Below are positions 1 to 64,000 of a DNA stretch of 64,000 nucleotides, piece by piece (position 1 is the first letter of the stretch; every line of letters starts with the position of its first letter). The position numbers and the translations under genes were made by a program. The stretch comes from an uncultured delta proteobacterium (GTDB lineage Bacteria; Myxococcota_A; Polyangia; Polyangiales; B10-G4): assembly GCA_963727445.1 (NCBI GenBank), contig CAVSGI010000006.1, positions 416,001 through 480,000 on the forward strand, read 5' to 3'. The notes beneath the pieces are model-generated. The model made no database searches and was not told the origin of the DNA. It saw only the letters and a program-made list of their open reading frames with translations.

Positions 1-2385
1 AGGAGCGACGATTCGTCCTGGGCGGGCGCCGCTTCGGGGAAGCGCGGATCCGCGAGGGCGTGCGCGACGAAGCGGCGGATGGCGCGGGCTTCGATGCTGG
101 GGACCGCGGGCGCCTGGGCGAGGGCTTCGCGCGCGGACTCGAGATGGCGCCGAGCGAGCTCCGGCTCCGCGTCGATGCGTTGCACGGCCTCGAGCGCGTC
201 GAGTCGCGCGCCAGCGAGGGTCGCGAGCGCCGAGACGACGGGCCCCTCGGTGCTTGCGGCGAGCGTGCGCACTTGCGTGAGCCGCGAGCGCGCCGCGTCG
301 CGCTCGCCGCGCCGCGCCGCGACCTCCACCAGGGCGCAGCCGGTGATGATCTCGCAGCGCGCATCGCCCGCCTGATGGAGGAGGTCGCGCGCGGTCTTCA
401 GATCCTCGCGCGCGCCCTCGAGATCCTCCTCGTCGAGGCGCACCAGGCCGCGCGCGGAGAGGATCGCGCCTTCTTCGTGGCGGTTGCCCACCTCGCGGGC
501 GAGCGCAAGCGCCTCGTCCAGCCGAGCGATCGCGGTCCGGTGCTCACCGCGCTCGAAGGCGGTGAGACCCAGGGTCTTGTGGACGATGGCCTGGCCGTGC
601 GGAATCGGACGCGCGACGGTGCGCGTCCGCCGCGTCGGCGAGCCCCGACTCCGCACCCGGTCAATCGCCGCGCTCGTAGGCGATCTCGGCGGCGAGGCCC
701 ATCACCATCGCTTGGAGCCGGAGGTCCGCGGCCCGGTTCGCGTGGAGGGTGGCGTCGTCACAGACGCGCTCGGCTTCCGCGAGGTCCGCCGCCCAGAGGG
801 CCACGTCGGCCAGCGTGTGGAACGCTCGCGCGAGGCCCGCGTCGTCCTTGCGGCGCCGGTGCAGCGCGAGCGCTTCTTCGAGGCTGCTCTTCGCCTCGGT
901 GAGGCGGCCGCGAAGCATCGCGTGCCGGGCCTTCGCCTCCGCGAGGAGCGCGGCGAGCTCGGGATCGTCGGCGTCGGCGGCAGCGTTCCTCGCCGCCGTG
1001 AAGTCGGTGAGCACTTCGCGCGAGCGCGCGACGCTCTGAAGCGCGTCCCATCGCGCCCGCCGCGCGCGAGCGATGAGCGTGGGATCGGCGCCGCCAGGGG
1101 CACCGACGCGGAGCGCGGAGTCGAGGGCGGTCAGCAGCGCGCTCATGGGCCCGCGTACCCAGAGCACGGCCTCCATGGCCAACGCGGCGCGGAGCGCGGT
1201 GGTGCCGCTCGCCTCGGTGGGGGGCGAGACCGCGAGCGCCCGGTCGAGGACGGCGCGGAGGTTGTCCATCTCGAGGCCGAGTCGCGCGCGGGCATGGACG
1301 CCGTCGAGGCTCCCGCCGCGGATCCACTCCTCGGCGGCGAGGAGGTAGTAGTCGGCGTGGCGCGCCTCGGCGCCGCTGCGGAGCGACTGCGCGTCGAGGG
1401 CGCGCTTGGCGTAGTCCCGCACCGCGTTGAGAAGGTGGAAGCGAAGCTCGCCAGGCATGTCGGAGACGGGCCCTGCGTGCAGCAGCGATCGATCGCGGAG
1501 CGAGGTCAGGACGTCGAGCACCGACGGCGCGCCGACGTGCATCGACAGGTCGATCACGGTGAGCGCGGCCTCCGGCGCGAAGCCCGATGAGAAGACCGCG
1601 CACTGCGCGAGGGCGGAGCGCTCGGCGTCGTCGAGCGTCTCCCAGGAAGCCGTCAACGCGCGCTCGAGTGCCCGGTCCGGGCCGTCGGACAGGACGCCCG
1701 CGCCGTGGGCGCTCGCGTCATCGAGCTGGGCGAGGATCTGCGCCGGTCCCAGGATGCGCATGCGACTCGCGGCCAGCTCGATGGCGAGGGGAAGGCCGTC
1801 GAGCCGGGTCACCAGCTGCTCGACCACGTCGCGCGTGGCGGGATCGGACAGGGAGAAGCCGGGCTGCACGGTCCCCGCCCGCACGGCGAAGAGCCGTGCG
1901 GCGTCCGACGGACCCGCGGTGGAGACGAGCGACAGAGGCGGCAGGTCGTAGGGTCGCTCGAGGTCGAGCCCCAGACGTTGTCGCCCGACCCAGAGCACCT
2001 TCAACGAAGGCGCGGCGCGCAGCCAGGTGGCGACAGCGGGCGCGATCGACTCGACGCGCTCCCCGTGGTCGAGGACCAGGAGCGTGATGCCGCGCTCGGC
2101 GAGGATGGCGCCCAGTTGATCGACCGCTTCGTCGACTGACTCGTCGAGACTGAGGCGTGCGCCCAGCGCGGCGGCGACCCCGCTCATCGCGGTATCCGCG
2201 TCCACGACCGAGGAGAGATCGCAGATGATCGCGTCCCGGCTGCTCTCGGCGATGAAGCGCGCGAGGTGGCTCTTTCCGGCCCCGGGCGGACCGAGGAGCG
2301 CCACCAGGCGCGCATCGGGCCCGAGCATCGCGAGGAGCTCGTGGGCGGCGTCGCGCCGACCGAGAGGCGGGGCGACCTCGCTCAC
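1..2385 (-). CDS. STAND/NB-ARC-like ATPase with C-terminal TPR-like repeats (frameshifted near 620-660; runs off the window start)
   Basis: Walker A GPPGAGKS, Walker B LLVLDH, LDGLPLAIELAA motif. Another minus frame continues with TPR-like helices (AIARLDEALALAREVGNRHEEG) to position 1. Likely GTG start at 2385 overlaps the kinase stop. Confidence 0.8.
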
Positions 2386-4031
2386 TCCCTCGGTCCCCGC
2401 GACAGAGCCAGGGGGATCCGCACACGCACAGCCTCCCCCCGAGCCGGAAAGTGGATCGAACGGCCGACCTCCTCGACGCATCGACCGAAGTCACTGTCTC
2501 TGAGCGACTCGGGGACGACCGCTGCCTCGCTGACGTTTCCGTCAGCATCGATGTCGAGGTGCAGAGCGAGGTCGGCCGCGCGCGTCAGGTCGATGGGGTG
2601 CTCGGACAGACAACGGTGGATGTCCTGCCCTCGCTGTCGAATGGCTTCGGTGACCGCGGACGCGCCGTCGCCGGGGCGAGGCTCGCGCTCCTCTTCGCTC
2701 ACGGCCTCGACGTCACCACCGCGTACGACGACCACCGGAGGCGCAGACGGCCGCGTGAAATAGAGGGTGGCGGCCACCGCCAGGCCTGCCACCGCCACCA
2801 GACCGAGCCCGTAGACCAGCGGGCTCCGCGACTTCTTTTCGGGCGGCCGCCGCGCTCGGATGTCGGGCGTGGTCTCGACGGTCACGATGTCGTGCTTCGG
2901 CAGCGGAGAGATCGCGTACTTCTTGGGTGAGGGCGTGACCCCCACCGGATTTCCGTCGGCGTCGAGCTCCACCCGCGCCTTGGTCGTGGTGAGCGGCTCC
3001 TTGTCCTCCTCGTCTCCGGTGAAGGTCTCGTTCCACGCGGTCTCCAGCTCTTCGAGGGAGGGGACGCGGAGCATCTTCACCATCGCTGGATCGCGGAAGT
3101 CCTGTTGCGCCTTCTCCGCGAGGAGCCGCGAGGCTTCGTGATCGTCGAAGCCGCGGAGCGAGCGCAGCGCCTTGGCCATGGCGCGCGCGTTGGCGAAGCG
3201 ATCCTCGGGGTGCTTCGCGGTGGCCTGGGCGATGACGTGGTCGATGTCGGGAGGGACGTCCTCGCGCAGCACCGAGGGAGGCGTCGGATCGTGCTTCATC
3301 ACGCGTCGGATCGTGCTCGCGACGTCGCCGGTGCGGAACTCGTTCCGGCCCACGAGGAGCTCGTGGAGCATCACGCCCACCGAGTAGACGTCGCTGGAGG
3401 TGGAGGGCGGCGCCGAATCGAAGAGCTCGGGAGCCAGATAGGAGAACTTGCCCTTCACGCGCTTGTCGGAGGTGCTCTCCTCGGTGAGCTCTCCGCTCGC
3501 GAGGGCGATGCCGAAGTCGGCGAGCTTGACCTGTCCTTCGATGTCGATGAGGACGTTCGACGGAGTCACGTCGCGGTGGATCACGCCGTAGGGCGTGCCT
3601 CCGTCTTTCGCGTCGTGAGCGTAGGCGAGGGCGTCGAGGACCGGGATCAGCACGGAGACCGCAAGCCCGAAGGGGAAGGGCCCCCGGGCCGCCTGGATGA
3701 AGCGCAGCCAGCGGGAGAGGTCGTACCCATGGATGTACTCGAGGACCATGACGTGGGCGCCGTCTTCTTCGGCGAGGTCGATGATCCCGACGATGCCCGG
3801 ATGTCTCAGGCGAGACATGATCTTCGCCTCGCGGACGAACATCTTCGTCAGGCGCTCGTTGTCGCTGTAGGTGGGGACGATGCGCTTGACCACCACGGGC
3901 CGCCGGAAGCCGGCGGCGCCCTCGCTCCGCGCCAGGTAGACCACGCCCATGCCGCCGCGCCCGAGGGGGCGGATGATGCGGTAGCGGCCCAGCACCATCT
4001 TGCCGATCGACGTGTCGCTCTCGTCGTTCAC
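2382..4031 (-). CDS. Membrane-anchored Ser/Thr protein kinase with C-terminal TonB-C/AgmX-PglI-like extracytoplasmic domain
   Basis: GRGGMGVV, VVVK, HRDVTPSN, DFG, APE motifs; TM helix (LVYGLGLVAVAGLAVAATLYF); C-terminal IHRC...LDIDADGNV...FGRC...FPA pattern. Confidence 0.9.
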   Translation of the reverse strand: MNDESDTSIGKMVLGRYRIIRPLGRGGMGVVYLARSEGAAGFRRPVVVKRIVPTYSDNERLTKMFVREAKIMSRLRHPGIVGIIDLAEEDGAHVMVLEYIHGYDLSRWLRFIQAARGPFPFGLAVSVLIPVLDALAYAHDAKDGGTPYGVIHRDVTPSNVLIDIEGQVKLADFGIALASGELTEESTSDKRVKGKFSYLAPELFDSAPPSTSSDVYSVGVMLHELLVGRNEFRTGDVASTIRRVMKHDPTPPSVLREDVPPDIDHVIAQATAKHPEDRFANARAMAKALRSLRGFDDHEASRLLAEKAQQDFRDPAMVKMLRVPSLEELETAWNETFTGDEEDKEPLTTTKARVELDADGNPVGVTPSPKKYAISPLPKHDIVTVETTPDIRARRPPEKKSRSPLVYGLGLVAVAGLAVAATLYFTRPSAPPVVVVRGGDVEAVSEEEREPRPGDGASAVTEAIRQRGQDIHRCLSEHPIDLTRAADLALHLDIDADGNVSEAAVVPESLRDSDFGRCVEEVGRSIHFPARGEAVRVRIPLALSRGPRE

Positions 4032-5917
4032 CGTTCGGCCCCCGCGGGATGGCGGAGGTAGTAGTGGATGCCGCGGCTGGGGTGGGTCGCGCGGATGGCG
4101 AGGGAGCGGCCGTCGGCGGGTACCGTCACCTCCGCCGAGAAGCGCCCCTGCCCGTCGACGGCGAGCTCGGTGCCGCCGATGGAGGCGGTGAAGCCTTCGA
4201 GGAGCTGCCCGCTGACGGTGGCGCTGGCGCCCGCCGCGAGGCTGCCGTCCGCGGGCTCGCGCACGAAGACGGTGGGGGCCGCGTTGTCGAAAGCGATCAC
4301 GATGGTGCTGGCGGCAGAGGTCTGCCCGCCGCCGACGAAGCGAAACTGGTGCGAGCCTTCGCGGAGCTCACCCGACTCGAAGGTGTGACGCGCCGTCGGG
4401 GTGTTGATCACGCGGCGGCGGGACTCGCGTGGCCCGCCCGTGGACTCGAGCTCGAGGCGAAATCCCGAGGCGTCAGGCGCATCCCGCCACCGCACCTCCA
4501 CTTCGGGCAGCAGGTTCTGGTAGAGCACGCGATAGGTTCGGCCGTCGGCGTCGACCCGGGTGCGCGGCGCGGAGCGGAGCAGGGGGGCGTGTCCGTTGTC
4601 GCGTCGCGTCCGCAGGACGCCGCGAACCGCCGCGCCGTCGCCACATCGGGCTTCGTAGCGCGTCACGCCCCGCACCGGAATGATCGCGCCACCTTCGCCT
4701 TCGAAGCGCCGAACGCCCACCGTCGCCGTCACCGTCTCTTCACAGCCCGCGATGGTGAGCCGGACGGTCGTCGGGGGACGCGCGTCGTGGATCGTCGCCG
4801 ACTCGCCCGCAGCGACCTGGAGATCCGCGGAGGTGGGGGCGCGGTCCAGCGCCGTCACCTCGCCCTCGGTGGAGACACGGACCGAGTCGCCGGCCCGGAG
4901 ATCGTGCGCACCGCTCGCAGTCTCGACCGTCAGCTGGCCGCCTTCGACCGAGAGCTCGGTTCCCTGGCGGCTCACCTCGACCGACGCCGCCGCTCTCATC
5001 CCGGACGCCGTGCGGAGGATGCCTCCGGGAACCCCCACGCGCACCGGGGTGCCGTTGCTCATGATCTCCGCGGCCCCGATGTCGATCGACAAGAGGCCCT
5101 CACGCGGGATTCGAACCCTTGCCCGCCCGCGCGCCGTCACCGAGCCTTCAGCACCCGACGCGGTGACGCGCGCGCCCCCCGGAATGTCGAGGGCCGCGCC
5201 GCGGGGGAGGGTGGTCTCGCCCGAACCCAGGGCTTCCGCCTCCTCGCCTTCTCCCCGAGTCACCGTCACCCGGCGGCCGAGGACGGTGATCGCGACGGTC
5301 TCGGTGGGCGCTGCTTCGACTTCCGCTCTGTTCTCGGCGACCGTTGCGGCTTCGACATCGGGGGGCTCTTCTTCCGCGCGCTGGACCACCGCCTCCCCGT
5401 CCGGACCGATCACCACGGTGTCGAGGACGCCCAGATCGATCGACTCCTCGCCAACGCGTTCGATCGTGGCTCGTCCGATGGCGACCCGCACCTGTGTCTC
5501 ACCGTCCTGGCGGACGACGTGGGCTTGCCCGTTTCGCTCGAGCACCAGCTCGCCGAACTCGGTGAGCAGTTGAATCGGACCCTCGTCGCTGTCGATGACC
5601 AGCTCTCCCCCTTCGAGCTCGAGGAGCGTGCTGTACGCCTCCGCCCGTCCCGGGTGAAACACCAGCATGGTGTGCGCGCCGAGACGAAGGTCGCCCGCCC
5701 CGATGAGATGGACGCGCGCGCTCGAGGCGGCCTCGGTGCGCACCGCGTCTTCGACGCGCAGCTCCTGTCCGGGCGCGGCGGCTCGCCAGTCGCTGCCGCC
5801 GATGCGCCCCTCCACCGTGCCCTCGGCGCCGCGCAGCACGGCGACCGGGCTCGCACACCCATCGCAGCCACCAAAGGCGAGCAAGAGGAGGGCGATGGGG
5901 ACGAGCGCGCGCATCAC
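4028..5917 (-). CDS. Secreted/lipoprotein with FecR-like domains and C-terminal Ig-like beta domain
   Basis: Signal peptide with GCDGC; FecR-like segments (DAVRTEAASSARV, LELEGGEL, LSVEGGQLTV); 4-bp overlaps with both neighbours. Confidence 0.65.
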   Translation of the reverse strand: MMRALVPIALLLLAFGGCDGCASPVAVLRGAEGTVEGRIGGSDWRAAAPGQELRVEDAVRTEAASSARVHLIGAGDLRLGAHTMLVFHPGRAEAYSTLLELEGGELVIDSDEGPIQLLTEFGELVLERNGQAHVVRQDGETQVRVAIGRATIERVGEESIDLGVLDTVVIGPDGEAVVQRAEEEPPDVEAATVAENRAEVEAAPTETVAITVLGRRVTVTRGEGEEAEALGSGETTLPRGAALDIPGGARVTASGAEGSVTARGRARVRIPREGLLSIDIGAAEIMSNGTPVRVGVPGGILRTASGMRAAASVEVSRQGTELSVEGGQLTVETASGAHDLRAGDSVRVSTEGEVTALDRAPTSADLQVAAGESATIHDARPPTTVRLTIAGCEETVTATVGVRRFEGEGGAIIPVRGVTRYEARCGDGAAVRGVLRTRRDNGHAPLLRSAPRTRVDADGRTYRVLYQNLLPEVEVRWRDAPDASGFRLELESTGGPRESRRRVINTPTARHTFESGELREGSHQFRFVGGGQTSAASTIVIAFDNAAPTVFVREPADGSLAAGASATVSGQLLEGFTASIGGTELAVDGQGRFSAEVTVPADGRSLAIRATHPSRGIHYYLRHPAGAER

Positions 5918-7214
5918 TGGCGACGATAAAGCTCCACGTTCAGCACCGTCACCCCCCCTTCGTCCACACGGATCCGCCGGGTCTGGGAGCGATGGCCTCG
6001 CGCCTCGATGGTGACCTCGTAGCTCCCCGCGGGAACCTCGAGCTCGAACTCCCCCTCCTCGTCGGTCGCGATGGTCTCGCCGCCCGGCTCGATGGTGATG
6101 GTGGCGGCGAGAGGCTGTCCGTCGAAGCCGCGGATCAGTCCCCGAAGCTGCGTGAGCGGAACCTCAGGCTCGGTCTCGGTGACCGTCTCGGTTTCGGTGA
6201 CCGTCTCCGTCTCCGTCTGGGTCTCCGTCTCCGTCTGGGTCTCCGTCTCCGTCTGGGTCTCCGTCTCCGTCTGGGTCTCCGTCTCCGTTCCGTCTCCGTC
6301 TCGGTCTCCATCTCGGTCTCTGCCGCCGGCTCCAACGCCAGCGTCGCCCCCAGCAGAATCGACAGCCTCGGCGGCGTGGGCGTGAACGCTCCCATGTCCC
6401 GGATGTCGTACGAGCTCAGGTTCACGTCGACGGTGCCGAAGAGCCACATCGGCAGGGTCTCGGAGGGGCGGACGCGGATCCCCGGGGCGAGATGTAGCGG
6501 CGACGCGCCCGCATTGGGAGCGCCGCTGCCCACGAGCACGTTCCACCGCGCCTCGGCGTAGACCTCGACGGCGTCGGAGGGTGCCCAGGATGCGGCGAGG
6601 CCGAGGACGACGGCGCTGAAGTCGCTCACGTCGAGGCTCACGCGCTCGAGGGTGCTCGCGGCCTGGGGCGCCGACTGCCCCGTCTGGTCGAATCGATAGC
6701 CGGCGTTCAGCGCGATGGCGAAGCGCCCGTCGCGCGGCGCCCACGCGGCGAGCGCTTCGGCTTGGAAGGACGTCCCCGAGAAGTCCAAGCCGAGCCCTTG
6801 CTCGCCCGGCGGAACGAAGAGCTCGAGCTCCGTCCCGAGACGAAAGTCGCCGAAGGTGGAGCCCAGGCGCATCCGAAGGTGGGGATCGAGGACGAAGGTG
6901 TCGATGTTCCCGGCGCTGGCGCTGCTGCTGTGGTTGTAGCGGCCGTCGAGCGAGAGCCCGATCGCCAGTGGACCGATCGGCCGGGCGGCGACCGCCAGCC
7001 CGATCGGCATTCGGTAGTGCGAGTCGGAGTCGTTCAACACCGACTCCGTCACGGCGAAGCCCGTGGTGAGGGCGCCCGTCACCCGCGGCGCCTGGTCGTC
7101 GATGATGCCTACACGGTTGAAACCCGGCAGCCCCGTGCGGCTCGGCGCGCGGGATTGCGCGCTGGCGCTGCCGCTCATCATGAAGAGCGCTCCGATGACC
7201 AGGGCCCACCGCAT
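5914..7214 (-). CDS. Putative outer-membrane beta-barrel protein with (ET)n linker and C-terminal carboxypeptidase-regulatory-like domain (frameshift near 6289)
   Basis: ORF 6135..7214 has a signal peptide and amphipathic beta strands. It joins the C-terminus of ORF 5914..7209 (LRGLIRGFDGQPLAATITI...TDEEGEFELEVPAGSYEVTIEARG) across a 1-nt slip in the repeat. Confidence 0.65.
6168..6320. repeat. Coding tandem repeat (6/18-bp units, CTCCGTCTCCGTCTGGGT) encoding an ETETQT linker
   Basis: Four exact 18-bp copies plus degenerate 6-bp units visible directly. Confidence 0.9.
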
Positions 7215-7303
7215 GGAGGAGAGGATACCCCCAAGCGTGGATTCATTGGGGGTTCAGGGACCAGTAGGTGAGCCCCGCTACCTTCGGCCGGAGCGCGCGA
7301 TCC

Positions 7304-7579
7304 TCAGGTCGATTTGGCGAAGCGCTTGGCGCTTCGTTCCCGCGCCTTGTTGCGCTCCTCTTCGCGGTTCTTTGGCGGCGCGGCGGTCTCGAGGCCGTCC
7401 ACCAGCTTGCGCGTGATCGTGGCGATCTCGTCGATCGCCTGGTCGAAGAGGGCTTCGTTGGCCTTCGAGGGCTTGCGCGTTCCGCTCACCTTTCGAACGT
7501 ACTGCAGGGCGGCCGCGCGCACCTCGTCATCGGTGGCGGGGGGATCGAAGTTGAAGAGCACTCGGATGTTGCGGCACAT
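7304..7579 (-). CDS. DUF2277 family protein
   Basis: Characteristic N-terminus MCRNIRVLFNFDPPATDDEVRAAALQYVRKVSG. Confidence 0.85.
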   Translation of the reverse strand: MCRNIRVLFNFDPPATDDEVRAAALQYVRKVSGTRKPSKANEALFDQAIDEIATITRKLVDGLETAAPPKNREEERNKARERSAKRFAKST

Positions 7580-7617
7580 GCCGACAACCTTACCCCCTCA
7601 TCCGCGTGCGCGCCGCG

Positions 7618-8217
7618 TCAGCTCTTCGCGAGGAGCCCGGCTTCGAAGAAGCGCATGATCTCCTCGACCAGCGCGTCGGCGTCCGCCGGCAGCCCACCGG
7701 TGACCGCGCGGAGAAGGATCTCCTTCAGGCCTCCGATCCCCAGGGCCACCATCACGGGCTTGTCCCCGGCGCGCACCAGGCCGATGCGTTGCCCTTCGTC
7801 GAGGCTCTCCTCGAGGAAGGTCGACATCGCGAGGTAGAAGGTGCCGAGCTTTTCGTCGAGCTCCGGGTCGAGGCCCGCGGCGTCGTGGAGCAGGAGCTTC
7901 ATCATCTCCGGCTCGGCCAGGGCGAGGCCGACGAGGCGGCGGAGGTTTCGCTTGAGCTGGACGAGGGGCGGCTCCTCCGACTCCAGATCGATGGAGCGGA
8001 TTTGCGCCGTGAGGCGAACGAAGAACTCGTCCACCAGGGCGGCGAAGACCCCGCGCCGGTCATCGAAGTAGAGGTAGAAGGTGCCGCGCGCTACGCCGGC
8101 CTTGGCCGCGATGTCGTCGACCGTAGCAGCGTGATACCCCTTCTCCGCGAAGACCTGCCGGGCGCAGTCGAGGAGCTCGATACGCCTCTCTTCTCGGCTC
8201 TTTCGCGTCCCGGCCAC
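7618..8217 (-). CDS. TetR/AcrR family transcriptional regulator
   Basis: HTH: ARQVFAEKGYHAATVDDIAAKAGVARGTFYLYFDDR; start taken as GTG at 8217. Confidence 0.9.
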   Translation of the reverse strand: MAGTRKSREERRIELLDCARQVFAEKGYHAATVDDIAAKAGVARGTFYLYFDDRRGVFAALVDEFFVRLTAQIRSIDLESEEPPLVQLKRNLRRLVGLALAEPEMMKLLLHDAAGLDPELDEKLGTFYLAMSTFLEESLDEGQRIGLVRAGDKPVMVALGIGGLKEILLRAVTGGLPADADALVEEIMRFFEAGLLAKS

Positions 8218-8327
8218 GGCCGACCCTAGCACCGAACGTCGGGTCCGTACCCACACCTGTGGACGCGTTTTCGGGGAACGTGAGCGCCGGGCCCTTTTCT
8301 TCGTTGAAACCGCGGCTAGAACCCGCT

Positions 8328-8345
8328 ACTGACGCTGACGTCAGT
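8328..8345. promoter_or_regulatory. Candidate TetR operator (ACTGAC-N6-GTCAGT inverted repeat)
   Basis: Inverted repeat in the divergent gap between tetR and the activase gene, about 25 bp before the activase ATG. Confidence 0.45.
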
Positions 8346-8369
8346 GTCTTCTGACTGAGGGGTTTGGGC

Positions 8370-12029
<3,660 letters not shown>

Positions 12030-12039
12030 GGGGATTCGA

Positions 12040-13992
<1,953 letters not shown>

Positions 13993-14061
13993 AGGTGACG
14001 TAGGCTCACGTCGCACCGTGTGCCGTTGACGCCTACATCGCCGGGCCGTCACGATAGATGG

Positions 14062-14784
14062 ATGGCGCGTGTGGGGATCGTGTTGATCGTCATGGTGGTC
14101 ACCGGCTGCGGCCGGCTCGGCTACAGCGGCGATCTCACATCCACCGATCTCGCCGTGACCGCATCCGATTCCGAGATTCGGGTCGACGCGCCCGGGATGT
14201 ACTCGCTCGTCTTCGACGAAGCGCATTCGTGGCAGGCGAGCTCATGGGTGGATCTCACGACGGGCGACGGGCAGGAGCTCGTGGGTGCAGACCGGGGCGG
14301 CGTGCTCCAGGCGCCCTTCGCCGTGCAGTACGGCGGCGCGACGTACGAGGTCGACTCCACCGATTACACCCAACGCGCGATCTACGAGCTCGACGCCGAC
14401 CACGTCGTCTTCAAGGTCTGGTACGGGTGGTACACGCCGGACGATTCCGAGATCGAGGTGTGGGCCACCCACGAGGTTCACCAGGACGGAACGTGGACGG
14501 TGAGCGCGACCGTCGAGAACAAGAACGACAGCGGTAAGCAGTTCGGTGTGGTCCTGGCGCAGACGAGCTTGGCCGCCGCCGCGGAGTGGCAGGAGACGAC
14601 GTCGGGGAGCACGGTCATGCTCGACGCAGCTTCGGGAGCGCACTTCGAGCTCATCCCGGCGGCGGGACAGTCGGCGACGCTGAACAGCGACGGGATGGGA
14701 GCCTTCTACTTCGACGCGGGGATCGTCGACCTCGGCGCCAACGCCACCGCCGACTTCACCTGGACGAATCGCATCCTCCCCTGA
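14062..14784 (+). CDS. Hypothetical lipoprotein
   Basis: Lipobox VVTGC after a hydrophobic stretch; high-GC3 codon usage. Confidence 0.65.
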   Translation: MARVGIVLIVMVVTGCGRLGYSGDLTSTDLAVTASDSEIRVDAPGMYSLVFDEAHSWQASSWVDLTTGDGQELVGADRGGVLQAPFAVQYGGATYEVDSTDYTQRAIYELDADHVVFKVWYGWYTPDDSEIEVWATHEVHQDGTWTVSATVENKNDSGKQFGVVLAQTSLAAAAEWQETTSGSTVMLDAASGAHFELIPAAGQSATLNSDGMGAFYFDAGIVDLGANATADFTWTNRILP

Positions 14785-14787
14785 CGA

Positions 14788-15831
14788 TCAGGGAGCGGGC
14801 GCGATCGTCGCCTCGCAGGTGTACCCGACGCTCGGATCCCAGCTCCCCGTGAGGAGCGTGACCGCGCCCGAGGGTGGACAGGTGAAGGTCGTGCGCGGGC
14901 AGAAGCTCATCCCGCACCCGTCGTCTCCGTTGGCGAGCGAGGCGCGCCCACCGCACGCTTCGGTGCCCTCGCACACCCGCAGCACCGGATCGTCGGCGCA
15001 GGCCGCCGCTCCGCCCAAGCCGCACATCTCTCCGCAACCCGCCTCGTAGGAATCGCCCGGCGTGCACGCGAGGCCCATCGCGCGCACGTCGAAGCCGCAG
15101 TTGCGGAACGGTCCCGTCTCGGTGCCGGTGCACGCGAGGGTGGGGTCCGGGTCGGGCGCGTCGGGGGGCACCATGACCGACACCTCCGCCGAGTCGTTGT
15201 CGTAGTCGAGCTCTTCGAGCGCGCGCGACGCGTTGACGCGGATGGAGAGCGTGTAGTCGCCCGCCGCGACGTCGGTCACGTCGATCCACTGGCAGTCGAG
15301 GTTGGCCCCGTAGTCGTCCGCCCAGCCACGCTGGATCCCCTGATTCGTGCAGCTGTAGAGCTCGATGCGCTCGACGGTGGGATCGGTCGTGTCGATGCGC
15401 TCCGAATCGCGCAGGCAGAAGGCCTGCTTGTGTCCGCTCCCGGCTTCGGTGCCGTCGTCGGCGAGGAGGCGATAGTCCGCGTAGCCATCGAAGTGGTAGT
15501 GGTCGTGGCACTCCGAGTAGACGAAGTCGGGGTTGTCGGCGGGGTTGCCGAGGACGAGGTCCGCCGTGCCCGTGTTCGCCGTCACCGTCGCGAACCGAAG
15601 GACGCGTCGCCACCCCGCCTCCATGATGCAGCCGTCCGACAGCGCGCAGCTGTCGGGCGCGAAGTAGGTCCACTCCACGCGCGCCGATTCGGCCGCGCGA
15701 TCGGGAAGGACGATGAGGTCCGGCAGCGCCGCCGCATCGCCCCCCGCATCCACTGGCGCCCCGTCGTCCCCGCATCCACCGATCGCGGCGCAGAGGGCGA
15801 GCGCGACAAGGACGACGTCGCGTCTCACCAT
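14788..15831 (-). CDS. Lysyl oxidase family lipoprotein
   Basis: LRFATVTANTG, Cu site CHDHYHF, GHKQAFCLRDS (LTQ Lys), QGIQRGWADDY (LTQ Tyr), CQWIDVTDV...GDYTLSIRVN; lipobox IGGC. Confidence 0.88.
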   Translation of the reverse strand: MVRRDVVLVALALCAAIGGCGDDGAPVDAGGDAAALPDLIVLPDRAAESARVEWTYFAPDSCALSDGCIMEAGWRRVLRFATVTANTGTADLVLGNPADNPDFVYSECHDHYHFDGYADYRLLADDGTEAGSGHKQAFCLRDSERIDTTDPTVERIELYSCTNQGIQRGWADDYGANLDCQWIDVTDVAAGDYTLSIRVNASRALEELDYDNDSAEVSVMVPPDAPDPDPTLACTGTETGPFRNCGFDVRAMGLACTPGDSYEAGCGEMCGLGGAAACADDPVLRVCEGTEACGGRASLANGDDGCGMSFCPRTTFTCPPSGAVTLLTGSWDPSVGYTCEATIAPAP

Positions 15832-15858
15832 CGGGCGCACCCCGCGAGGATACCAGCC

Positions 15859-15894
15859 CCAGAGTGAGCCTGTGTGGGCGGCGACCTACATCGC
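15859..15894. repeat. 36-bp intergenic element, copy 1
   Basis: 34/36 identical to 20517..20552. Confidence 0.85.
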
Positions 15895-15957
15895 GAGGCT
15901 CGCAAAGCATTCGCGTGTCTTCTGTGTCCGGGGCAGGTACGATCGAACACGCTTTCC

Positions 15958-17214
15958 GTGGTTCGTCCGGTCGTCTCGCTGCTTCTGATGGTCGCTTCCG
16001 GCTGCATTCCGCCGGAGCTCGGCGAGTGTGATGAGACGGTCGCCCGCGTCGTCGTTTACACCGACGACGCGCAAGGTCTTCCAGCCTACGCGGGCCAGGC
16101 GCTGATCAACCAGTCGTGCGGCGCGGGCGCTTTCTGCCACAGCGAGGGCGCCGTCGACCGCCACGGCGCGCCGCTGGGCATGGACTTCGACCTCGCCCTC
16201 GCGACGGACGAAGCACAGACCGAGCGCCTCCGTCGCGACCAGGCCACCGCCCACAGGCTCGGCCGATGGATTCTCCTCGAGGTCCAGCAAGAGACGATGC
16301 CGCCGGGTGCCATCGGCGCCGAGGTGGCCGCCTCGGGGCCCGCCTACCGGAACCTGCCGGCGCTCTTCAGCCCAGAGGGGAAGGAGACCCTGCGCAACTG
16401 GCTCGCGTGCGGGAGCCCGGTCGTGGAGCGCGTCTCTGCCGACCGTCCGACCGGCGTGCAGCCGGTGGGCGCGATCGTGCCCGCGCTCCCAGCCACCCCC
16501 CCGGGCGGCTGCACCGGTGGTCTCGTCGACTGCGGCGGTGCCTGCGTGAACACGACGACCGATCCGGCTCACTGCGGCGGTTGTGACACCGCGTGCGATG
16601 CGGCTTCTTTCTGCAGCAACAGCAGCTGCACCACGGACTGCCCAACGAGCACCACCGAGTGCAATCGGTCCTGCGTGGACACCGGCACCGATCCGATGAA
16701 CTGCGGCGGCTGCGGCGCGGTGTGCGCGTCAGGGGAGACGTGCAGCGGGGGCGCCTGCGCCTGCAGCGCCGGGCTCGTGGATTGCGGTAGCGGTTGTGTC
16801 GATACCCAGAGCTCGGCGGATGATTGCGGCGGGTGCGGCATGGCCTGCGCCTCGGGCGAGGTCTGCGAGGCGGGGACGTGCGTGGCGTGCGGCGACAGCA
16901 TCAGCTTTTCCCGCGACGTGATGCCTCTCTTCGGCGGATGCACCGGCTCGACGTGTCACTCCGGCGTGCGGCCCGCGGGGAACCTCGATCTGAGCTCTGG
17001 AAGCATGTGCAGCTCGATGGTCGGCGTCGCCTCGAGCTGCGGATCGCGCCTCTACGTCGAGCCGGGCGCGCCCGACCGGAGCTACGTAGTCGACAAGCTG
17101 CGTGGCCGGAACCTCTGCCGCGGCCAGCAGATGCCGCTGCGCGCCCCGGCCCTGCCGGAGTCGCAGATCGCCACCATCGAAGACTGGATCTGCGGCGGCG
17201 CCCGGAACGACTGA
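15958..17214 (+). CDS. Lipoprotein with two cytochrome-c-like domains flanking Cys-rich (MXAN_6577/Stig1-like) repeats
   Basis: CGAGAFCH and CTGSTCH, each followed by MP and WxxxG; central CVDTxTDPxNCGGCGxxC repeats; lipobox ASGC. Confidence 0.7.
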   Translation: MVRPVVSLLLMVASGCIPPELGECDETVARVVVYTDDAQGLPAYAGQALINQSCGAGAFCHSEGAVDRHGAPLGMDFDLALATDEAQTERLRRDQATAHRLGRWILLEVQQETMPPGAIGAEVAASGPAYRNLPALFSPEGKETLRNWLACGSPVVERVSADRPTGVQPVGAIVPALPATPPGGCTGGLVDCGGACVNTTTDPAHCGGCDTACDAASFCSNSSCTTDCPTSTTECNRSCVDTGTDPMNCGGCGAVCASGETCSGGACACSAGLVDCGSGCVDTQSSADDCGGCGMACASGEVCEAGTCVACGDSISFSRDVMPLFGGCTGSTCHSGVRPAGNLDLSSGSMCSSMVGVASSCGSRLYVEPGAPDRSYVVDKLRGRNLCRGQQMPLRAPALPESQIATIEDWICGGARND

Positions 17215-17220
17215 GGAGAG

Positions 17221-17808
17221 TCAGGGCCCGCTGCGGACCAACTGGATGTTGCAACGGCTCGGGCCTGCGCTGCCGCAGGAGAGGGTCCATGTGGAGGTGG
17301 CGGCGGCCCACATCCCCGTGCAGCTCTCGCCGCCGCCGGTGCCGAGGGTGAGCGAGGCGCCAGAGAGCGAGCCCGCCCCGGAGATGGTCGCCGTCCCATT
17401 CAGCGCGCCGGCGGAGCTGAAGGTGGCGGCGCAGGCCATGCGGTCGCCGTCGATGCGCTGCGTCGCGCTGTTGTCGAGGTCGCCGCAGCCGATGCCGGTC
17501 GCGAAGACCGAGAACGCCCCGAAGACATCCGGACAGTTGACGGTGGAGGAGGTGTCGGCAGGGCCGGAGTCGGCCATCGACGAGTCCGTGGGTGCGCCGT
17601 CGGACGCCGACCCGTCCATCGGGGGCGAGGTGTCGCGCCGCGGCGTGGCCGAGTCGCGAAGCGCCCCGCTGTCCGCGCTCGCTCCGCCGTCGGTCGGTGG
17701 GCCCGCCGGGTCGCCTCCCACCTCGAAGCAGCCGCCCGACACGACGACCGCCACCGCGCACAGAGCGTGCGCGATGTGCGGTCGCCGCGGGTCGGGGAGC
17801 GGACTCAA
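17221..17808 (-). CDS. Hypothetical lipoprotein
   Basis: Lipobox SGGC, Asp/Ser/Gly linker, small Cys-containing C-terminal domain. Confidence 0.6.
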   Translation of the reverse strand: MSPLPDPRRPHIAHALCAVAVVVSGGCFEVGGDPAGPPTDGGASADSGALRDSATPRRDTSPPMDGSASDGAPTDSSMADSGPADTSSTVNCPDVFGAFSVFATGIGCGDLDNSATQRIDGDRMACAATFSSAGALNGTATISGAGSLSGASLTLGTGGGESCTGMWAAATSTWTLSCGSAGPSRCNIQLVRSGP

Positions 17809-17812
17809 GGGT

Positions 17813-19021
17813 TCACGGCGCGGCGCAGGTGCCGCTCACGCAAGGACGCCCCATGCAGGCGTTGCCGCAGGAGCCGCAGTTCGCTGGGTCGACGTTGGTG
17901 TTGGTGCACCGGTCGCCGCAGAGGGTGAGACCGGCGCGGCACCCGACGCAGACGCCGAGTCGACAGGTCTCGTCCGCAGCGCAGGTGGTGCCGCAGCCGC
18001 CGCAATTGAACTCGTTGGTCTGCGTGTCGACGCAGGCGCCGGAGCAGTCCGTGAGTCCGGCGCCACAGGTCGTCGTGCAGCTGCCCATGGAGCAGACTTC
18101 ACTGGACCCGCAGGCGGTGGTGCAGTCGCCGCAGTGCGCGGGGTCGCTCGCGATGAGCACACAATCCGTGCCGCAGGCCGTCTCGCCCGGCGCACAGCTG
18201 GTCATCATGCAGCTGCCGCCGTCGCAGTACTCCATGGGGGTGCACATGGTGCCGCAGGCGCCGCAGTTGTTCGGGTCGGTGTCGGTGTCCACGCACATGC
18301 CCATGCAGTCGGTCTCGGTCGTCGCGCACATCGCGGAGCAGCTCCCCGCCGTGCACACCTCGCCCGAAGCACACATGGTGCCGCAGCCCCCGCAGTTCGT
18401 GGGGTCGGTATCGGTGTCCACGCACGCCCCGCCGCAAGAGGTCGTCCCCACGGGACAGCCACACGCGCCCATGGTGCACACCTCACCCGTGGCGCAGGCG
18501 GTGCCGCAGCCGCCGCAGTTCGCGGCGTCGGTGTCGGTGTCGACGCAGGCGCCGCTGCAGTCCGTCAGACCCGTACCACAGCTGGCGGCGCAGCTGCCCG
18601 TGTCGCAGACCTCGCCCGAAGCGCAGGCGGTGCCGCAGGCGCCGCAGTTCATGGGATCGACGAGGGGATCCACACAGGCCATGGAGCAGACGATCTCGCC
18701 CGCCCCACAGGTGAGCCCGGCGTCCGTCATCGCGTCGCCGGCCGCGTCACCCGCGGCGTCGCCGGCCGCGTCGCCCGAGGCGTCGGCCATTCCATCCATG
18801 GTGGCGTCCATCGAGCCATCCATCGAGCCATCCGCGGCGCCGTCCATGGTGCTGGTGTCCGCCGGACCGGTGTCGCCGGTGCTGGTATCGGCCGGCCCGG
18901 TGTCCCCTGTCGAGGTGTCCGGGGTGCCCGTGTCCAAGAGCCCCGTATCCGAGGTCGTGGAGTCGTCGCCGCAGGCGGCCAAGAGCAGCCCGCTCAGACA
19001 AAGCATGGAAATCAAACGCAT
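17813..19021 (-). CDS. Cys-rich repeat lipoprotein (MXAN_6577/Stig1-like)
   Basis: LAAC lipobox; DTG linker; about seven CVDTDTDPxNCGxCGxxC units. Confidence 0.85.
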   Translation of the reverse strand: MRLISMLCLSGLLLAACGDDSTTSDTGLLDTGTPDTSTGDTGPADTSTGDTGPADTSTMDGAADGSMDGSMDATMDGMADASGDAAGDAAGDAAGDAMTDAGLTCGAGEIVCSMACVDPLVDPMNCGACGTACASGEVCDTGSCAASCGTGLTDCSGACVDTDTDAANCGGCGTACATGEVCTMGACGCPVGTTSCGGACVDTDTDPTNCGGCGTMCASGEVCTAGSCSAMCATTETDCMGMCVDTDTDPNNCGACGTMCTPMEYCDGGSCMMTSCAPGETACGTDCVLIASDPAHCGDCTTACGSSEVCSMGSCTTTCGAGLTDCSGACVDTQTNEFNCGGCGTTCAADETCRLGVCVGCRAGLTLCGDRCTNTNVDPANCGSCGNACMGRPCVSGTCAAP

Positions 19022-19094
19022 AAACCCTCCGTAAGCAAATCGGTCTGTATTTCAGCCTACGACTTTTTGTCGTCGTCGAGAACCAAGCCGTAGC

Positions 19095-20483
19095 TCACTC
19101 CACTCGGAAGACGCCGCGCAGGTCCTCGGTGGCGCTGATGTAGCTTCGCGCCCCGGTGCGATCGCGATAACTCCACGCCCGGAACTGATAGATCATCCCG
19201 GCGTCCAACATCGCGCCGCTCCAGGTGTAGGTCACGGTCGCCGCGCCGCTGACGCTCGGGATCATCGTGTTCTCGTGCACCACCTCGCCGAAGGCGTCAT
19301 AGACGCGCAGCTCGTAGCCGTCCTCGGAGCTGTCGTCGGCCCACTCGAAGGTGGGATCGCCGCTGATGGTCTCGATGGTGTCGGCGCCCGGCATGATGAC
19401 CTCGAGGGCGGCGGTGACCTTGAAGACGTCGAGGTCGACGTCCGTGCCGGAGACGTCGATGCGGATGACCTCGGTGCCGCCGATGCCCGCGTCGGGGTCG
19501 CGCACCAGATCGTCGTTTTCGAAGGCCGCCAGCACGGCGTAGCGGCCCGGCGGCACGCCGGCGATCTCGTAGGCGCCGGTGACCATGTCGGCGCGCAGGC
19601 CGGCCGGTGCTTCGCCGCGCACCGTCGCCGGGTCGAAGGTGGAGTCGACCACCAGGATCACCGAGGTGACCTGCTCGACGCCGCCCGCATCGGCGAAGTT
19701 GATGGTGCCGCGCACCGTGGCGAGGCCGTCGGTAGTGGCGGTGAGGGTGACCATGTCGACCGCGCCGGTGGTGGTCAGGGTCTCCGGGTGGACGTTCAGG
19801 CCGGCGCGATAGCCCGACACCGTGGTGTCACCTGCAGGCACGTTGAAGAGGATGAAGGTGCCGTCGCGATCGCTGATGGCCGTCGAGACCGCAGTGCCTC
19901 CCTGCTCGGCGATCACGAGCACGCCGTCACCGTCGGGGTTGTCGATGCTGCCCTCGATGCGCCCGCCGCCGCTGCCGCTCGGCAGGGCGATGAGCGCCAC
20001 GTCGGTGGTGGCGTTCATGATGAAGCGTCCGTCCGCGTCCTCCATCAGCTGCATCTCGGCGACCTCGATGGGGAGGGCCTGCCGCGGCGGCTTCGGGAAG
20101 GTCTGATATCCGTCGGCGTCGACGCGCAGGGTCACGCTCTCCGCATTGAACGATCCGTCGTCGGCGCGGTCCACCGCGATGGGGAGCACGTAGGTTCCGT
20201 CCGCCGCCGTTCGGGCGACGACTGAACGGGGGGCGGCGCTCGCGTCGATGGCCACCACCGTCGCGCCTTCGATGCCGGCGCTGGTCGCCGCGTCGAAGAC
20301 GGTGCCGCGGAGCTGGATCGGAACGAAGCAACCCGGCGTATCGGTGCCGGTGATGTTCTCGCAGACCAGCCCCTCGTCGCAGCCTTCGGAGGTGCCCAGC
20401 GTGCAGGTCTCTTCGTCGCCTCCGCAGGAGAACAGGAGGCCGCAAAGAAGGAAAAGGATCGTTGAGGTAGCAAAGCGCGTCAT
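19095..20483 (-). CDS. Lipoprotein with carboxypeptidase-regulatory-like (beta-sandwich) domains
   Basis: LFSC lipobox; LRGTVFDAATSAGIEGATVV, TAADGTYVL, SDRDGTFILFNVPAG patterns. Confidence 0.75.
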   Translation of the reverse strand: MTRFATSTILFLLCGLLFSCGGDEETCTLGTSEGCDEGLVCENITGTDTPGCFVPIQLRGTVFDAATSAGIEGATVVAIDASAAPRSVVARTAADGTYVLPIAVDRADDGSFNAESVTLRVDADGYQTFPKPPRQALPIEVAEMQLMEDADGRFIMNATTDVALIALPSGSGGGRIEGSIDNPDGDGVLVIAEQGGTAVSTAISDRDGTFILFNVPAGDTTVSGYRAGLNVHPETLTTTGAVDMVTLTATTDGLATVRGTINFADAGGVEQVTSVILVVDSTFDPATVRGEAPAGLRADMVTGAYEIAGVPPGRYAVLAAFENDDLVRDPDAGIGGTEVIRIDVSGTDVDLDVFKVTAALEVIMPGADTIETISGDPTFEWADDSSEDGYELRVYDAFGEVVHENTMIPSVSGAATVTYTWSGAMLDAGMIYQFRAWSYRDRTGARSYISATEDLRGVFRVE

Positions 20484-20516
20484 GAGTCCAGAGTATAGAA
20501 ACCGTGACGGGGCTTA

Positions 20517-20552
20517 CCAGAGTGGGTCTGTGTGGGCGGCGACCTACATCGC
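20517..20552. repeat. 36-bp intergenic element, copy 2
   Basis: 34/36 identical to 15859..15894. Confidence 0.85.
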
Positions 20553-20582
20553 AACGTTCGTCCCACGAAGTACAATGAAGTG

Positions 20583-23253
<2,671 letters not shown>

Positions 23254-23305
23254 GCAGACGGGCGCCACCTCGGCGCGTTATCGTTGAACGCGGAGGAACG
23301 ATCGA

Positions 23306-23827
23306 ATGACACGCAACGTCTCTATGGGTCTCGCCGCGCTCCTGATTCTGCTCGGCGGCTGCATGCTCAAGACCAACTCGACCTCGACACAGTCTGGCGG
23401 CACCACCACCACGCCGGCGACCACCGCGAGCAGCGGCGGAGACGACGATGATACGGGCGGCACCAGCTCGGCCGTGACGGACGGCGACGCCGACGACGAT
23501 GACGCCGTCGACGAGAGCGAGAGCGGCCACCCGCACGGCGGGCCTCCCGGACAGACCGGGGAGCATCCCGAGCACCCGCACGGCGGCCCGCCCGGACACG
23601 CGGACGACGATGGCGACGGCGATCACGACCGCGGCCACGGCAACGACGCTGACGGCGAAGACGAGGACAACCCGGGACGCGGCCGTGGCGGGCGCGGGAG
23701 CTCGATGGCGTCGATGGCGTCGATGAGCGCCATGGGCGGCGATCACGATCGCGGCCACGGCAACGACGCCGACGGGGAGGACGAGGACAACCCCGGCGCC
23801 AGCATGGGCAGCATGGGGATGCACTGA
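23306..23827 (+). CDS. Low-complexity His/Asp/Gly-rich lipoprotein
   Basis: LGGC lipobox; 2x HPHGGPPG and 2x GDHDRGHGNDADGEDEDNPG. Confidence 0.7.
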   Translation: MTRNVSMGLAALLILLGGCMLKTNSTSTQSGGTTTTPATTASSGGDDDDTGGTSSAVTDGDADDDDAVDESESGHPHGGPPGQTGEHPEHPHGGPPGHADDDGDGDHDRGHGNDADGEDEDNPGRGRGGRGSSMASMASMSAMGGDHDRGHGNDADGEDEDNPGASMGSMGMH

Positions 23828-23848
23828 TCCCCCTGGCCTCGCCCCCGC

Positions 23849-24778
23849 TCAGGGGGCGAGGTTGATGTTGATCTGGTAGTTGCCGCCCTCGCCGCCGAGG
23901 CCATCGATCACGAGGTAGACGTCCTGGCCGGCGGTGGCGGCGAAGCTGGTCTGCGAGAACTGGTTCACGCCCATCTCGATGTCGTCGTTGCAGCCGAGGA
24001 GGGTGGCGGGGGGGCAGCTGGGGTAAGCGCTCAGGACGGTGTCGTATTCGCTGCCGATGGTGTCGAACACCCAGGTGCCGTCCGATGGCGCGGTCCAGTA
24101 ATGAATTCGATCCGGTGATCCGCCGCCTCCGCACGGGCTGAGGTTGTCGCTGCCGCCGAGGATCGTGGTCCCGGAGAACACCGCGTCGCCGGTGGCCATC
24201 GACGCGGTCGCGTTCTCGGGGCAGGTCGAGGGCGTCTCGCCGATGATCGTCGTGTCGAAGCACGATCCGACGGTCGTTCCGAACTCGGCGTCGAGCGTGG
24301 GGCACATCATGTTCGCCGCGGTCGCCGCGGTGTTGCACTCCGCGATCGTCGCGTCGTCGCAAGCCGCCCCCTCGACGCAGGACGCGAACTCCTCGCTGGC
24401 GAGCGCGTAGCAGTCATAGAAGGGCGCAGCGGCGCTCATCATCGTCGCCCAGGCCATGTCGACGCAGGCGTCCTGTTCGGGGAACTCCTGAAAAGCAGCG
24501 CAATCCTCGGCGTTGTCGAATCCGCGATCCATGAACATGCACGCGCACAGGGCTTCGTTCACGCGCGCCTGGGCGGCCCGGCTTCGGGTCAATCCGTCGC
24601 CCATGGGCCCTCCGTCCGTCCCGGTTCCCGTATCGGTGATGGTGCCGGTGTCAGTGGTGCCGGTGTCGGTACCGGTGTCTCCGGCGGCGTCGGTGGAAGC
24701 ATCGGTGACGCCTCCGTCGTCGCCGCACCCGAAGGCGAGCGTGAGGATGAGGGAGTGGACGACGAAGTGCGGCTTCAT
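23849..24778 (-). CDS. Hypothetical lipoprotein with C-terminal PPC-like beta domain
   Basis: AFGC lipobox; C-terminal WTAPSDGTWVFDTIGSEYDTVL...LGCNDD...VYLVIDG pattern. Confidence 0.7.
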   Translation of the reverse strand: MKPHFVVHSLILTLAFGCGDDGGVTDASTDAAGDTGTDTGTTDTGTITDTGTGTDGGPMGDGLTRSRAAQARVNEALCACMFMDRGFDNAEDCAAFQEFPEQDACVDMAWATMMSAAAPFYDCYALASEEFASCVEGAACDDATIAECNTAATAANMMCPTLDAEFGTTVGSCFDTTIIGETPSTCPENATASMATGDAVFSGTTILGGSDNLSPCGGGGSPDRIHYWTAPSDGTWVFDTIGSEYDTVLSAYPSCPPATLLGCNDDIEMGVNQFSQTSFAATAGQDVYLVIDGLGGEGGNYQININLAP

Positions 24779-24834
24779 GGGCCGCTAGTCCCACGAACGC
24801 GTCTAACCATGCAAGTCCCCCAGCCGAGGACGGC

Positions 24835-25442
24835 TCAGGTCCGGACCACGCCGTTCAGGCTGACCATGTAGGCGTCGCGGGCGCCGTCCTTCACGAAGCT
24901 CTGGACGGTGCGGGCGAGCGTCGCGCCGAGCAGACCGATCATCGGCAGGTGTTCGCCGCCTTCACACGTGGCTGAGTTCTGGGGGGCTGCTCGCCCCCTC
25001 CGGCCCCCTCGGCCTGCGTGTCCTCCCGGTCCGGCGTGAAGTCCTCGTCCCAGCGGACGAGACCGAAGCTGCCGTCGCCGCTGAGCGCAGCGTGGACGAG
25101 GGGGATGTCGGCGCCGCGGCAATAGTCGCTGGCGATCATCCGGCTGTCGTAGTTATCGAAGCAGTCGACGACCAGGTCGCTGCCCGCGAGCAGCTCATGG
25201 TCGTTGTCCTCGGTGAGGCGCACGCCGAAGGCTTCGCTCTTGATGCCCCAGAAGTTCGCGAGCTGAAGCTTCATCGCCTGCGCCTTGTTCTTGTTCAGGC
25301 TCTGCTTCACGAAGACCTGCGCGAGCAGGTTCTTGGACTCGACGCGATCGAAGTCGACGAGCCGCAGCTCCGCGCCGAGCGAGCGGCACAGAACCACGGA
25401 CGTCGACCCGAGCGCGCCGATCCCGACAAAGGTGATGCGCAT
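24835..25442 (-). CDS. ThiF/MoeB/E1-like adenylyltransferase (frameshift near 24972)
   Basis: MRITFVGIGALGS (GxGxxG), VDFDRVESKNL, KNKA, DLVVDCFDNYDSR; the tail ATCEGGEHLP in the adjacent frame carries the candidate catalytic Cys. ATG overlaps the upstream TGA. Confidence 0.85.
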
Positions 25443-26017
25443 CAGGACTCCTGGGGGCCGGGAGCACACTCCCGGCTTCGGGCCGCTGCGCTCCCGGTCC
25501 CGCGCCGCACCGCTGCGCGGTGCTCTGCGGGCCCGTCCGCTCCGCGTCCCGAAGCCTTCTGCGCACGGCCGGGAGCGCACTCCCGGCTTCGGGCCGCTGC
25601 GCTCCCGGTCCCGCGCCGCACCGCTGCGCGGTGCTCTGCGGGCCCGTCCGCTCCGCGTCCCGAAGCCTTCTGCGCACGGCCAGGAGCGCACTCCCGGCTT
25701 CGGGCCGCTGCGCTCCCGGTCCCGCGCCGCACCGCTGCGCGGTGCTCTGCGGGCCCGTCCGCTCCGCGTCCCGAAGCCTTCTGCGCACGGCCGAAGGGCA
25801 CCTTGGGACGCAGATAGATTCGGCCGTGGCCGAAGCGGTCGATCACGTAGTGGTCGAACGCGCCCTCGTGGAGGTTCGCGATGTGGAGGCCCGGCAGGCC
25901 CCCCGAGCGGACGAGCTCCACCGCGATGCGGCGGATCTCGCGATCGCCCATGTGTGGCTCGATCGCGCGCGGGTAATCCACGCTCATGCCGTTGTAGGTG
26001 ATGTTGAGGATGGCCAT
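25442..26017 (-). CDS. Ubiquitin-like protein: 76-aa core ending RPKVPFG plus a repeat-derived C-terminal tail
   Basis: ATG at 26017 after AAGGAGG; core is beta-beta-helix-beta like and ends at Gly76 (25790-25792); lies between JAB and E1 genes with TGATG coupling at both ends. Confidence 0.7.
   Translation of the reverse strand: MAILNITYNGMSVDYPRAIEPHMGDREIRRIAVELVRSGGLPGLHIANLHEGAFDHYVIDRFGHGRIYLRPKVPFGRAQKASGRGADGPAEHRAAVRRGTGSAAARSRECAPGRAQKASGRGADGPAEHRAAVRRGTGSAAARSRECAPGRAQKASGRGADGPAEHRAAVRRGTGSAAARSRECAPGPQES
25456..25793. repeat. Tandem 3 x 111-bp GC-rich repeat, in frame within the Ubl gene
   Basis: Units start at 25456, 25567 and 25678, nearly identical, bounded by GGCCG; internal hairpin GCACCGC-TGC-GCGGTGC. 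Confidence 0.95.
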
Positions 26018-26436
26018 CAGTCGCCTCCTTCCCTCTTCGTGGAGCGTCGCGCACCTGACGCGAGCCGCATTAGATCGGCCCACCAGGGCTCGTCGTCCCC
26101 TTCGAGGATGCGCTCCTCGCGTGCGGGCTCCTCGCCCGCCTCGCCGGGAGGTCCGTAACTTCTAACCACGACCTCGGCCGGCGCTACCACCGAAAAGCGG
26201 ATCGGCCGCGCCAGGGCCGTGACCAGCGCCGCCATGGTGGTCTCGTCTTCCTGCGAAAACGCCGCCGGTCCACGCGGATGACTGTGCGCGATCTCGACAA
26301 GCGTCTCGCGCCGCGACCAGATGGCGTCCCAGCGGGCCCGCGAGTCGGGGAGGGCGCTCGGGTCGTCCGATGCATCGGACCACGCGATCACCTCCCCCTC
26401 GCAGATCAGGAGGCAGACCTCGCGAGCCTCGCTCAT
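26017..26436 (-). CDS. JAB/MPN+ (Mov34) metallopeptidase
   Basis: N-terminal Glu (AREVCLLI) and HSHPRGPAAFSQED = HxH-x7-S-x2-D. Confidence 0.88.
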   Translation of the reverse strand: MSEAREVCLLICEGEVIAWSDASDDPSALPDSRARWDAIWSRRETLVEIAHSHPRGPAAFSQEDETTMAALVTALARPIRFSVVAPAEVVVRSYGPPGEAGEEPAREERILEGDDEPWWADLMRLASGARRSTKREGGD

Positions 26437-29400
26437 CGACGGCGGCGTCGCAGGGCGAGCGCGGCGAACACCACGAGGGCCGCGAACGGTCCGCCGACGG
26501 GAAGGCCACCGCCGGTCGTCTCGCAGCCGCAGCCCCCGCCGGTCACCATGCCGGGCGGGCCCGGATCGGTGCCCCCGTCTCCGCCGCCGCCGTCACCGCC
26601 ATCGGTCCCTCCGTCGGGACGGGGCGGCATCGGGCAGTCGAGAGGCTCGGCCTCGGTGGTCGGTGCGCCGCCGTTCGACAGCGGCGTCTCGTAGTTGCCG
26701 GTGTTGCGGTTGTCGTGCCGGAACTCCGGCCAGGGCTGCGCGGAGTCCGCGGGCGCGTCGGTGTTCCAGGCGAAGAGGTAGCCGTCGCGGGTGGTGATGA
26801 CGATCTCCACGAGGTCGTCGCCGTCGATGTCGGCCGCCGCGACCGAGCCGGTGATCCAGCCGCCGGTGAACTTCGGAAATCCGTCGGCTTCCTCTCCGCA
26901 CGCGTCCCAGGCATGCACCCAGTAGCCCGCCGAGCCGCTGACCAGCTCGGGGTAGGGGTCGGCGTCCACGTTCATCACCGTCGGATTCACGAAGAAGAGG
27001 TAGTCCTCGATCGCGCGGGGGAAGCCGGGGAGTTGGTTGCCGGTCTGCGTCTCCCAGGCGCCGACCTGGTGGGTGAAGGGCTCGTTGGAGTAGCCGCCCG
27101 CGAGGTTGAGGCCGAGGCGAAGCCCGGCGCCCCCCGTCACGAACTCGGGTCGGCCATCCTGATCGAGGTCGCCGAAGGAGCCCGCGGCGAACGTGTTGAG
27201 CAGGGGCTTGTCGAAGGAGTCGATGACGTCGCTCGAGTAGCCGCGGTCGTTCGAATCGAGGATCAGGATCGGCATGCCGTCGAAGCCGCTGTCGCGTGGA
27301 GGCTGGATGCCGTCCCAGATGAAGATGCTGCCGGCCTGACCGGCCGCGGCGACGTCGGGCCTTCCGTCTGCGTTCACGTCGGCCATGGCGATCGGGGAGG
27401 TGATCCCCTCACCGATGAAGGGATAGAAGTTGATGCTCGCGATGGTGATGGGCCAGTTGTCGTGCTCGGGCCCGCCCTCGTGGAGGTTTCCATCGCCGTG
27501 GATCAGGTGCACCGCGCCGCTGTTGTTGTCGTCGCCCACCTCGTTCGAGCCGACCGCGATGTCCACGATGCCGTCACCGTCCGCGTCGCCCACAGCCGCG
27601 GGCGTCACGATGCGGCTGACCTGCGCGTCCGCGGGATCCATCCAGAGCTGCGGAGCGATGATCTCGACGGGGAAGCCCGGCTGCGTCGTTCCGTCGCCCC
27701 GGAACGCGTAGACGTGGCCGTCATAGGCGGGGAGCACGATCTCGAGGAGGTCGTCCCCGTCGAGGTCGACGAGTGTCGCCGCCGCGAGGGTGCCGCGCTC
27801 GATGGGGGAGTCGGGGTTCATCGGGCCCATGCGGAGCGGGTCGCCGCTGGGGATCTCGGGGAGCGCGATGGGGAAGCCGGCCACCGGCGTTCCATCGGTC
27901 CCGTGGAAGGCGTGCAGGTCACCCTCGGTCGACGACAGGACGATCTCCAGCGTTCCGTCGCCGTCGAGGTCGCCGATAGCGGGCGCGTTCAGGATGATCG
28001 AGGGGTGCAGGTCGTCGGTGGGGATGGCGCCGGTCGCGTAGGCGGGCGAGCCCAGCACGTTGTAGGGCTCCGCCGCGTCGAAGCCGCGGAGCGTGCCGAG
28101 GGCGATCGGGAAGCCCGGGACCTCGGTCGCATCGGCGTTGAAGGCGTGGAGCAATCCGTCGGCGTCGGCGTAGATGATCTCCGCCATGCCGTCGTTGTCG
28201 ACGTCGGCCAGCTTCGCCGAGCTCTCGCCGCTCGCGGCCGGGTACTCGTCGACGTCGTTGCGCACGCCGAGGGGGATGGGGAAGCCGGGCAGAAGGTCGG
28301 GGTCGCTGTGGATGTTGAAGACGCGCCGGGACTCGCCGAGGACGTCGCCCAGCGGTGCGGGATAGTGCGCCGTGACGCGAATGCGCACGGTCACCGTGTA
28401 GCGGTTGTGGATGCCCTCGGCGTCGCCGTTGTCGATCTCGACCGCGCTCACGTCCCAGCTGGCGAGCTCTCCGTCGATGGCGGCGGTCTCGTCCGCGCCC
28501 ATGGCGAGTGTCTCCCAGTCGCCTTCCTCGGGCTCGACGCCGCGCGCCCATTCGATCACGTAGTCGAAGCTCGGCGCGCGTCGCGCGTCCAGGTGGCCGC
28601 GGATCGACACCGTGGGCTCGGTGTCCGGATAGACCACGCGGAACCAGTCGGGGTAGACGATGTCGACTTCGGGCGGGATCGCCCCGTCACGCACCGCCTC
28701 GACGGCGTTGAAGGTGTTGACGCGGCCGTAGCCGAAGCGCTGATCCCAGCCGGGCCGGCTCGGGTACCAGCGCCGGTCGAGGACCGCGCCGCCCGGACGG
28801 CTCTCGGGAACGTCGATGTCCATCGCCGTCATCAACAGGAGCTGCCGCGCCTCTTCGGCGGAGAGCGGCGGATCGAGGGGGCCGCCGGGACGGTCGGCCG
28901 CGATGGCCGACGAGTAGAGGATGCCGGCCACGCCGGAGGTGACGCCGGTCGCTTCCGAAGAGCAACCGGTTCCGGGGGCGCTCAGGACGAGCTGGCCGCC
29001 GTAGTTCGTGCAGTTGTTGAAGGCGAGGTAGCTGTCGGCGTTCTGGGGATTGCCGCCGGCGTAGGTGATCGCGTGGACGTAGAGGGTGTGGTTGGAGGTG
29101 CCGGGGTAGTTGTGGTGATAGCTGTTCTCGTCCGCGGCGCTGGCGACCACCAACACGTCGTTTTCGTAGGCGTAGTCGAGCGCGCGGCGCATGAAGGTGG
29201 TGTTGTTGAGGCTGCCCAGCGCCTCCTGGATGACGCGCGCGCCCGAGTCCACCGCGAACACCACGCTCTGACCGAAGTCCTGGGCGTCGACGATGAAGCT
29301 GTCGCCGGTGCGCACCATCAGGAGGCGGCAGTTGGGGCACTGGCCGATGTCGCCGCCGTCGTTCCCCGATGCCGTGCTGTCCTTACCCTCGCCGGTCCCG

Positions 29401-30158
29401 TGACCGTAGCGGTTGTCGTCCTGTGGGTCGTTGTCGTCAGCGTAGGTGTCCCAGCCGGAGATGTCGTCGACGTAGCCGTTGCCGTCGTCGTCGACCCCAT
29501 CGCTGCACAGGGTGATCAGGTCGCCCGGATCCGCGATGCCGTTCATGTTGCCGGCGCCGTCGAGGGCGGCGCTGAGCGCATCGCGGCTGGCCGCGTCCCT
29601 GCCGACGAACCAGTCGTTCATCGAGAGGTACCCGTCGCCGTCGAGATCGATGCGGTCGCCCATGTGCCCCGGCTGCGGGTCGGGGAGGCAGTTCGGGTCG
29701 AGGCCGCGCGCCTCGAGCTCGGCCTGGTTGATGTAGAACTGGTTGGTCAGGTCGCGCTCGTCCCACTTGATGCCGCTGTCGAGGACGGCGATGACCACCG
29801 AGCGCTCGCCGGTCGTGTACTGCCAGGCCATGTCGCTCCAGGTGCCGCTCCCCATCGCGACCTCGTCGTCACGGAAGCTGTCGCGCGCCGTGGCGGCCGG
29901 CGGGGCCCAGGACCAGTAGTTCCATGCGCCGCCGCTGGCGCGGCTCCAACAGACGCTGCCGCCGGTGCAGGTCTCTCCGTCGCCCTCGATGTCGTAGCCA
30001 TAGGCGTGATCGTCGGGCCAGTTGGCGGGGTCCTGCATGTCCGCTGGCGTCGAGCCCGTGGGCGGCGGCCAGGCCGGGTTCTGGGCGTCGACCTCGGGGG
30101 CGAGCCAGGCTGTGAAAGACGCCACAAGGCCGAAGAAGAGCAGGTGTCGCGGGCGCAT
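26433..30158 (-). CDS. S8 (subtilisin-like) serine peptidase with FG-GAP/VCBS repeats and MYXO-CTERM-type anchor
   Basis: Signal peptide; VIAVLDSG (Asp), YGHGT (His), TGCSSEAT (Ser region); many DxDGDG repeats; C-terminal GGCGC...TM...RRRRR. Confidence 0.85.
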   Translation of the reverse strand: MRPRHLLFFGLVASFTAWLAPEVDAQNPAWPPPTGSTPADMQDPANWPDDHAYGYDIEGDGETCTGGSVCWSRASGGAWNYWSWAPPAATARDSFRDDEVAMGSGTWSDMAWQYTTGERSVVIAVLDSGIKWDERDLTNQFYINQAELEARGLDPNCLPDPQPGHMGDRIDLDGDGYLSMNDWFVGRDAASRDALSAALDGAGNMNGIADPGDLITLCSDGVDDDGNGYVDDISGWDTYADDNDPQDDNRYGHGTGEGKDSTASGNDGGDIGQCPNCRLLMVRTGDSFIVDAQDFGQSVVFAVDSGARVIQEALGSLNNTTFMRRALDYAYENDVLVVASAADENSYHHNYPGTSNHTLYVHAITYAGGNPQNADSYLAFNNCTNYGGQLVLSAPGTGCSSEATGVTSGVAGILYSSAIAADRPGGPLDPPLSAEEARQLLLMTAMDIDVPESRPGGAVLDRRWYPSRPGWDQRFGYGRVNTFNAVEAVRDGAIPPEVDIVYPDWFRVVYPDTEPTVSIRGHLDARRAPSFDYVIEWARGVEPEEGDWETLAMGADETAAIDGELASWDVSAVEIDNGDAEGIHNRYTVTVRIRVTAHYPAPLGDVLGESRRVFNIHSDPDLLPGFPIPLGVRNDVDEYPAASGESSAKLADVDNDGMAEIIYADADGLLHAFNADATEVPGFPIALGTLRGFDAAEPYNVLGSPAYATGAIPTDDLHPSIILNAPAIGDLDGDGTLEIVLSSTEGDLHAFHGTDGTPVAGFPIALPEIPSGDPLRMGPMNPDSPIERGTLAAATLVDLDGDDLLEIVLPAYDGHVYAFRGDGTTQPGFPVEIIAPQLWMDPADAQVSRIVTPAAVGDADGDGIVDIAVGSNEVGDDNNSGAVHLIHGDGNLHEGGPEHDNWPITIASINFYPFIGEGITSPIAMADVNADGRPDVAAAGQAGSIFIWDGIQPPRDSGFDGMPILILDSNDRGYSSDVIDSFDKPLLNTFAAGSFGDLDQDGRPEFVTGGAGLRLGLNLAGGYSNEPFTHQVGAWETQTGNQLPGFPRAIEDYLFFVNPTVMNVDADPYPELVSGSAGYWVHAWDACGEEADGFPKFTGGWITGSVAAADIDGDDLVEIVITTRDGYLFAWNTDAPADSAQPWPEFRHDNRNTGNYETPLSNGGAPTTEAEPLDCPMPPRPDGGTDGGDGGGGDGGTDPGPPGMVTGGGCGCETTGGGLPVGGPFAALVVFAALALRRRRR

Positions 30159-30231
30159 CGATTCCTTCCTGTCGGAGGCGGGCAGGCTCTCACGGCGCGG
30201 GCGGGCTGACCATAGGACCCACGGCGCTTTT

Positions 30232-31176
30232 TCAGCGCCGCGTGATGACCAGAAGGCCGGTATCCACCGCTTCGCGGATGACCGCGGGGAGGCTCTCGAG
30301 GGTGAGCTCCTCATCGTGACCGGACAAACAAATCCCGGCGTCGTAGACGTGCAACGAGCGCTGGTCCACCACCGTGATGAAGCGCTCCCCGAGGAAGCGG
30401 AAGGTGACCTCGAGCAGCGCGCCGGATTGACGACGCGTCGCGAGCAGCGTCGCGCCCACCGCGGAGAGCGCCGCCTCGGCCAGCGCCTCGGGCGCGCCCT
30501 CGCGGACGCGCGTGCGCCATGCCGCCCGCCGCCGCTCCGCCTCGGCCATGGCCTTTTCGCGCTGACGCTCACGGGCCCGTGCCTGCCGTTCCTCGGCCAA
30601 ACGTCGCAGCACCTCCTCGGCGACGGCGCCGCCGCGGCGCGCGACGTCGATGGCCGAGGTGCGCACCTCGGAGAAGGACACGGGGATCCCGAGGCGGCGG
30701 GACACGCGATTCAGAAGCGCGAAGCCGTACGCGAAGCGCAGGGAAGGGCCCACGCCTTTGAGCGCGTCGAGGCCGCGCTCCTCCTCGAGCGCGAGGCGTG
30801 CCTCCATCTCCGCGTCCCCGTCGAAGTCGAAGCCTCCGAAGAGCACCTCACCGTCGTGCCACCTGCGGCCAATCACGATCGACAGCGGCTCCGGCTCGTC
30901 CTCGGGCACGAGATGCAAGCGCACGCTCTCGTCGCCGGCGAGGAAGAGCCAGCCGTCCATGTAGTGTCCGCGCACCTTGGGGCGCTCCTCGAGCGACTCG
31001 GGCGCGTCCACCGCTTCGAGGGCGCGAGCCTTCCGCCCCTCGACCTCGAAGCGGTGCCAGCCGGCGGTCGCCTCTCCCTCGAGTCTGAGCCGCCGGCCTT
31101 CCGCCGACACGATGGTGCCGCCGAGATACGGCAGCACCATCGACTGCTTCTTGCCGAGGAGCTTCTCGTAGTCCAC
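30232..31176 (-). CDS. Hypothetical protein with candidate E2/UBC-like C-terminal domain
   Basis: C-terminal part of ORF 30232..32994 from GTG 31176. Its single Cys lies in HVYDAGICLSGHDEELTLESLPAVIRE, resembling the E2 G-x-IC-L...LTL active site. Confidence 0.6.
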   Translation of the reverse strand: MDYEKLLGKKQSMVLPYLGGTIVSAEGRRLRLEGEATAGWHRFEVEGRKARALEAVDAPESLEERPKVRGHYMDGWLFLAGDESVRLHLVPEDEPEPLSIVIGRRWHDGEVLFGGFDFDGDAEMEARLALEEERGLDALKGVGPSLRFAYGFALLNRVSRRLGIPVSFSEVRTSAIDVARRGGAVAEEVLRRLAEERQARARERQREKAMAEAERRRAAWRTRVREGAPEALAEAALSAVGATLLATRRQSGALLEVTFRFLGERFITVVDQRSLHVYDAGICLSGHDEELTLESLPAVIREAVDTGLLVITRR

Positions 31177-31244
31177 TAGTGCCTGGTCCAATGACGTAGA
31201 AGGGTTCTCGCTCGTTCGTCGGCCGCCTCGCGGCGTCGGGAAAC

Positions 31245-32994
31245 CTAGCTCTCGACCCCGACGAGCTTGGTCTTCATGACCTTTTCGACGAGGCCGAAGG
31301 CCGGGGCGCCCGTGAGGGTCGGGGCTTCGAGGAGCGCCGACAGGACGCGCGGGACCTGGTACGGGTCGTCGAAGTGCTCGATGCCGATGGTGCTGAAGGG
31401 CACGGCGAGCTCGCGCGCGAGCTGCTGCACCGTCTCGCCGCGGCTCCAGGCGACGTTGAGGATCAGCGCCAGCGCCGCGGGGTGATAGCCGCAGTCGTTG
31501 AAGACCGACGCCAGGGTGCGCCCGTGCTCGCCGGCCTCGTCGCCGACGACAATCACGATCAGCGGCTCGGCCCGCGGCAGGCGCACGCCTGACGAGTAGA
31601 GCGCGCGCACCGCGGCGCCGTGCACCGTGCCGCCTTCGGCCTTGATGCTGCCGAGCATGTGCTGAACCGCAGCGCGGTTCGGTGCCTTGGGCCGGTGCAC
31701 CCAGCCCATGGTGTCGAAGCTGGCGATGTGGAGTCGGTCCATCGGGAAGCCCGCGAGGATGCGGGACAACGCCTCGACCGACTTGTCGATGGCGCCCTGC
31801 ATCGAGCCCGAGCGATCGATGAGGAACATCACCTGGACCTTGGCGTCGGCGGTGGCCTCCTCGACGGCCTTCTCGACCGCGTGCTCCGCGGCCGACTCCA
31901 GCTTCTCGCGCACGGCGTCGCTCTGAACGTTCTTCGCGATGTTGAGCGCGCGCTGGTCGGTGGCGCTCTCCACGGCCTTTTCCCAGGCCGCATAGACCTC
32001 CGGCTCGGCCATCAGGCCGAGCTCCTCGAGGGTCGGCGTGAGCTGACGAAGGTCGCGATCCGAGAGGGACGGAAGGAGCGTGACCATGATGGCCGGCGTG
32101 AGCCCCACGTCCTTCGGAAGACGACCCACCGCCTGCTTGTAGCTGAGCCCCTGGGTGACGATGGCCTCGCAGAATCTCGGCCTCCGACAGGCCGTCGAAG
32201 CGCTCGCTCTTCTCGAGCTCGAGGCCGTCGAGGCCCAGCTCGCGGTGGCCGCCCGCCGCCTGCTTCTGCTTCCAGCCGAGGATCGCGAAGAAGCGCTCGG
32301 CCTGAGGCTTGTAGCCGACCTTGCGAGCGATCTTCTTGATCGTCTCCTTGTAGCCCGCGCGCACCAGGCCGGCGAGCATCGGCTCGTTCTTCTCGCGCAT
32401 CTCGAGCCAACGCGTCGCCGCCTTCGGCCAGCGCCCGAGGGGCGGCTTGGTGCCGCCCGGATCGGCGAATCCCGCCGCGCGGTTGAGCGTGGCGATGCTC
32501 TCGGCCTCGAGGAGCTCTGCCACGCGCAGCACCGCCTTCGGGGTGAGCATGCGCGTCGACTTCTTCTCGTAGTGAAGGAGCATCGACTCGCCCACCAGGC
32601 GGTAGTCGTCGTCGTGGAACGCGACGGATCCGTCGTCGTCCACGATCGGCTGGCCCGCGTGGGGCTGTACGAGCATCAGCGCGGCGCAAGCGACCTTGAG
32701 GTCGCGCCAATCGGTCTCGCTGAGCGCGTAGCTCGCGAAGCGCGCGGCGAGCTCGTGGTTGAGCTCGTAGAGCTCGATGAGCTTGCCGTAGAGGCGCTCG
32801 GCAGCCGGGACGTGGAGACCCGGATCGACCGGCCTGCCGCGGACGCGGTTTCCCTTGCGCGGATGCCAGACGCCGCCGACGTCCACACCCGGACGGTTGT
32901 GCCAGAGGTGCGCCGAGGAGTTCAGGACCAGATCGAGCAGCCGCTCGGCCGGACCCATCTGCTCACGCGGGAGGGGCGTGGTGTTCTCCGTCAT
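31245..32994 (-). CDS. Ro60/TROVE(ROT)-like helical protein with C-terminal vWA domain (frameshift near 32172)
   Basis: About 580 aa after joining frames; vWA MIDAS FLIDRSGSMQG, GGT, IVVGDE. The Ro-like call is inferred from size, architecture and the adjacent Y-RNA-like genes. Confidence 0.7.
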
Positions 32995-33016
32995 GTCGAT
33001 CTCCGGATGCTAATGG

Positions 33017-33051
33017 AAAAGAAGAAGGCCGGCGCCTTGGAGGCGCCGGCC
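33017..33051 (-). terminator. Intrinsic terminator/attenuator-like hairpin between the ncRNAs and the vWA gene
   Basis: Minus strand GGCCGGCGCC-TCCAA-GGCGCCGGCC followed by TTCTTCTTTT. Confidence 0.65.
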
Positions 33052-33098
33052 GTTTGCGGGCAGGGCCTTTTCTACGAAGTCCCTGACTGGAATTGAGA

Positions 33099-33247
33099 GT
33101 GCGGCCGAGTGGCGAAGCCACGAGGGTTATTAACCCCGGATCTAGAGTCCGGTGCTCTACCACTGAGCTACAAATCACTTGCGGTGATTGGACTGGATTC
33201 GAACCAGCGACAACGTTTGCGTGTAGGGCTACGCCTGCTGGCCGCAC
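33099..33247 (-). ncRNA. YrlA-like Y RNA: circularly permuted tRNA mimic
   Basis: Terminal stem GUGCGGCC/GGCCGCAC; T arm GCUGG-UUCGAAU-CCAGU precedes a loop-closed acceptor stem, then D arm GCUC-AGUGGUA-GAGC and hairpin CCGGA-CUCUAGA-UCCGG. Confidence 0.85.
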
Positions 33248-33328
33248 AAGACTTTGCTGGCGAGTTTGGAGCGTCACGAAGGGACGCGGACTCGCGAGTC
33301 GGGGACGAGGTCCCCGACTGAAATTGGA

Positions 33329-33428
33329 AACACGTCCGAGTGAGGAAGCCGCAATGCCGACTGATTAGGTCGGTGCCCCATCCGGGGCACCTTGCTTTGC
33401 GTGTAGGGCCTCGTCGATTGGTCGTGTC
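33329..33428 (-). ncRNA. Second Y-RNA-like ncRNA
   Basis: Terminal stem ACACG..CC/GG..CGUGU; shares GCCCUACACGCAAA and 3' GGCUUC..CACUCGG with the first RNA; two internal hairpins. Confidence 0.65.
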
Positions 33429-33502
33429 GAAAACGGTCTCGATGGCTATTGCTCGTCGCCTCGCGTCTGCGTGGCGGAGCGTACGCTCCCTCGAGTCACC
33501 GC

Positions 33503-33530
33503 ATGATGTGTCGCGCCTCTCATGCGTCAA
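33503..33530 (-). promoter_or_regulatory. Possible sigma70-type promoter for the ncRNA/vWA operon
   Basis: Minus strand TTGACG-N16-CATCAT about 75 bp upstream of the second RNA; weak match. Confidence 0.3.
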
Positions 33531-33962
33531 CCCTGGCGCTTCGAAAAAAGAATCGACCACCGCGTCCACGAGCTGCTCGAGCTTGCCGCGTCTGTCTTTC
33601 TTCGCCGGCCGGTAGTCGGCGATCGCGCCGAGCTGCACCGGCAAGAGAAACGCGCCGCCGCACCTGCCGCAGCGATAGATGTCCGGACCGCCCTCGTCGA
33701 GGTAGGGCGTGAGCACCAGATCGGCGCGACACTCGGGGCAGCCCTTCGTCGGCGACACGGCGACGCCCGGCTTGAAGCGCCCCGCCGTCTCGAGGCTGCG
33801 CGCCACCGCGCCGGGCTCCCCGTCGAAGTAGTCGAGGAAGACCGAGCCGCAGCCGTCGCAGACGTCGACCTCGACCTGCTCCCCCTGATGCGCGACGTGG
33901 TGCGCGGTCATGGGGCCTCCGCAGCTCGGGCAGGCCCTCACCTCACGTCGGTAGCCGGTCAC
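33520..33962 (-). CDS. Double Zn-ribbon (zf-TFIIB-like) protein; 3' end uncertain
   Basis: CPSC..CDGC and CPEC..CGRC pairs. The ORF formally runs to 33168 but loses coding character after about 33540. Confidence 0.7.
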
Positions 33963-33977
33963 GCCCCTTCTCGAGAG

Positions 33978-34649
33978 TCAGCGGCAACCGTGGCGACGCA
34001 CCTGCGCCGCCTGACGCTCCACGAAGCGGAAGGCGCGCGAGACGTAGCGCTCGTCCTTGCCGATCTCCGACACCCGATAGACCGCCTCGAGACGGAGGCC
34101 GTCGTCGGTCTCTTCGAAGATGTAGTGGCTGGTGGGCACCTCTTCGGTGCCGCCCATGGAGCAGTCGGTGCGGGGCGGGCCCGACAGAGTCGCCTGGCAG
34201 GCCATGTCGTTGAGCTCCCGGCCGCGCGTGAGGTCCTGGCCGAGCTGCGTGGTCAGGGTTTCGTACTGGGCCTCGAGCGCGTGATGGCAGTAGTGCAGGG
34301 CGTTCTGGACGAGGCTCCCCTCGTCGTCGTCGTGGTTGTGGACGACCAGAAGGCCTTTTTCGTCCCGATCGACGAGCTCGGCGAAAGGCGTCTCGCCGTC
34401 CGCGACCGACTGAAGCAGCTGCAGGTTCGCGTGAGCGTGATCCACGGGCTCGCTCTCGGCAGATGTCTCCCCATTCTGGCCGTCGGCCTCGCCTTCTTGG
34501 CTCGGCTGGGTGGTGGTGGTGTCGCTCCGTGCGACGTCACCACCCGCTGTGCCCTCGCCCGCAGTGGTGTCTTCGGTGGTCGACGGCTCACCACCGCCGC
34601 AGGCGATGAGGAAAGGGATCAGGGACGTGGCAAACAGCGTACAGCGCAT
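33978..34649 (-). CDS. Hypothetical lipoprotein
   Basis: LIAC lipobox, low-complexity linker, small globular domain. Confidence 0.6.
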   Translation of the reverse strand: MRCTLFATSLIPFLIACGGGEPSTTEDTTAGEGTAGGDVARSDTTTTQPSQEGEADGQNGETSAESEPVDHAHANLQLLQSVADGETPFAELVDRDEKGLLVVHNHDDDEGSLVQNALHYCHHALEAQYETLTTQLGQDLTRGRELNDMACQATLSGPPRTDCSMGGTEEVPTSHYIFEETDDGLRLEAVYRVSEIGKDERYVSRAFRFVERQAAQVRRHGCR

Positions 34650-34729
34650 CGGGGTGGTTCTCCTCTGGGGATGGTGAGCCGGCGAGGGTAAGGGAAATTA
34701 CTTCTCGGTCAAACCGCGGGGAAGGCACG

Positions 34730-34761
34730 AAAAAGCCCGCCCGGCGTGCGCCGAGCGGGCT
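34730..34761 (-). terminator. Intrinsic terminator
   Basis: Hairpin AGCCCGC(T/C)CGGC...GCCG(G/A)GCGGGCT followed by a T-run on the minus strand, just after the stop at 34782. Confidence 0.7.
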
Positions 34762-34781
34762 CTCTCAGGGCAGGCTTCGCC

Positions 34782-35603
34782 TCAGGCGTAGGCGTCGGCG
34801 ATCGAGGCCTGGAGCGGGGCCGGGGCGAGCCGCGGATCCGCCACCTGGTTGCGCTCGCACTCGCGCGCCCAGAGGTAGAAGCAGGTGTAGTAGGTGCTCT
34901 TCATGTAGCCGCTCACGGTCCAGTAGACGTTGATCATCGTGAAGAAGACCAGGCCCGCGAGGATCGGGCTGATGCCGGAGAGCATGTTGGCGAGGAAGTA
35001 GCCGCCGCCGATGGTGACGAGGCTGAGCAGGTAGGTCAGGAAGCCGAGGCCGATGATGCCCACGCCGACCTGGGTCGGGTCGTGCTTCATCAGGTCCTTG
35101 CTGCGCTTGAAGGCGGCAAAGAAGCCCATGCCTTCGATGACCATGGCCGGCATCACGACGTAGGTCGCGGTGGTCCAGATCACACGGAGGATCTGCAGGA
35201 GGATGGTGCCGATGATGTCGTCACGCTCCTGCGCGTAGCTCGAGAGCAGGTCGAGGGCCGCCGAAACGGAGGCGAACACGAGGATCCCCGGGCTGGCTTT
35301 GAGCGTTCGGCTCATCGCCGGACCGAACTTCGCGTTCTGCGTCGTGACCTGGTCGTAGATCAATGAGACAGCGAGGCCGGCGCAGAAGTAGTCGATGAAG
35401 TAGAGGGCCGTGACCCCGAGGGCCATGATCACGAACCCGACTGGCCCGTCCGAGAACAGCGAGTACACGATCGCGAGCGCGATGTTGACCGGAACCGCGA
35501 CGCCGAGATTGATCGCCATTGGCGCGGCGAGGGATGGGTTGTCCTTGACCATCCCCACGACCTGTCCAGCGAACTTGAATACGCGGAAGTACCTTGCGAG
35601 CAT
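34782..35603 (-). CDS. Multi-TM membrane protein, DUF6159-like
   Basis: Several TM helices; WTTATYVVMPAMVIEGMGFFAAFKRSKDL motif. Confidence 0.6.
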   Translation of the reverse strand: MLARYFRVFKFAGQVVGMVKDNPSLAAPMAINLGVAVPVNIALAIVYSLFSDGPVGFVIMALGVTALYFIDYFCAGLAVSLIYDQVTTQNAKFGPAMSRTLKASPGILVFASVSAALDLLSSYAQERDDIIGTILLQILRVIWTTATYVVMPAMVIEGMGFFAAFKRSKDLMKHDPTQVGVGIIGLGFLTYLLSLVTIGGGYFLANMLSGISPILAGLVFFTMINVYWTVSGYMKSTYYTCFYLWARECERNQVADPRLAPAPLQASIADAYA

Positions 35604-35749
35604 CCAGCATCCTCCTCGAAGGCTTCGTGCCTTCGCTCCCACCTGACCGCGGGATGGGTCGCACGATACCAAAGATCGATGCTGTGGTGGCAGGGCAGAA
35701 CGCCATCCGGGTGGGATAGCGCCTTACATGCCCTGGCTCGGAAGACTCC

Positions 35750-36949
35750 CTAATCCCGGACCACGAAGCGTACGTCGCCTTCGTAGGTGAGCTCGCCGAG
35801 CTCGAGCTCCTCGAGCTTGTCGAGGACCTCGAGGCCCCGATAGCCGAAGGCCTGGGAGCGGGGATTGTCGATCTCCAGGACCTCTCCTTCGCGGGTGAGC
35901 AAACGGAATCGTCGCTGGTCGGGCCCGGCCTCGACCACGCCATCCACGCGCTCCACGTGTGGATAGCGGTAGCCGCCTCCGTGGGGAAGGAGATTGGCGC
36001 CCACGACGCGATCTTCGACGCCGTGCTCGTGCGCCCGCTCGAGGAAGCCCACCCGCTCGGCGATCTCCTCGGTGAAGTTCTTCTTCGGCTTCACCATGAA
36101 GATCGGATCGTCAGCCGAGATGGTGAGCGGATAGCGCGCCCCGCGCTCGATGTCGGCGTCGTCGAAGACGTAGCAGCCGAGGTGGCAGGCGTTGACCTCG
36201 GTCATCCCCTGATGGGTCGCGTTCTCGACCACGCTCCAGGCGTCGTCGAAGAGAGCCCGCGCGATCGCTTCACGTCGTCGCTCGTTCCAGTTCTGCACTT
36301 TCATGTAGCACTCGAAGAACCAGGCGGCGTCGTCTCCGGTGAGCGTGTGGAGCTTGCCCCAGGGCGTCTCGAAAATCCGCGCGCGCTTCCGGAGATCCTC
36401 CGACTTGTCGTAGTAGATGCCGACGCCGAAGGGGGACTGCACCCGGTGCTCGTGTCCGCTCGAGTGCATGACGAAGTACGCGGGCGCCGCCGGATCCTCA
36501 CCGATGCCCCGCTTGGTCTCGACCACGTCGAGGAAGTGATTGCCTTCGTGCAGGTCGTATTCGACGTGGATCCCTTCGAGCTCGATGCCGTCCTCGACGA
36601 GCTTGCGCGCCCGCGCCGCGACCTCTTCGCGGTCCGGAACCTCGGGCAGCGCGCCGACCAGCACGCCACAGCCGTTCGACTTGATGTCGAGCACCGCGAA
36701 GTCGCCGCTCCACTGGATGCGTCCGCCGTAGCCGAAGCCCTGGCCCCATCGGACCTCGTTCCGCGTCACGGTGGCGTCCGGCGCCCCTACGAAGGTGGCG
36801 TCGGGCGGCAGCCCCAGCTCCTTCTGTACGTGGTGGATCTTGGCGATGCCGTAGGGCATGTTGGCCGCGCAGAGCTGCTCCCCGACATCACCGATGCCGG
36901 CCAAGAAGCAGTGTTCGCGGGCTCTTTCGAGAAGCTCGTCGTCGCTCAT
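35750..36949 (-). CDS. Divergent RtcB-family RNA ligase
   Basis: RtcB motifs in order: APDA..GFGYG, SNGCG, EGNHFLD, VMHSSG, ATHQ, LPHGGG. Confidence 0.72.
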   Translation of the reverse strand: MSDDELLERAREHCFLAGIGDVGEQLCAANMPYGIAKIHHVQKELGLPPDATFVGAPDATVTRNEVRWGQGFGYGGRIQWSGDFAVLDIKSNGCGVLVGALPEVPDREEVAARARKLVEDGIELEGIHVEYDLHEGNHFLDVVETKRGIGEDPAAPAYFVMHSSGHEHRVQSPFGVGIYYDKSEDLRKRARIFETPWGKLHTLTGDDAAWFFECYMKVQNWNERRREAIARALFDDAWSVVENATHQGMTEVNACHLGCYVFDDADIERGARYPLTISADDPIFMVKPKKNFTEEIAERVGFLERAHEHGVEDRVVGANLLPHGGGYRYPHVERVDGVVEAGPDQRRFRLLTREGEVLEIDNPRSQAFGYRGLEVLDKLEELELGELTYEGDVRFVVRD

Positions 36950-36956
36950 GCCCGTC

Positions 36957-38792
36957 CTACCTAGCGCTCCTGCGCCGCCGGCGGAACCCCAAGACGAAAA
37001 GCAGGGCGAAGAGCCCTGCGCCCGTCGGGGCGCCGCTGTCGCCGTGACCGACGCTGCAGCCACCGCGATCGCGCTCACGAATCGACCCGTCGACGCTGCC
37101 GTCGACGCTCGCATCGCTGCCGACGCTCCCGTCGGGCACGCCTGCATCGGGCATCACCACCACTTCGCCATCGACGACGAAGTGCGCCATCACCGGCTCG
37201 GTCTCGACCGTCCCGTCCGACACCCACACGCGCCAGTACCAGTCGCCAGCGGCCAGAGGCCCGGGGGGGGTGAACGTGGTGTAGCCAGGCGTCTCGGCGA
37301 CCTCGCCCGACTCCACGCTCAATCCCGAGTCGAAGGTTTCGCTTCGATCGAGCTCGAAGAAGTAGGTGAGCGTGTCCTCGACGTCGGGGTCTTGTGCGTT
37401 CGCGGCCACCAGACGCGGTGAGGCGTTCTCGGGGAGCAGCACCTCGACCGGATAGAGAGGCATGGGGTTCGACGGAACGCGGTTCGGCGAGACCGTCAGC
37501 TCCCAGCTCTGAGAGCCCATGCCCATGTCGTCGTCCATCACCTGGACCTCGACCTGGATGGTGTCGGTGCCCACCGTCACGTCGCGATCATCGGGGGTCC
37601 AGGTCAGCCGGCCCTCGTCGCTGATGACCATGCGCTCGGGGCCGGTGACGAGGCTGAAGCTCAGCGGGTCGGCCATGCCCGCGGGCTCGTCGACGACCAT
37701 GTCGTAGATGTACGGCGCGCCGACGCTCGCGATCGGGGGCGGGGTGCTCGTGACCGTCGGGTCCACGTTGAGCACGCTGATGGTGCGGTAGCGCTCGGTC
37801 GTGTTGGTGCCGTCGCTCGCCTGGACGCCGACCCGGACGGTGCCGGGTCCATCGGTGGTGCCCGCCCCGATGGTGTAGCTGTCCATGCCCATGAGCTCGC
37901 CGAAGGTGCCGTCGTCGTCGGTGTCCCAGGAATAGGTGAAGGGGTCGCCTTCGAGGTCTTCGATGGTGGCCATCACCGTCACCTCGGATCCCTCGTCCAT
38001 CTCGAAAGGCGCGTCGAAGTGAACGCGCGGCGCACCGGGAGTCGCGAGGCCGAAGTTCTGGATCTGGTCGAGATAGTCGTCGAGTCCCACCAGCACGTCG
38101 TCCGGCGTCGCGACCACGCGGCGTGCTTCGGCCTGCGCCATCGCCTGGTTCATGGCCTGGATGGCGAAGGTCAAGAAGGCCACGCGCCCCCCGGCGGGGA
38201 CCGAGACGCTGAAGCTCCACGTGAAGTTGTCGCTGGTGATCGACGCAGCGGTCGCCGAGACCGGCGCGCCGTCCCCCTGAAGGACGTGCGCGAGCGACGG
38301 ATCGAGAGAGCCGTCGGTGTCGTCGGTGCCGAACCAGAAGTCCGCCGTGCTGAAGAGCGTGTCGCCGCTGCTGCTCGCGTAGACGACGGTGCCCGAGTCG
38401 CTCCCCAGATTGCCGCGGATGGTCACCGTCGCCGTCGTTGCCGAGCTTCCGGGGTTGCGCACCACGTCGAGGAAGCGCGCGTACTCACCGCCAGAGGCGG
38501 GGACGTAGATCTGCCGGCTCACCATGAGGCCGCCGATGGCTTGCTCGGGAAGGACGACGTTGCGGCCGCCCATGGTCGTGGTCGCCGTGCCTCCGCCGTA
38601 AGTCGTGCTGTTGACCTCGAGGTAGTACGCGCCGTCGTAGGCGTCGGTGGTGCCGTTGCTCAGATATCCGCCGGAGGTCTCGTAGATGTCCATCAGGAAG
38701 CCGCCCGCGGTCATCAGGTTGATGAGGGCGAGGGCGACGGCAGGGATCGCCATGGCCAAGAGGAAGCCGGCGAGGGGAAGAAAGCGACGCAT
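36957..38792 (-). CDS. Secreted surface protein with Ig/cadherin-like domains and MYXO-CTERM-type anchor
   Basis: Signal peptide; DLEGDPFTYSWD, NVDPTVTSTP, LSFSLVTGPERMVISDEGRLTWTP; GGCSV...TM...RRRRR. Confidence 0.75.
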   Translation of the reverse strand: MRRFLPLAGFLLAMAIPAVALALINLMTAGGFLMDIYETSGGYLSNGTTDAYDGAYYLEVNSTTYGGGTATTTMGGRNVVLPEQAIGGLMVSRQIYVPASGGEYARFLDVVRNPGSSATTATVTIRGNLGSDSGTVVYASSSGDTLFSTADFWFGTDDTDGSLDPSLAHVLQGDGAPVSATAASITSDNFTWSFSVSVPAGGRVAFLTFAIQAMNQAMAQAEARRVVATPDDVLVGLDDYLDQIQNFGLATPGAPRVHFDAPFEMDEGSEVTVMATIEDLEGDPFTYSWDTDDDGTFGELMGMDSYTIGAGTTDGPGTVRVGVQASDGTNTTERYRTISVLNVDPTVTSTPPPIASVGAPYIYDMVVDEPAGMADPLSFSLVTGPERMVISDEGRLTWTPDDRDVTVGTDTIQVEVQVMDDDMGMGSQSWELTVSPNRVPSNPMPLYPVEVLLPENASPRLVAANAQDPDVEDTLTYFFELDRSETFDSGLSVESGEVAETPGYTTFTPPGPLAAGDWYWRVWVSDGTVETEPVMAHFVVDGEVVVMPDAGVPDGSVGSDASVDGSVDGSIRERDRGGCSVGHGDSGAPTGAGLFALLFVLGFRRRRRSAR

Positions 38793-38843
38793 GGAGCTGA
38801 GTTTGCGCGCCAAACGGGCGCTTTTCAAAGGGACTGTGGCGGG

Positions 38844-39809
38844 CTAGAAGGTTCCGCCGACGGAGACCGCGCCACCGCCGGGGAGGGGAGAGGCGCCCCA
38901 GTGCAGCTGGACCCCACGGTTGGCGCTCTCCTGCTCATCGAGGCGCTCGAGGAGCTCTTGGTAGGTGCTCCAGCGACGCTCGGCCTCCGATCGGGAGATC
39001 AGGCTGATCACGCCGCTGACCACGCTGATGCCGGCGCCGATGATCACGAAGGCGCCGAAGGCGTCGATGTCGAAGTTGTTGGGGCCGAGGTAGAGGGGCA
39101 CGATCGCCAGCCCCACGCCGATGTTGATGCTCGCGTCCAGGATGCGGGCGATCCGGAAGCGGCGCGCGATCGCTTCGAGCTCCTGCTCGCCGTAGGCCAG
39201 CTTCGCGTACACCTCCTGGGTCGTGCCCATGGGCATGTGCGAGAACTGGACGTAGGGATCCTGGGTGTTCGGCGTGAGCAGCAGGTCGATGATCCCGCGC
39301 GTGACGCTCGCCCCCCCGAAGACGTAGAGGTAGGGCGAGAGGTATTGGTCGTTGATCAGGGCGCCGAGGGTGATCGAGATGCCGCCGGTGACGATGGAGA
39401 GGATCCCGTTCACCAGGCCGCCGCTCCGCGCGGCGACGGCGGCGAAATCCGCGTCGAGGACGCGCAACCGCGTCGCGATGCGGCTGGGGATCCGCACGCG
39501 GGGCGTCGCGTCGCCTTCTTCGCCGCTGACCGTTGGGTAGCGGCGCTCGGAGGCCGGCACCGAGCCAGGCGGCTCCGGCACCACCATCGGGCCTTCGGGG
39601 GTGGCGCCCGGTGGCGTCGGGACTGTCACGGTCTCCACCCCTGTTGGCGTCGGCGGTGGTGGGGTCGCGACGGGCGCGGAGACGGAGCTCGCGCCCGGGG
39701 CCGCGGGCGGCTGACCGAGGTCGCCGCCGCCCTCCTGGGCACGCGCGGCCTGGCTCGAGGAGAGCACGCCCACCATCGCGCAGTAGAGGACCAGGCGGCG
39801 GGCTTTCAT
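38844..39809 (-). CDS. Hypothetical exported/membrane protein
   Basis: Signal peptide, Pro-rich linker, hydrophobic Gly-rich helices, C-terminal GGTF. Confidence 0.6.
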   Translation of the reverse strand: MKARRLVLYCAMVGVLSSSQAARAQEGGGDLGQPPAAPGASSVSAPVATPPPPTPTGVETVTVPTPPGATPEGPMVVPEPPGSVPASERRYPTVSGEEGDATPRVRIPSRIATRLRVLDADFAAVAARSGGLVNGILSIVTGGISITLGALINDQYLSPYLYVFGGASVTRGIIDLLLTPNTQDPYVQFSHMPMGTTQEVYAKLAYGEQELEAIARRFRIARILDASINIGVGLAIVPLYLGPNNFDIDAFGAFVIIGAGISVVSGVISLISRSEAERRWSTYQELLERLDEQESANRGVQLHWGASPLPGGGAVSVGGTF

Positions 39810-39831
39810 GACGCAGATCATAGCACGCTCA

Positions 39832-40881
39832 TCATCTAGAGCCGGAATCCAGGGTGGAAAGCCCGCGCTGAGCGCGGAGGTCGTCGGGGGCGCGCCGGAG
39901 CGCTTCACGAAACGCGTCGCGCGCTCCACTTTCGTCGCCCGCCGCGAGCCGCGCGGCTGCGAGCACGAGGAGCGGCTCGGGATCGGTGCGCGCCGCGTGC
40001 GTCGTCGCGTCGCGCGCCGCGCGGGTCGCCTTCTCCGTGTCGCCGGCTTCGAGCGCGGCGCGCGCGAGGTCGAGGGCCGCGCGTACGTCGCCCGGGCGTG
40101 CATCGGCGATCGCCGACAGGCGCACGACCGCTTCGCCGGCGCGGCCGGCTGCGAGGAGCGCGCCCGCGAGGTCTCGTTCGATCGCGAGGTCTTCGGGATG
40201 GCGACGGAGGGCATCGAGGAGCAGTCGAACGGAGTCGTCCGCGTCTCCGCGCGCGAGACGGACCGCGGCGAGATCGGTGATGAGGTCGACGTCGGTGGGG
40301 TCGGCGCGCGTCGCCGCGACCAGGGCCTCGTCGGCGGCGATCAGATCGTGACGGCGGATCGCCAGGGCGGCGAGGCGGCGCAGGCTGGCGGCTGCGACGT
40401 GATCCATCCGGCCGGCGGAGACGGCGGCGCGCTCGATCGCGGAGCGGTGGTCTCCGGTGAGGGCGACGGCCCAGGGGCCGAGCGTGCGCACCCCACGGGC
40501 GATGGCGCGGTAGACGGGATCGGTGGGGTCGCCTTCCACGTCGACGGCTTCGAGCCCCTCGGCGATCTCGCCCGCCAGGCGTCGTGTGCGCGGGGGCGGT
40601 TCGACCGCGCCCGGAGCGTCCGGCTCGCTCGGGAGCGCGATTTCACCGAGGGAGAGCACCGGGCGCGGGTCCGAGGAGGCGCGGGCCATGGCGCGACGAA
40701 GCACCAGGATCGCCGGGCGATCCCGGCCCTGGGCGTGGAGGCTCTCCGCGCGCGTGAGCCAGCGTTCGAGCACCGGGTCCGGAGGGGAGGGGGCCTGGGC
40801 CACCGCCCGGCTCACATCGACACTGGACACGAGCGCCGACAAACCTACAAAGAGCGCTGTCGCGACCGACCTGGCTCGCAC
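39832..40881 (-). CDS. Tetratricopeptide repeat protein
   Basis: Repeated Ala/Leu helical pairs ending in P-D/E; start approximate. Confidence 0.65.
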
Positions 40882-40927
40882 TGCCCCGGATCCTAGCAGC
40901 GATCTCCCACCCGCGCCTGAACCCTCG

Positions 40928-43900
40928 ATGAAGACCACCCGCCTCCGCGGCGCGCGCACCCACAATCTCCGCGCGATCGATCTCGATCTCGCCCCTGGAT
41001 CCCTGGTGGTCGTGGCCGGTCCTTCCGGGGCCGGGAAGAGCTCTCTGGCCTTCGGTACGCTCTACGCCGAGGGACAGCGGCGCTACGTCGAGAGCTTCAG
41101 CGCCTACGCGCGCCAGTTCCTCGAGCGTCTCGCGCGCCCGCCCGTGGACTCTCTCGATCCGGTCCCCGCCGCGATCGCCGTCGACCGCCAGGCGCCGGTG
41201 CGCACCAGCCGCTCCACCGTCGGGACGATGACCGAGGTGACGGACTACGCCAAGACGCTGTGGGCGCGCGCGGCCACGCTGCACTGCCCGTCGTGTGATC
41301 GCGTCGTGGTGCCCGACGATCCCGCACAGGCCGCGGAGACGGTGCTCCGCTCCGTGCCGGAAGGCGAGAAGCTCCTCGTCACCTATCCGATCTCGATCGC
41401 CGATCCCGAGGACTTCGTCGGCGTGCGCGAGTCGCTGGTCGGCGTCGGGTACCGGCGGGTCCTCGCTCCAAAGGACGAGAGCGCCGTGATCGATCTCGAC
41501 GAGGTGCGGCCGAGCGATCTCTTCGGTGAGATCCGCGTCACCAAGAAGCGCGTGACCAAGAAGGCGGCGAAGAAGGCACGCAAGCGGCGTCGCTCGGCGC
41601 GCCGCAAGCCGGTCCCGAAGCAGGCGCCCGCGGTCGCGGAAAAACCGCCGCGTCTCGACGTCGTGGCCGATCGGCTGGTGGCACGAGCGCAAGACCGGGC
41701 GAGGCTGGTCGAGTCCATCGAAGCGGCGATGAAGCACGGCGACGGGAAGGTCGCCGTTCGAACCGCAGGCGCGGACGCGTCGGTCTTTCGATTCTCGCGC
41801 GATCTCAGCTGCGCGCATTGCGATCGCCAGTTCCGTCGGGCGACGCCGGGGATGTTCACGTTCAACAGTCCGGTGGGCGCGTGCGAGACGTGTCGCGGCT
41901 TCGGTCGCACCATCGGCGTGGACGTCGACAAGGTGATCCCCGACCCGTCGCTGAGCCTCGCCGACGGCGCGGTGAAGGCATGGCAGGGCAAGGCGGCCGC
42001 GTGGGAGCGGCGCGAGCTGCTGAAGCACGCGAAGAAGGCGGGCGTCCCCACGAACGTGCCCGTCGATTCTCTCACCGACGCGCAGCGCGCGTGGATCCTG
42101 GAAGGGGACGAGCTCGGTTATCCCAAAGGGTGGTGGGGCATTCGCGGCTGGTTCCGATGGATGGAGAGCCGCGCGTACAAGATGCACGTCCGCGTCTTTC
42201 TCTCGCGCTACCGCAAGTACGAGACGTGCGAGGCCTGCGGCGGCACGCGGCTCAAGCCGGAGGCGCTGGCCTTTCGCCTCGGGGGCCTCCGGCTTCCCGA
42301 CTTCTATGCGCTCCCGGTCGCCGACGCGCTCGCGCGGATCGAGGGCCTGGGCGACGCGGCGCTCGATCCGGCGACGCGCCTCTTGGCCGACGAGGTGATC
42401 AGCCGGCTGTCGATGCTCGTCGACGTGGGCCTCGGATATCTCACGCTCGACCGCGCCTCGCGCACGCTCTCCGGCGGCGAGACCCAGCGCGTGGCGCTCA
42501 CGAGCGCCCTCGGCGCGTCGCTCACGGGCGCGATGTTCGTCCTCGACGAGCCGACGGTGGGGCTTCACCCACGCGACGTCGACAAGCTGAAGACCGTGGT
42601 GCGCCGCCTGAGCACGGGCGACAACCTCGCGATCGTCGTCGAGCACGACGAGACGATGATCCGCGCGGCGGATCGAGTGGTGGAGCTCGGGCCTGGCGCG
42701 GGGGAGCACGGCGGCGCGGTGGTCTTCGACGGAACCCCCGCGAAGCTCGCGAAGGCCAAGACGGCGACGGGACGCGCGCTGCGGCGTGCGCCCGATGGCG
42801 CTCGGCAGCGGCGCACCAAAACGAATGGATCGATCCGGCTCGAGGGCGCGCGCGGCAACAACCTCGATGGGGTGGACGTGGAGATCCCCAAAGGGGTGCT
42901 CACCTGCGTGACCGGCGTCAGCGGCTCCGGCAAGAGCAGCTTGATCCTCGAGACGCTGCACCCGGCGATCAGACGTGCCTTCGACGCGGCGGGGCCCCGC
43001 CCGCTCTCCTACGATCGCATCCGTGGACACGAGGGCCTGAAGGGCGTGGTGACCGTCGATCAGGCGCCCCTCGGTCGCACCAGCCGCGGCAATCCGGCGA
43101 CCTATCTCAAGATCTGGGACGTGGTGCGCAAGCGCTTCTGCGCGGAGCCCCTGGCGAAGGAGCGCGGCTACACGCCCGGCGTCTTCTCTTTCAACGTCGC
43201 CGGCGGGCGCTGCGAGGCGTGCCGCGGTGAAGGCGCCGAGACGGTGGAGATGCAGTTCCTCGCCGACGTCACCTTCACCTGTCCCGAGTGCGGCGGCCGG
43301 CGCTTCGTGGGCGAGGTGCTCGAGGTGAAGCATCGCGATCTGTCCATCGCCGACGTGCTCGACCTGACGGTCACCGAGGCGGCGGCGTGCTTCGCCGAGG
43401 ATGCGGCTGTCTTGGACCGCCTTTCGCCGCTGCAGGAAGTGGGGCTCGGCTATCTGCGCCTCGGTCAGCCCCTCAACACCCTGAGCGGGGGCGAAGCGCA
43501 GCGGCTGAAGCTCGCCGAAGCCCTCGCCTCGGCCAAGCCCGGCTCGCTCCTGCTCCTCGACGAGCCCACGGCGGGCCTTCACGCCGACGACGTCGCTCCG
43601 CTCCTCGACGTCCTCGACCGGCTGGTGGCGCGCGGCGACACGGTTGTCGTCGTCGAGCACGACATGCGGGTGGCGGCGCGCGCCGACCACGTGATCGATC
43701 TCGGGCCGGGCGCGGGAGCCGAGGGCGGGCGTGTGGTCGCGGCCGGCACGCCGGAAGAGGTCGCACGGGCCCGCGGCTCGGCGACGGCGCCCTTCTTGGC
43801 CGCGGCGCTCGGTGCGCGGGCGAAGAAGAAGGCGCGCACCACCAAGAAGAAGGCGCGCGCGCGCGCGGATGGCGGCGAGGCGAACGACGCCATCACCGTC

Positions 43901-46387
43901 GTCGGCGCGTCGGAGCACAACCTGAGGCGCGTCGACCTGCGGATCCCGCGCGAGAAGCTGGTGGTGGTGACCGGGCCGAGCGGCAGCGGCAAGAGCACCC
44001 TCGCGTTCGACGTGGTCTACGCCGAGGGGCAGAGGCGCTATCTCGAGACGCTCACGCCCTACGCGCGGCAGTACCTGCCGCAGCTACCGCGGCCCGCGGT
44101 CGACAAGGTGGCGGGCGTCCCGCCGAGCGTCTCCCTCGAGCAGCGCACCACCCGCGGCGGCAGCAACTCCACGGTGGCGACCATCACCGAGGTCGCCCAC
44201 TACCTGCGCCTCTTGTGGGCGACGGTGGGGACGCTCCACTGCCCCGATTGCGGCGACCCCATCGTGCCGCGCTCGCCCGCGGCGCTCCGGCAGGACCTCG
44301 TCGGCCGCTTCGGCAAGCGCCGGAAGGTCACGGTGCTCGCGCCCTACATTCGCGCGAAGAAGGGCCTTCACCGCGAGCCGCTCGCGCGCGCGCGAAAGCG
44401 CGGCTTCGCGGAGGCGTTCGTCGACGGCGAGCGGGTGAAGCTCACGCCGGGCCTGTCCCTCGATCGCTACAAGGAGCACGACGTCGACCTGGTTGTCGGT
44501 GAGGCGGCGCTCGGCAGCGACGCGCTCGGGGTTCTCCTGCGCCTGGCGATGGACTCGGCGGCCGGCACCGCGCGCGTTCTCTGCGGCGACGAGCAGCTGC
44601 TGGTGTCGGAGCGGCGCGCGTGCCCGAGCTGCGGGCAGGGCTTCGGGGAGCTCGACCCGCGCTTCTTCTCCTTCAACACCCGGCAGGGGGCGTGCGAGAG
44701 CTGCGAAGGCAAGGGCGTGGTGGCCCCGCGCCGGCGTCGCGGCAAGAAGAAGCGCTCGACCGAGGCGCCTGCGGTCTGCGGCGACTGCGAAGGCACGCGC
44801 CTGTCGTCGCTCGCGCGGGCGGTGACCGTGCACGACGAGCCCATCACCGACGTGCTGGCGATGAGCGTCAGCCGCGCGGGCGCGCACCTCGCAGCGCTGG
44901 TGTTCGAAGGGCGCGACGCGGCGGTGGCGGAGGCGCCCCTCGCCGAGCTCCGTCGCCGGCTCGCTTTTCTGGAGCGCGTCGGCCTCGGCTATCTCGGCCT
45001 CGACCGCGCCGCCGACACACTCAGCGGCGGTGAGATGCAGCGCGTGCGCCTCGCGGCGCAGCTCGGGAGCGGGCTGACCGGGGTGCTCTACGTCCTGGAC
45101 GAGCCCACCATCGGCCTGCATCCGCGCGATACGAACCGGCTGCTCTCCTCACTGCGGGAGCTGGTGGACAAGGGCAACTCGGTGATCGTCGTCGAGCACG
45201 ACGCCGACACCATCCGCGCGGCGGATCACGTGATCGACGTCGGCCCCGGGGGAGGGCGCCTCGGGGGGAAGGTGGTGGCCCAGGGCACGCCGCGCGCGCT
45301 CGCGAAGGATCCGCATTCCGTCACGGGCCCGTCTCTGGCGCGGCCCCCCGAGATCCCGAGCGCGCGGCGACCCACGGACGACGCGGGATGGCTCGAGGTG
45401 CTGGGCGCGCGCGAGCACAATCTCGAGGACGTCGACCTCGCGATCCCCGTCGGCCGGCTCACCGCCGTGACCGGCGTCAGCGGCTCCGGCAAGAGCACGC
45501 TGGTGCGCGAGGTGCTCCTGCGCGCGACACGCGCGGCGCTCGGGCTCGTCAACGAGCGCGCACCCGGCGCGCATCGCGAGGTGCGCGGCGCGGAGCTCCT
45601 CATCCGCGCGGTGGAGATCGATCAGAGCCCGATCGGGCGAACGCCGCGCTCGGTGCCCGCGACGTACGTCGGCGTCTGGAACGTGGTGCGCAAGCTCCTC
45701 GCGGGCACGCCGGAGGCGCGGGCGCGCGGCTACGGGCCGGCGCGCTTCTCCTTCAACACCGCCGAGGGGCGGTGCCCCGCGTGCGAAGGGCAGGGAGCTC
45801 TCACCGTCGAGATGAGCTTCCTGCCACAGGTGCTCGTGCCCTGCGAGGCCTGCGACGGGCTGCGCTTCGATCCGGAGACCCTCGCGGTGCGCCTCCACGA
45901 GCTCTCCGCCGGCGAGATCCTGAACACCGACGTGGCCGACGCGGTCGTCCTCTTCGACGCGGTACCGAAAGTGAAGAAGCCGCTGTCACTCCTCGCCGAC
46001 CTGGGCCTCGGCTATCTGAAGCTCGGTCAGGCCTCCAACACCTTGAGCGGCGGTGAGGCGCAGCGCCTCAAGCTCGTCGCCGAGCTCGCCGCGCGCAAGA
46101 GCGGCGGGACGCTCTACGTCATGGACGAGCCCACCACCGGCCTCCATCGCGAAGACGTGACGCGGCTCATCGGTGTCATTCAGCGCCTGGTCGATCGCGG
46201 TGACACGGTGGTGGTCATCGAGCACCATCCCGACGTGATCCTCGCGGCCGATCACGTGGTCGACCTCGGCCCCGAGGGCGGGGAGGGCGGCGGCCAGATC
46301 GTCGCCACGGGCACGCCCGAGGCGATCGCGCGCGCCAAGGGGAGCCACACCGGCGCGGTGCTCGCAGAAGAGCTCCGGCGCACGTAG
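40928..46387 (+). CDS. uvrA: Excinuclease ABC subunit A, double-length form
   Basis: GARTHNL start, four Walker A motifs ([32 protein letters not shown]), four LSGGE signatures, Zn fingers, AEGQRRY twice. Confidence 0.93.
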
Positions 46388-46396
46388 AGTGCGCCC

Positions 46397-46903
46397 GTGC
46401 GCATTCGGGTCATCGCCTTCGCCCTCGTCTTCGCGGCCGTCGCGTGCAGCGACGAGCCCGAGGAGATGAGCTTCAAGGGACACCTGATCACCGTTCCCGC
46501 GGGTTGGGACACGGCACGCTCGGGCAACGGGCCGCACCAGACCCTCGCCTTGGTTCCGCCGGAGTCCGCGATGGCCTGCCGGCTTGTGGTGGTGCGGGAC
46601 AGCCGCCACTTCGGCGAGACCGACGCCCGCGCCTTTCTCGCGACGGGCCGTGATCGCTACGGCGGCGAGGACGAGACCCCGCGCCGCATCGACACCGTAG
46701 ACGGCCCGCTCGAGGGGTTCGTCAGGCGGGGCGCCGAGCTGCCTGACGCCTGGGGTGTTCGCCTGGCGCAGGGCGAGAGCCATCTCGAGATCTATGCTGC
46801 CGGTCGCGGCACCGAGCTCGTCGGCATGATGGTCGGTTGGTACGACGACAACGCAGGCTACGTCGACACCTGCCGGAGCGCGCTCCGCTCACTCCGCCGC
46901 TGA
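46397..46903 (+). CDS. Hypothetical lipoprotein
   Basis: AVAC lipobox. Confidence 0.55.
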   Translation: MRIRVIAFALVFAAVACSDEPEEMSFKGHLITVPAGWDTARSGNGPHQTLALVPPESAMACRLVVVRDSRHFGETDARAFLATGRDRYGGEDETPRRIDTVDGPLEGFVRRGAELPDAWGVRLAQGESHLEIYAAGRGTELVGMMVGWYDDNAGYVDTCRSALRSLRR

Positions 46904-48595
46904 TGTCTCGCGCGCGATCTCGCCGGGGAGGGGAAACCAGCGCAGGGCCTCGAACTCCTCGTCGAGGGGAGGGTCGTCGACGAGGTCGACCTCCGAGGCC
47001 GCCGCATCCACGATGCGCTGCGCCGCCTCGAGGTAGCTCGATAGCACCGACTCGGGCTCGGTCGCGTGGCGGGAGCGGTAGGTGAGCTTGCCCCGCACGT
47101 AGGAGAGGTCGCTCAGACGCATGGCCGGATCGGGGCGGCCGGCGCGGTGATGCCACAGCCCGGTGTGTGGCTCGAAGCGATAGTGCGGCAGGAGCTTGTG
47201 CCCTTCGCGCGCGACGAAGTGCACCGCATCGAGGACGAACTGGAAGGTCTCCTCCGAGATGAAGTAGTTGAAGTTCACCCGCACCCAACCGGGCTTGATC
47301 CCCTCGCAGCCCCGGGCGATGGAGCGCTCGAGCTCGGTCTCGAAGTCGATGCCGAGGAGCCGGTGTCCGTAGGGGCCCGCGCACGAACAGCCGGAGCGCG
47401 CCTGGATGCCGAAGAGGTCGTTGAGGAGCGCCGCCACGTAGGCGTGGTGGAGGTACTGCTTTTCGTAGCGGATGACGAAGGAGACGATTGAAAGGCGCCA
47501 CGCGTCGTGGTTGCCCAGGATCTCGATGTTCGGCGCGGCGTCCCAGCTGGCGATGGCGCGATCGATGAATGACTTCTCCTTGTCGCGGATGGCCTCGTGG
47601 CCGACCGCTTCCTTGAGCTGGAAGACCAGACCGGCGCGGATGGACTCGATGATCGCGGGGGTGCCGCCCTCCTCGCGCGCCTCGGGCTCTTCGAGGTAGC
47701 GGTGCACGTTGGTGTTCACGTAAGCGACGGTGCCTCCGCCCGGGACGGCGGGGACCGAGTTCCGGAAGAGCTTGCGCTTGGCCACCAGAAGGCCGGGGGT
47801 GCCCGGGCCGCCGATGAACTTGTGGGGCGAGACGAATACCGCGTCCTTGTAGGCGAGGTGGGCGTCGGGCCCGTCGACCACCGGGTTCATCTCGATCTCC
47901 ACGTAGGGCCCGGCCGCCGCGAAGTCCCAGAACGCGAGCGCGCCGTAGCGATGCAGGAGGGTGGAGATCTCGATGGTCTTGCTGCCGATGCCGGTGACGT
48001 TGGACGCGGCGGAGAAGCTCCCGATCTTGAGCGGCCGGTCGCCGTAGCGACGGAGCTCCTCCTCGAGGTGGGCCTTGTCGATCCGGCCGTCGGCGTCCTC
48101 GTGGATCATCACCACGTCGGCGATGGACTCGCGCCACGGCAGCTCGTTCGAGTGGTGCTCGTAGGGCCCGATGAAGACCACCGGCCGCTCCTCTTCCGGG
48201 ATCCGGTCCGAGAGCTGGTATCGCTGGTCGAGCTCGCGGGGCAGGGCGAGTCCCATCACCGAGACGAGCTTGTGGATGGCGCCGGTCGCACCCGAGCCGC
48301 AGAAGATGACGACGTCTTTGTCGCTCGCACCCACCGACTCGCGGATGATCTGGCGGGCGTCCTCCCGGAAGCGCGTCGTCTGCAGACCGGTGCCCGACGA
48401 CTCGGTGTGGGTGTTGGCGTAGAGCGGCATCACCTCGTCGCGGATGAAGTCCTCGATGAAGGCGAGCGACCGTCCGCTCGCCGTGTAGTCGGCGTAGGTC
48501 ACGCGACGCGCGCCATAGGGCCCGTCGATGACCTGATCGTCGCCGATGATCGCCGCGCGGATGTTCTCGATGAGGCGCTCTGAGTCCTTCGCCAT
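46889..48595 (-). CDS. Class V PLP-dependent aminotransferase (cysteine desulfurase-like)
   Basis: YADYTASGR, EHHSNELPW, SNVTG, WDFAA, SPHKFIGGPG, EEGGTP, RSGCSCAGP. Confidence 0.9.
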   Translation of the reverse strand: MAKDSERLIENIRAAIIGDDQVIDGPYGARRVTYADYTASGRSLAFIEDFIRDEVMPLYANTHTESSGTGLQTTRFREDARQIIRESVGASDKDVVIFCGSGATGAIHKLVSVMGLALPRELDQRYQLSDRIPEEERPVVFIGPYEHHSNELPWRESIADVVMIHEDADGRIDKAHLEEELRRYGDRPLKIGSFSAASNVTGIGSKTIEISTLLHRYGALAFWDFAAAGPYVEIEMNPVVDGPDAHLAYKDAVFVSPHKFIGGPGTPGLLVAKRKLFRNSVPAVPGGGTVAYVNTNVHRYLEEPEAREEGGTPAIIESIRAGLVFQLKEAVGHEAIRDKEKSFIDRAIASWDAAPNIEILGNHDAWRLSIVSFVIRYEKQYLHHAYVAALLNDLFGIQARSGCSCAGPYGHRLLGIDFETELERSIARGCEGIKPGWVRVNFNYFISEETFQFVLDAVHFVAREGHKLLPHYRFEPHTGLWHHRAGRPDPAMRLSDLSYVRGKLTYRSRHATEPESVLSSYLEAAQRIVDAAASEVDLVDDPPLDEEFEALRWFPLPGEIARETSAAE

Positions 48596-48676
48596 ATGGA
48601 CCTCAGTCTAGGCCGAACTCGGGCGGCGCTCTGTGAGTGAGGGCAGGCTGCGCGCTCGGAGCGGCCGTTCGTAGTG

Positions 48677-49900
48677 CTAGGCCCCGGCGTCGGCGGGGGC
48701 CAGAGGGCCCACGTAGCGGGCGCGGGGACGGAGGATCGCCCCATCCCGGCGCTGCTCGAGCACATGGGCCACCCAGCCGGCGGCCCGGCCCAGGGCGAAG
48801 AGCGCTGTCCCGAGACCGCGCTCGGCGCCCAGGGAGCGGGTCACGGCGACCACCCCGAAGTCCACGCAGGGCTGCGCGCCGGTCTCGCGGGAGACGATCC
48901 GCACCAGCTCGTCGGTCAGCGCCGAGCGCGCCCGAGCCCGGCGGCTGACGGTGAGAAGAGGCGGGGTTCGCGGGTCGCCATCGGGGTAGAGGGGGTGACC
49001 GAAGCCGGGGATGCTCTGGCCGAGGGCGAGGAGCTCGTCGACGACCGCCTGAGCGCCTCGGCTCTCGCACGAGGAGAGCAGCACCTCGATGCGGTCGCAG
49101 GCGGCGCCGTGGCGAGGCCCGGTGAAGGAGTAGAGCCCTGCGCCGACGGCGGCGTAGAGGTCCGCGCCCGCCGATGCGGCGACGCGCGAGGTGAAGGTCG
49201 AGACGTTGAGCTCGTGATCTGCGCAGGCGACGAGGATCGCGTCCACGGCGCGGGTCGCTTCCGCGAGGTCGTTGTCGGTGAGGGTCGCGGCGATGCCTTC
49301 GGCGATGCGGCTGCCGATGGAGATGGGCGCACCCACCAGCGCACCAGCGAGCGCGCGAAGCAGGCCACGGGCGCGGTCGAGCTCCAGGGCGGGCGTGCCC
49401 GAGTGACGCGCCGTGTCGGCGAGGGCCAACCCGGGAAGCGCCTGGACGAGACGCCACACCGGCGGGGCCTCGGGGTAGGGCACGCGCGCGAGCATTCGCG
49501 GCGACGGCCAGCGCTCGACGGGCTCCGAGGCCCAGAGGATCTCTGCGACGGATTCGAAGGTAGCGCCGGACTTGATCAGCTCCTTCACCGGCCGACCGCG
49601 GTAACGGGGCGAGCTCGGGCGCACCTCGGTGATCGCCGAGTCGAGGACGGGGTGGCCGAAGCGGAGCGCAGAGCCGGCCACGGCGGCGTGACCTCGGCGC
49701 GCGGCGGAGCGGCGGGCGAGGCGATCCACGTCCTCCGCGAGGTAGAGACCGGAGCGCCCCTTCGTGTCGAGGCGCCGAATGAGTCCACGGCTCACGTAGC
49801 TGTAGAGGCTCGTTCGTTTCACACCCAGACGCGCGCAGGCCTCGCCGGCGTCGATGTAGCCAATCGGTGGATCGTCGAGTCGAGCTGTCTCGGAGGCCAT
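48677..49900 (-). CDS. Citrate synthase family protein with N-terminal HTH
   Basis: [63 protein letters not shown]. Confidence 0.88.
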
Positions 49901-50076
49901 GGTCAATCTGAGATCGGATATCCCATGAAAAGCGAAGTGGAGACACATTGATTGATGATCAATGCTTGTGAAAGGCCGCAAGGCGTCCGACGAGGTCGCC
50001 CAACGACGTGGGCCCTCGTAGGCACCAGGGAGCCGTTCGCAAGGAGGGACGCTTCGGGGGGCGTTCCCCGCTCGGA

Positions 50077-50734
50077 TCAGAGGCTGATCTCGGTCAGGTC
50101 CGGTCCGGCGAGGACCTTGGTCCCGGTCTTCTCTTGAACGTCCGAGGCGCTCACCCCCGGCGCGAGCTCCTTGAGCACCAGCCCTTCCGAGGTCACGTCG
50201 AGGACGGCGAGGTCGGTGATGATGCGGTGGACCACGCCCTTGCCGGTGAGCGGCAGCGTGCACTCCTCCACGATCTTCGGCTCGCCCTTCTTGTTCACGT
50301 GATCGGTGATCACGACCACGCGCTTGGCGCCGACGACCAGATCCATCGCGCCGCCCATGCCCTTGACCATCTTGCCGGGGATCATCCAGTTGGCCAGGTC
50401 CCCTTTGCCGGAGACCTCCATGGTCCCGAGGATGGCGAGGTCGATGTGACCGCCGCGGATCATGGCGAAGCTGGTGGCGCTGTCGAAGGTGGCTGAGCCG
50501 GGGAGCATGGTGATTGTCTGCTTGCCGGCGTTGATGAGGTCGGGATCCTCGTCGCCTTCGTACGGGAAGGGCCCGATGCCGAGGAGGCCGTTCTCCGATC
50601 TGAAGCATCACGTCCATCCCCTCGGGGATGTAGTTCGCGACCAGGGTCGGCATGCCGATCCCGAGGTTCACGTTGTAGCCGTCGCGGAGCTCCTGCGCGG
50701 CCCGTTGAGCGATCTGTTCGCGGGTCAGGGGCAT
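50077..50734 (-). CDS. scoB: 3-oxoacid CoA-transferase subunit B (frameshift near 50600)
   Basis: [15 protein letters not shown](S)[35 protein letters not shown]. Confidence 0.85.
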
Positions 50735-50771
50735 TTCTTCAGCTCCTTCTTTCTGGGGGCTGCTCGCCCCC

Positions 50772-51475
50772 TCACTGCCCCCTCGGGCGGGTGGTGAGCC
50801 GCTCGATTCGCTTTTCGTGCTTGCCGTTACCGACCACGATGCGCTGCACGAAGACGCCGGCGGTGTGGATCTGCTCGGGGTCGAGCTCGCCGGCTCGACC
50901 AGCTCCTCGACCTCGGCGATGGTGACCTTGCCGGCCATCGCGCAGAGCGGATTGAAGTTCCGCGCGGTCTTGCGGTAGACGAGGTTGCCGTAGCGGTCAC
51001 CCTTCCACGCTTTGACCAGGGCGAAGTCGCCGGTGATGCCGCGCTCCATCACGTACTTTCGGCCGTCGAACTCGCGGGTCTCCTTGCCTTCGGCGATCTG
51101 CGTTCCGTAGCCGCTCGGCGTGAAGAAGGCGGGGATGCCGGCGCCGCCTGCGCGCAGGCGCTCGGCCAGGGTGCCCTGCGGCACGAGGTCCACCTCGAGC
51201 TCGCCCGAGAGGAACTGCCGCTCGAACTCCTTGTTCTCGCCGACGTAACTCGAGACCATCTTCTTGATCTGCTTCGGCTCGAGGAGCAGCCCGAGGCCGA
51301 AGCCGTCGACGCCGCAGTTGTTCGAGACGACGGTGAGGTTCTTGACGCCCTTCTTGGCGAGCGCCGCGATGGTGAGCTCCGGGATCCCGCAGAGCCCGAA
51401 CCCGCCGGCGACGAGGGTGGCGCCATCCGGGATGTCCGCCACCGCCGCGTCGGCGCTTTCGACGACCTTGTCCAT
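50772..51475 (-). CDS. scoA: 3-oxoacid CoA-transferase subunit A (frameshift near 50892)
   Basis: [49 protein letters not shown]. Confidence 0.85.
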
Positions 51476-51507
51476 GGGCGCCGGGATACCAAATCCCGGC
51501 CGGGGCG

Positions 51508-52624
51508 TCACCCGCGCTCGATGGCGTCGACGAAGCGGCGGAAGAGGTAGCGGGAGTCGTGGGGGCCCGCGCTCGCCTCCGGGTGGTACTGCACGCTGAA
51601 GGCGCCGGATTCGTGGTGCTCGATGCCCTCGCAGGTGCCGTCGTTGAGATGGACGTGGGTCATCTTCGCCTTGCCCTCGAGGGTGGGGACGTCGACGACG
51701 AAGCCGTGGTTCTGGCTGGTGACCTCGATGCGCCCGGTGGCGAGGTCCTTCACCGGCTGGTTCAGACCGCGGTGGCCGAACTTGAGCTTGGAGGTGCCTC
51801 CGCCAACGGCCTGGCAGAGGATCTGATGGCCCAGGCAGATGCCGAAGACGGGCTTGTTGCCGAGGAGCGACTCGACCGTCTCGACGCCGTGCTGAACGGC
51901 GGCGGGATCGCCGGGACCGTTCGAGAGGAAGACGCCATCGGGCGACAGGCCGAGGATGGCGTCGGCGGTGGTGGTCGCCGGGACGACGGTCACACGGCAG
52001 CCGACGTCGACCAGGCAGCGGAGGATGTTGTGTTTGACCCCGAAATCGACCGCGACCACGTGGGGGCCACTCTTCGGGTCGCGTTCGAGCGCCCAGTCGC
52101 CCGAGCCTTCGGTCCAGGCGTGGGGCTCGGCGCAGGTGACTTCGCCCGTGAGGTCGCGGCCGGTCATGGGCGGCGCGGCCTTGGCGCGATCGTGAAGGAC
52201 GCTCGGGTCCTCGGTGCCGATGGCTGCCATCTGCGCGCCCGCGTCGCGGATGTGGCGGGTGAGCGCCCGCGTGTCGACGCCCGAGATCGCGACGATGCCA
52301 TGCTTCTTCAGATAGTCCGTGAGGCTCGAGGTCGCGCGCCAGTTGCTCGTGACGGACGACATCTCGTGGACGACGAAGCCCGAGACGAAGGGCCGGCGCG
52401 TCTCCTCGTCGTCCTCGTTGACCCCGGTGTTGCCGATCTGCGGGGCGGTCATGGTGACGATCTGCCCGCAGTAGGAGGGGATCGGTGAGCACCTCCTGGT
52501 AGCCGGTCATGCCGGTGGTGAAGACCACTTCGCCGATGGTGATTCCGTCGGCGCCGACCATGTGGCCGGCGTAGCGCGTGCCGTCGGCGAGGACGAGGTG
52601 ACAGGGCTTTTCGTGGGCGCTCAC
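51508..52624 (-). CDS. carA: Carbamoyl-phosphate synthase small subunit (frameshift near 52478)
   Basis: [55 protein letters not shown]. Confidence 0.93.
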
Positions 52625-53915
52625 GGATCCGGGCTTTCGTGCACGACTTCACCGCCGACGACCGTCATGCGAACGGCGCCGACGACCTCCTGATCGAGCC
52701 AGGGGGTGTTGTGGCTGCGGGAGCGTAGCGCGTCTTTTTGGACGATCCACCGTCGCTCGGGGGAGAGCACCGTGATGTCGGCGCGCGCGCCTTCGATGAG
52801 GCGTCCGCCTTCGTAGTCGGGGAGGAGCTTCGCTGGCGCGGTGGAGAGCACCTCGGCGAAGCGGAGCGGGGTCAAGACCTCCTCGCGGACGAGGGAGAGG
52901 AGGATGGGGACGGCGGTCTCGAGACCGATGATGCCGACCGACGCGGCGCCGAACTCGCAGTCCTTCTCGAGGGTGCTGTGCGGGGCGTGGTCGGTGGCGA
53001 CGCAGTCGATGGTGCCGTCCGCGAGGGCCGCCCGCAGCGCCTCCCGATCCTCGTCGGTGCGGAGCGGTGGGTTTACTTTGCAGTGGGTGTCGTAGCCGAG
53101 GAGCGCCTCGTCGGTGAGCGAGAGGTGGTGAGGCGTGACCTCGGCGGAGACGCGGAGCCCGCGCGCTCTTGGCCTCGCGCAGCAGGCGGACGGCGCCGAG
53201 GGACGAGATGTGGGCCACGTGATAGCGGCAGCCGGTGCCCTCGGCGAGGATCAGGTCGCGGGCGACGATCACGTCCTCGGCTTCCCGCGGCCAGCCGCGC
53301 GAGCCCGAGGCGGGTGGAGACCACGCCCTCGTGCATCTGGGCGCCGCGGGTGAGGTGGTGATCTTCGCAGTGCTGGGAGACGAGGAGGTCGAAGGTGCGC
53401 GCGTACTCCATCGCGCGGCGCATGACGGCGGCGTCCATCACACAGAGGCCGTCGTCGCTCACGCCGATCGCTCCCGCATCGCGGAGATCGGCCATCTCCG
53501 TGAGCTCTTCGCCGGCGAGGCCGCGGGTGAGGGCGCCGAAGGGCAAAAGGCGCGTACCGCCGACCTCCGCAGCGCGCGCGACCATCATCTCGGTGATTGC
53601 GCGGGTGTCGTTCGCCGGCTTGGTGTTCGCCATCGGGCAGACGGCGGTGAAGCCGCCGGCGGCGGCGGCGGCGAGGCCGGAGGCGATGTCCTCCTTGTAT
53701 TCCTGGCCGGGCTCCCGCAGATGGACGTGGAGATCGATCAGGCCTGGGAGCACCCAGTCGCCGTCGAGGTCGACGAAACGGATCGCTTCGCCGCTCAGCC
53801 CCTCGGCTGCGCCGGTTCCGATGCGGGTGACGCGGCCCTGATCGATGACGACGTCCGCCGTGGCGTCGTGTCCACTCGCCGGGTCGATCACCCGCCCGCG
53901 CCGAAGCACCAACAT
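52621..53915 (-). CDS. pyrC: Dihydroorotase (frameshifts near 53305 and 53165)
   Basis: [60 protein letters not shown]. Confidence 0.9.
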
Positions 53916-53977
53916 GGACGGGGGGCCTAGTCCCTCGGGTCAGGTCGTGTCAACGGAGCTCGACCTGGCCCTTCGCT

Positions 53978-54250
53978 TCAGACGGCTTCTTGCTGGGAGT
54001 CGTCCGAGACCTCGGCGCTCTCGACGTCCTGCTCATCGAGATCGTCGCTGACCGCGCCGATCGTCCCGACGGAAGAAGCCTTCGACTTCTTGTCCTCGAG
54101 ACGGGTCTTCATGGACATGACTTTGCGGTACAGGGACGCGAAATCCTTGTGACGCGCGGCCATGGTGGGGGTTCCTCCGCGAAGGAGGGTCTGGAGGATG
54201 AACTCCATGACCTGGATTTCGCCCTCGGAGAAGCTGTTGCTGATTCGCAT
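53978..54250 (-). CDS. Small hypothetical protein
   Basis: 90-aa ORF with high-GC3 codons and a helical N-terminal half. Confidence 0.6.
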   Translation of the reverse strand: MRISNSFSEGEIQVMEFILQTLLRGGTPTMAARHKDFASLYRKVMSMKTRLEDKKSKASSVGTIGAVSDDLDEQDVESAEVSDDSQQEAV

Positions 54251-54559
54251 GGTCCAGATCTAACTCAAGGGTCGTGCAATGACAATTCATGACGTGAGAT
54301 GTAGGGTCACAGAAGGTCATGTCACAGATTAGCTTTGCCTTATATCTGCTGATGATTGCACGTGAAACACTCGTCAAGTTTTCTGCATCATTTGTGATCA
54401 GTATCGGGCGCGATCGCCATCAATCGATCCGGATCGCCTTGACACGATTTGCAAACTCTCGGGTTCCTTGCACTTTTGGGGATCGGCCACGATACCCAGC
54501 GATCGCTTTTATCTAAGTGATCGAAATGATTGGGGGTTGGGGCGGGAGCGCGCTTCGCT

Positions 54560-54661
54560 GCGCACGCGCGGTTGGTTGTGCGGGGGTCTTGGCGAGGTGG
54601 TGGCCGGGGGGCGCACGCGCGGTTGGTTGTGCGGGGGTCTTGGCGAGGTGGTGGCCGGGGG
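54560..54661. repeat. 2 x 51-bp tandem repeat
   Basis: GCGCACGCGCGGTTGGTTGTGCGGGGGTCTTGGCGAGGTGGTGGCCGGGGG at 54560 and 54611. Confidence 0.9.
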
Positions 54662-54726
54662 CGGTACGCTCGTTTCGCTTCGCTCACTCAGTTTGATGGT
54701 GGCGAGCGCCCTTAGCGCCGCTTGAT

Positions 54727-54997
54727 GGGGACGGTCTACACTTTTCAACCTTCGGCCGGGCTGCGCGCATGCGCCCGGAACCCGCGGGTGCGTGGCGAAA
54801 GTTGAAAAGTGAGCGCAGCGAACGCTCTGAGCGCAGCGAAGCGCGCTTAGCGCCGCGTGATGGGGACGGTCTACACTTTTCAACTTTCGGCTGGGCTGCG
54901 CGCATGCGCCCGGAACCCGGGGGGTGCGTGGCGAAAGTTGAAGAGTGTAGACCGTCCCCGTGTGCGTGGCGAAAGTTGAAAAGTGTAGACCGTCCCC
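54727..54997. repeat. REP/REPIN- or MITE-like inverted-repeat cluster
   Basis: GGGGACGGTCTACACTTTTCAAC(C/T)TTCG at 54727 and 54862; inverted copies at 54932-54959, 54970-54997 and a partial one at 54796-54811. Confidence 0.8.
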
Positions 54998-55010
54998 GTT
55001 AGCGGTTGGC

Positions 55011-56717
55011 TCAGTCCAGCACTGCGTCCGCGGCCGTTACCCTCAGGACCTCGTCGATCGTGGTGATGCCTTCGAGGATCTTCTTGATGCCGGCCATGCG
55101 GAGGGTGTCGACGCCATCGCGGATCATCTCGATCTTGAGCTCGGCGGTGTTGGCGCCCTCCAGCACCCGGTTCTTCAGGTTCTCGGTGAAGGGCATGACC
55201 TCGTAGAGGGCGACGCGGCCCTTGTAGCCCGTGTCGTTGCACGTGCGACAGCCGCGGCCCTTCATGATGGTCGCGCCCTCGATCTGCTCGGGACGAAAGC
55301 CCGCGTTCACGAGCGCGTCGTGGTCGACCTCGATCGGCTCCTTGCAGTCGGCGCAGATGCGGCGGGCGAGGCGCTGGGCGAGGACGAGGTTGACCGACGC
55401 CGTCACGAGGAAAGGCTCCACACCCATGTTCAGGAGGCGCGTCACCGTGCTCGGCGCGTCGTTGGTGTGCAGCGTCGAGAGCACGAGGTGGCCGGTGAGC
55501 GCAGCCTTGACCGCGATCTCGCCCGTCTCGAAGTCCCGGATCTCACCGACCATGATGATGTCGGGGTCCTGGCGCAGGAAGCTGCGGAGCGACGCGGCGA
55601 AGTTCAGCCCGATGTCCTCGTGCTGCTGCACCTGGTTGATGCCCATCAAGTTGTACTCGACGGGATCCTCGGCGGTGCTGATGTTCGTCTCCATGTCGTT
55701 CAGCTCGGAGAGCGCCGAATAGAGCGTCGTCGTCTTACCGGAGCCGGTGGGACCCGTGACGAGCACCATCCCGTAGGGCTGATGGATGGCGTGCTTGAAG
55801 TCGGCGAGCGGCTTCTCGCCGAAGCCGAGCTTGCGCATGTCGAGCTGCAGGTTCGACTTGTCGAGAAGACGCATGACGATCTTCTCGCCCCAGATCGTCG
55901 GCAGCACCGAGACGCGGAAGTCCATCTCGCGCCCCTTGCCGAGCTTGAGCTTGATGCGTCCGTCCTGGGGCAGGCGCCGCTCGGCGATGTCCAGTGAGGA
56001 CATGATCTTGAAGCGTGACGCGATCGCGTTCTTCAACTGGATCGGTGGCGTCATCTCCTGGTGCAGCACGCCATCGATGCGATAGCGCACCCGCAGCACC
56101 TTCTCGTAGGGCTCGATGTGGATGTCGCTCGTGCCCTTCTTGATGGCGTTCAAGAGGATGGCGTTGCAGAGGCGCACCACGGGGGCCGCCTCGGACTCGG
56201 AGGCGAGATCGACGCCGTCGAGGTCGTCCTCTTCGGCGAACTCGATCTCCGATTCGTCGAAGCCCTCCATGATCTCGTCGTAGGAGATCTCGGGTGCCGC
56301 GTAGTGGCGCTCGATCGCCGCGACGATGGCCGCTTCGGAGGAGACGACGGGCTCGACGTTGTAGCCGGTGAGGAACTTGATGTCGTCGATGGCGTGCAGG
56401 TTCGACGGATCGGCCATCGCGACGATCAACGAGGAGCCCGCGCGCGACACCGGGATGATCTTGTGCCTCAGGCATACCTCGTTGCTCACCAGCTTGATGA
56501 CCTCGCGATCGATCTCGTACTCGGAGAGATCGATCGCTTGCACGCGATACTGCTGGCTCAGGAACTCGGTGATCTCCTGATCGGAGATGAACCCCATCTT
56601 CGCGAGGGCGTATCCGAGGCTGGCGCCTGACTTCTGCTGCTCTTCTTGGGCTACACGGAGCTGCTGCAGGCTGATGAGCTTTTGTCTGACCAGAAGCTCG
56701 CCGAGTCGGTTCGACAT
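55011..56717 (-). CDS. pilB: Type IV-A pilus assembly ATPase
   Basis: MshEN-like RLGELLV, SDIHIEPYE, DIAERRLPQDGR, GPTGSGKTT, LRQDPD, ALTGHLVLSTLHTND, CxxC pairs. Confidence 0.93.
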   Translation of the reverse strand: MSNRLGELLVRQKLISLQQLRVAQEEQQKSGASLGYALAKMGFISDQEITEFLSQQYRVQAIDLSEYEIDREVIKLVSNEVCLRHKIIPVSRAGSSLIVAMADPSNLHAIDDIKFLTGYNVEPVVSSEAAIVAAIERHYAAPEISYDEIMEGFDESEIEFAEEDDLDGVDLASESEAAPVVRLCNAILLNAIKKGTSDIHIEPYEKVLRVRYRIDGVLHQEMTPPIQLKNAIASRFKIMSSLDIAERRLPQDGRIKLKLGKGREMDFRVSVLPTIWGEKIVMRLLDKSNLQLDMRKLGFGEKPLADFKHAIHQPYGMVLVTGPTGSGKTTTLYSALSELNDMETNISTAEDPVEYNLMGINQVQQHEDIGLNFAASLRSFLRQDPDIIMVGEIRDFETGEIAVKAALTGHLVLSTLHTNDAPSTVTRLLNMGVEPFLVTASVNLVLAQRLARRICADCKEPIEVDHDALVNAGFRPEQIEGATIMKGRGCRTCNDTGYKGRVALYEVMPFTENLKNRVLEGANTAELKIEMIRDGVDTLRMAGIKKILEGITTIDEVLRVTAADAVLD

Positions 56718-56838
56718 CGCGTTCCTTTCTCGCGGAGGGGTAGGGCGCAAAGGATACCAGAGGAGCCCCCTGTGGCCCCCCGACCAATTCAGCGCGAACG
56801 TCCCACCCCCACCTCCGATCCGGACTAAGCTTCGCTCG

Positions 56839-58005
56839 ATGAGCTTCCTCAGGCGGATGTTCAGCCGACCCTACCGCCAGGCGCGCGCTGCGGAAGGTGC
56901 TGGGGATTACCGACGCGCCGCGGCGCTCTACGTCGAGGCCGAGCTCCCCGAGGAGGCGGCCAATGCGCTCCTCTTTCACGCCGCCCGCGCTCCCACCCTC
57001 GAGGAGCGGCTGGCGGCCTACCACGACGCCCTTCGCTGGCTCCCCGAGGATCATCCCCGGAGGCCCGAAGTGGAGGCGCAGATCGGGCTCGCGGTTCTGG
57101 ATGATGCACGGCGCCGCGGAGCGCGGAGCGCCGAGGAAAAGCGCCGCCTCGCCGACGCCGCCAAGCGCCTCGAGGAGGCCGACCGACCCACGGAGGCGGC
57201 CAACGCGTGGGAGCTCCTCGAGCGCTGGGACGACGCCGCGCGCTGTCTCGAGGCCGCGGGCGAGGTGGAGCGCCTCGAAGCGCTCCTCGAGCGTACCGGC
57301 GAGGCCGAGGACCGGCGTCGCAAGCTCCGGGGCTTCGTGAAGGAATACGAGATGGCGATGGCGGTCGGGGCACGCCTCGAGGCCCGGGACGCCCTGCAGA
57401 AGGCGCTCGCCGTCGATCCCCAGGACACGTCGGTGGCCGAGCTCCTTCGCCGGCTCACGGCGCGGATGCCGAGCCCACACCGGATCGAGCTTCGAGTCGA
57501 CGAGCGCCGGGTGCTCGCCATCGGTAAGCTCCCCGCCGTGCTGGGGCGCGTAGGGGCCGACGTCGTGATTCGCGGTGCGAGCGTCTCGCGGCACCACACC
57601 GAGATCGACGTCGTGGACGGGGCGCTGGTCGTGCGTGACCTCGACAGTCGCAACGGGACGCTGATCCGCGGCCTGCCGATCGTGGGAGAGGTGCGCCTCG
57701 AAGGGGAGACCACCCTCGGCCTGGGCGACGACGTCACGTTGAAGGTGGTGACGACAGGCGACCTGAACGTGGAGATCCACGTCGACCGCGGCCTCGACCG
57801 TGGGACGGTGGTCTTGATCGGCAAGGCCGCGATGCGTCTTCCCGTCGCGCCTGGCCGCGTGTTCTTCGCCGAGGGCCACGCGACGCTGGAGGCGGACGAA
57901 GGGATCGAGCTTCGCCTCGGGTCCCAGGAGTGCGCCCTGCCCATCCTGCTCCTCGACGAGGACGAGATCACCCTCGGGCCGCATCGAATCGGGGTGCGCC
58001 GATGA
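56839..58005 (+). CDS. FHA domain protein with N-terminal helical repeats
   Basis: LGR, SVSRHH, DLDSRNGT FHA motifs. Confidence 0.8.
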   Translation: MSFLRRMFSRPYRQARAAEGAGDYRRAAALYVEAELPEEAANALLFHAARAPTLEERLAAYHDALRWLPEDHPRRPEVEAQIGLAVLDDARRRGARSAEEKRRLADAAKRLEEADRPTEAANAWELLERWDDAARCLEAAGEVERLEALLERTGEAEDRRRKLRGFVKEYEMAMAVGARLEARDALQKALAVDPQDTSVAELLRRLTARMPSPHRIELRVDERRVLAIGKLPAVLGRVGADVVIRGASVSRHHTEIDVVDGALVVRDLDSRNGTLIRGLPIVGEVRLEGETTLGLGDDVTLKVVTTGDLNVEIHVDRGLDRGTVVLIGKAAMRLPVAPGRVFFAEGHATLEADEGIELRLGSQECALPILLLDEDEITLGPHRIGVRR

Positions 58006-59267
58006 GCGTGTGGAAACGCCTCTTCGGGCTCGACCGGGCCCCCGGCACCGAAGACGAGCCCGCGCCCGCCGAGAAGAAGGACGCGCCGCGCGCACGGGGG
58101 CGCGGAGCCGCGGAGGCCGACCCCTCTTCTCCGGACGCGCGCCTCGAAGCGATGGGGGACGCACCCTCGGCGGCGATCGACGAGGGCGAGGTGCTCGCGC
58201 TCTTCGAGGCCCTCGAGTCGCGCGGCCGCCAGGCGCGTGCCCTCGACCTCGCGCGCCGCGTTCTCGCCCATCACCCCGAGCTCCACGTGCTCCGCCTGCG
58301 CATCGCGCAGTCGCTCTCGTCGCGGGGCGACGACTCGGGAGCCCATCAGGTCCTCGAATCCTTGGTGGCCACCGCGGAGCCCCCGCTCGAAGCGCTGATG
58401 CTCGCCGCCGAAATCGCCGAGCGCGCCGGGGATCTCTCGGGCGCCATGGCGCTCTACCAGCGCGTGCTCGCGCGCGACCTCGACTTCGCCCAGGCGCGGG
58501 AGCGCGTGGCGCGGATCCGCGAGCGCAGGGAGCCGCGGCGGGAGCTCGCCGGGGCCACGCTGATGACCGACGGTGCCCTCGCACGAGGCCGTTACCGGGT
58601 TCAGCGGGAGCTCGGGCGGGGCGGCGCGGGCACGGTCTTCGCCGCGCGGGATGACCGCATCGGTCGAGTCGTGGCCCTCAAGGTCTATCACCGCCGGGGG
58701 CGCGTCGAGCGCGAGCGCCTGCTCGCCGAAGCGCAGACCCCGGCGAACCTCGAGCACCCAGGCGTGGTGCGCATCTTCGACCTCGACCCGGGGCTCGGGG
58801 CCATCGCCATGGAGTGGGTGCGGGGCGGCTCGATCCGCCACGAGATCGACGTGCGGGCGATCCCCATCGAGCGGGTGAAGCTCTGGCTCCGGACCGCCCT
58901 CGAAGCGCTCTCCTTCGTTCATGCCGCCGGCTTCGTGCATCGCGACCTCAAGCCCTCGAACTTCCTGCTCCGCGAGGACGGCCGCGTGGTGCTCACCGAC
59001 TTCGGGCTCGCGACCCGCATCGGCGAGGTGGGCATCGCGAGCGGGGGGCAGGGGACCCTCGCCTACATGGCCCCAGAGCAACGCCGCGCTGACGCCGAGG
59101 CGGCGCCCCCCGAGGACGTGCACGCCTTCGGCGCCAGCATGCGCGAGCTCTTGGGCAAGGCGAGCGGGGAGATCCCTTCGGCCCTGCTCTCCCTCGCCGA
59201 GGCGTGTACAGTCGGCGATCCCGCTTCCCGTCCGACGATGGACGAGCTACTGAGCGCCCTGTCATGA
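58002..59267 (+). CDS. Ser/Thr protein kinase with N-terminal TPR
   Basis: GRGGAGTV, VALK, HRDLKPSN, DFG, GTLAYMAPE; ATGA overlap with the FHA gene. Confidence 0.9.
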   Translation: MSVWKRLFGLDRAPGTEDEPAPAEKKDAPRARGRGAAEADPSSPDARLEAMGDAPSAAIDEGEVLALFEALESRGRQARALDLARRVLAHHPELHVLRLRIAQSLSSRGDDSGAHQVLESLVATAEPPLEALMLAAEIAERAGDLSGAMALYQRVLARDLDFAQARERVARIRERREPRRELAGATLMTDGALARGRYRVQRELGRGGAGTVFAARDDRIGRVVALKVYHRRGRVERERLLAEAQTPANLEHPGVVRIFDLDPGLGAIAMEWVRGGSIRHEIDVRAIPIERVKLWLRTALEALSFVHAAGFVHRDLKPSNFLLREDGRVVLTDFGLATRIGEVGIASGGQGTLAYMAPEQRRADAEAAPPEDVHAFGASMRELLGKASGEIPSALLSLAEACTVGDPASRPTMDELLSALS

Positions 59268-60112
59268 ACATCGAGAGTGCAGCCGACTATCCCCGTACGA
59301 GCGAGGCGTCCTTCGTCCGCACCCGCGACGGCGTCCAGCAGCGCGTTCGCCGCTGGCCCACGGAAGGGACGCCGAGGGCATCGATTGTGATACACCATGG
59401 CCTGGGGGAGCACAGCGGTCGCTATGAGCGCACCGGCCGCCTCCTGGCCGATGGGGGCTTCGACGTGAGCGCCTTCGATTGCCGTGGTCACGGGGAGACG
59501 AAGGGGCGCCAGGGGTATGTTCACGACGTCAATCAGTTCTTGGATGATATCGAGGATCACCTCATAAGAGCTCGGGATATCAGTGAGAAAGTCGTTTTGA
59601 TGGGACACTCGATGGGAGGCCTCCTGGCCTGTCGTTACGCTGTGAGCGACCGACCGCAGCCCGACCTGCTGATCCTCTCGGCCCCCGCTCTCGACGCGGC
59701 GATCCCGAGCTGGCAGCGCACGGCCGTGCCCCTCCTCGCCAAGGTCCTGCCCAAGCTTCCCCTCGACACGCCGGTCAGGCGAGGACAACTCACGCGTGAT
59801 ACGAAGGTCGAGGACGCCTACTTCGCCAATCCCCTCGTCTTCACGGCCGGGACCAGCCGACTCGGGGGAGTGCTGCTCGAAGCCCAGGACTACGCACGGA
59901 GCCATGCCGACCGCATCCGCGTGCCGACTCTGGTGATCCACGGCGGCCGAGACGAGCTCGTCTCACCGGGCTTCAGCGAGCCTCTCGGCCATCTCGAGGG
60001 GGTAGAGCGAAAGGTCTTTCCGAGCCTGAGGCACGAGACGCTCAACGAGCCCGAGGGCCCCGAGGTCGTCGCCTTCCTCCTCGCTTGGCTCGACCGCCAC
60101 CTCGCCGCCTGA
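59264..60112 (+). CDS. Alpha/beta hydrolase (lysophospholipase-like)
   Basis: HGLGEHSGRY, DCRGHG, GHSMGG, HETLNEP. Confidence 0.9.
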   Translation: MNIESAADYPRTSEASFVRTRDGVQQRVRRWPTEGTPRASIVIHHGLGEHSGRYERTGRLLADGGFDVSAFDCRGHGETKGRQGYVHDVNQFLDDIEDHLIRARDISEKVVLMGHSMGGLLACRYAVSDRPQPDLLILSAPALDAAIPSWQRTAVPLLAKVLPKLPLDTPVRRGQLTRDTKVEDAYFANPLVFTAGTSRLGGVLLEAQDYARSHADRIRVPTLVIHGGRDELVSPGFSEPLGHLEGVERKVFPSLRHETLNEPEGPEVVAFLLAWLDRHLAA

Positions 60113-60122
60113 CACCTCTGCG

Positions 60123-61202
60123 GTGCCCCCCGAGAAGAAACGGGTCGTCTTCATCGACCTCCTCAGGCTTCTGGCCACCTTCCAGATGGTCCAGGGCCAC
60201 AGCGTCGACGCCGTCCTCGCCACGGACCTCCGCACCGGGCCGGTCTTCGCGGCGTGGAGCTGGATTCGGGGCCTGACCTCGGTTGCCTTCCTCTTCGCGG
60301 CGGGGGTCTCCTTTCACCTCGCCACCCTCAGCCGCTTCGAGGCTCATCGCGCGAGCCCAGCCGCCATCAAGCGCCGCATCAAGCGCGGGTTGCTCCTCGT
60401 CTTCATCGGCTACCTCCTGCACAACCCCTTCGGCGCGCTCTTCAGTGGTCATTGGGGTGCAGCACTCGCCCACGCGGCCATCGTCGACGTGCTCCAATGC
60501 ATCGGCGTATCGATATTGATTCTCGAGGGTTTGACCCTCGTCCTTCGCTCACCGCGTCAGGTGGTGGTCACCTCGGGGGTACTCGCCGCCGTGGTGATCC
60601 TGAGCTGGCCCCTCACGGAAGCGGCGCCCACCACTGGGCCCGAGGCCTGGCTCACCAACTACCTCACCCACGCGGGCGGCTCGATCTTCCCGCTCTTCCC
60701 CTGGGCCGGTTACCTCTTCACCGGGGTGGTGGTCGGCGCCATCGCATGCCCCAGCGGTCAGCTCGAGCGGCGCGGCGTCCTCTTTCTCTTCGTCTTCGCC
60801 GCCGCCCTCTGGGCCGCTTCGGCGTCGGTGCGCTTCCTCCCCTACGCAGCGGACGCGCCCGATCCCGGCCCGGGAATCTTCAAGCTCGCCGTCATCGTGC
60901 TGATCTCGGCGCTCCTCGCCCTGGCCACCGCGACCCGCTCCTCCCTTCCGCGGCTCCTCACGATCCTCGCCGGAGAGACGTTGGTGATCTACGTCGTGCA
61001 CATCGCGCTCCTCTACGGCGACGGCTATGGGCTGGCCGACCAAATGGGGCCGACGGCGAGCGCGGGGACGGCACTCCTGGTGGCGCTGGGCATGGTGATC
61101 GTGTCGGCTTTGGTGGGGATCGGCTGGCATCGCCTCAAGGAGATCCGCTCGGGCCGCGGCGGCGGGCCCACGGCTCTTGCCCGGGGGGTCAAAGCGGGTT
61201 AA
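60123..61202 (+). CDS. Membrane acyltransferase (DUF1624/HGSNAT-like)
   Basis: RVVFIDLLRLLA..MVQGH, FLFAAGVS, DVLQCIG, FPLFPW; multiple TMs. Confidence 0.8.
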   Translation: MPPEKKRVVFIDLLRLLATFQMVQGHSVDAVLATDLRTGPVFAAWSWIRGLTSVAFLFAAGVSFHLATLSRFEAHRASPAAIKRRIKRGLLLVFIGYLLHNPFGALFSGHWGAALAHAAIVDVLQCIGVSILILEGLTLVLRSPRQVVVTSGVLAAVVILSWPLTEAAPTTGPEAWLTNYLTHAGGSIFPLFPWAGYLFTGVVVGAIACPSGQLERRGVLFLFVFAAALWAASASVRFLPYAADAPDPGPGIFKLAVIVLISALLALATATRSSLPRLLTILAGETLVIYVVHIALLYGDGYGLADQMGPTASAGTALLVALGMVIVSALVGIGWHRLKEIRSGRGGGPTALARGVKAG

Positions 61203-61212
61203 CCCGCCCCCG

Positions 61213-62091
61213 ATGGCCAAGAAGCCCAAGGTGCAGCCCCGGGATCCCAACAAGGCCCTGGCCGAGATGGAGCGGCCCGCGGTCCGCTGGAAAGTGGTTG
61301 GGCTGGTCGGCCTGGGCTTCGTCGCTCTGTGGGCGCTGGCCATCGGTCTGATGCCGTGGGCCGGCTACGTCGGCGTCGGGGTGGCCGGTGTGCTCACCAT
61401 CGCGGCCCTCGGCTTCGGCATCTACATGCTCCGGCTGACCCGCAAGAGTCAGGGCATCGTCGACATCCTCAAGACGGCGACGGACGAAGAGGGGCGCAAG
61501 GCGGCCCTCGAGAAGCTCGACGAGAAGGTGGAGAAGGGAGACGCCATGGCCGCGCTGGCCAAGGCGCAGCTCGTCGCCCAGGACAAGCCCAACGAGGCGG
61601 TCAAGGTGCTCGAGGCGGTGGACATCGACAAGACTCCAGCCGCGATCCGCGACGACGTTCGCGCGAACCTCGGGCTGCTCTACCTGATGACCGGGCGCGC
61701 CAAGGACGCGCGCGCGCTGGCGGACGAGATCACCTTCAAGAACCAGCCGCAGCCGAAGGCGAAGGCGATGTACGCAGCGGTGGTGGCCGAGGCGTTCGCG
61801 CGCACCGGCAAGTCGAAGGAAGCGAAGAACCTCCTCGAGACCTATCCCGCCGAGGACCCGGCCTACGGGGAGGTGGGCGCCATGCTCTACCGCGCGCAGG
61901 TCTACACCTTCATGGCGACGAAGAACCGCGGCCTCGCGAAGAAGGCCATGGAGAAGCTCGGCACCATCGACCCCAACATGGTCGCCGCGTTCGTGGGCAA
62001 GGGGAACAACCCCCAGATCCAGAAGATGGCCAAGCAGGTCATCCAGGGGCTGGGGATGATGCCCAAGCAGAAGGTTCGGATGATGCGCTGA
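61213..62091 (+). CDS. Membrane-anchored helical/TPR-like hypothetical protein
   Basis: Two N-terminal TMs followed by helical repeats. Confidence 0.65.
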   Translation: MAKKPKVQPRDPNKALAEMERPAVRWKVVGLVGLGFVALWALAIGLMPWAGYVGVGVAGVLTIAALGFGIYMLRLTRKSQGIVDILKTATDEEGRKAALEKLDEKVEKGDAMAALAKAQLVAQDKPNEAVKVLEAVDIDKTPAAIRDDVRANLGLLYLMTGRAKDARALADEITFKNQPQPKAKAMYAAVVAEAFARTGKSKEAKNLLETYPAEDPAYGEVGAMLYRAQVYTFMATKNRGLAKKAMEKLGTIDPNMVAAFVGKGNNPQIQKMAKQVIQGLGMMPKQKVRMMR

Positions 62092-62158
62092 GTCGGCGGA
62101 GGGGCCGCGAATCCCTCGACGGTCGCGGTCTCTCGAGCGAAGCCCTCTGGGCGGCGAG

Positions 62159-63506
62159 ATGACGGAACGGGAAGAGAGCGCGCAGCGCACCCCGGCCCAG
62201 GACGTGGTTCGGCTCGCGGCGCCGGCCATCGCCCAACAGCTCCTGCACACCCTGGTCTTCCTGATCGATCGGGCGATGCTGGGACGGCACGCCGCGTCGT
62301 CGCTCGCGTCGATGCAGATCAGCGGACCCATCGTCTGGACCAGCGTGAGCTTCTTGTCGGCGGTGACGGTGGGCACCGTGGCGCTGGTCGGGCGCGCGGT
62401 CGGCGCGAGGGATCGACGTCTCGCCACGGGCGCCGCCCGAGGGAGCCTGCTCTTCGCGGGCCTGGTTGGGGTGGTCGTCTCGGCGGCGGGCCTCCTCGCG
62501 CTCCCGGCGATCCTCTGGCTCTTCCCCGCGGCCGGCGAGGAGGTGCGGGAAGCCGCCCGCGGCTACCTCTCGGTCTTTCTTCCGTCGATGCCCTTCTTCC
62601 TCCTCTCGTTCACGGGCGCCGCCATTCTCACCGCGGCGGGCGACACCAAGACGCCCTTCGTCGTCGCCGCCGTTGGCAACGTGATCAACGTCGTCGTCAA
62701 CTGGCTCTTGATCTTCGGCCGCGGCGGTGCGCCCGAGCTCGGGGCCGAGGGGGCCGCGGTGGGCAGCGCGGCGGCGATGGCGTTTCAGGCGCTGGTGCTG
62801 GTCTCGATCCTCGCGCGGCGGGGCGGACGGGTGAGCTTTCGCGGCGAGGCCGACGTGCCCGCCGCCCTGCGCCGCATGCTGCGAGTCGCAGCGCCGAGCG
62901 CAGCCGAGCGCGGCGTGCAGCAGGCGGGCTTTGTCGGCTTCGTGATGATGATCGGCGCTCTCGGCGCGACGGCGATGGCGGCCAACCAGGCCCTCGTCTC
63001 CCTCGAGTCGATTCTGCTTCCTATCGGCGGATGGCTTCGGCGTCGCCGCGGCGGCCGTGGTCGCGCAGCGCCTGGGCGCCCGCCGCCCCGAGGACGCCGC
63101 GCTGGCCGGGCGCGCGGCGACCTTCTACGCGGTGGTGGCGCTCAGCGTCTACGCCGTCCTCGTCTCTTCGATGCCGGCGATCCTGCTCGGGGTCTTCACC
63201 GACGAGGCCGCGATCGTGGCGGCCGGTGTGCCGGTGATGGTGGTCCTCGCCGTCGCCCAGCCCTTCATGGCGGTGGGGATCGTGATGAGTCAGACGTTGC
63301 GCGGTGCAGGGGAGACGCGGGCGCCCTTCGTGGTGATGGTGGCCGGAGGCTTGGTCCTTCGCCTCTTCGCGACCTGGCTCTTCGCGTTTCCGTTGGGCCT
63401 CGGACTCTTGGGGGTGTGGATTGGCTCGACCGTCGACTGGATGCTTCGCGCGGCCCTGCTCGGCTGGGTCTACTTCCGCGGCGGCTGGAAGGACGTCGCG
63501 GTCTGA
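62159..63506 (+). CDS. MATE family efflux transporter (frameshift near 63015)
   Basis: LAAP..IDRAMLG, GDTKTP, NWLLIFG..G.PELGAEGAA, LRGAGETRAP, LGLLGVWIG. Confidence 0.88.
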
Positions 63507-63558
63507 CGCCGTTGACGGGCGCTTCGCCGGGTCTACTTCTCTGCCCGGGGGAGCGGTG

Positions 63559-64000
63559 ATGACTCGACTCAGATACCTCGACAAGGCCCGTGTGAAGAAT
63601 CTGATGACCGAGGACGTCGTCAGCCTCACGAGGACGCAGAGCATCCCCCTCGCCGAGTCGCTGATGAAGATGAAGCGGGTGCGTCATCTGCCCGTGGTGG
63701 ACGGTGACGGAAAGCTCGTCGGGCTGGTGACGCACCGCGATCTGCTCAGAGCGAAGCTCAGCGAGCTCTCGCCGATGAGCGAGGACGAGCGCAGCTCCGA
63801 GGAGCTGTCGATCCCGGTCTCCTCGATCATGCAGGACAGCGTCTGGACCGTGACGCCGGACACCATGGCCAACAAGGCGGCCAACATGCTGCGCGACCAC
63901 CGCTTCGGCTGCCTGCCAGTGGTGCAGGAAGGAAAGCTCGTCGGCATTCTCACCGAGGCCGACTTCGTCGACGCGGTGGTGCTCGGCGAGCGCGACGAGA
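63559..64000 (+). CDS. CBS domain protein (runs off the window end)
   Basis: Translated by hand: VKNLMTEDVV, RVRHLPVVDGDGKLVGLVTHRDL, FGCLPVVQEGKLVGILTEAD. Confidence 0.85.
   Translation, partial: MTRLRYLDKARVKNLMTEDVVSLTRTQSIPLAESLMKMKRVRHLPVVDGDGKLVGLVTHRDLLRAKLSELSPMSEDERSSEELSIPVSSIMQDSVWTVTPDTMANKAANMLRDHRFGCLPVVQEGKLVGILTEADFVDAVVLGERDE

Follow-up and report, generated by a model that had tools for sequence, protein, structure and literature searches.

Conserved Y-RNA-like RNAs with tRNA-derived inserts, apparently part of an undescribed module with a divergent Ro60-like gene and a ubiquitin-like operon

Genes and RNA units at the locus

The window, as we call the whole 64,000-nucleotide stretch of DNA that was analysed, encodes on its minus strand two RNA units, a Ro60-like gene and an interrupted operon of candidate ubiquitin-like conjugation genes. 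Its features, from high to low coordinate, are as follows.

35750-36952, minus strand: RtcB-like protein of 400 residues, upstream of the RNA units
33503..33530, minus strand: putative sigma-70-like promoter, TTGACG-16-CATCAT (1 found, 0.1 expected in shuffles)
33331..33426, minus strand: unit 1, with the same carrier as unit 2, a D-arm-like hairpin and an anticodon-like stem-loop, loop CU-AAU-CA
33099..33247, minus strand: unit 2, a Y-RNA-like carrier stem holding a permuted tRNA body in the order T-acceptor-D-anticodon
33247-33219 paired with 33121-33099, minus strand: carrier of unit 2, the long outer stem
33192..33208, minus strand: T arm of unit 2, GCUGG-UUCGAAU-CCAGU, from sequence, Rfam and parser
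33171..33191, minus strand: loop-closed acceptor stem of unit 2, 7 positions, 6 paired
33153..33170, minus strand: U8-A9 linker and D arm of unit 2, G15:C48 Levitt pair possible
33136..33152, minus strand: anticodon arm of unit 2, 5 bp, loop CU-CUA-GA, triplet at 33145-33143
33125-33135, minus strand: small hairpin of unit 2, 3' of the anticodon arm
33017..33051, minus strand: intrinsic-terminator-like hairpin (11 bp, 33051-33027) with a U tract, separating the RNAs from the Ro60-like gene
31245..32994, minus strand: divergent Ro60/Rsr-like gene (TROVE-like helical ring plus vWA), with a frameshift near 32170 in this assembly
30232..31176, minus strand: ORF2, with two OB-like domains, a long helix and a small alpha/beta domain; candidate E2-like carrier
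26433-30158, minus strand: secreted subtilase with FG-GAP repeats, a 3.7-kb gene between ORF2 and JAB
26017..26436, minus strand: JAB-family peptidase, HSHP motif, Pfam Prok-JAB above cut-off
25790..26017, minus strand: candidate ubiquitin-like protein (Ubl) ending PKVPFG; its frame lacks a stop behind the Gly and continues through three ~120-nt repeats
25432-25790, minus strand: three ~120-base tandem repeats after the Ubl gene
24835..25442, minus strand: ThiF/E1-like adenylyltransferase, Pfam ThiF above cut-off, with a frame change near 25000, before the conserved Cys motif
about 24975-25015, minus strand: short G/C-rich palindromic insert in E1, near its frame change

Re-reading the minus strand from 33247 to 33099 returned the 149 bases quoted in the first-pass annotation, and these fold as drawn there, with a minimum free energy of -56.7 kcal/mol, a z score of -3.0, and 1 of 200 shuffles equally good; with the outermost pair removed (147 nt), z is -2.05 and 6 of 200 shuffles are equally good. 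Model R1, whose training set includes the unit 2 sequence, gives unit 2 a score of 114 bits; unit 1 scores 52.4 bits (E 3e-9) and folds with z -3.2. The YrlA-like order of T arm, closed acceptor stem and D arm claimed in that annotation is present, with tRNA tertiary residues, according to both Rfam and the parser. The acceptor stem is loop-closed as claimed, and its extent had to be corrected to seven positions (six paired) with C73-C-G-C in the loop; compared with NCCA, positions 73-76 thus encode no CCA.

The suggested Infernal comparison with Rfam gave a divided answer. The tRNA model reaches 34.4 bits over the D-anticodon part, above its cut-off of 29, and the YrlA model (RF02553) gives 36 bits over the T arm, acceptor stem and D arm (T-AS-D), below its gathering cut-off of 69. 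Because 21 of 24 sub-threshold YrlA matches checked elsewhere are ordinary tandem tRNA genes, a weak YrlA score is uninformative alone, and the case rests on homologues. A pair of adjacent tRNA genes was considered as an explanation for unit 2 and rejected, since the outer halves are absent and ARAGORN calls no tRNA in the region. On the minus strand, the T arm (33188-33211) and D arm (33150-33171) match the same genome's tRNA-Pro(GGG) and tRNA-Thr(GGU) at 21/21 bases (E 0.002), an identity that may be a consensus effect or recent copying.

The vWA gene downstream of the RNA units had been taken for a gene of Ro type, and structural comparison bears this out. A predicted model of the homologue P0001 (pLDDT 93), which is 78% identical to the window protein over its first 274 residues, was searched with Foldseek; the first 11 rows are Ro60/TROVE structures matched over the full length, with E 3e-8 to 5e-6, TMq 0.32-0.43 and 12-16% identity. 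VIA-align superposes the model on Rsr (2nvo) with Z 12.6 over 425 aligned residues at rmsd 6.6, level with vWA-only matches. Pfam TROVE does not pick up the protein. On the predicted model, we regard the gene product as a divergent structural homologue of Ro60.

In the 96 loci for which 3 kb of downstream sequence is available, the genes that recur after the Ro60-like gene are ORF2 (92 loci), JAB (89), Ubl (76) and E1 (76). ORF2 has no match in Pfam, PADLOC, NCBIfam, PHROG or Atlas and no Foldseek match at E 0.001; structural matches are weak, to OB folds at its N-terminus and to UBC/RWD folds for its small C-terminal domain (Z 4.1-4.8). Within that small domain, ORF2 residues D279, G281 and C283 are invariant, the Cys occurring in 98 of 98 homologues. 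The PKVPFG ending is found in the 78 small-protein homologues listed, and the E1 Cys motif is kept in 66 of 66 homologues. The E1 is nearest to ThiF/MoeB families, with every score below those families' cut-offs, and a domain search reported no rhodanese domain in it.

The motifs of the protein at 35750-36952 presumably recall RtcB RNA ligase. It has no Pfam, NCBIfam or PDB sequence match, and of its 247 relatives none of the 120 listed has a Pfam domain; it possibly represents a divergent RtcB clade of Myxococcota. A link between this gene and the RNA arrays was rejected, as a search with the window's RtcB-like protein as query found it in 0 of 98 long-flank loci.

Homologous loci, the carrier stem and its inserts

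The Ro60-like gene has at least 815 relatives, the named ones from Myxococcota. Hyalangium versicolor (locus L082) is a cultured species that carries the system with intact genes. We compared 170 loci, comprising 10 from a 401-genome sample, the best 80 of 216 genome-contig matches and the best 80 of 169 metagenome-contig matches; the set includes some near duplicates, and related loci inflate every count. Arrays upstream of the Ro60-like gene contain one to nine RNA units, all framed by the same two strands. When 188 units were picked by two motifs with no pairing filter, the 13 top mutual-information column pairs fell into one register, a carrier stem spanning some 23 positions; its conserved internal loop, together with CUACACGC, makes up the conserved carrier motifs. 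A carrier profile trained on the 188 units finds 262 matches in the 170 loci, all of them sense and upstream of the Ro60-like gene, and none antisense or downstream. Among loci with 600 nt of upstream flank, 102 of 159 have carrier units and 57 have none detected, so the proteins may act without such RNAs or with unlinked ones. The window's own 9.5-Mb genome has exactly two carrier matches, both in the window. In a 60-sequence alignment 92% of cells pair, against 29-45% in slid registers, and compensatory change occurs at 32 of 38 pairs. As the parser required pairing in the T, D, anticodon and carrier stems, these figures are in part circular for them; for the acceptor stem they are not.

An Rfam YrlA search of 151 genomes returned nothing above cut-off, and no unit in five further loci reached the 69-bit gathering threshold. 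An RNA-first search of 151 genomes found matches in nine, including the window's. Of the other eight, two have them directly upstream of a Ro60-like gene, two inside the wider module, two in ordinary tRNA clusters, and two (L177/L198, L178/L199) with no module gene; L198 and L199 have carrier-like ends, yet no module gene lies within the 16-19 kb fetched. The L198 unit sits in a long tRNA array, and at L279 (genome G146) there are two tandem T-acceptor-D units lacking the described carrier.

The parser sorted 244 distinct units by insert class. Unit 2 topology, with an anticodon arm after the D arm (T-AS-D-AC), accounts for 71; T-AS-D for 60, D-AC-T for 22, D-x-T for 4, T-containing but unparsed inserts for 21, and others for 66. 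The long stem of unit 2 leaves at the variable-loop position, as had been described, both in its own fold and in these 71 units. Within the T-AS-D class, the strand after the D arm pairs with that before the variable loop in 47 of 54 units, the YrlA topology (control, 13 of 69). The carrier thus exits at the variable loop, anticodon or acceptor stem according to class, and classes are mixed within a single locus in 71 of 99 loci; some phage units appear, by eye, to have a fourth carrier entry, at the D loop. A YUAY motif precedes the tRNA domain in 144/244 units. The Ro-binding 5' motif of YrlA, GNCGAAN0-1G, occurs in 33/244 units and is absent from unit 2, and GNCGA occurs in 93/244.

Bare anticodon stem-loops make up 27 of the 66 other inserts (mean 1.2 and maximum 5 in 200 shuffles). 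Their triplets are natural ones in 33 of 35 loops, and 18 of 35 are identical to the 7-nt loop of one of the window genome's tRNAs. One insert reproduces 21 bases, with one mismatch, of what we take to be 23S helix 69 (score 18; 30 shuffle maxima at or below 15), and further rRNA-like pieces comprise two more helix-69 fragments and one loop that we take to be sarcin-ricin-like. Upstream arrays at L101, L107 and L148 have inserts or neighbours copying the helix 69 or sarcin-ricin-like loop. Elsewhere in the window's genome (L276; G000 contig C9, about 31500-32200, minus strand), an RNA of YrlA topology (45.9 bits) is followed by a helix 69 copy, upstream of what by eye is a Band-7/SPFH-like gene and at the end of a tRNA cluster.

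A distant version of the whole module is found on viral contigs of 340, 239, 37 and 390 kb (L267-L270; hhalign probability 100), and Ro60-like genes with RNA units occur on four more. Phage units include the T-AS-D-AC topology, for example with loop CUUUUAA (L215). The phage copies form a distant clade, and no Ro60-like protein of the Myxococcota type was found in viral contigs. Two viral contigs carry a single unit with a host-type carrier: L190 (3983-4117; loop CUCUUAA, triplet CUU), in a tRNA cluster, in a 75%-complete record in which no Ro60-like gene was found, and L193 (3983-4115; loop CUACGGA). Such lone units suggest that the host ring is being used or jammed. Of 86 arrays, 19 have a terminator immediately upstream, mostly about 33 bases past the stop of a short ORF (controls, 2 of 70 windows). 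The arrangement of short leader ORF and GGCCGCC/GGCGGCC terminator, found at L002, L018, L051, L116, L147, L150, L160, L165 and others, looks, from its sequence, like a translation-sensing attenuator; the window array has no such leader ORF and terminator.

The anticodon arm and its triplet

Removal of two misparsed units left 69 of the 71 in the T-AS-D-AC class. The canonical arm reported for unit 2 (5 bp and 7 nt, with U33 and CUA) is there, and the arm is kept across the family, with Y32 in 67 of 69 units, U33 in 63, R37 in 67, and A or C at position 38 in 64. The hairpin has compensatory changes at 5/5 pairs, in units picked for this pairing. The Levitt pair (A-U or G-C) is kept in 66/69, and the elbow residues are the most conserved. 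Acceptor positions pair in 66-69 of 69 units at seven positions and in 32 of 69 at the eighth, the stem measuring 7 bp in 67 of 71 units. CCA is encoded in 19 of 71 units (18/64, against 9.6 expected from position frequencies). That such an arm is not routine in YrlA, as had been supposed, agrees with its absence from the structure line of the Rfam model and with the accessible portion of 10.1101/312249, where YrlA is described with no anticodon loop and a variable acceptor stem; this comparison draws on the structure line and two papers.

The homologues that preserve pairing and loop shape leave the triplet free. Among the 69 units are 33 different triplets, and CUA occurs in three: the window, L061, and L023, a similar unit with the same YUCUAGA loop as unit 2. 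Counted as lineage-by-triplet cases, CUA accounts for 3 of 49, where position frequencies predict about 2.4. A U or C stands at position 34 in 53/69 units. Comparison of 98 pairs of close units in 11 clusters gives differences of 0.69, 0.50 and 0.45 at the three sites of the triplet and of 0 at U33; paired sites differ at 0.13, and the unpaired sites of the acceptor loop differ at 0.23-0.69. Triplets are exchanged on one body: UCU, AUA, CUU and GUU occur inside one cluster, and CUU and CUA are swapped between loci 96% identical in the Ro60-like gene. The discriminator base does not track the triplet (69 units), and natural triplets are not enriched in the class (52/62, 0.78 expected). Since the triplet varies like other unpaired sites and natural triplets are unenriched, drift explains its variation as well as diversification of a bait would. 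Judged by this pattern, selection appears to act on the shape of the loop and not on the amber triplet, and CUA in unit 2 appears incidental, a chance combination of letters. The special meaning once attached to CUA is thus unsupported, with 33 triplets in 69 homologues and CUA as frequent as chance predicts.

Permuted tRNA genes of algae and archaea place the 3' half before the 5' half, with a closed acceptor stem, and are processed to working, identity-matched tRNAs. In the present family, by comparison, the triplet is free and a putative protein-binding stem is attached, and the anticodon is not conserved and matched to acceptor identity as in a functional tRNA, permuted or otherwise. Such genes are mentioned, as known from algae and archaea, in the accessible portion of 10.1101/312249. 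It is very improbable that unit 2 reads amber codons, through RNase P cutting its 7-bp acceptor stem, addition of CCA, and charging of a two-piece CUA tRNA that reads or blocks UAG. The canonical arm with U33 and G37 would suit such a role, as would the 7-bp acceptor stem seen class-wide and the precedent of Mycobacterium smegmatis YrlA, which has a 7-bp stem, is cleaved by RNase P and receives CCA according to the part of PMC4201824 available. Opposed to this are the presence of CUA in only 3 of 69 units, the triplet swaps on one body, a discriminator base independent of the triplet, the lack of an encoded CCA in unit 2, and a presumably protein-bound stem of about 23 bp at the variable loop that should hinder ribosome entry. 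Amber decoding was rejected on the 33 triplets, the chance-level frequency of CUA and the swaps. Mimicry of an A-site tRNA at UAG is unlikely, the triplet varying on an otherwise unchanged tRNA body, as is a precursor of a permuted suppressor tRNA, since a working tRNA would not tolerate triplet swaps on one body.

Related systems and possible function

Comparisons with known systems draw on the accessible portions of the sources cited. The units resemble Y RNAs in general in the long stem that results from pairing of the 5' and 3' ends and in the adjoining Ro60 homologue on the same strand. YrlA (RF02553), found with Rsr/Ro60, is alike in the order of T arm, closed acceptor stem and D arm and in its tRNA tertiary residues (PMC4201824, 10.1101/312249), and also in the YUAY motif, the same-strand position upstream of a Ro60-fold gene, and the presence of several RNAs per locus. 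Unlike YrlA, in which the Ro-binding stem prolongs the anticodon stem, unit 2 keeps a full anticodon arm and its carrier exits at the variable loop, and the acceptor stem of the T-AS-D-AC family is fixed at 7 bp where that of YrlA is variable. The family here also has another carrier consensus, scores below the Rfam cut-off, and is linked to a protein that escapes Pfam TROVE; its neighbours are Ubl, E1, JAB and Cys-protein genes, whereas those of YrlA are rtcBA. Deinococcus Yrn1 is a Y RNA likewise modelled with an anticodon-like arm on a 5-bp stem, but it has a 6-nt loop, no clear D arm, and the arm between D-like and T arms, and so resembles the D-AC-T class here, not unit 2 (PMC4201824). 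The b7a-tRNA, placed beside Band-7 and RtcB, is likewise a tRNA-like RNA predicted within an RNA-damage locus, with Rsr as an occasional neighbour, but it is said to resemble authentic tRNA, a comparison made by description only (10.1101/312249).

The operon shares with Bil/Bub operons (10.1101/2024.11.21.623953) and the Ubl-E1-E2-JAB operons of Iyer 2006 (PMC1779556) separate genes for a candidate Ubl, E1 and JAB, a putative E2, the lack of an E3 and a patchy distribution. It differs from them in a short, adenylation-only E1 with its own Cys motif, in the OB-like domains of ORF2, and in having a Ro60-like protein and an RNA array as fixed partners. Neither vWA nor TROVE occurs in Iyer 2006 (PMC1779556), and the accessible text of the Bub paper (10.1101/2024.11.21.623953) mentions tRNA once, concerning insertion sites. 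No description of the RNA or module appears in the accessible portions of PMC7824862, PMC7159879, PMC7790460, PMC1779556 or 10.1101/2024.11.21.623953, and a 2026 preprint on three further tRNA mimics deals, in its accessible part, with other families. A full-text literature search found no paper on the RNA or the module; the survey of Burroughs and Aravind 2016 lay outside its scope and may describe parts. The RNA structure is real and conserved, a putative variant of Y RNA inside an apparently undescribed module.

A role as decoy or sensor, proposed in the first-pass annotation, is plausible for this Y-RNA-like tRNA mimic. In the form we favour, whose chances we put at about even, the Y RNA displays tRNA surfaces as bait to proteins that bind or cut tRNA, and the cassette tags these proteins; the window's copy may be decaying. 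The proposal builds on the observed structure, linkage and insert repertoire. Expression would begin with co-transcription of units 1 and 2 from the promoter at 33530, followed by their separation at pyrimidine-rich spacers; no RNA sequencing run is listed for the region, which speaks neither for nor against expression. Covariation shows that each unit folds as a carrier of about 23 bp with a tRNA-derived insert; in unit 2 the carrier replaces the variable loop, so that the elbow, anticodon loop and 7-bp acceptor stem stay exposed. That the Ro60-like ring binds the carrier is suggested by the fold of the protein, by the constant linkage and by what is known of Y RNAs. Its targets, presumably anticodon nucleases, other translation-targeting toxins or tRNA-binding factors, would engage the displayed arm, where the shape of the U-turn loop should matter and the triplet, in the T-AS-D-AC class, hardly. 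For conjugation, JAB would trim, and E1 would activate the Gly-ended small protein and pass it to Cys283 of ORF2; joining of the tag to the captured protein or to the ring would then neutralise the attacker or report the attack. RNA and Ro60-like ring together would form a substrate receptor for which the RNA is the bait. Several observations count against the bait reading: Salmonella YrlA is not cut by the nuclease studied in PMC7790460, according to the part available; the UBC/RWD matches of ORF2 are weak; the Ro-binding motif of YrlA is rare among the units and absent from unit 2; 57 of 159 loci have no detected unit; and drift accounts equally well for the varying triplets.

A broader version of the bait proposal is tentative, and we lean against it. 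It envisages a Ro60 ring with swappable RNAs that show every surface of the translation machinery targeted by toxins, from the anticodon loop, elbow and acceptor end of tRNA to helix 69 of 23S rRNA and the sarcin-ricin loop; the attackers would be captured and tagged via E1 and the E2-like protein. In bacteria the system would be aimed at toxins of phages or competitors, in large phages at the anticodon nucleases of the host, with translation stalling switching it on via the leader-peptide attenuator.

We consider it rather unlikely that the system is instead one of classical Rsr-Y RNA quality control, with the ring tethered through the tRNA elbow to a repair enzyme or nuclease, an anticodon arm that is structural filler dating from an origin in paired tRNAs, and a Ubl cassette whose sole task is to regulate the ring. 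Such a role is known for Rsr and Y RNA with PNPase, and an origin of YrlA from tRNA dimers has been proposed (both in the accessible portion of 10.1101/312249). Conservation strongest at the elbow, a triplet that behaves as a free site, and the partly kept CCA (19/71), which fits descent from tRNA genes, all agree with it, and the OB-like domains of ORF2, weak matches as they are, could bind RNA. However, inserts without an elbow, bearing faithful anticodon or rRNA loops, would be useless to an elbow tether; U33 and R37 are kept; and no RtcB-like gene lies near the 98 long-flank loci when the window's RtcB-like protein, not canonical RtcB, is the query. Less probable still is a sulfur relay of the ThiS/ThiF or Urm1-like kind that modifies tRNA or these RNAs, the Y RNAs positioning substrates or sensing modification. 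The ThiF/MoeB affinity of the E1 (all scores below cut-offs) and the U or C at position 34 in 53/69 units would fit, and sulfur-transfer operons with JAB, Ubl and E1 exist (PMC1779556, accessible portion). On the other side, no rhodanese domain was reported in the E1, the operon gene order as read contains no conserved desulfurase or thiouridylase gene, and the invariant cysteines found in both E1 and ORF2 are what a thioester relay to protein would need.

It is a real possibility, somewhat short of an even chance and compatible with the other readings, that the family is functional and the window's copy is decaying, its CUA and AAU triplets being products of drift. The Ro60-like frame, intact in 153 of 155 loci, is broken near 32170 in the window; the E1 has a frame change, the Ubl has lost its stop, and the operon is split by the 3.7-kb subtilase gene, which was not found in other loci of the sample. 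The triplets of both window units (CUA, AAU) occur in no tRNA of the genome, compared with rates of 2/35 and 10/62 in their classes. Yet all the RNA stems still pair, L023 shares the loop of unit 2, and other loci also have insertions inside the operon. As 2 of 33 other gene regions (35.6 kb) in this assembly have frameshifts, the window's frame changes may be sequencing errors, and decay is possible as well.

What is new here is the topology tally, the triplet test, the fixed 7-bp acceptor stem, the inserts derived from rRNA loops and the leader that resembles an attenuator. The amber anticodon, which first drew attention to the RNA, proved irrelevant. For the purpose of the tRNA-like domain of bacterial Y RNAs, the variety of inserts provides natural controls: a single carrier bears tRNA joined at differing positions, bare anticodon loops or loops of rRNA. 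Through its covalent product, the neighbouring tagging cassette should reveal the partner. If the bait reading is true, the module would be an RNA-programmed substrate receptor for ubiquitin-like conjugation, and would add a new layer to the fight between bacteria and phages over tRNA.
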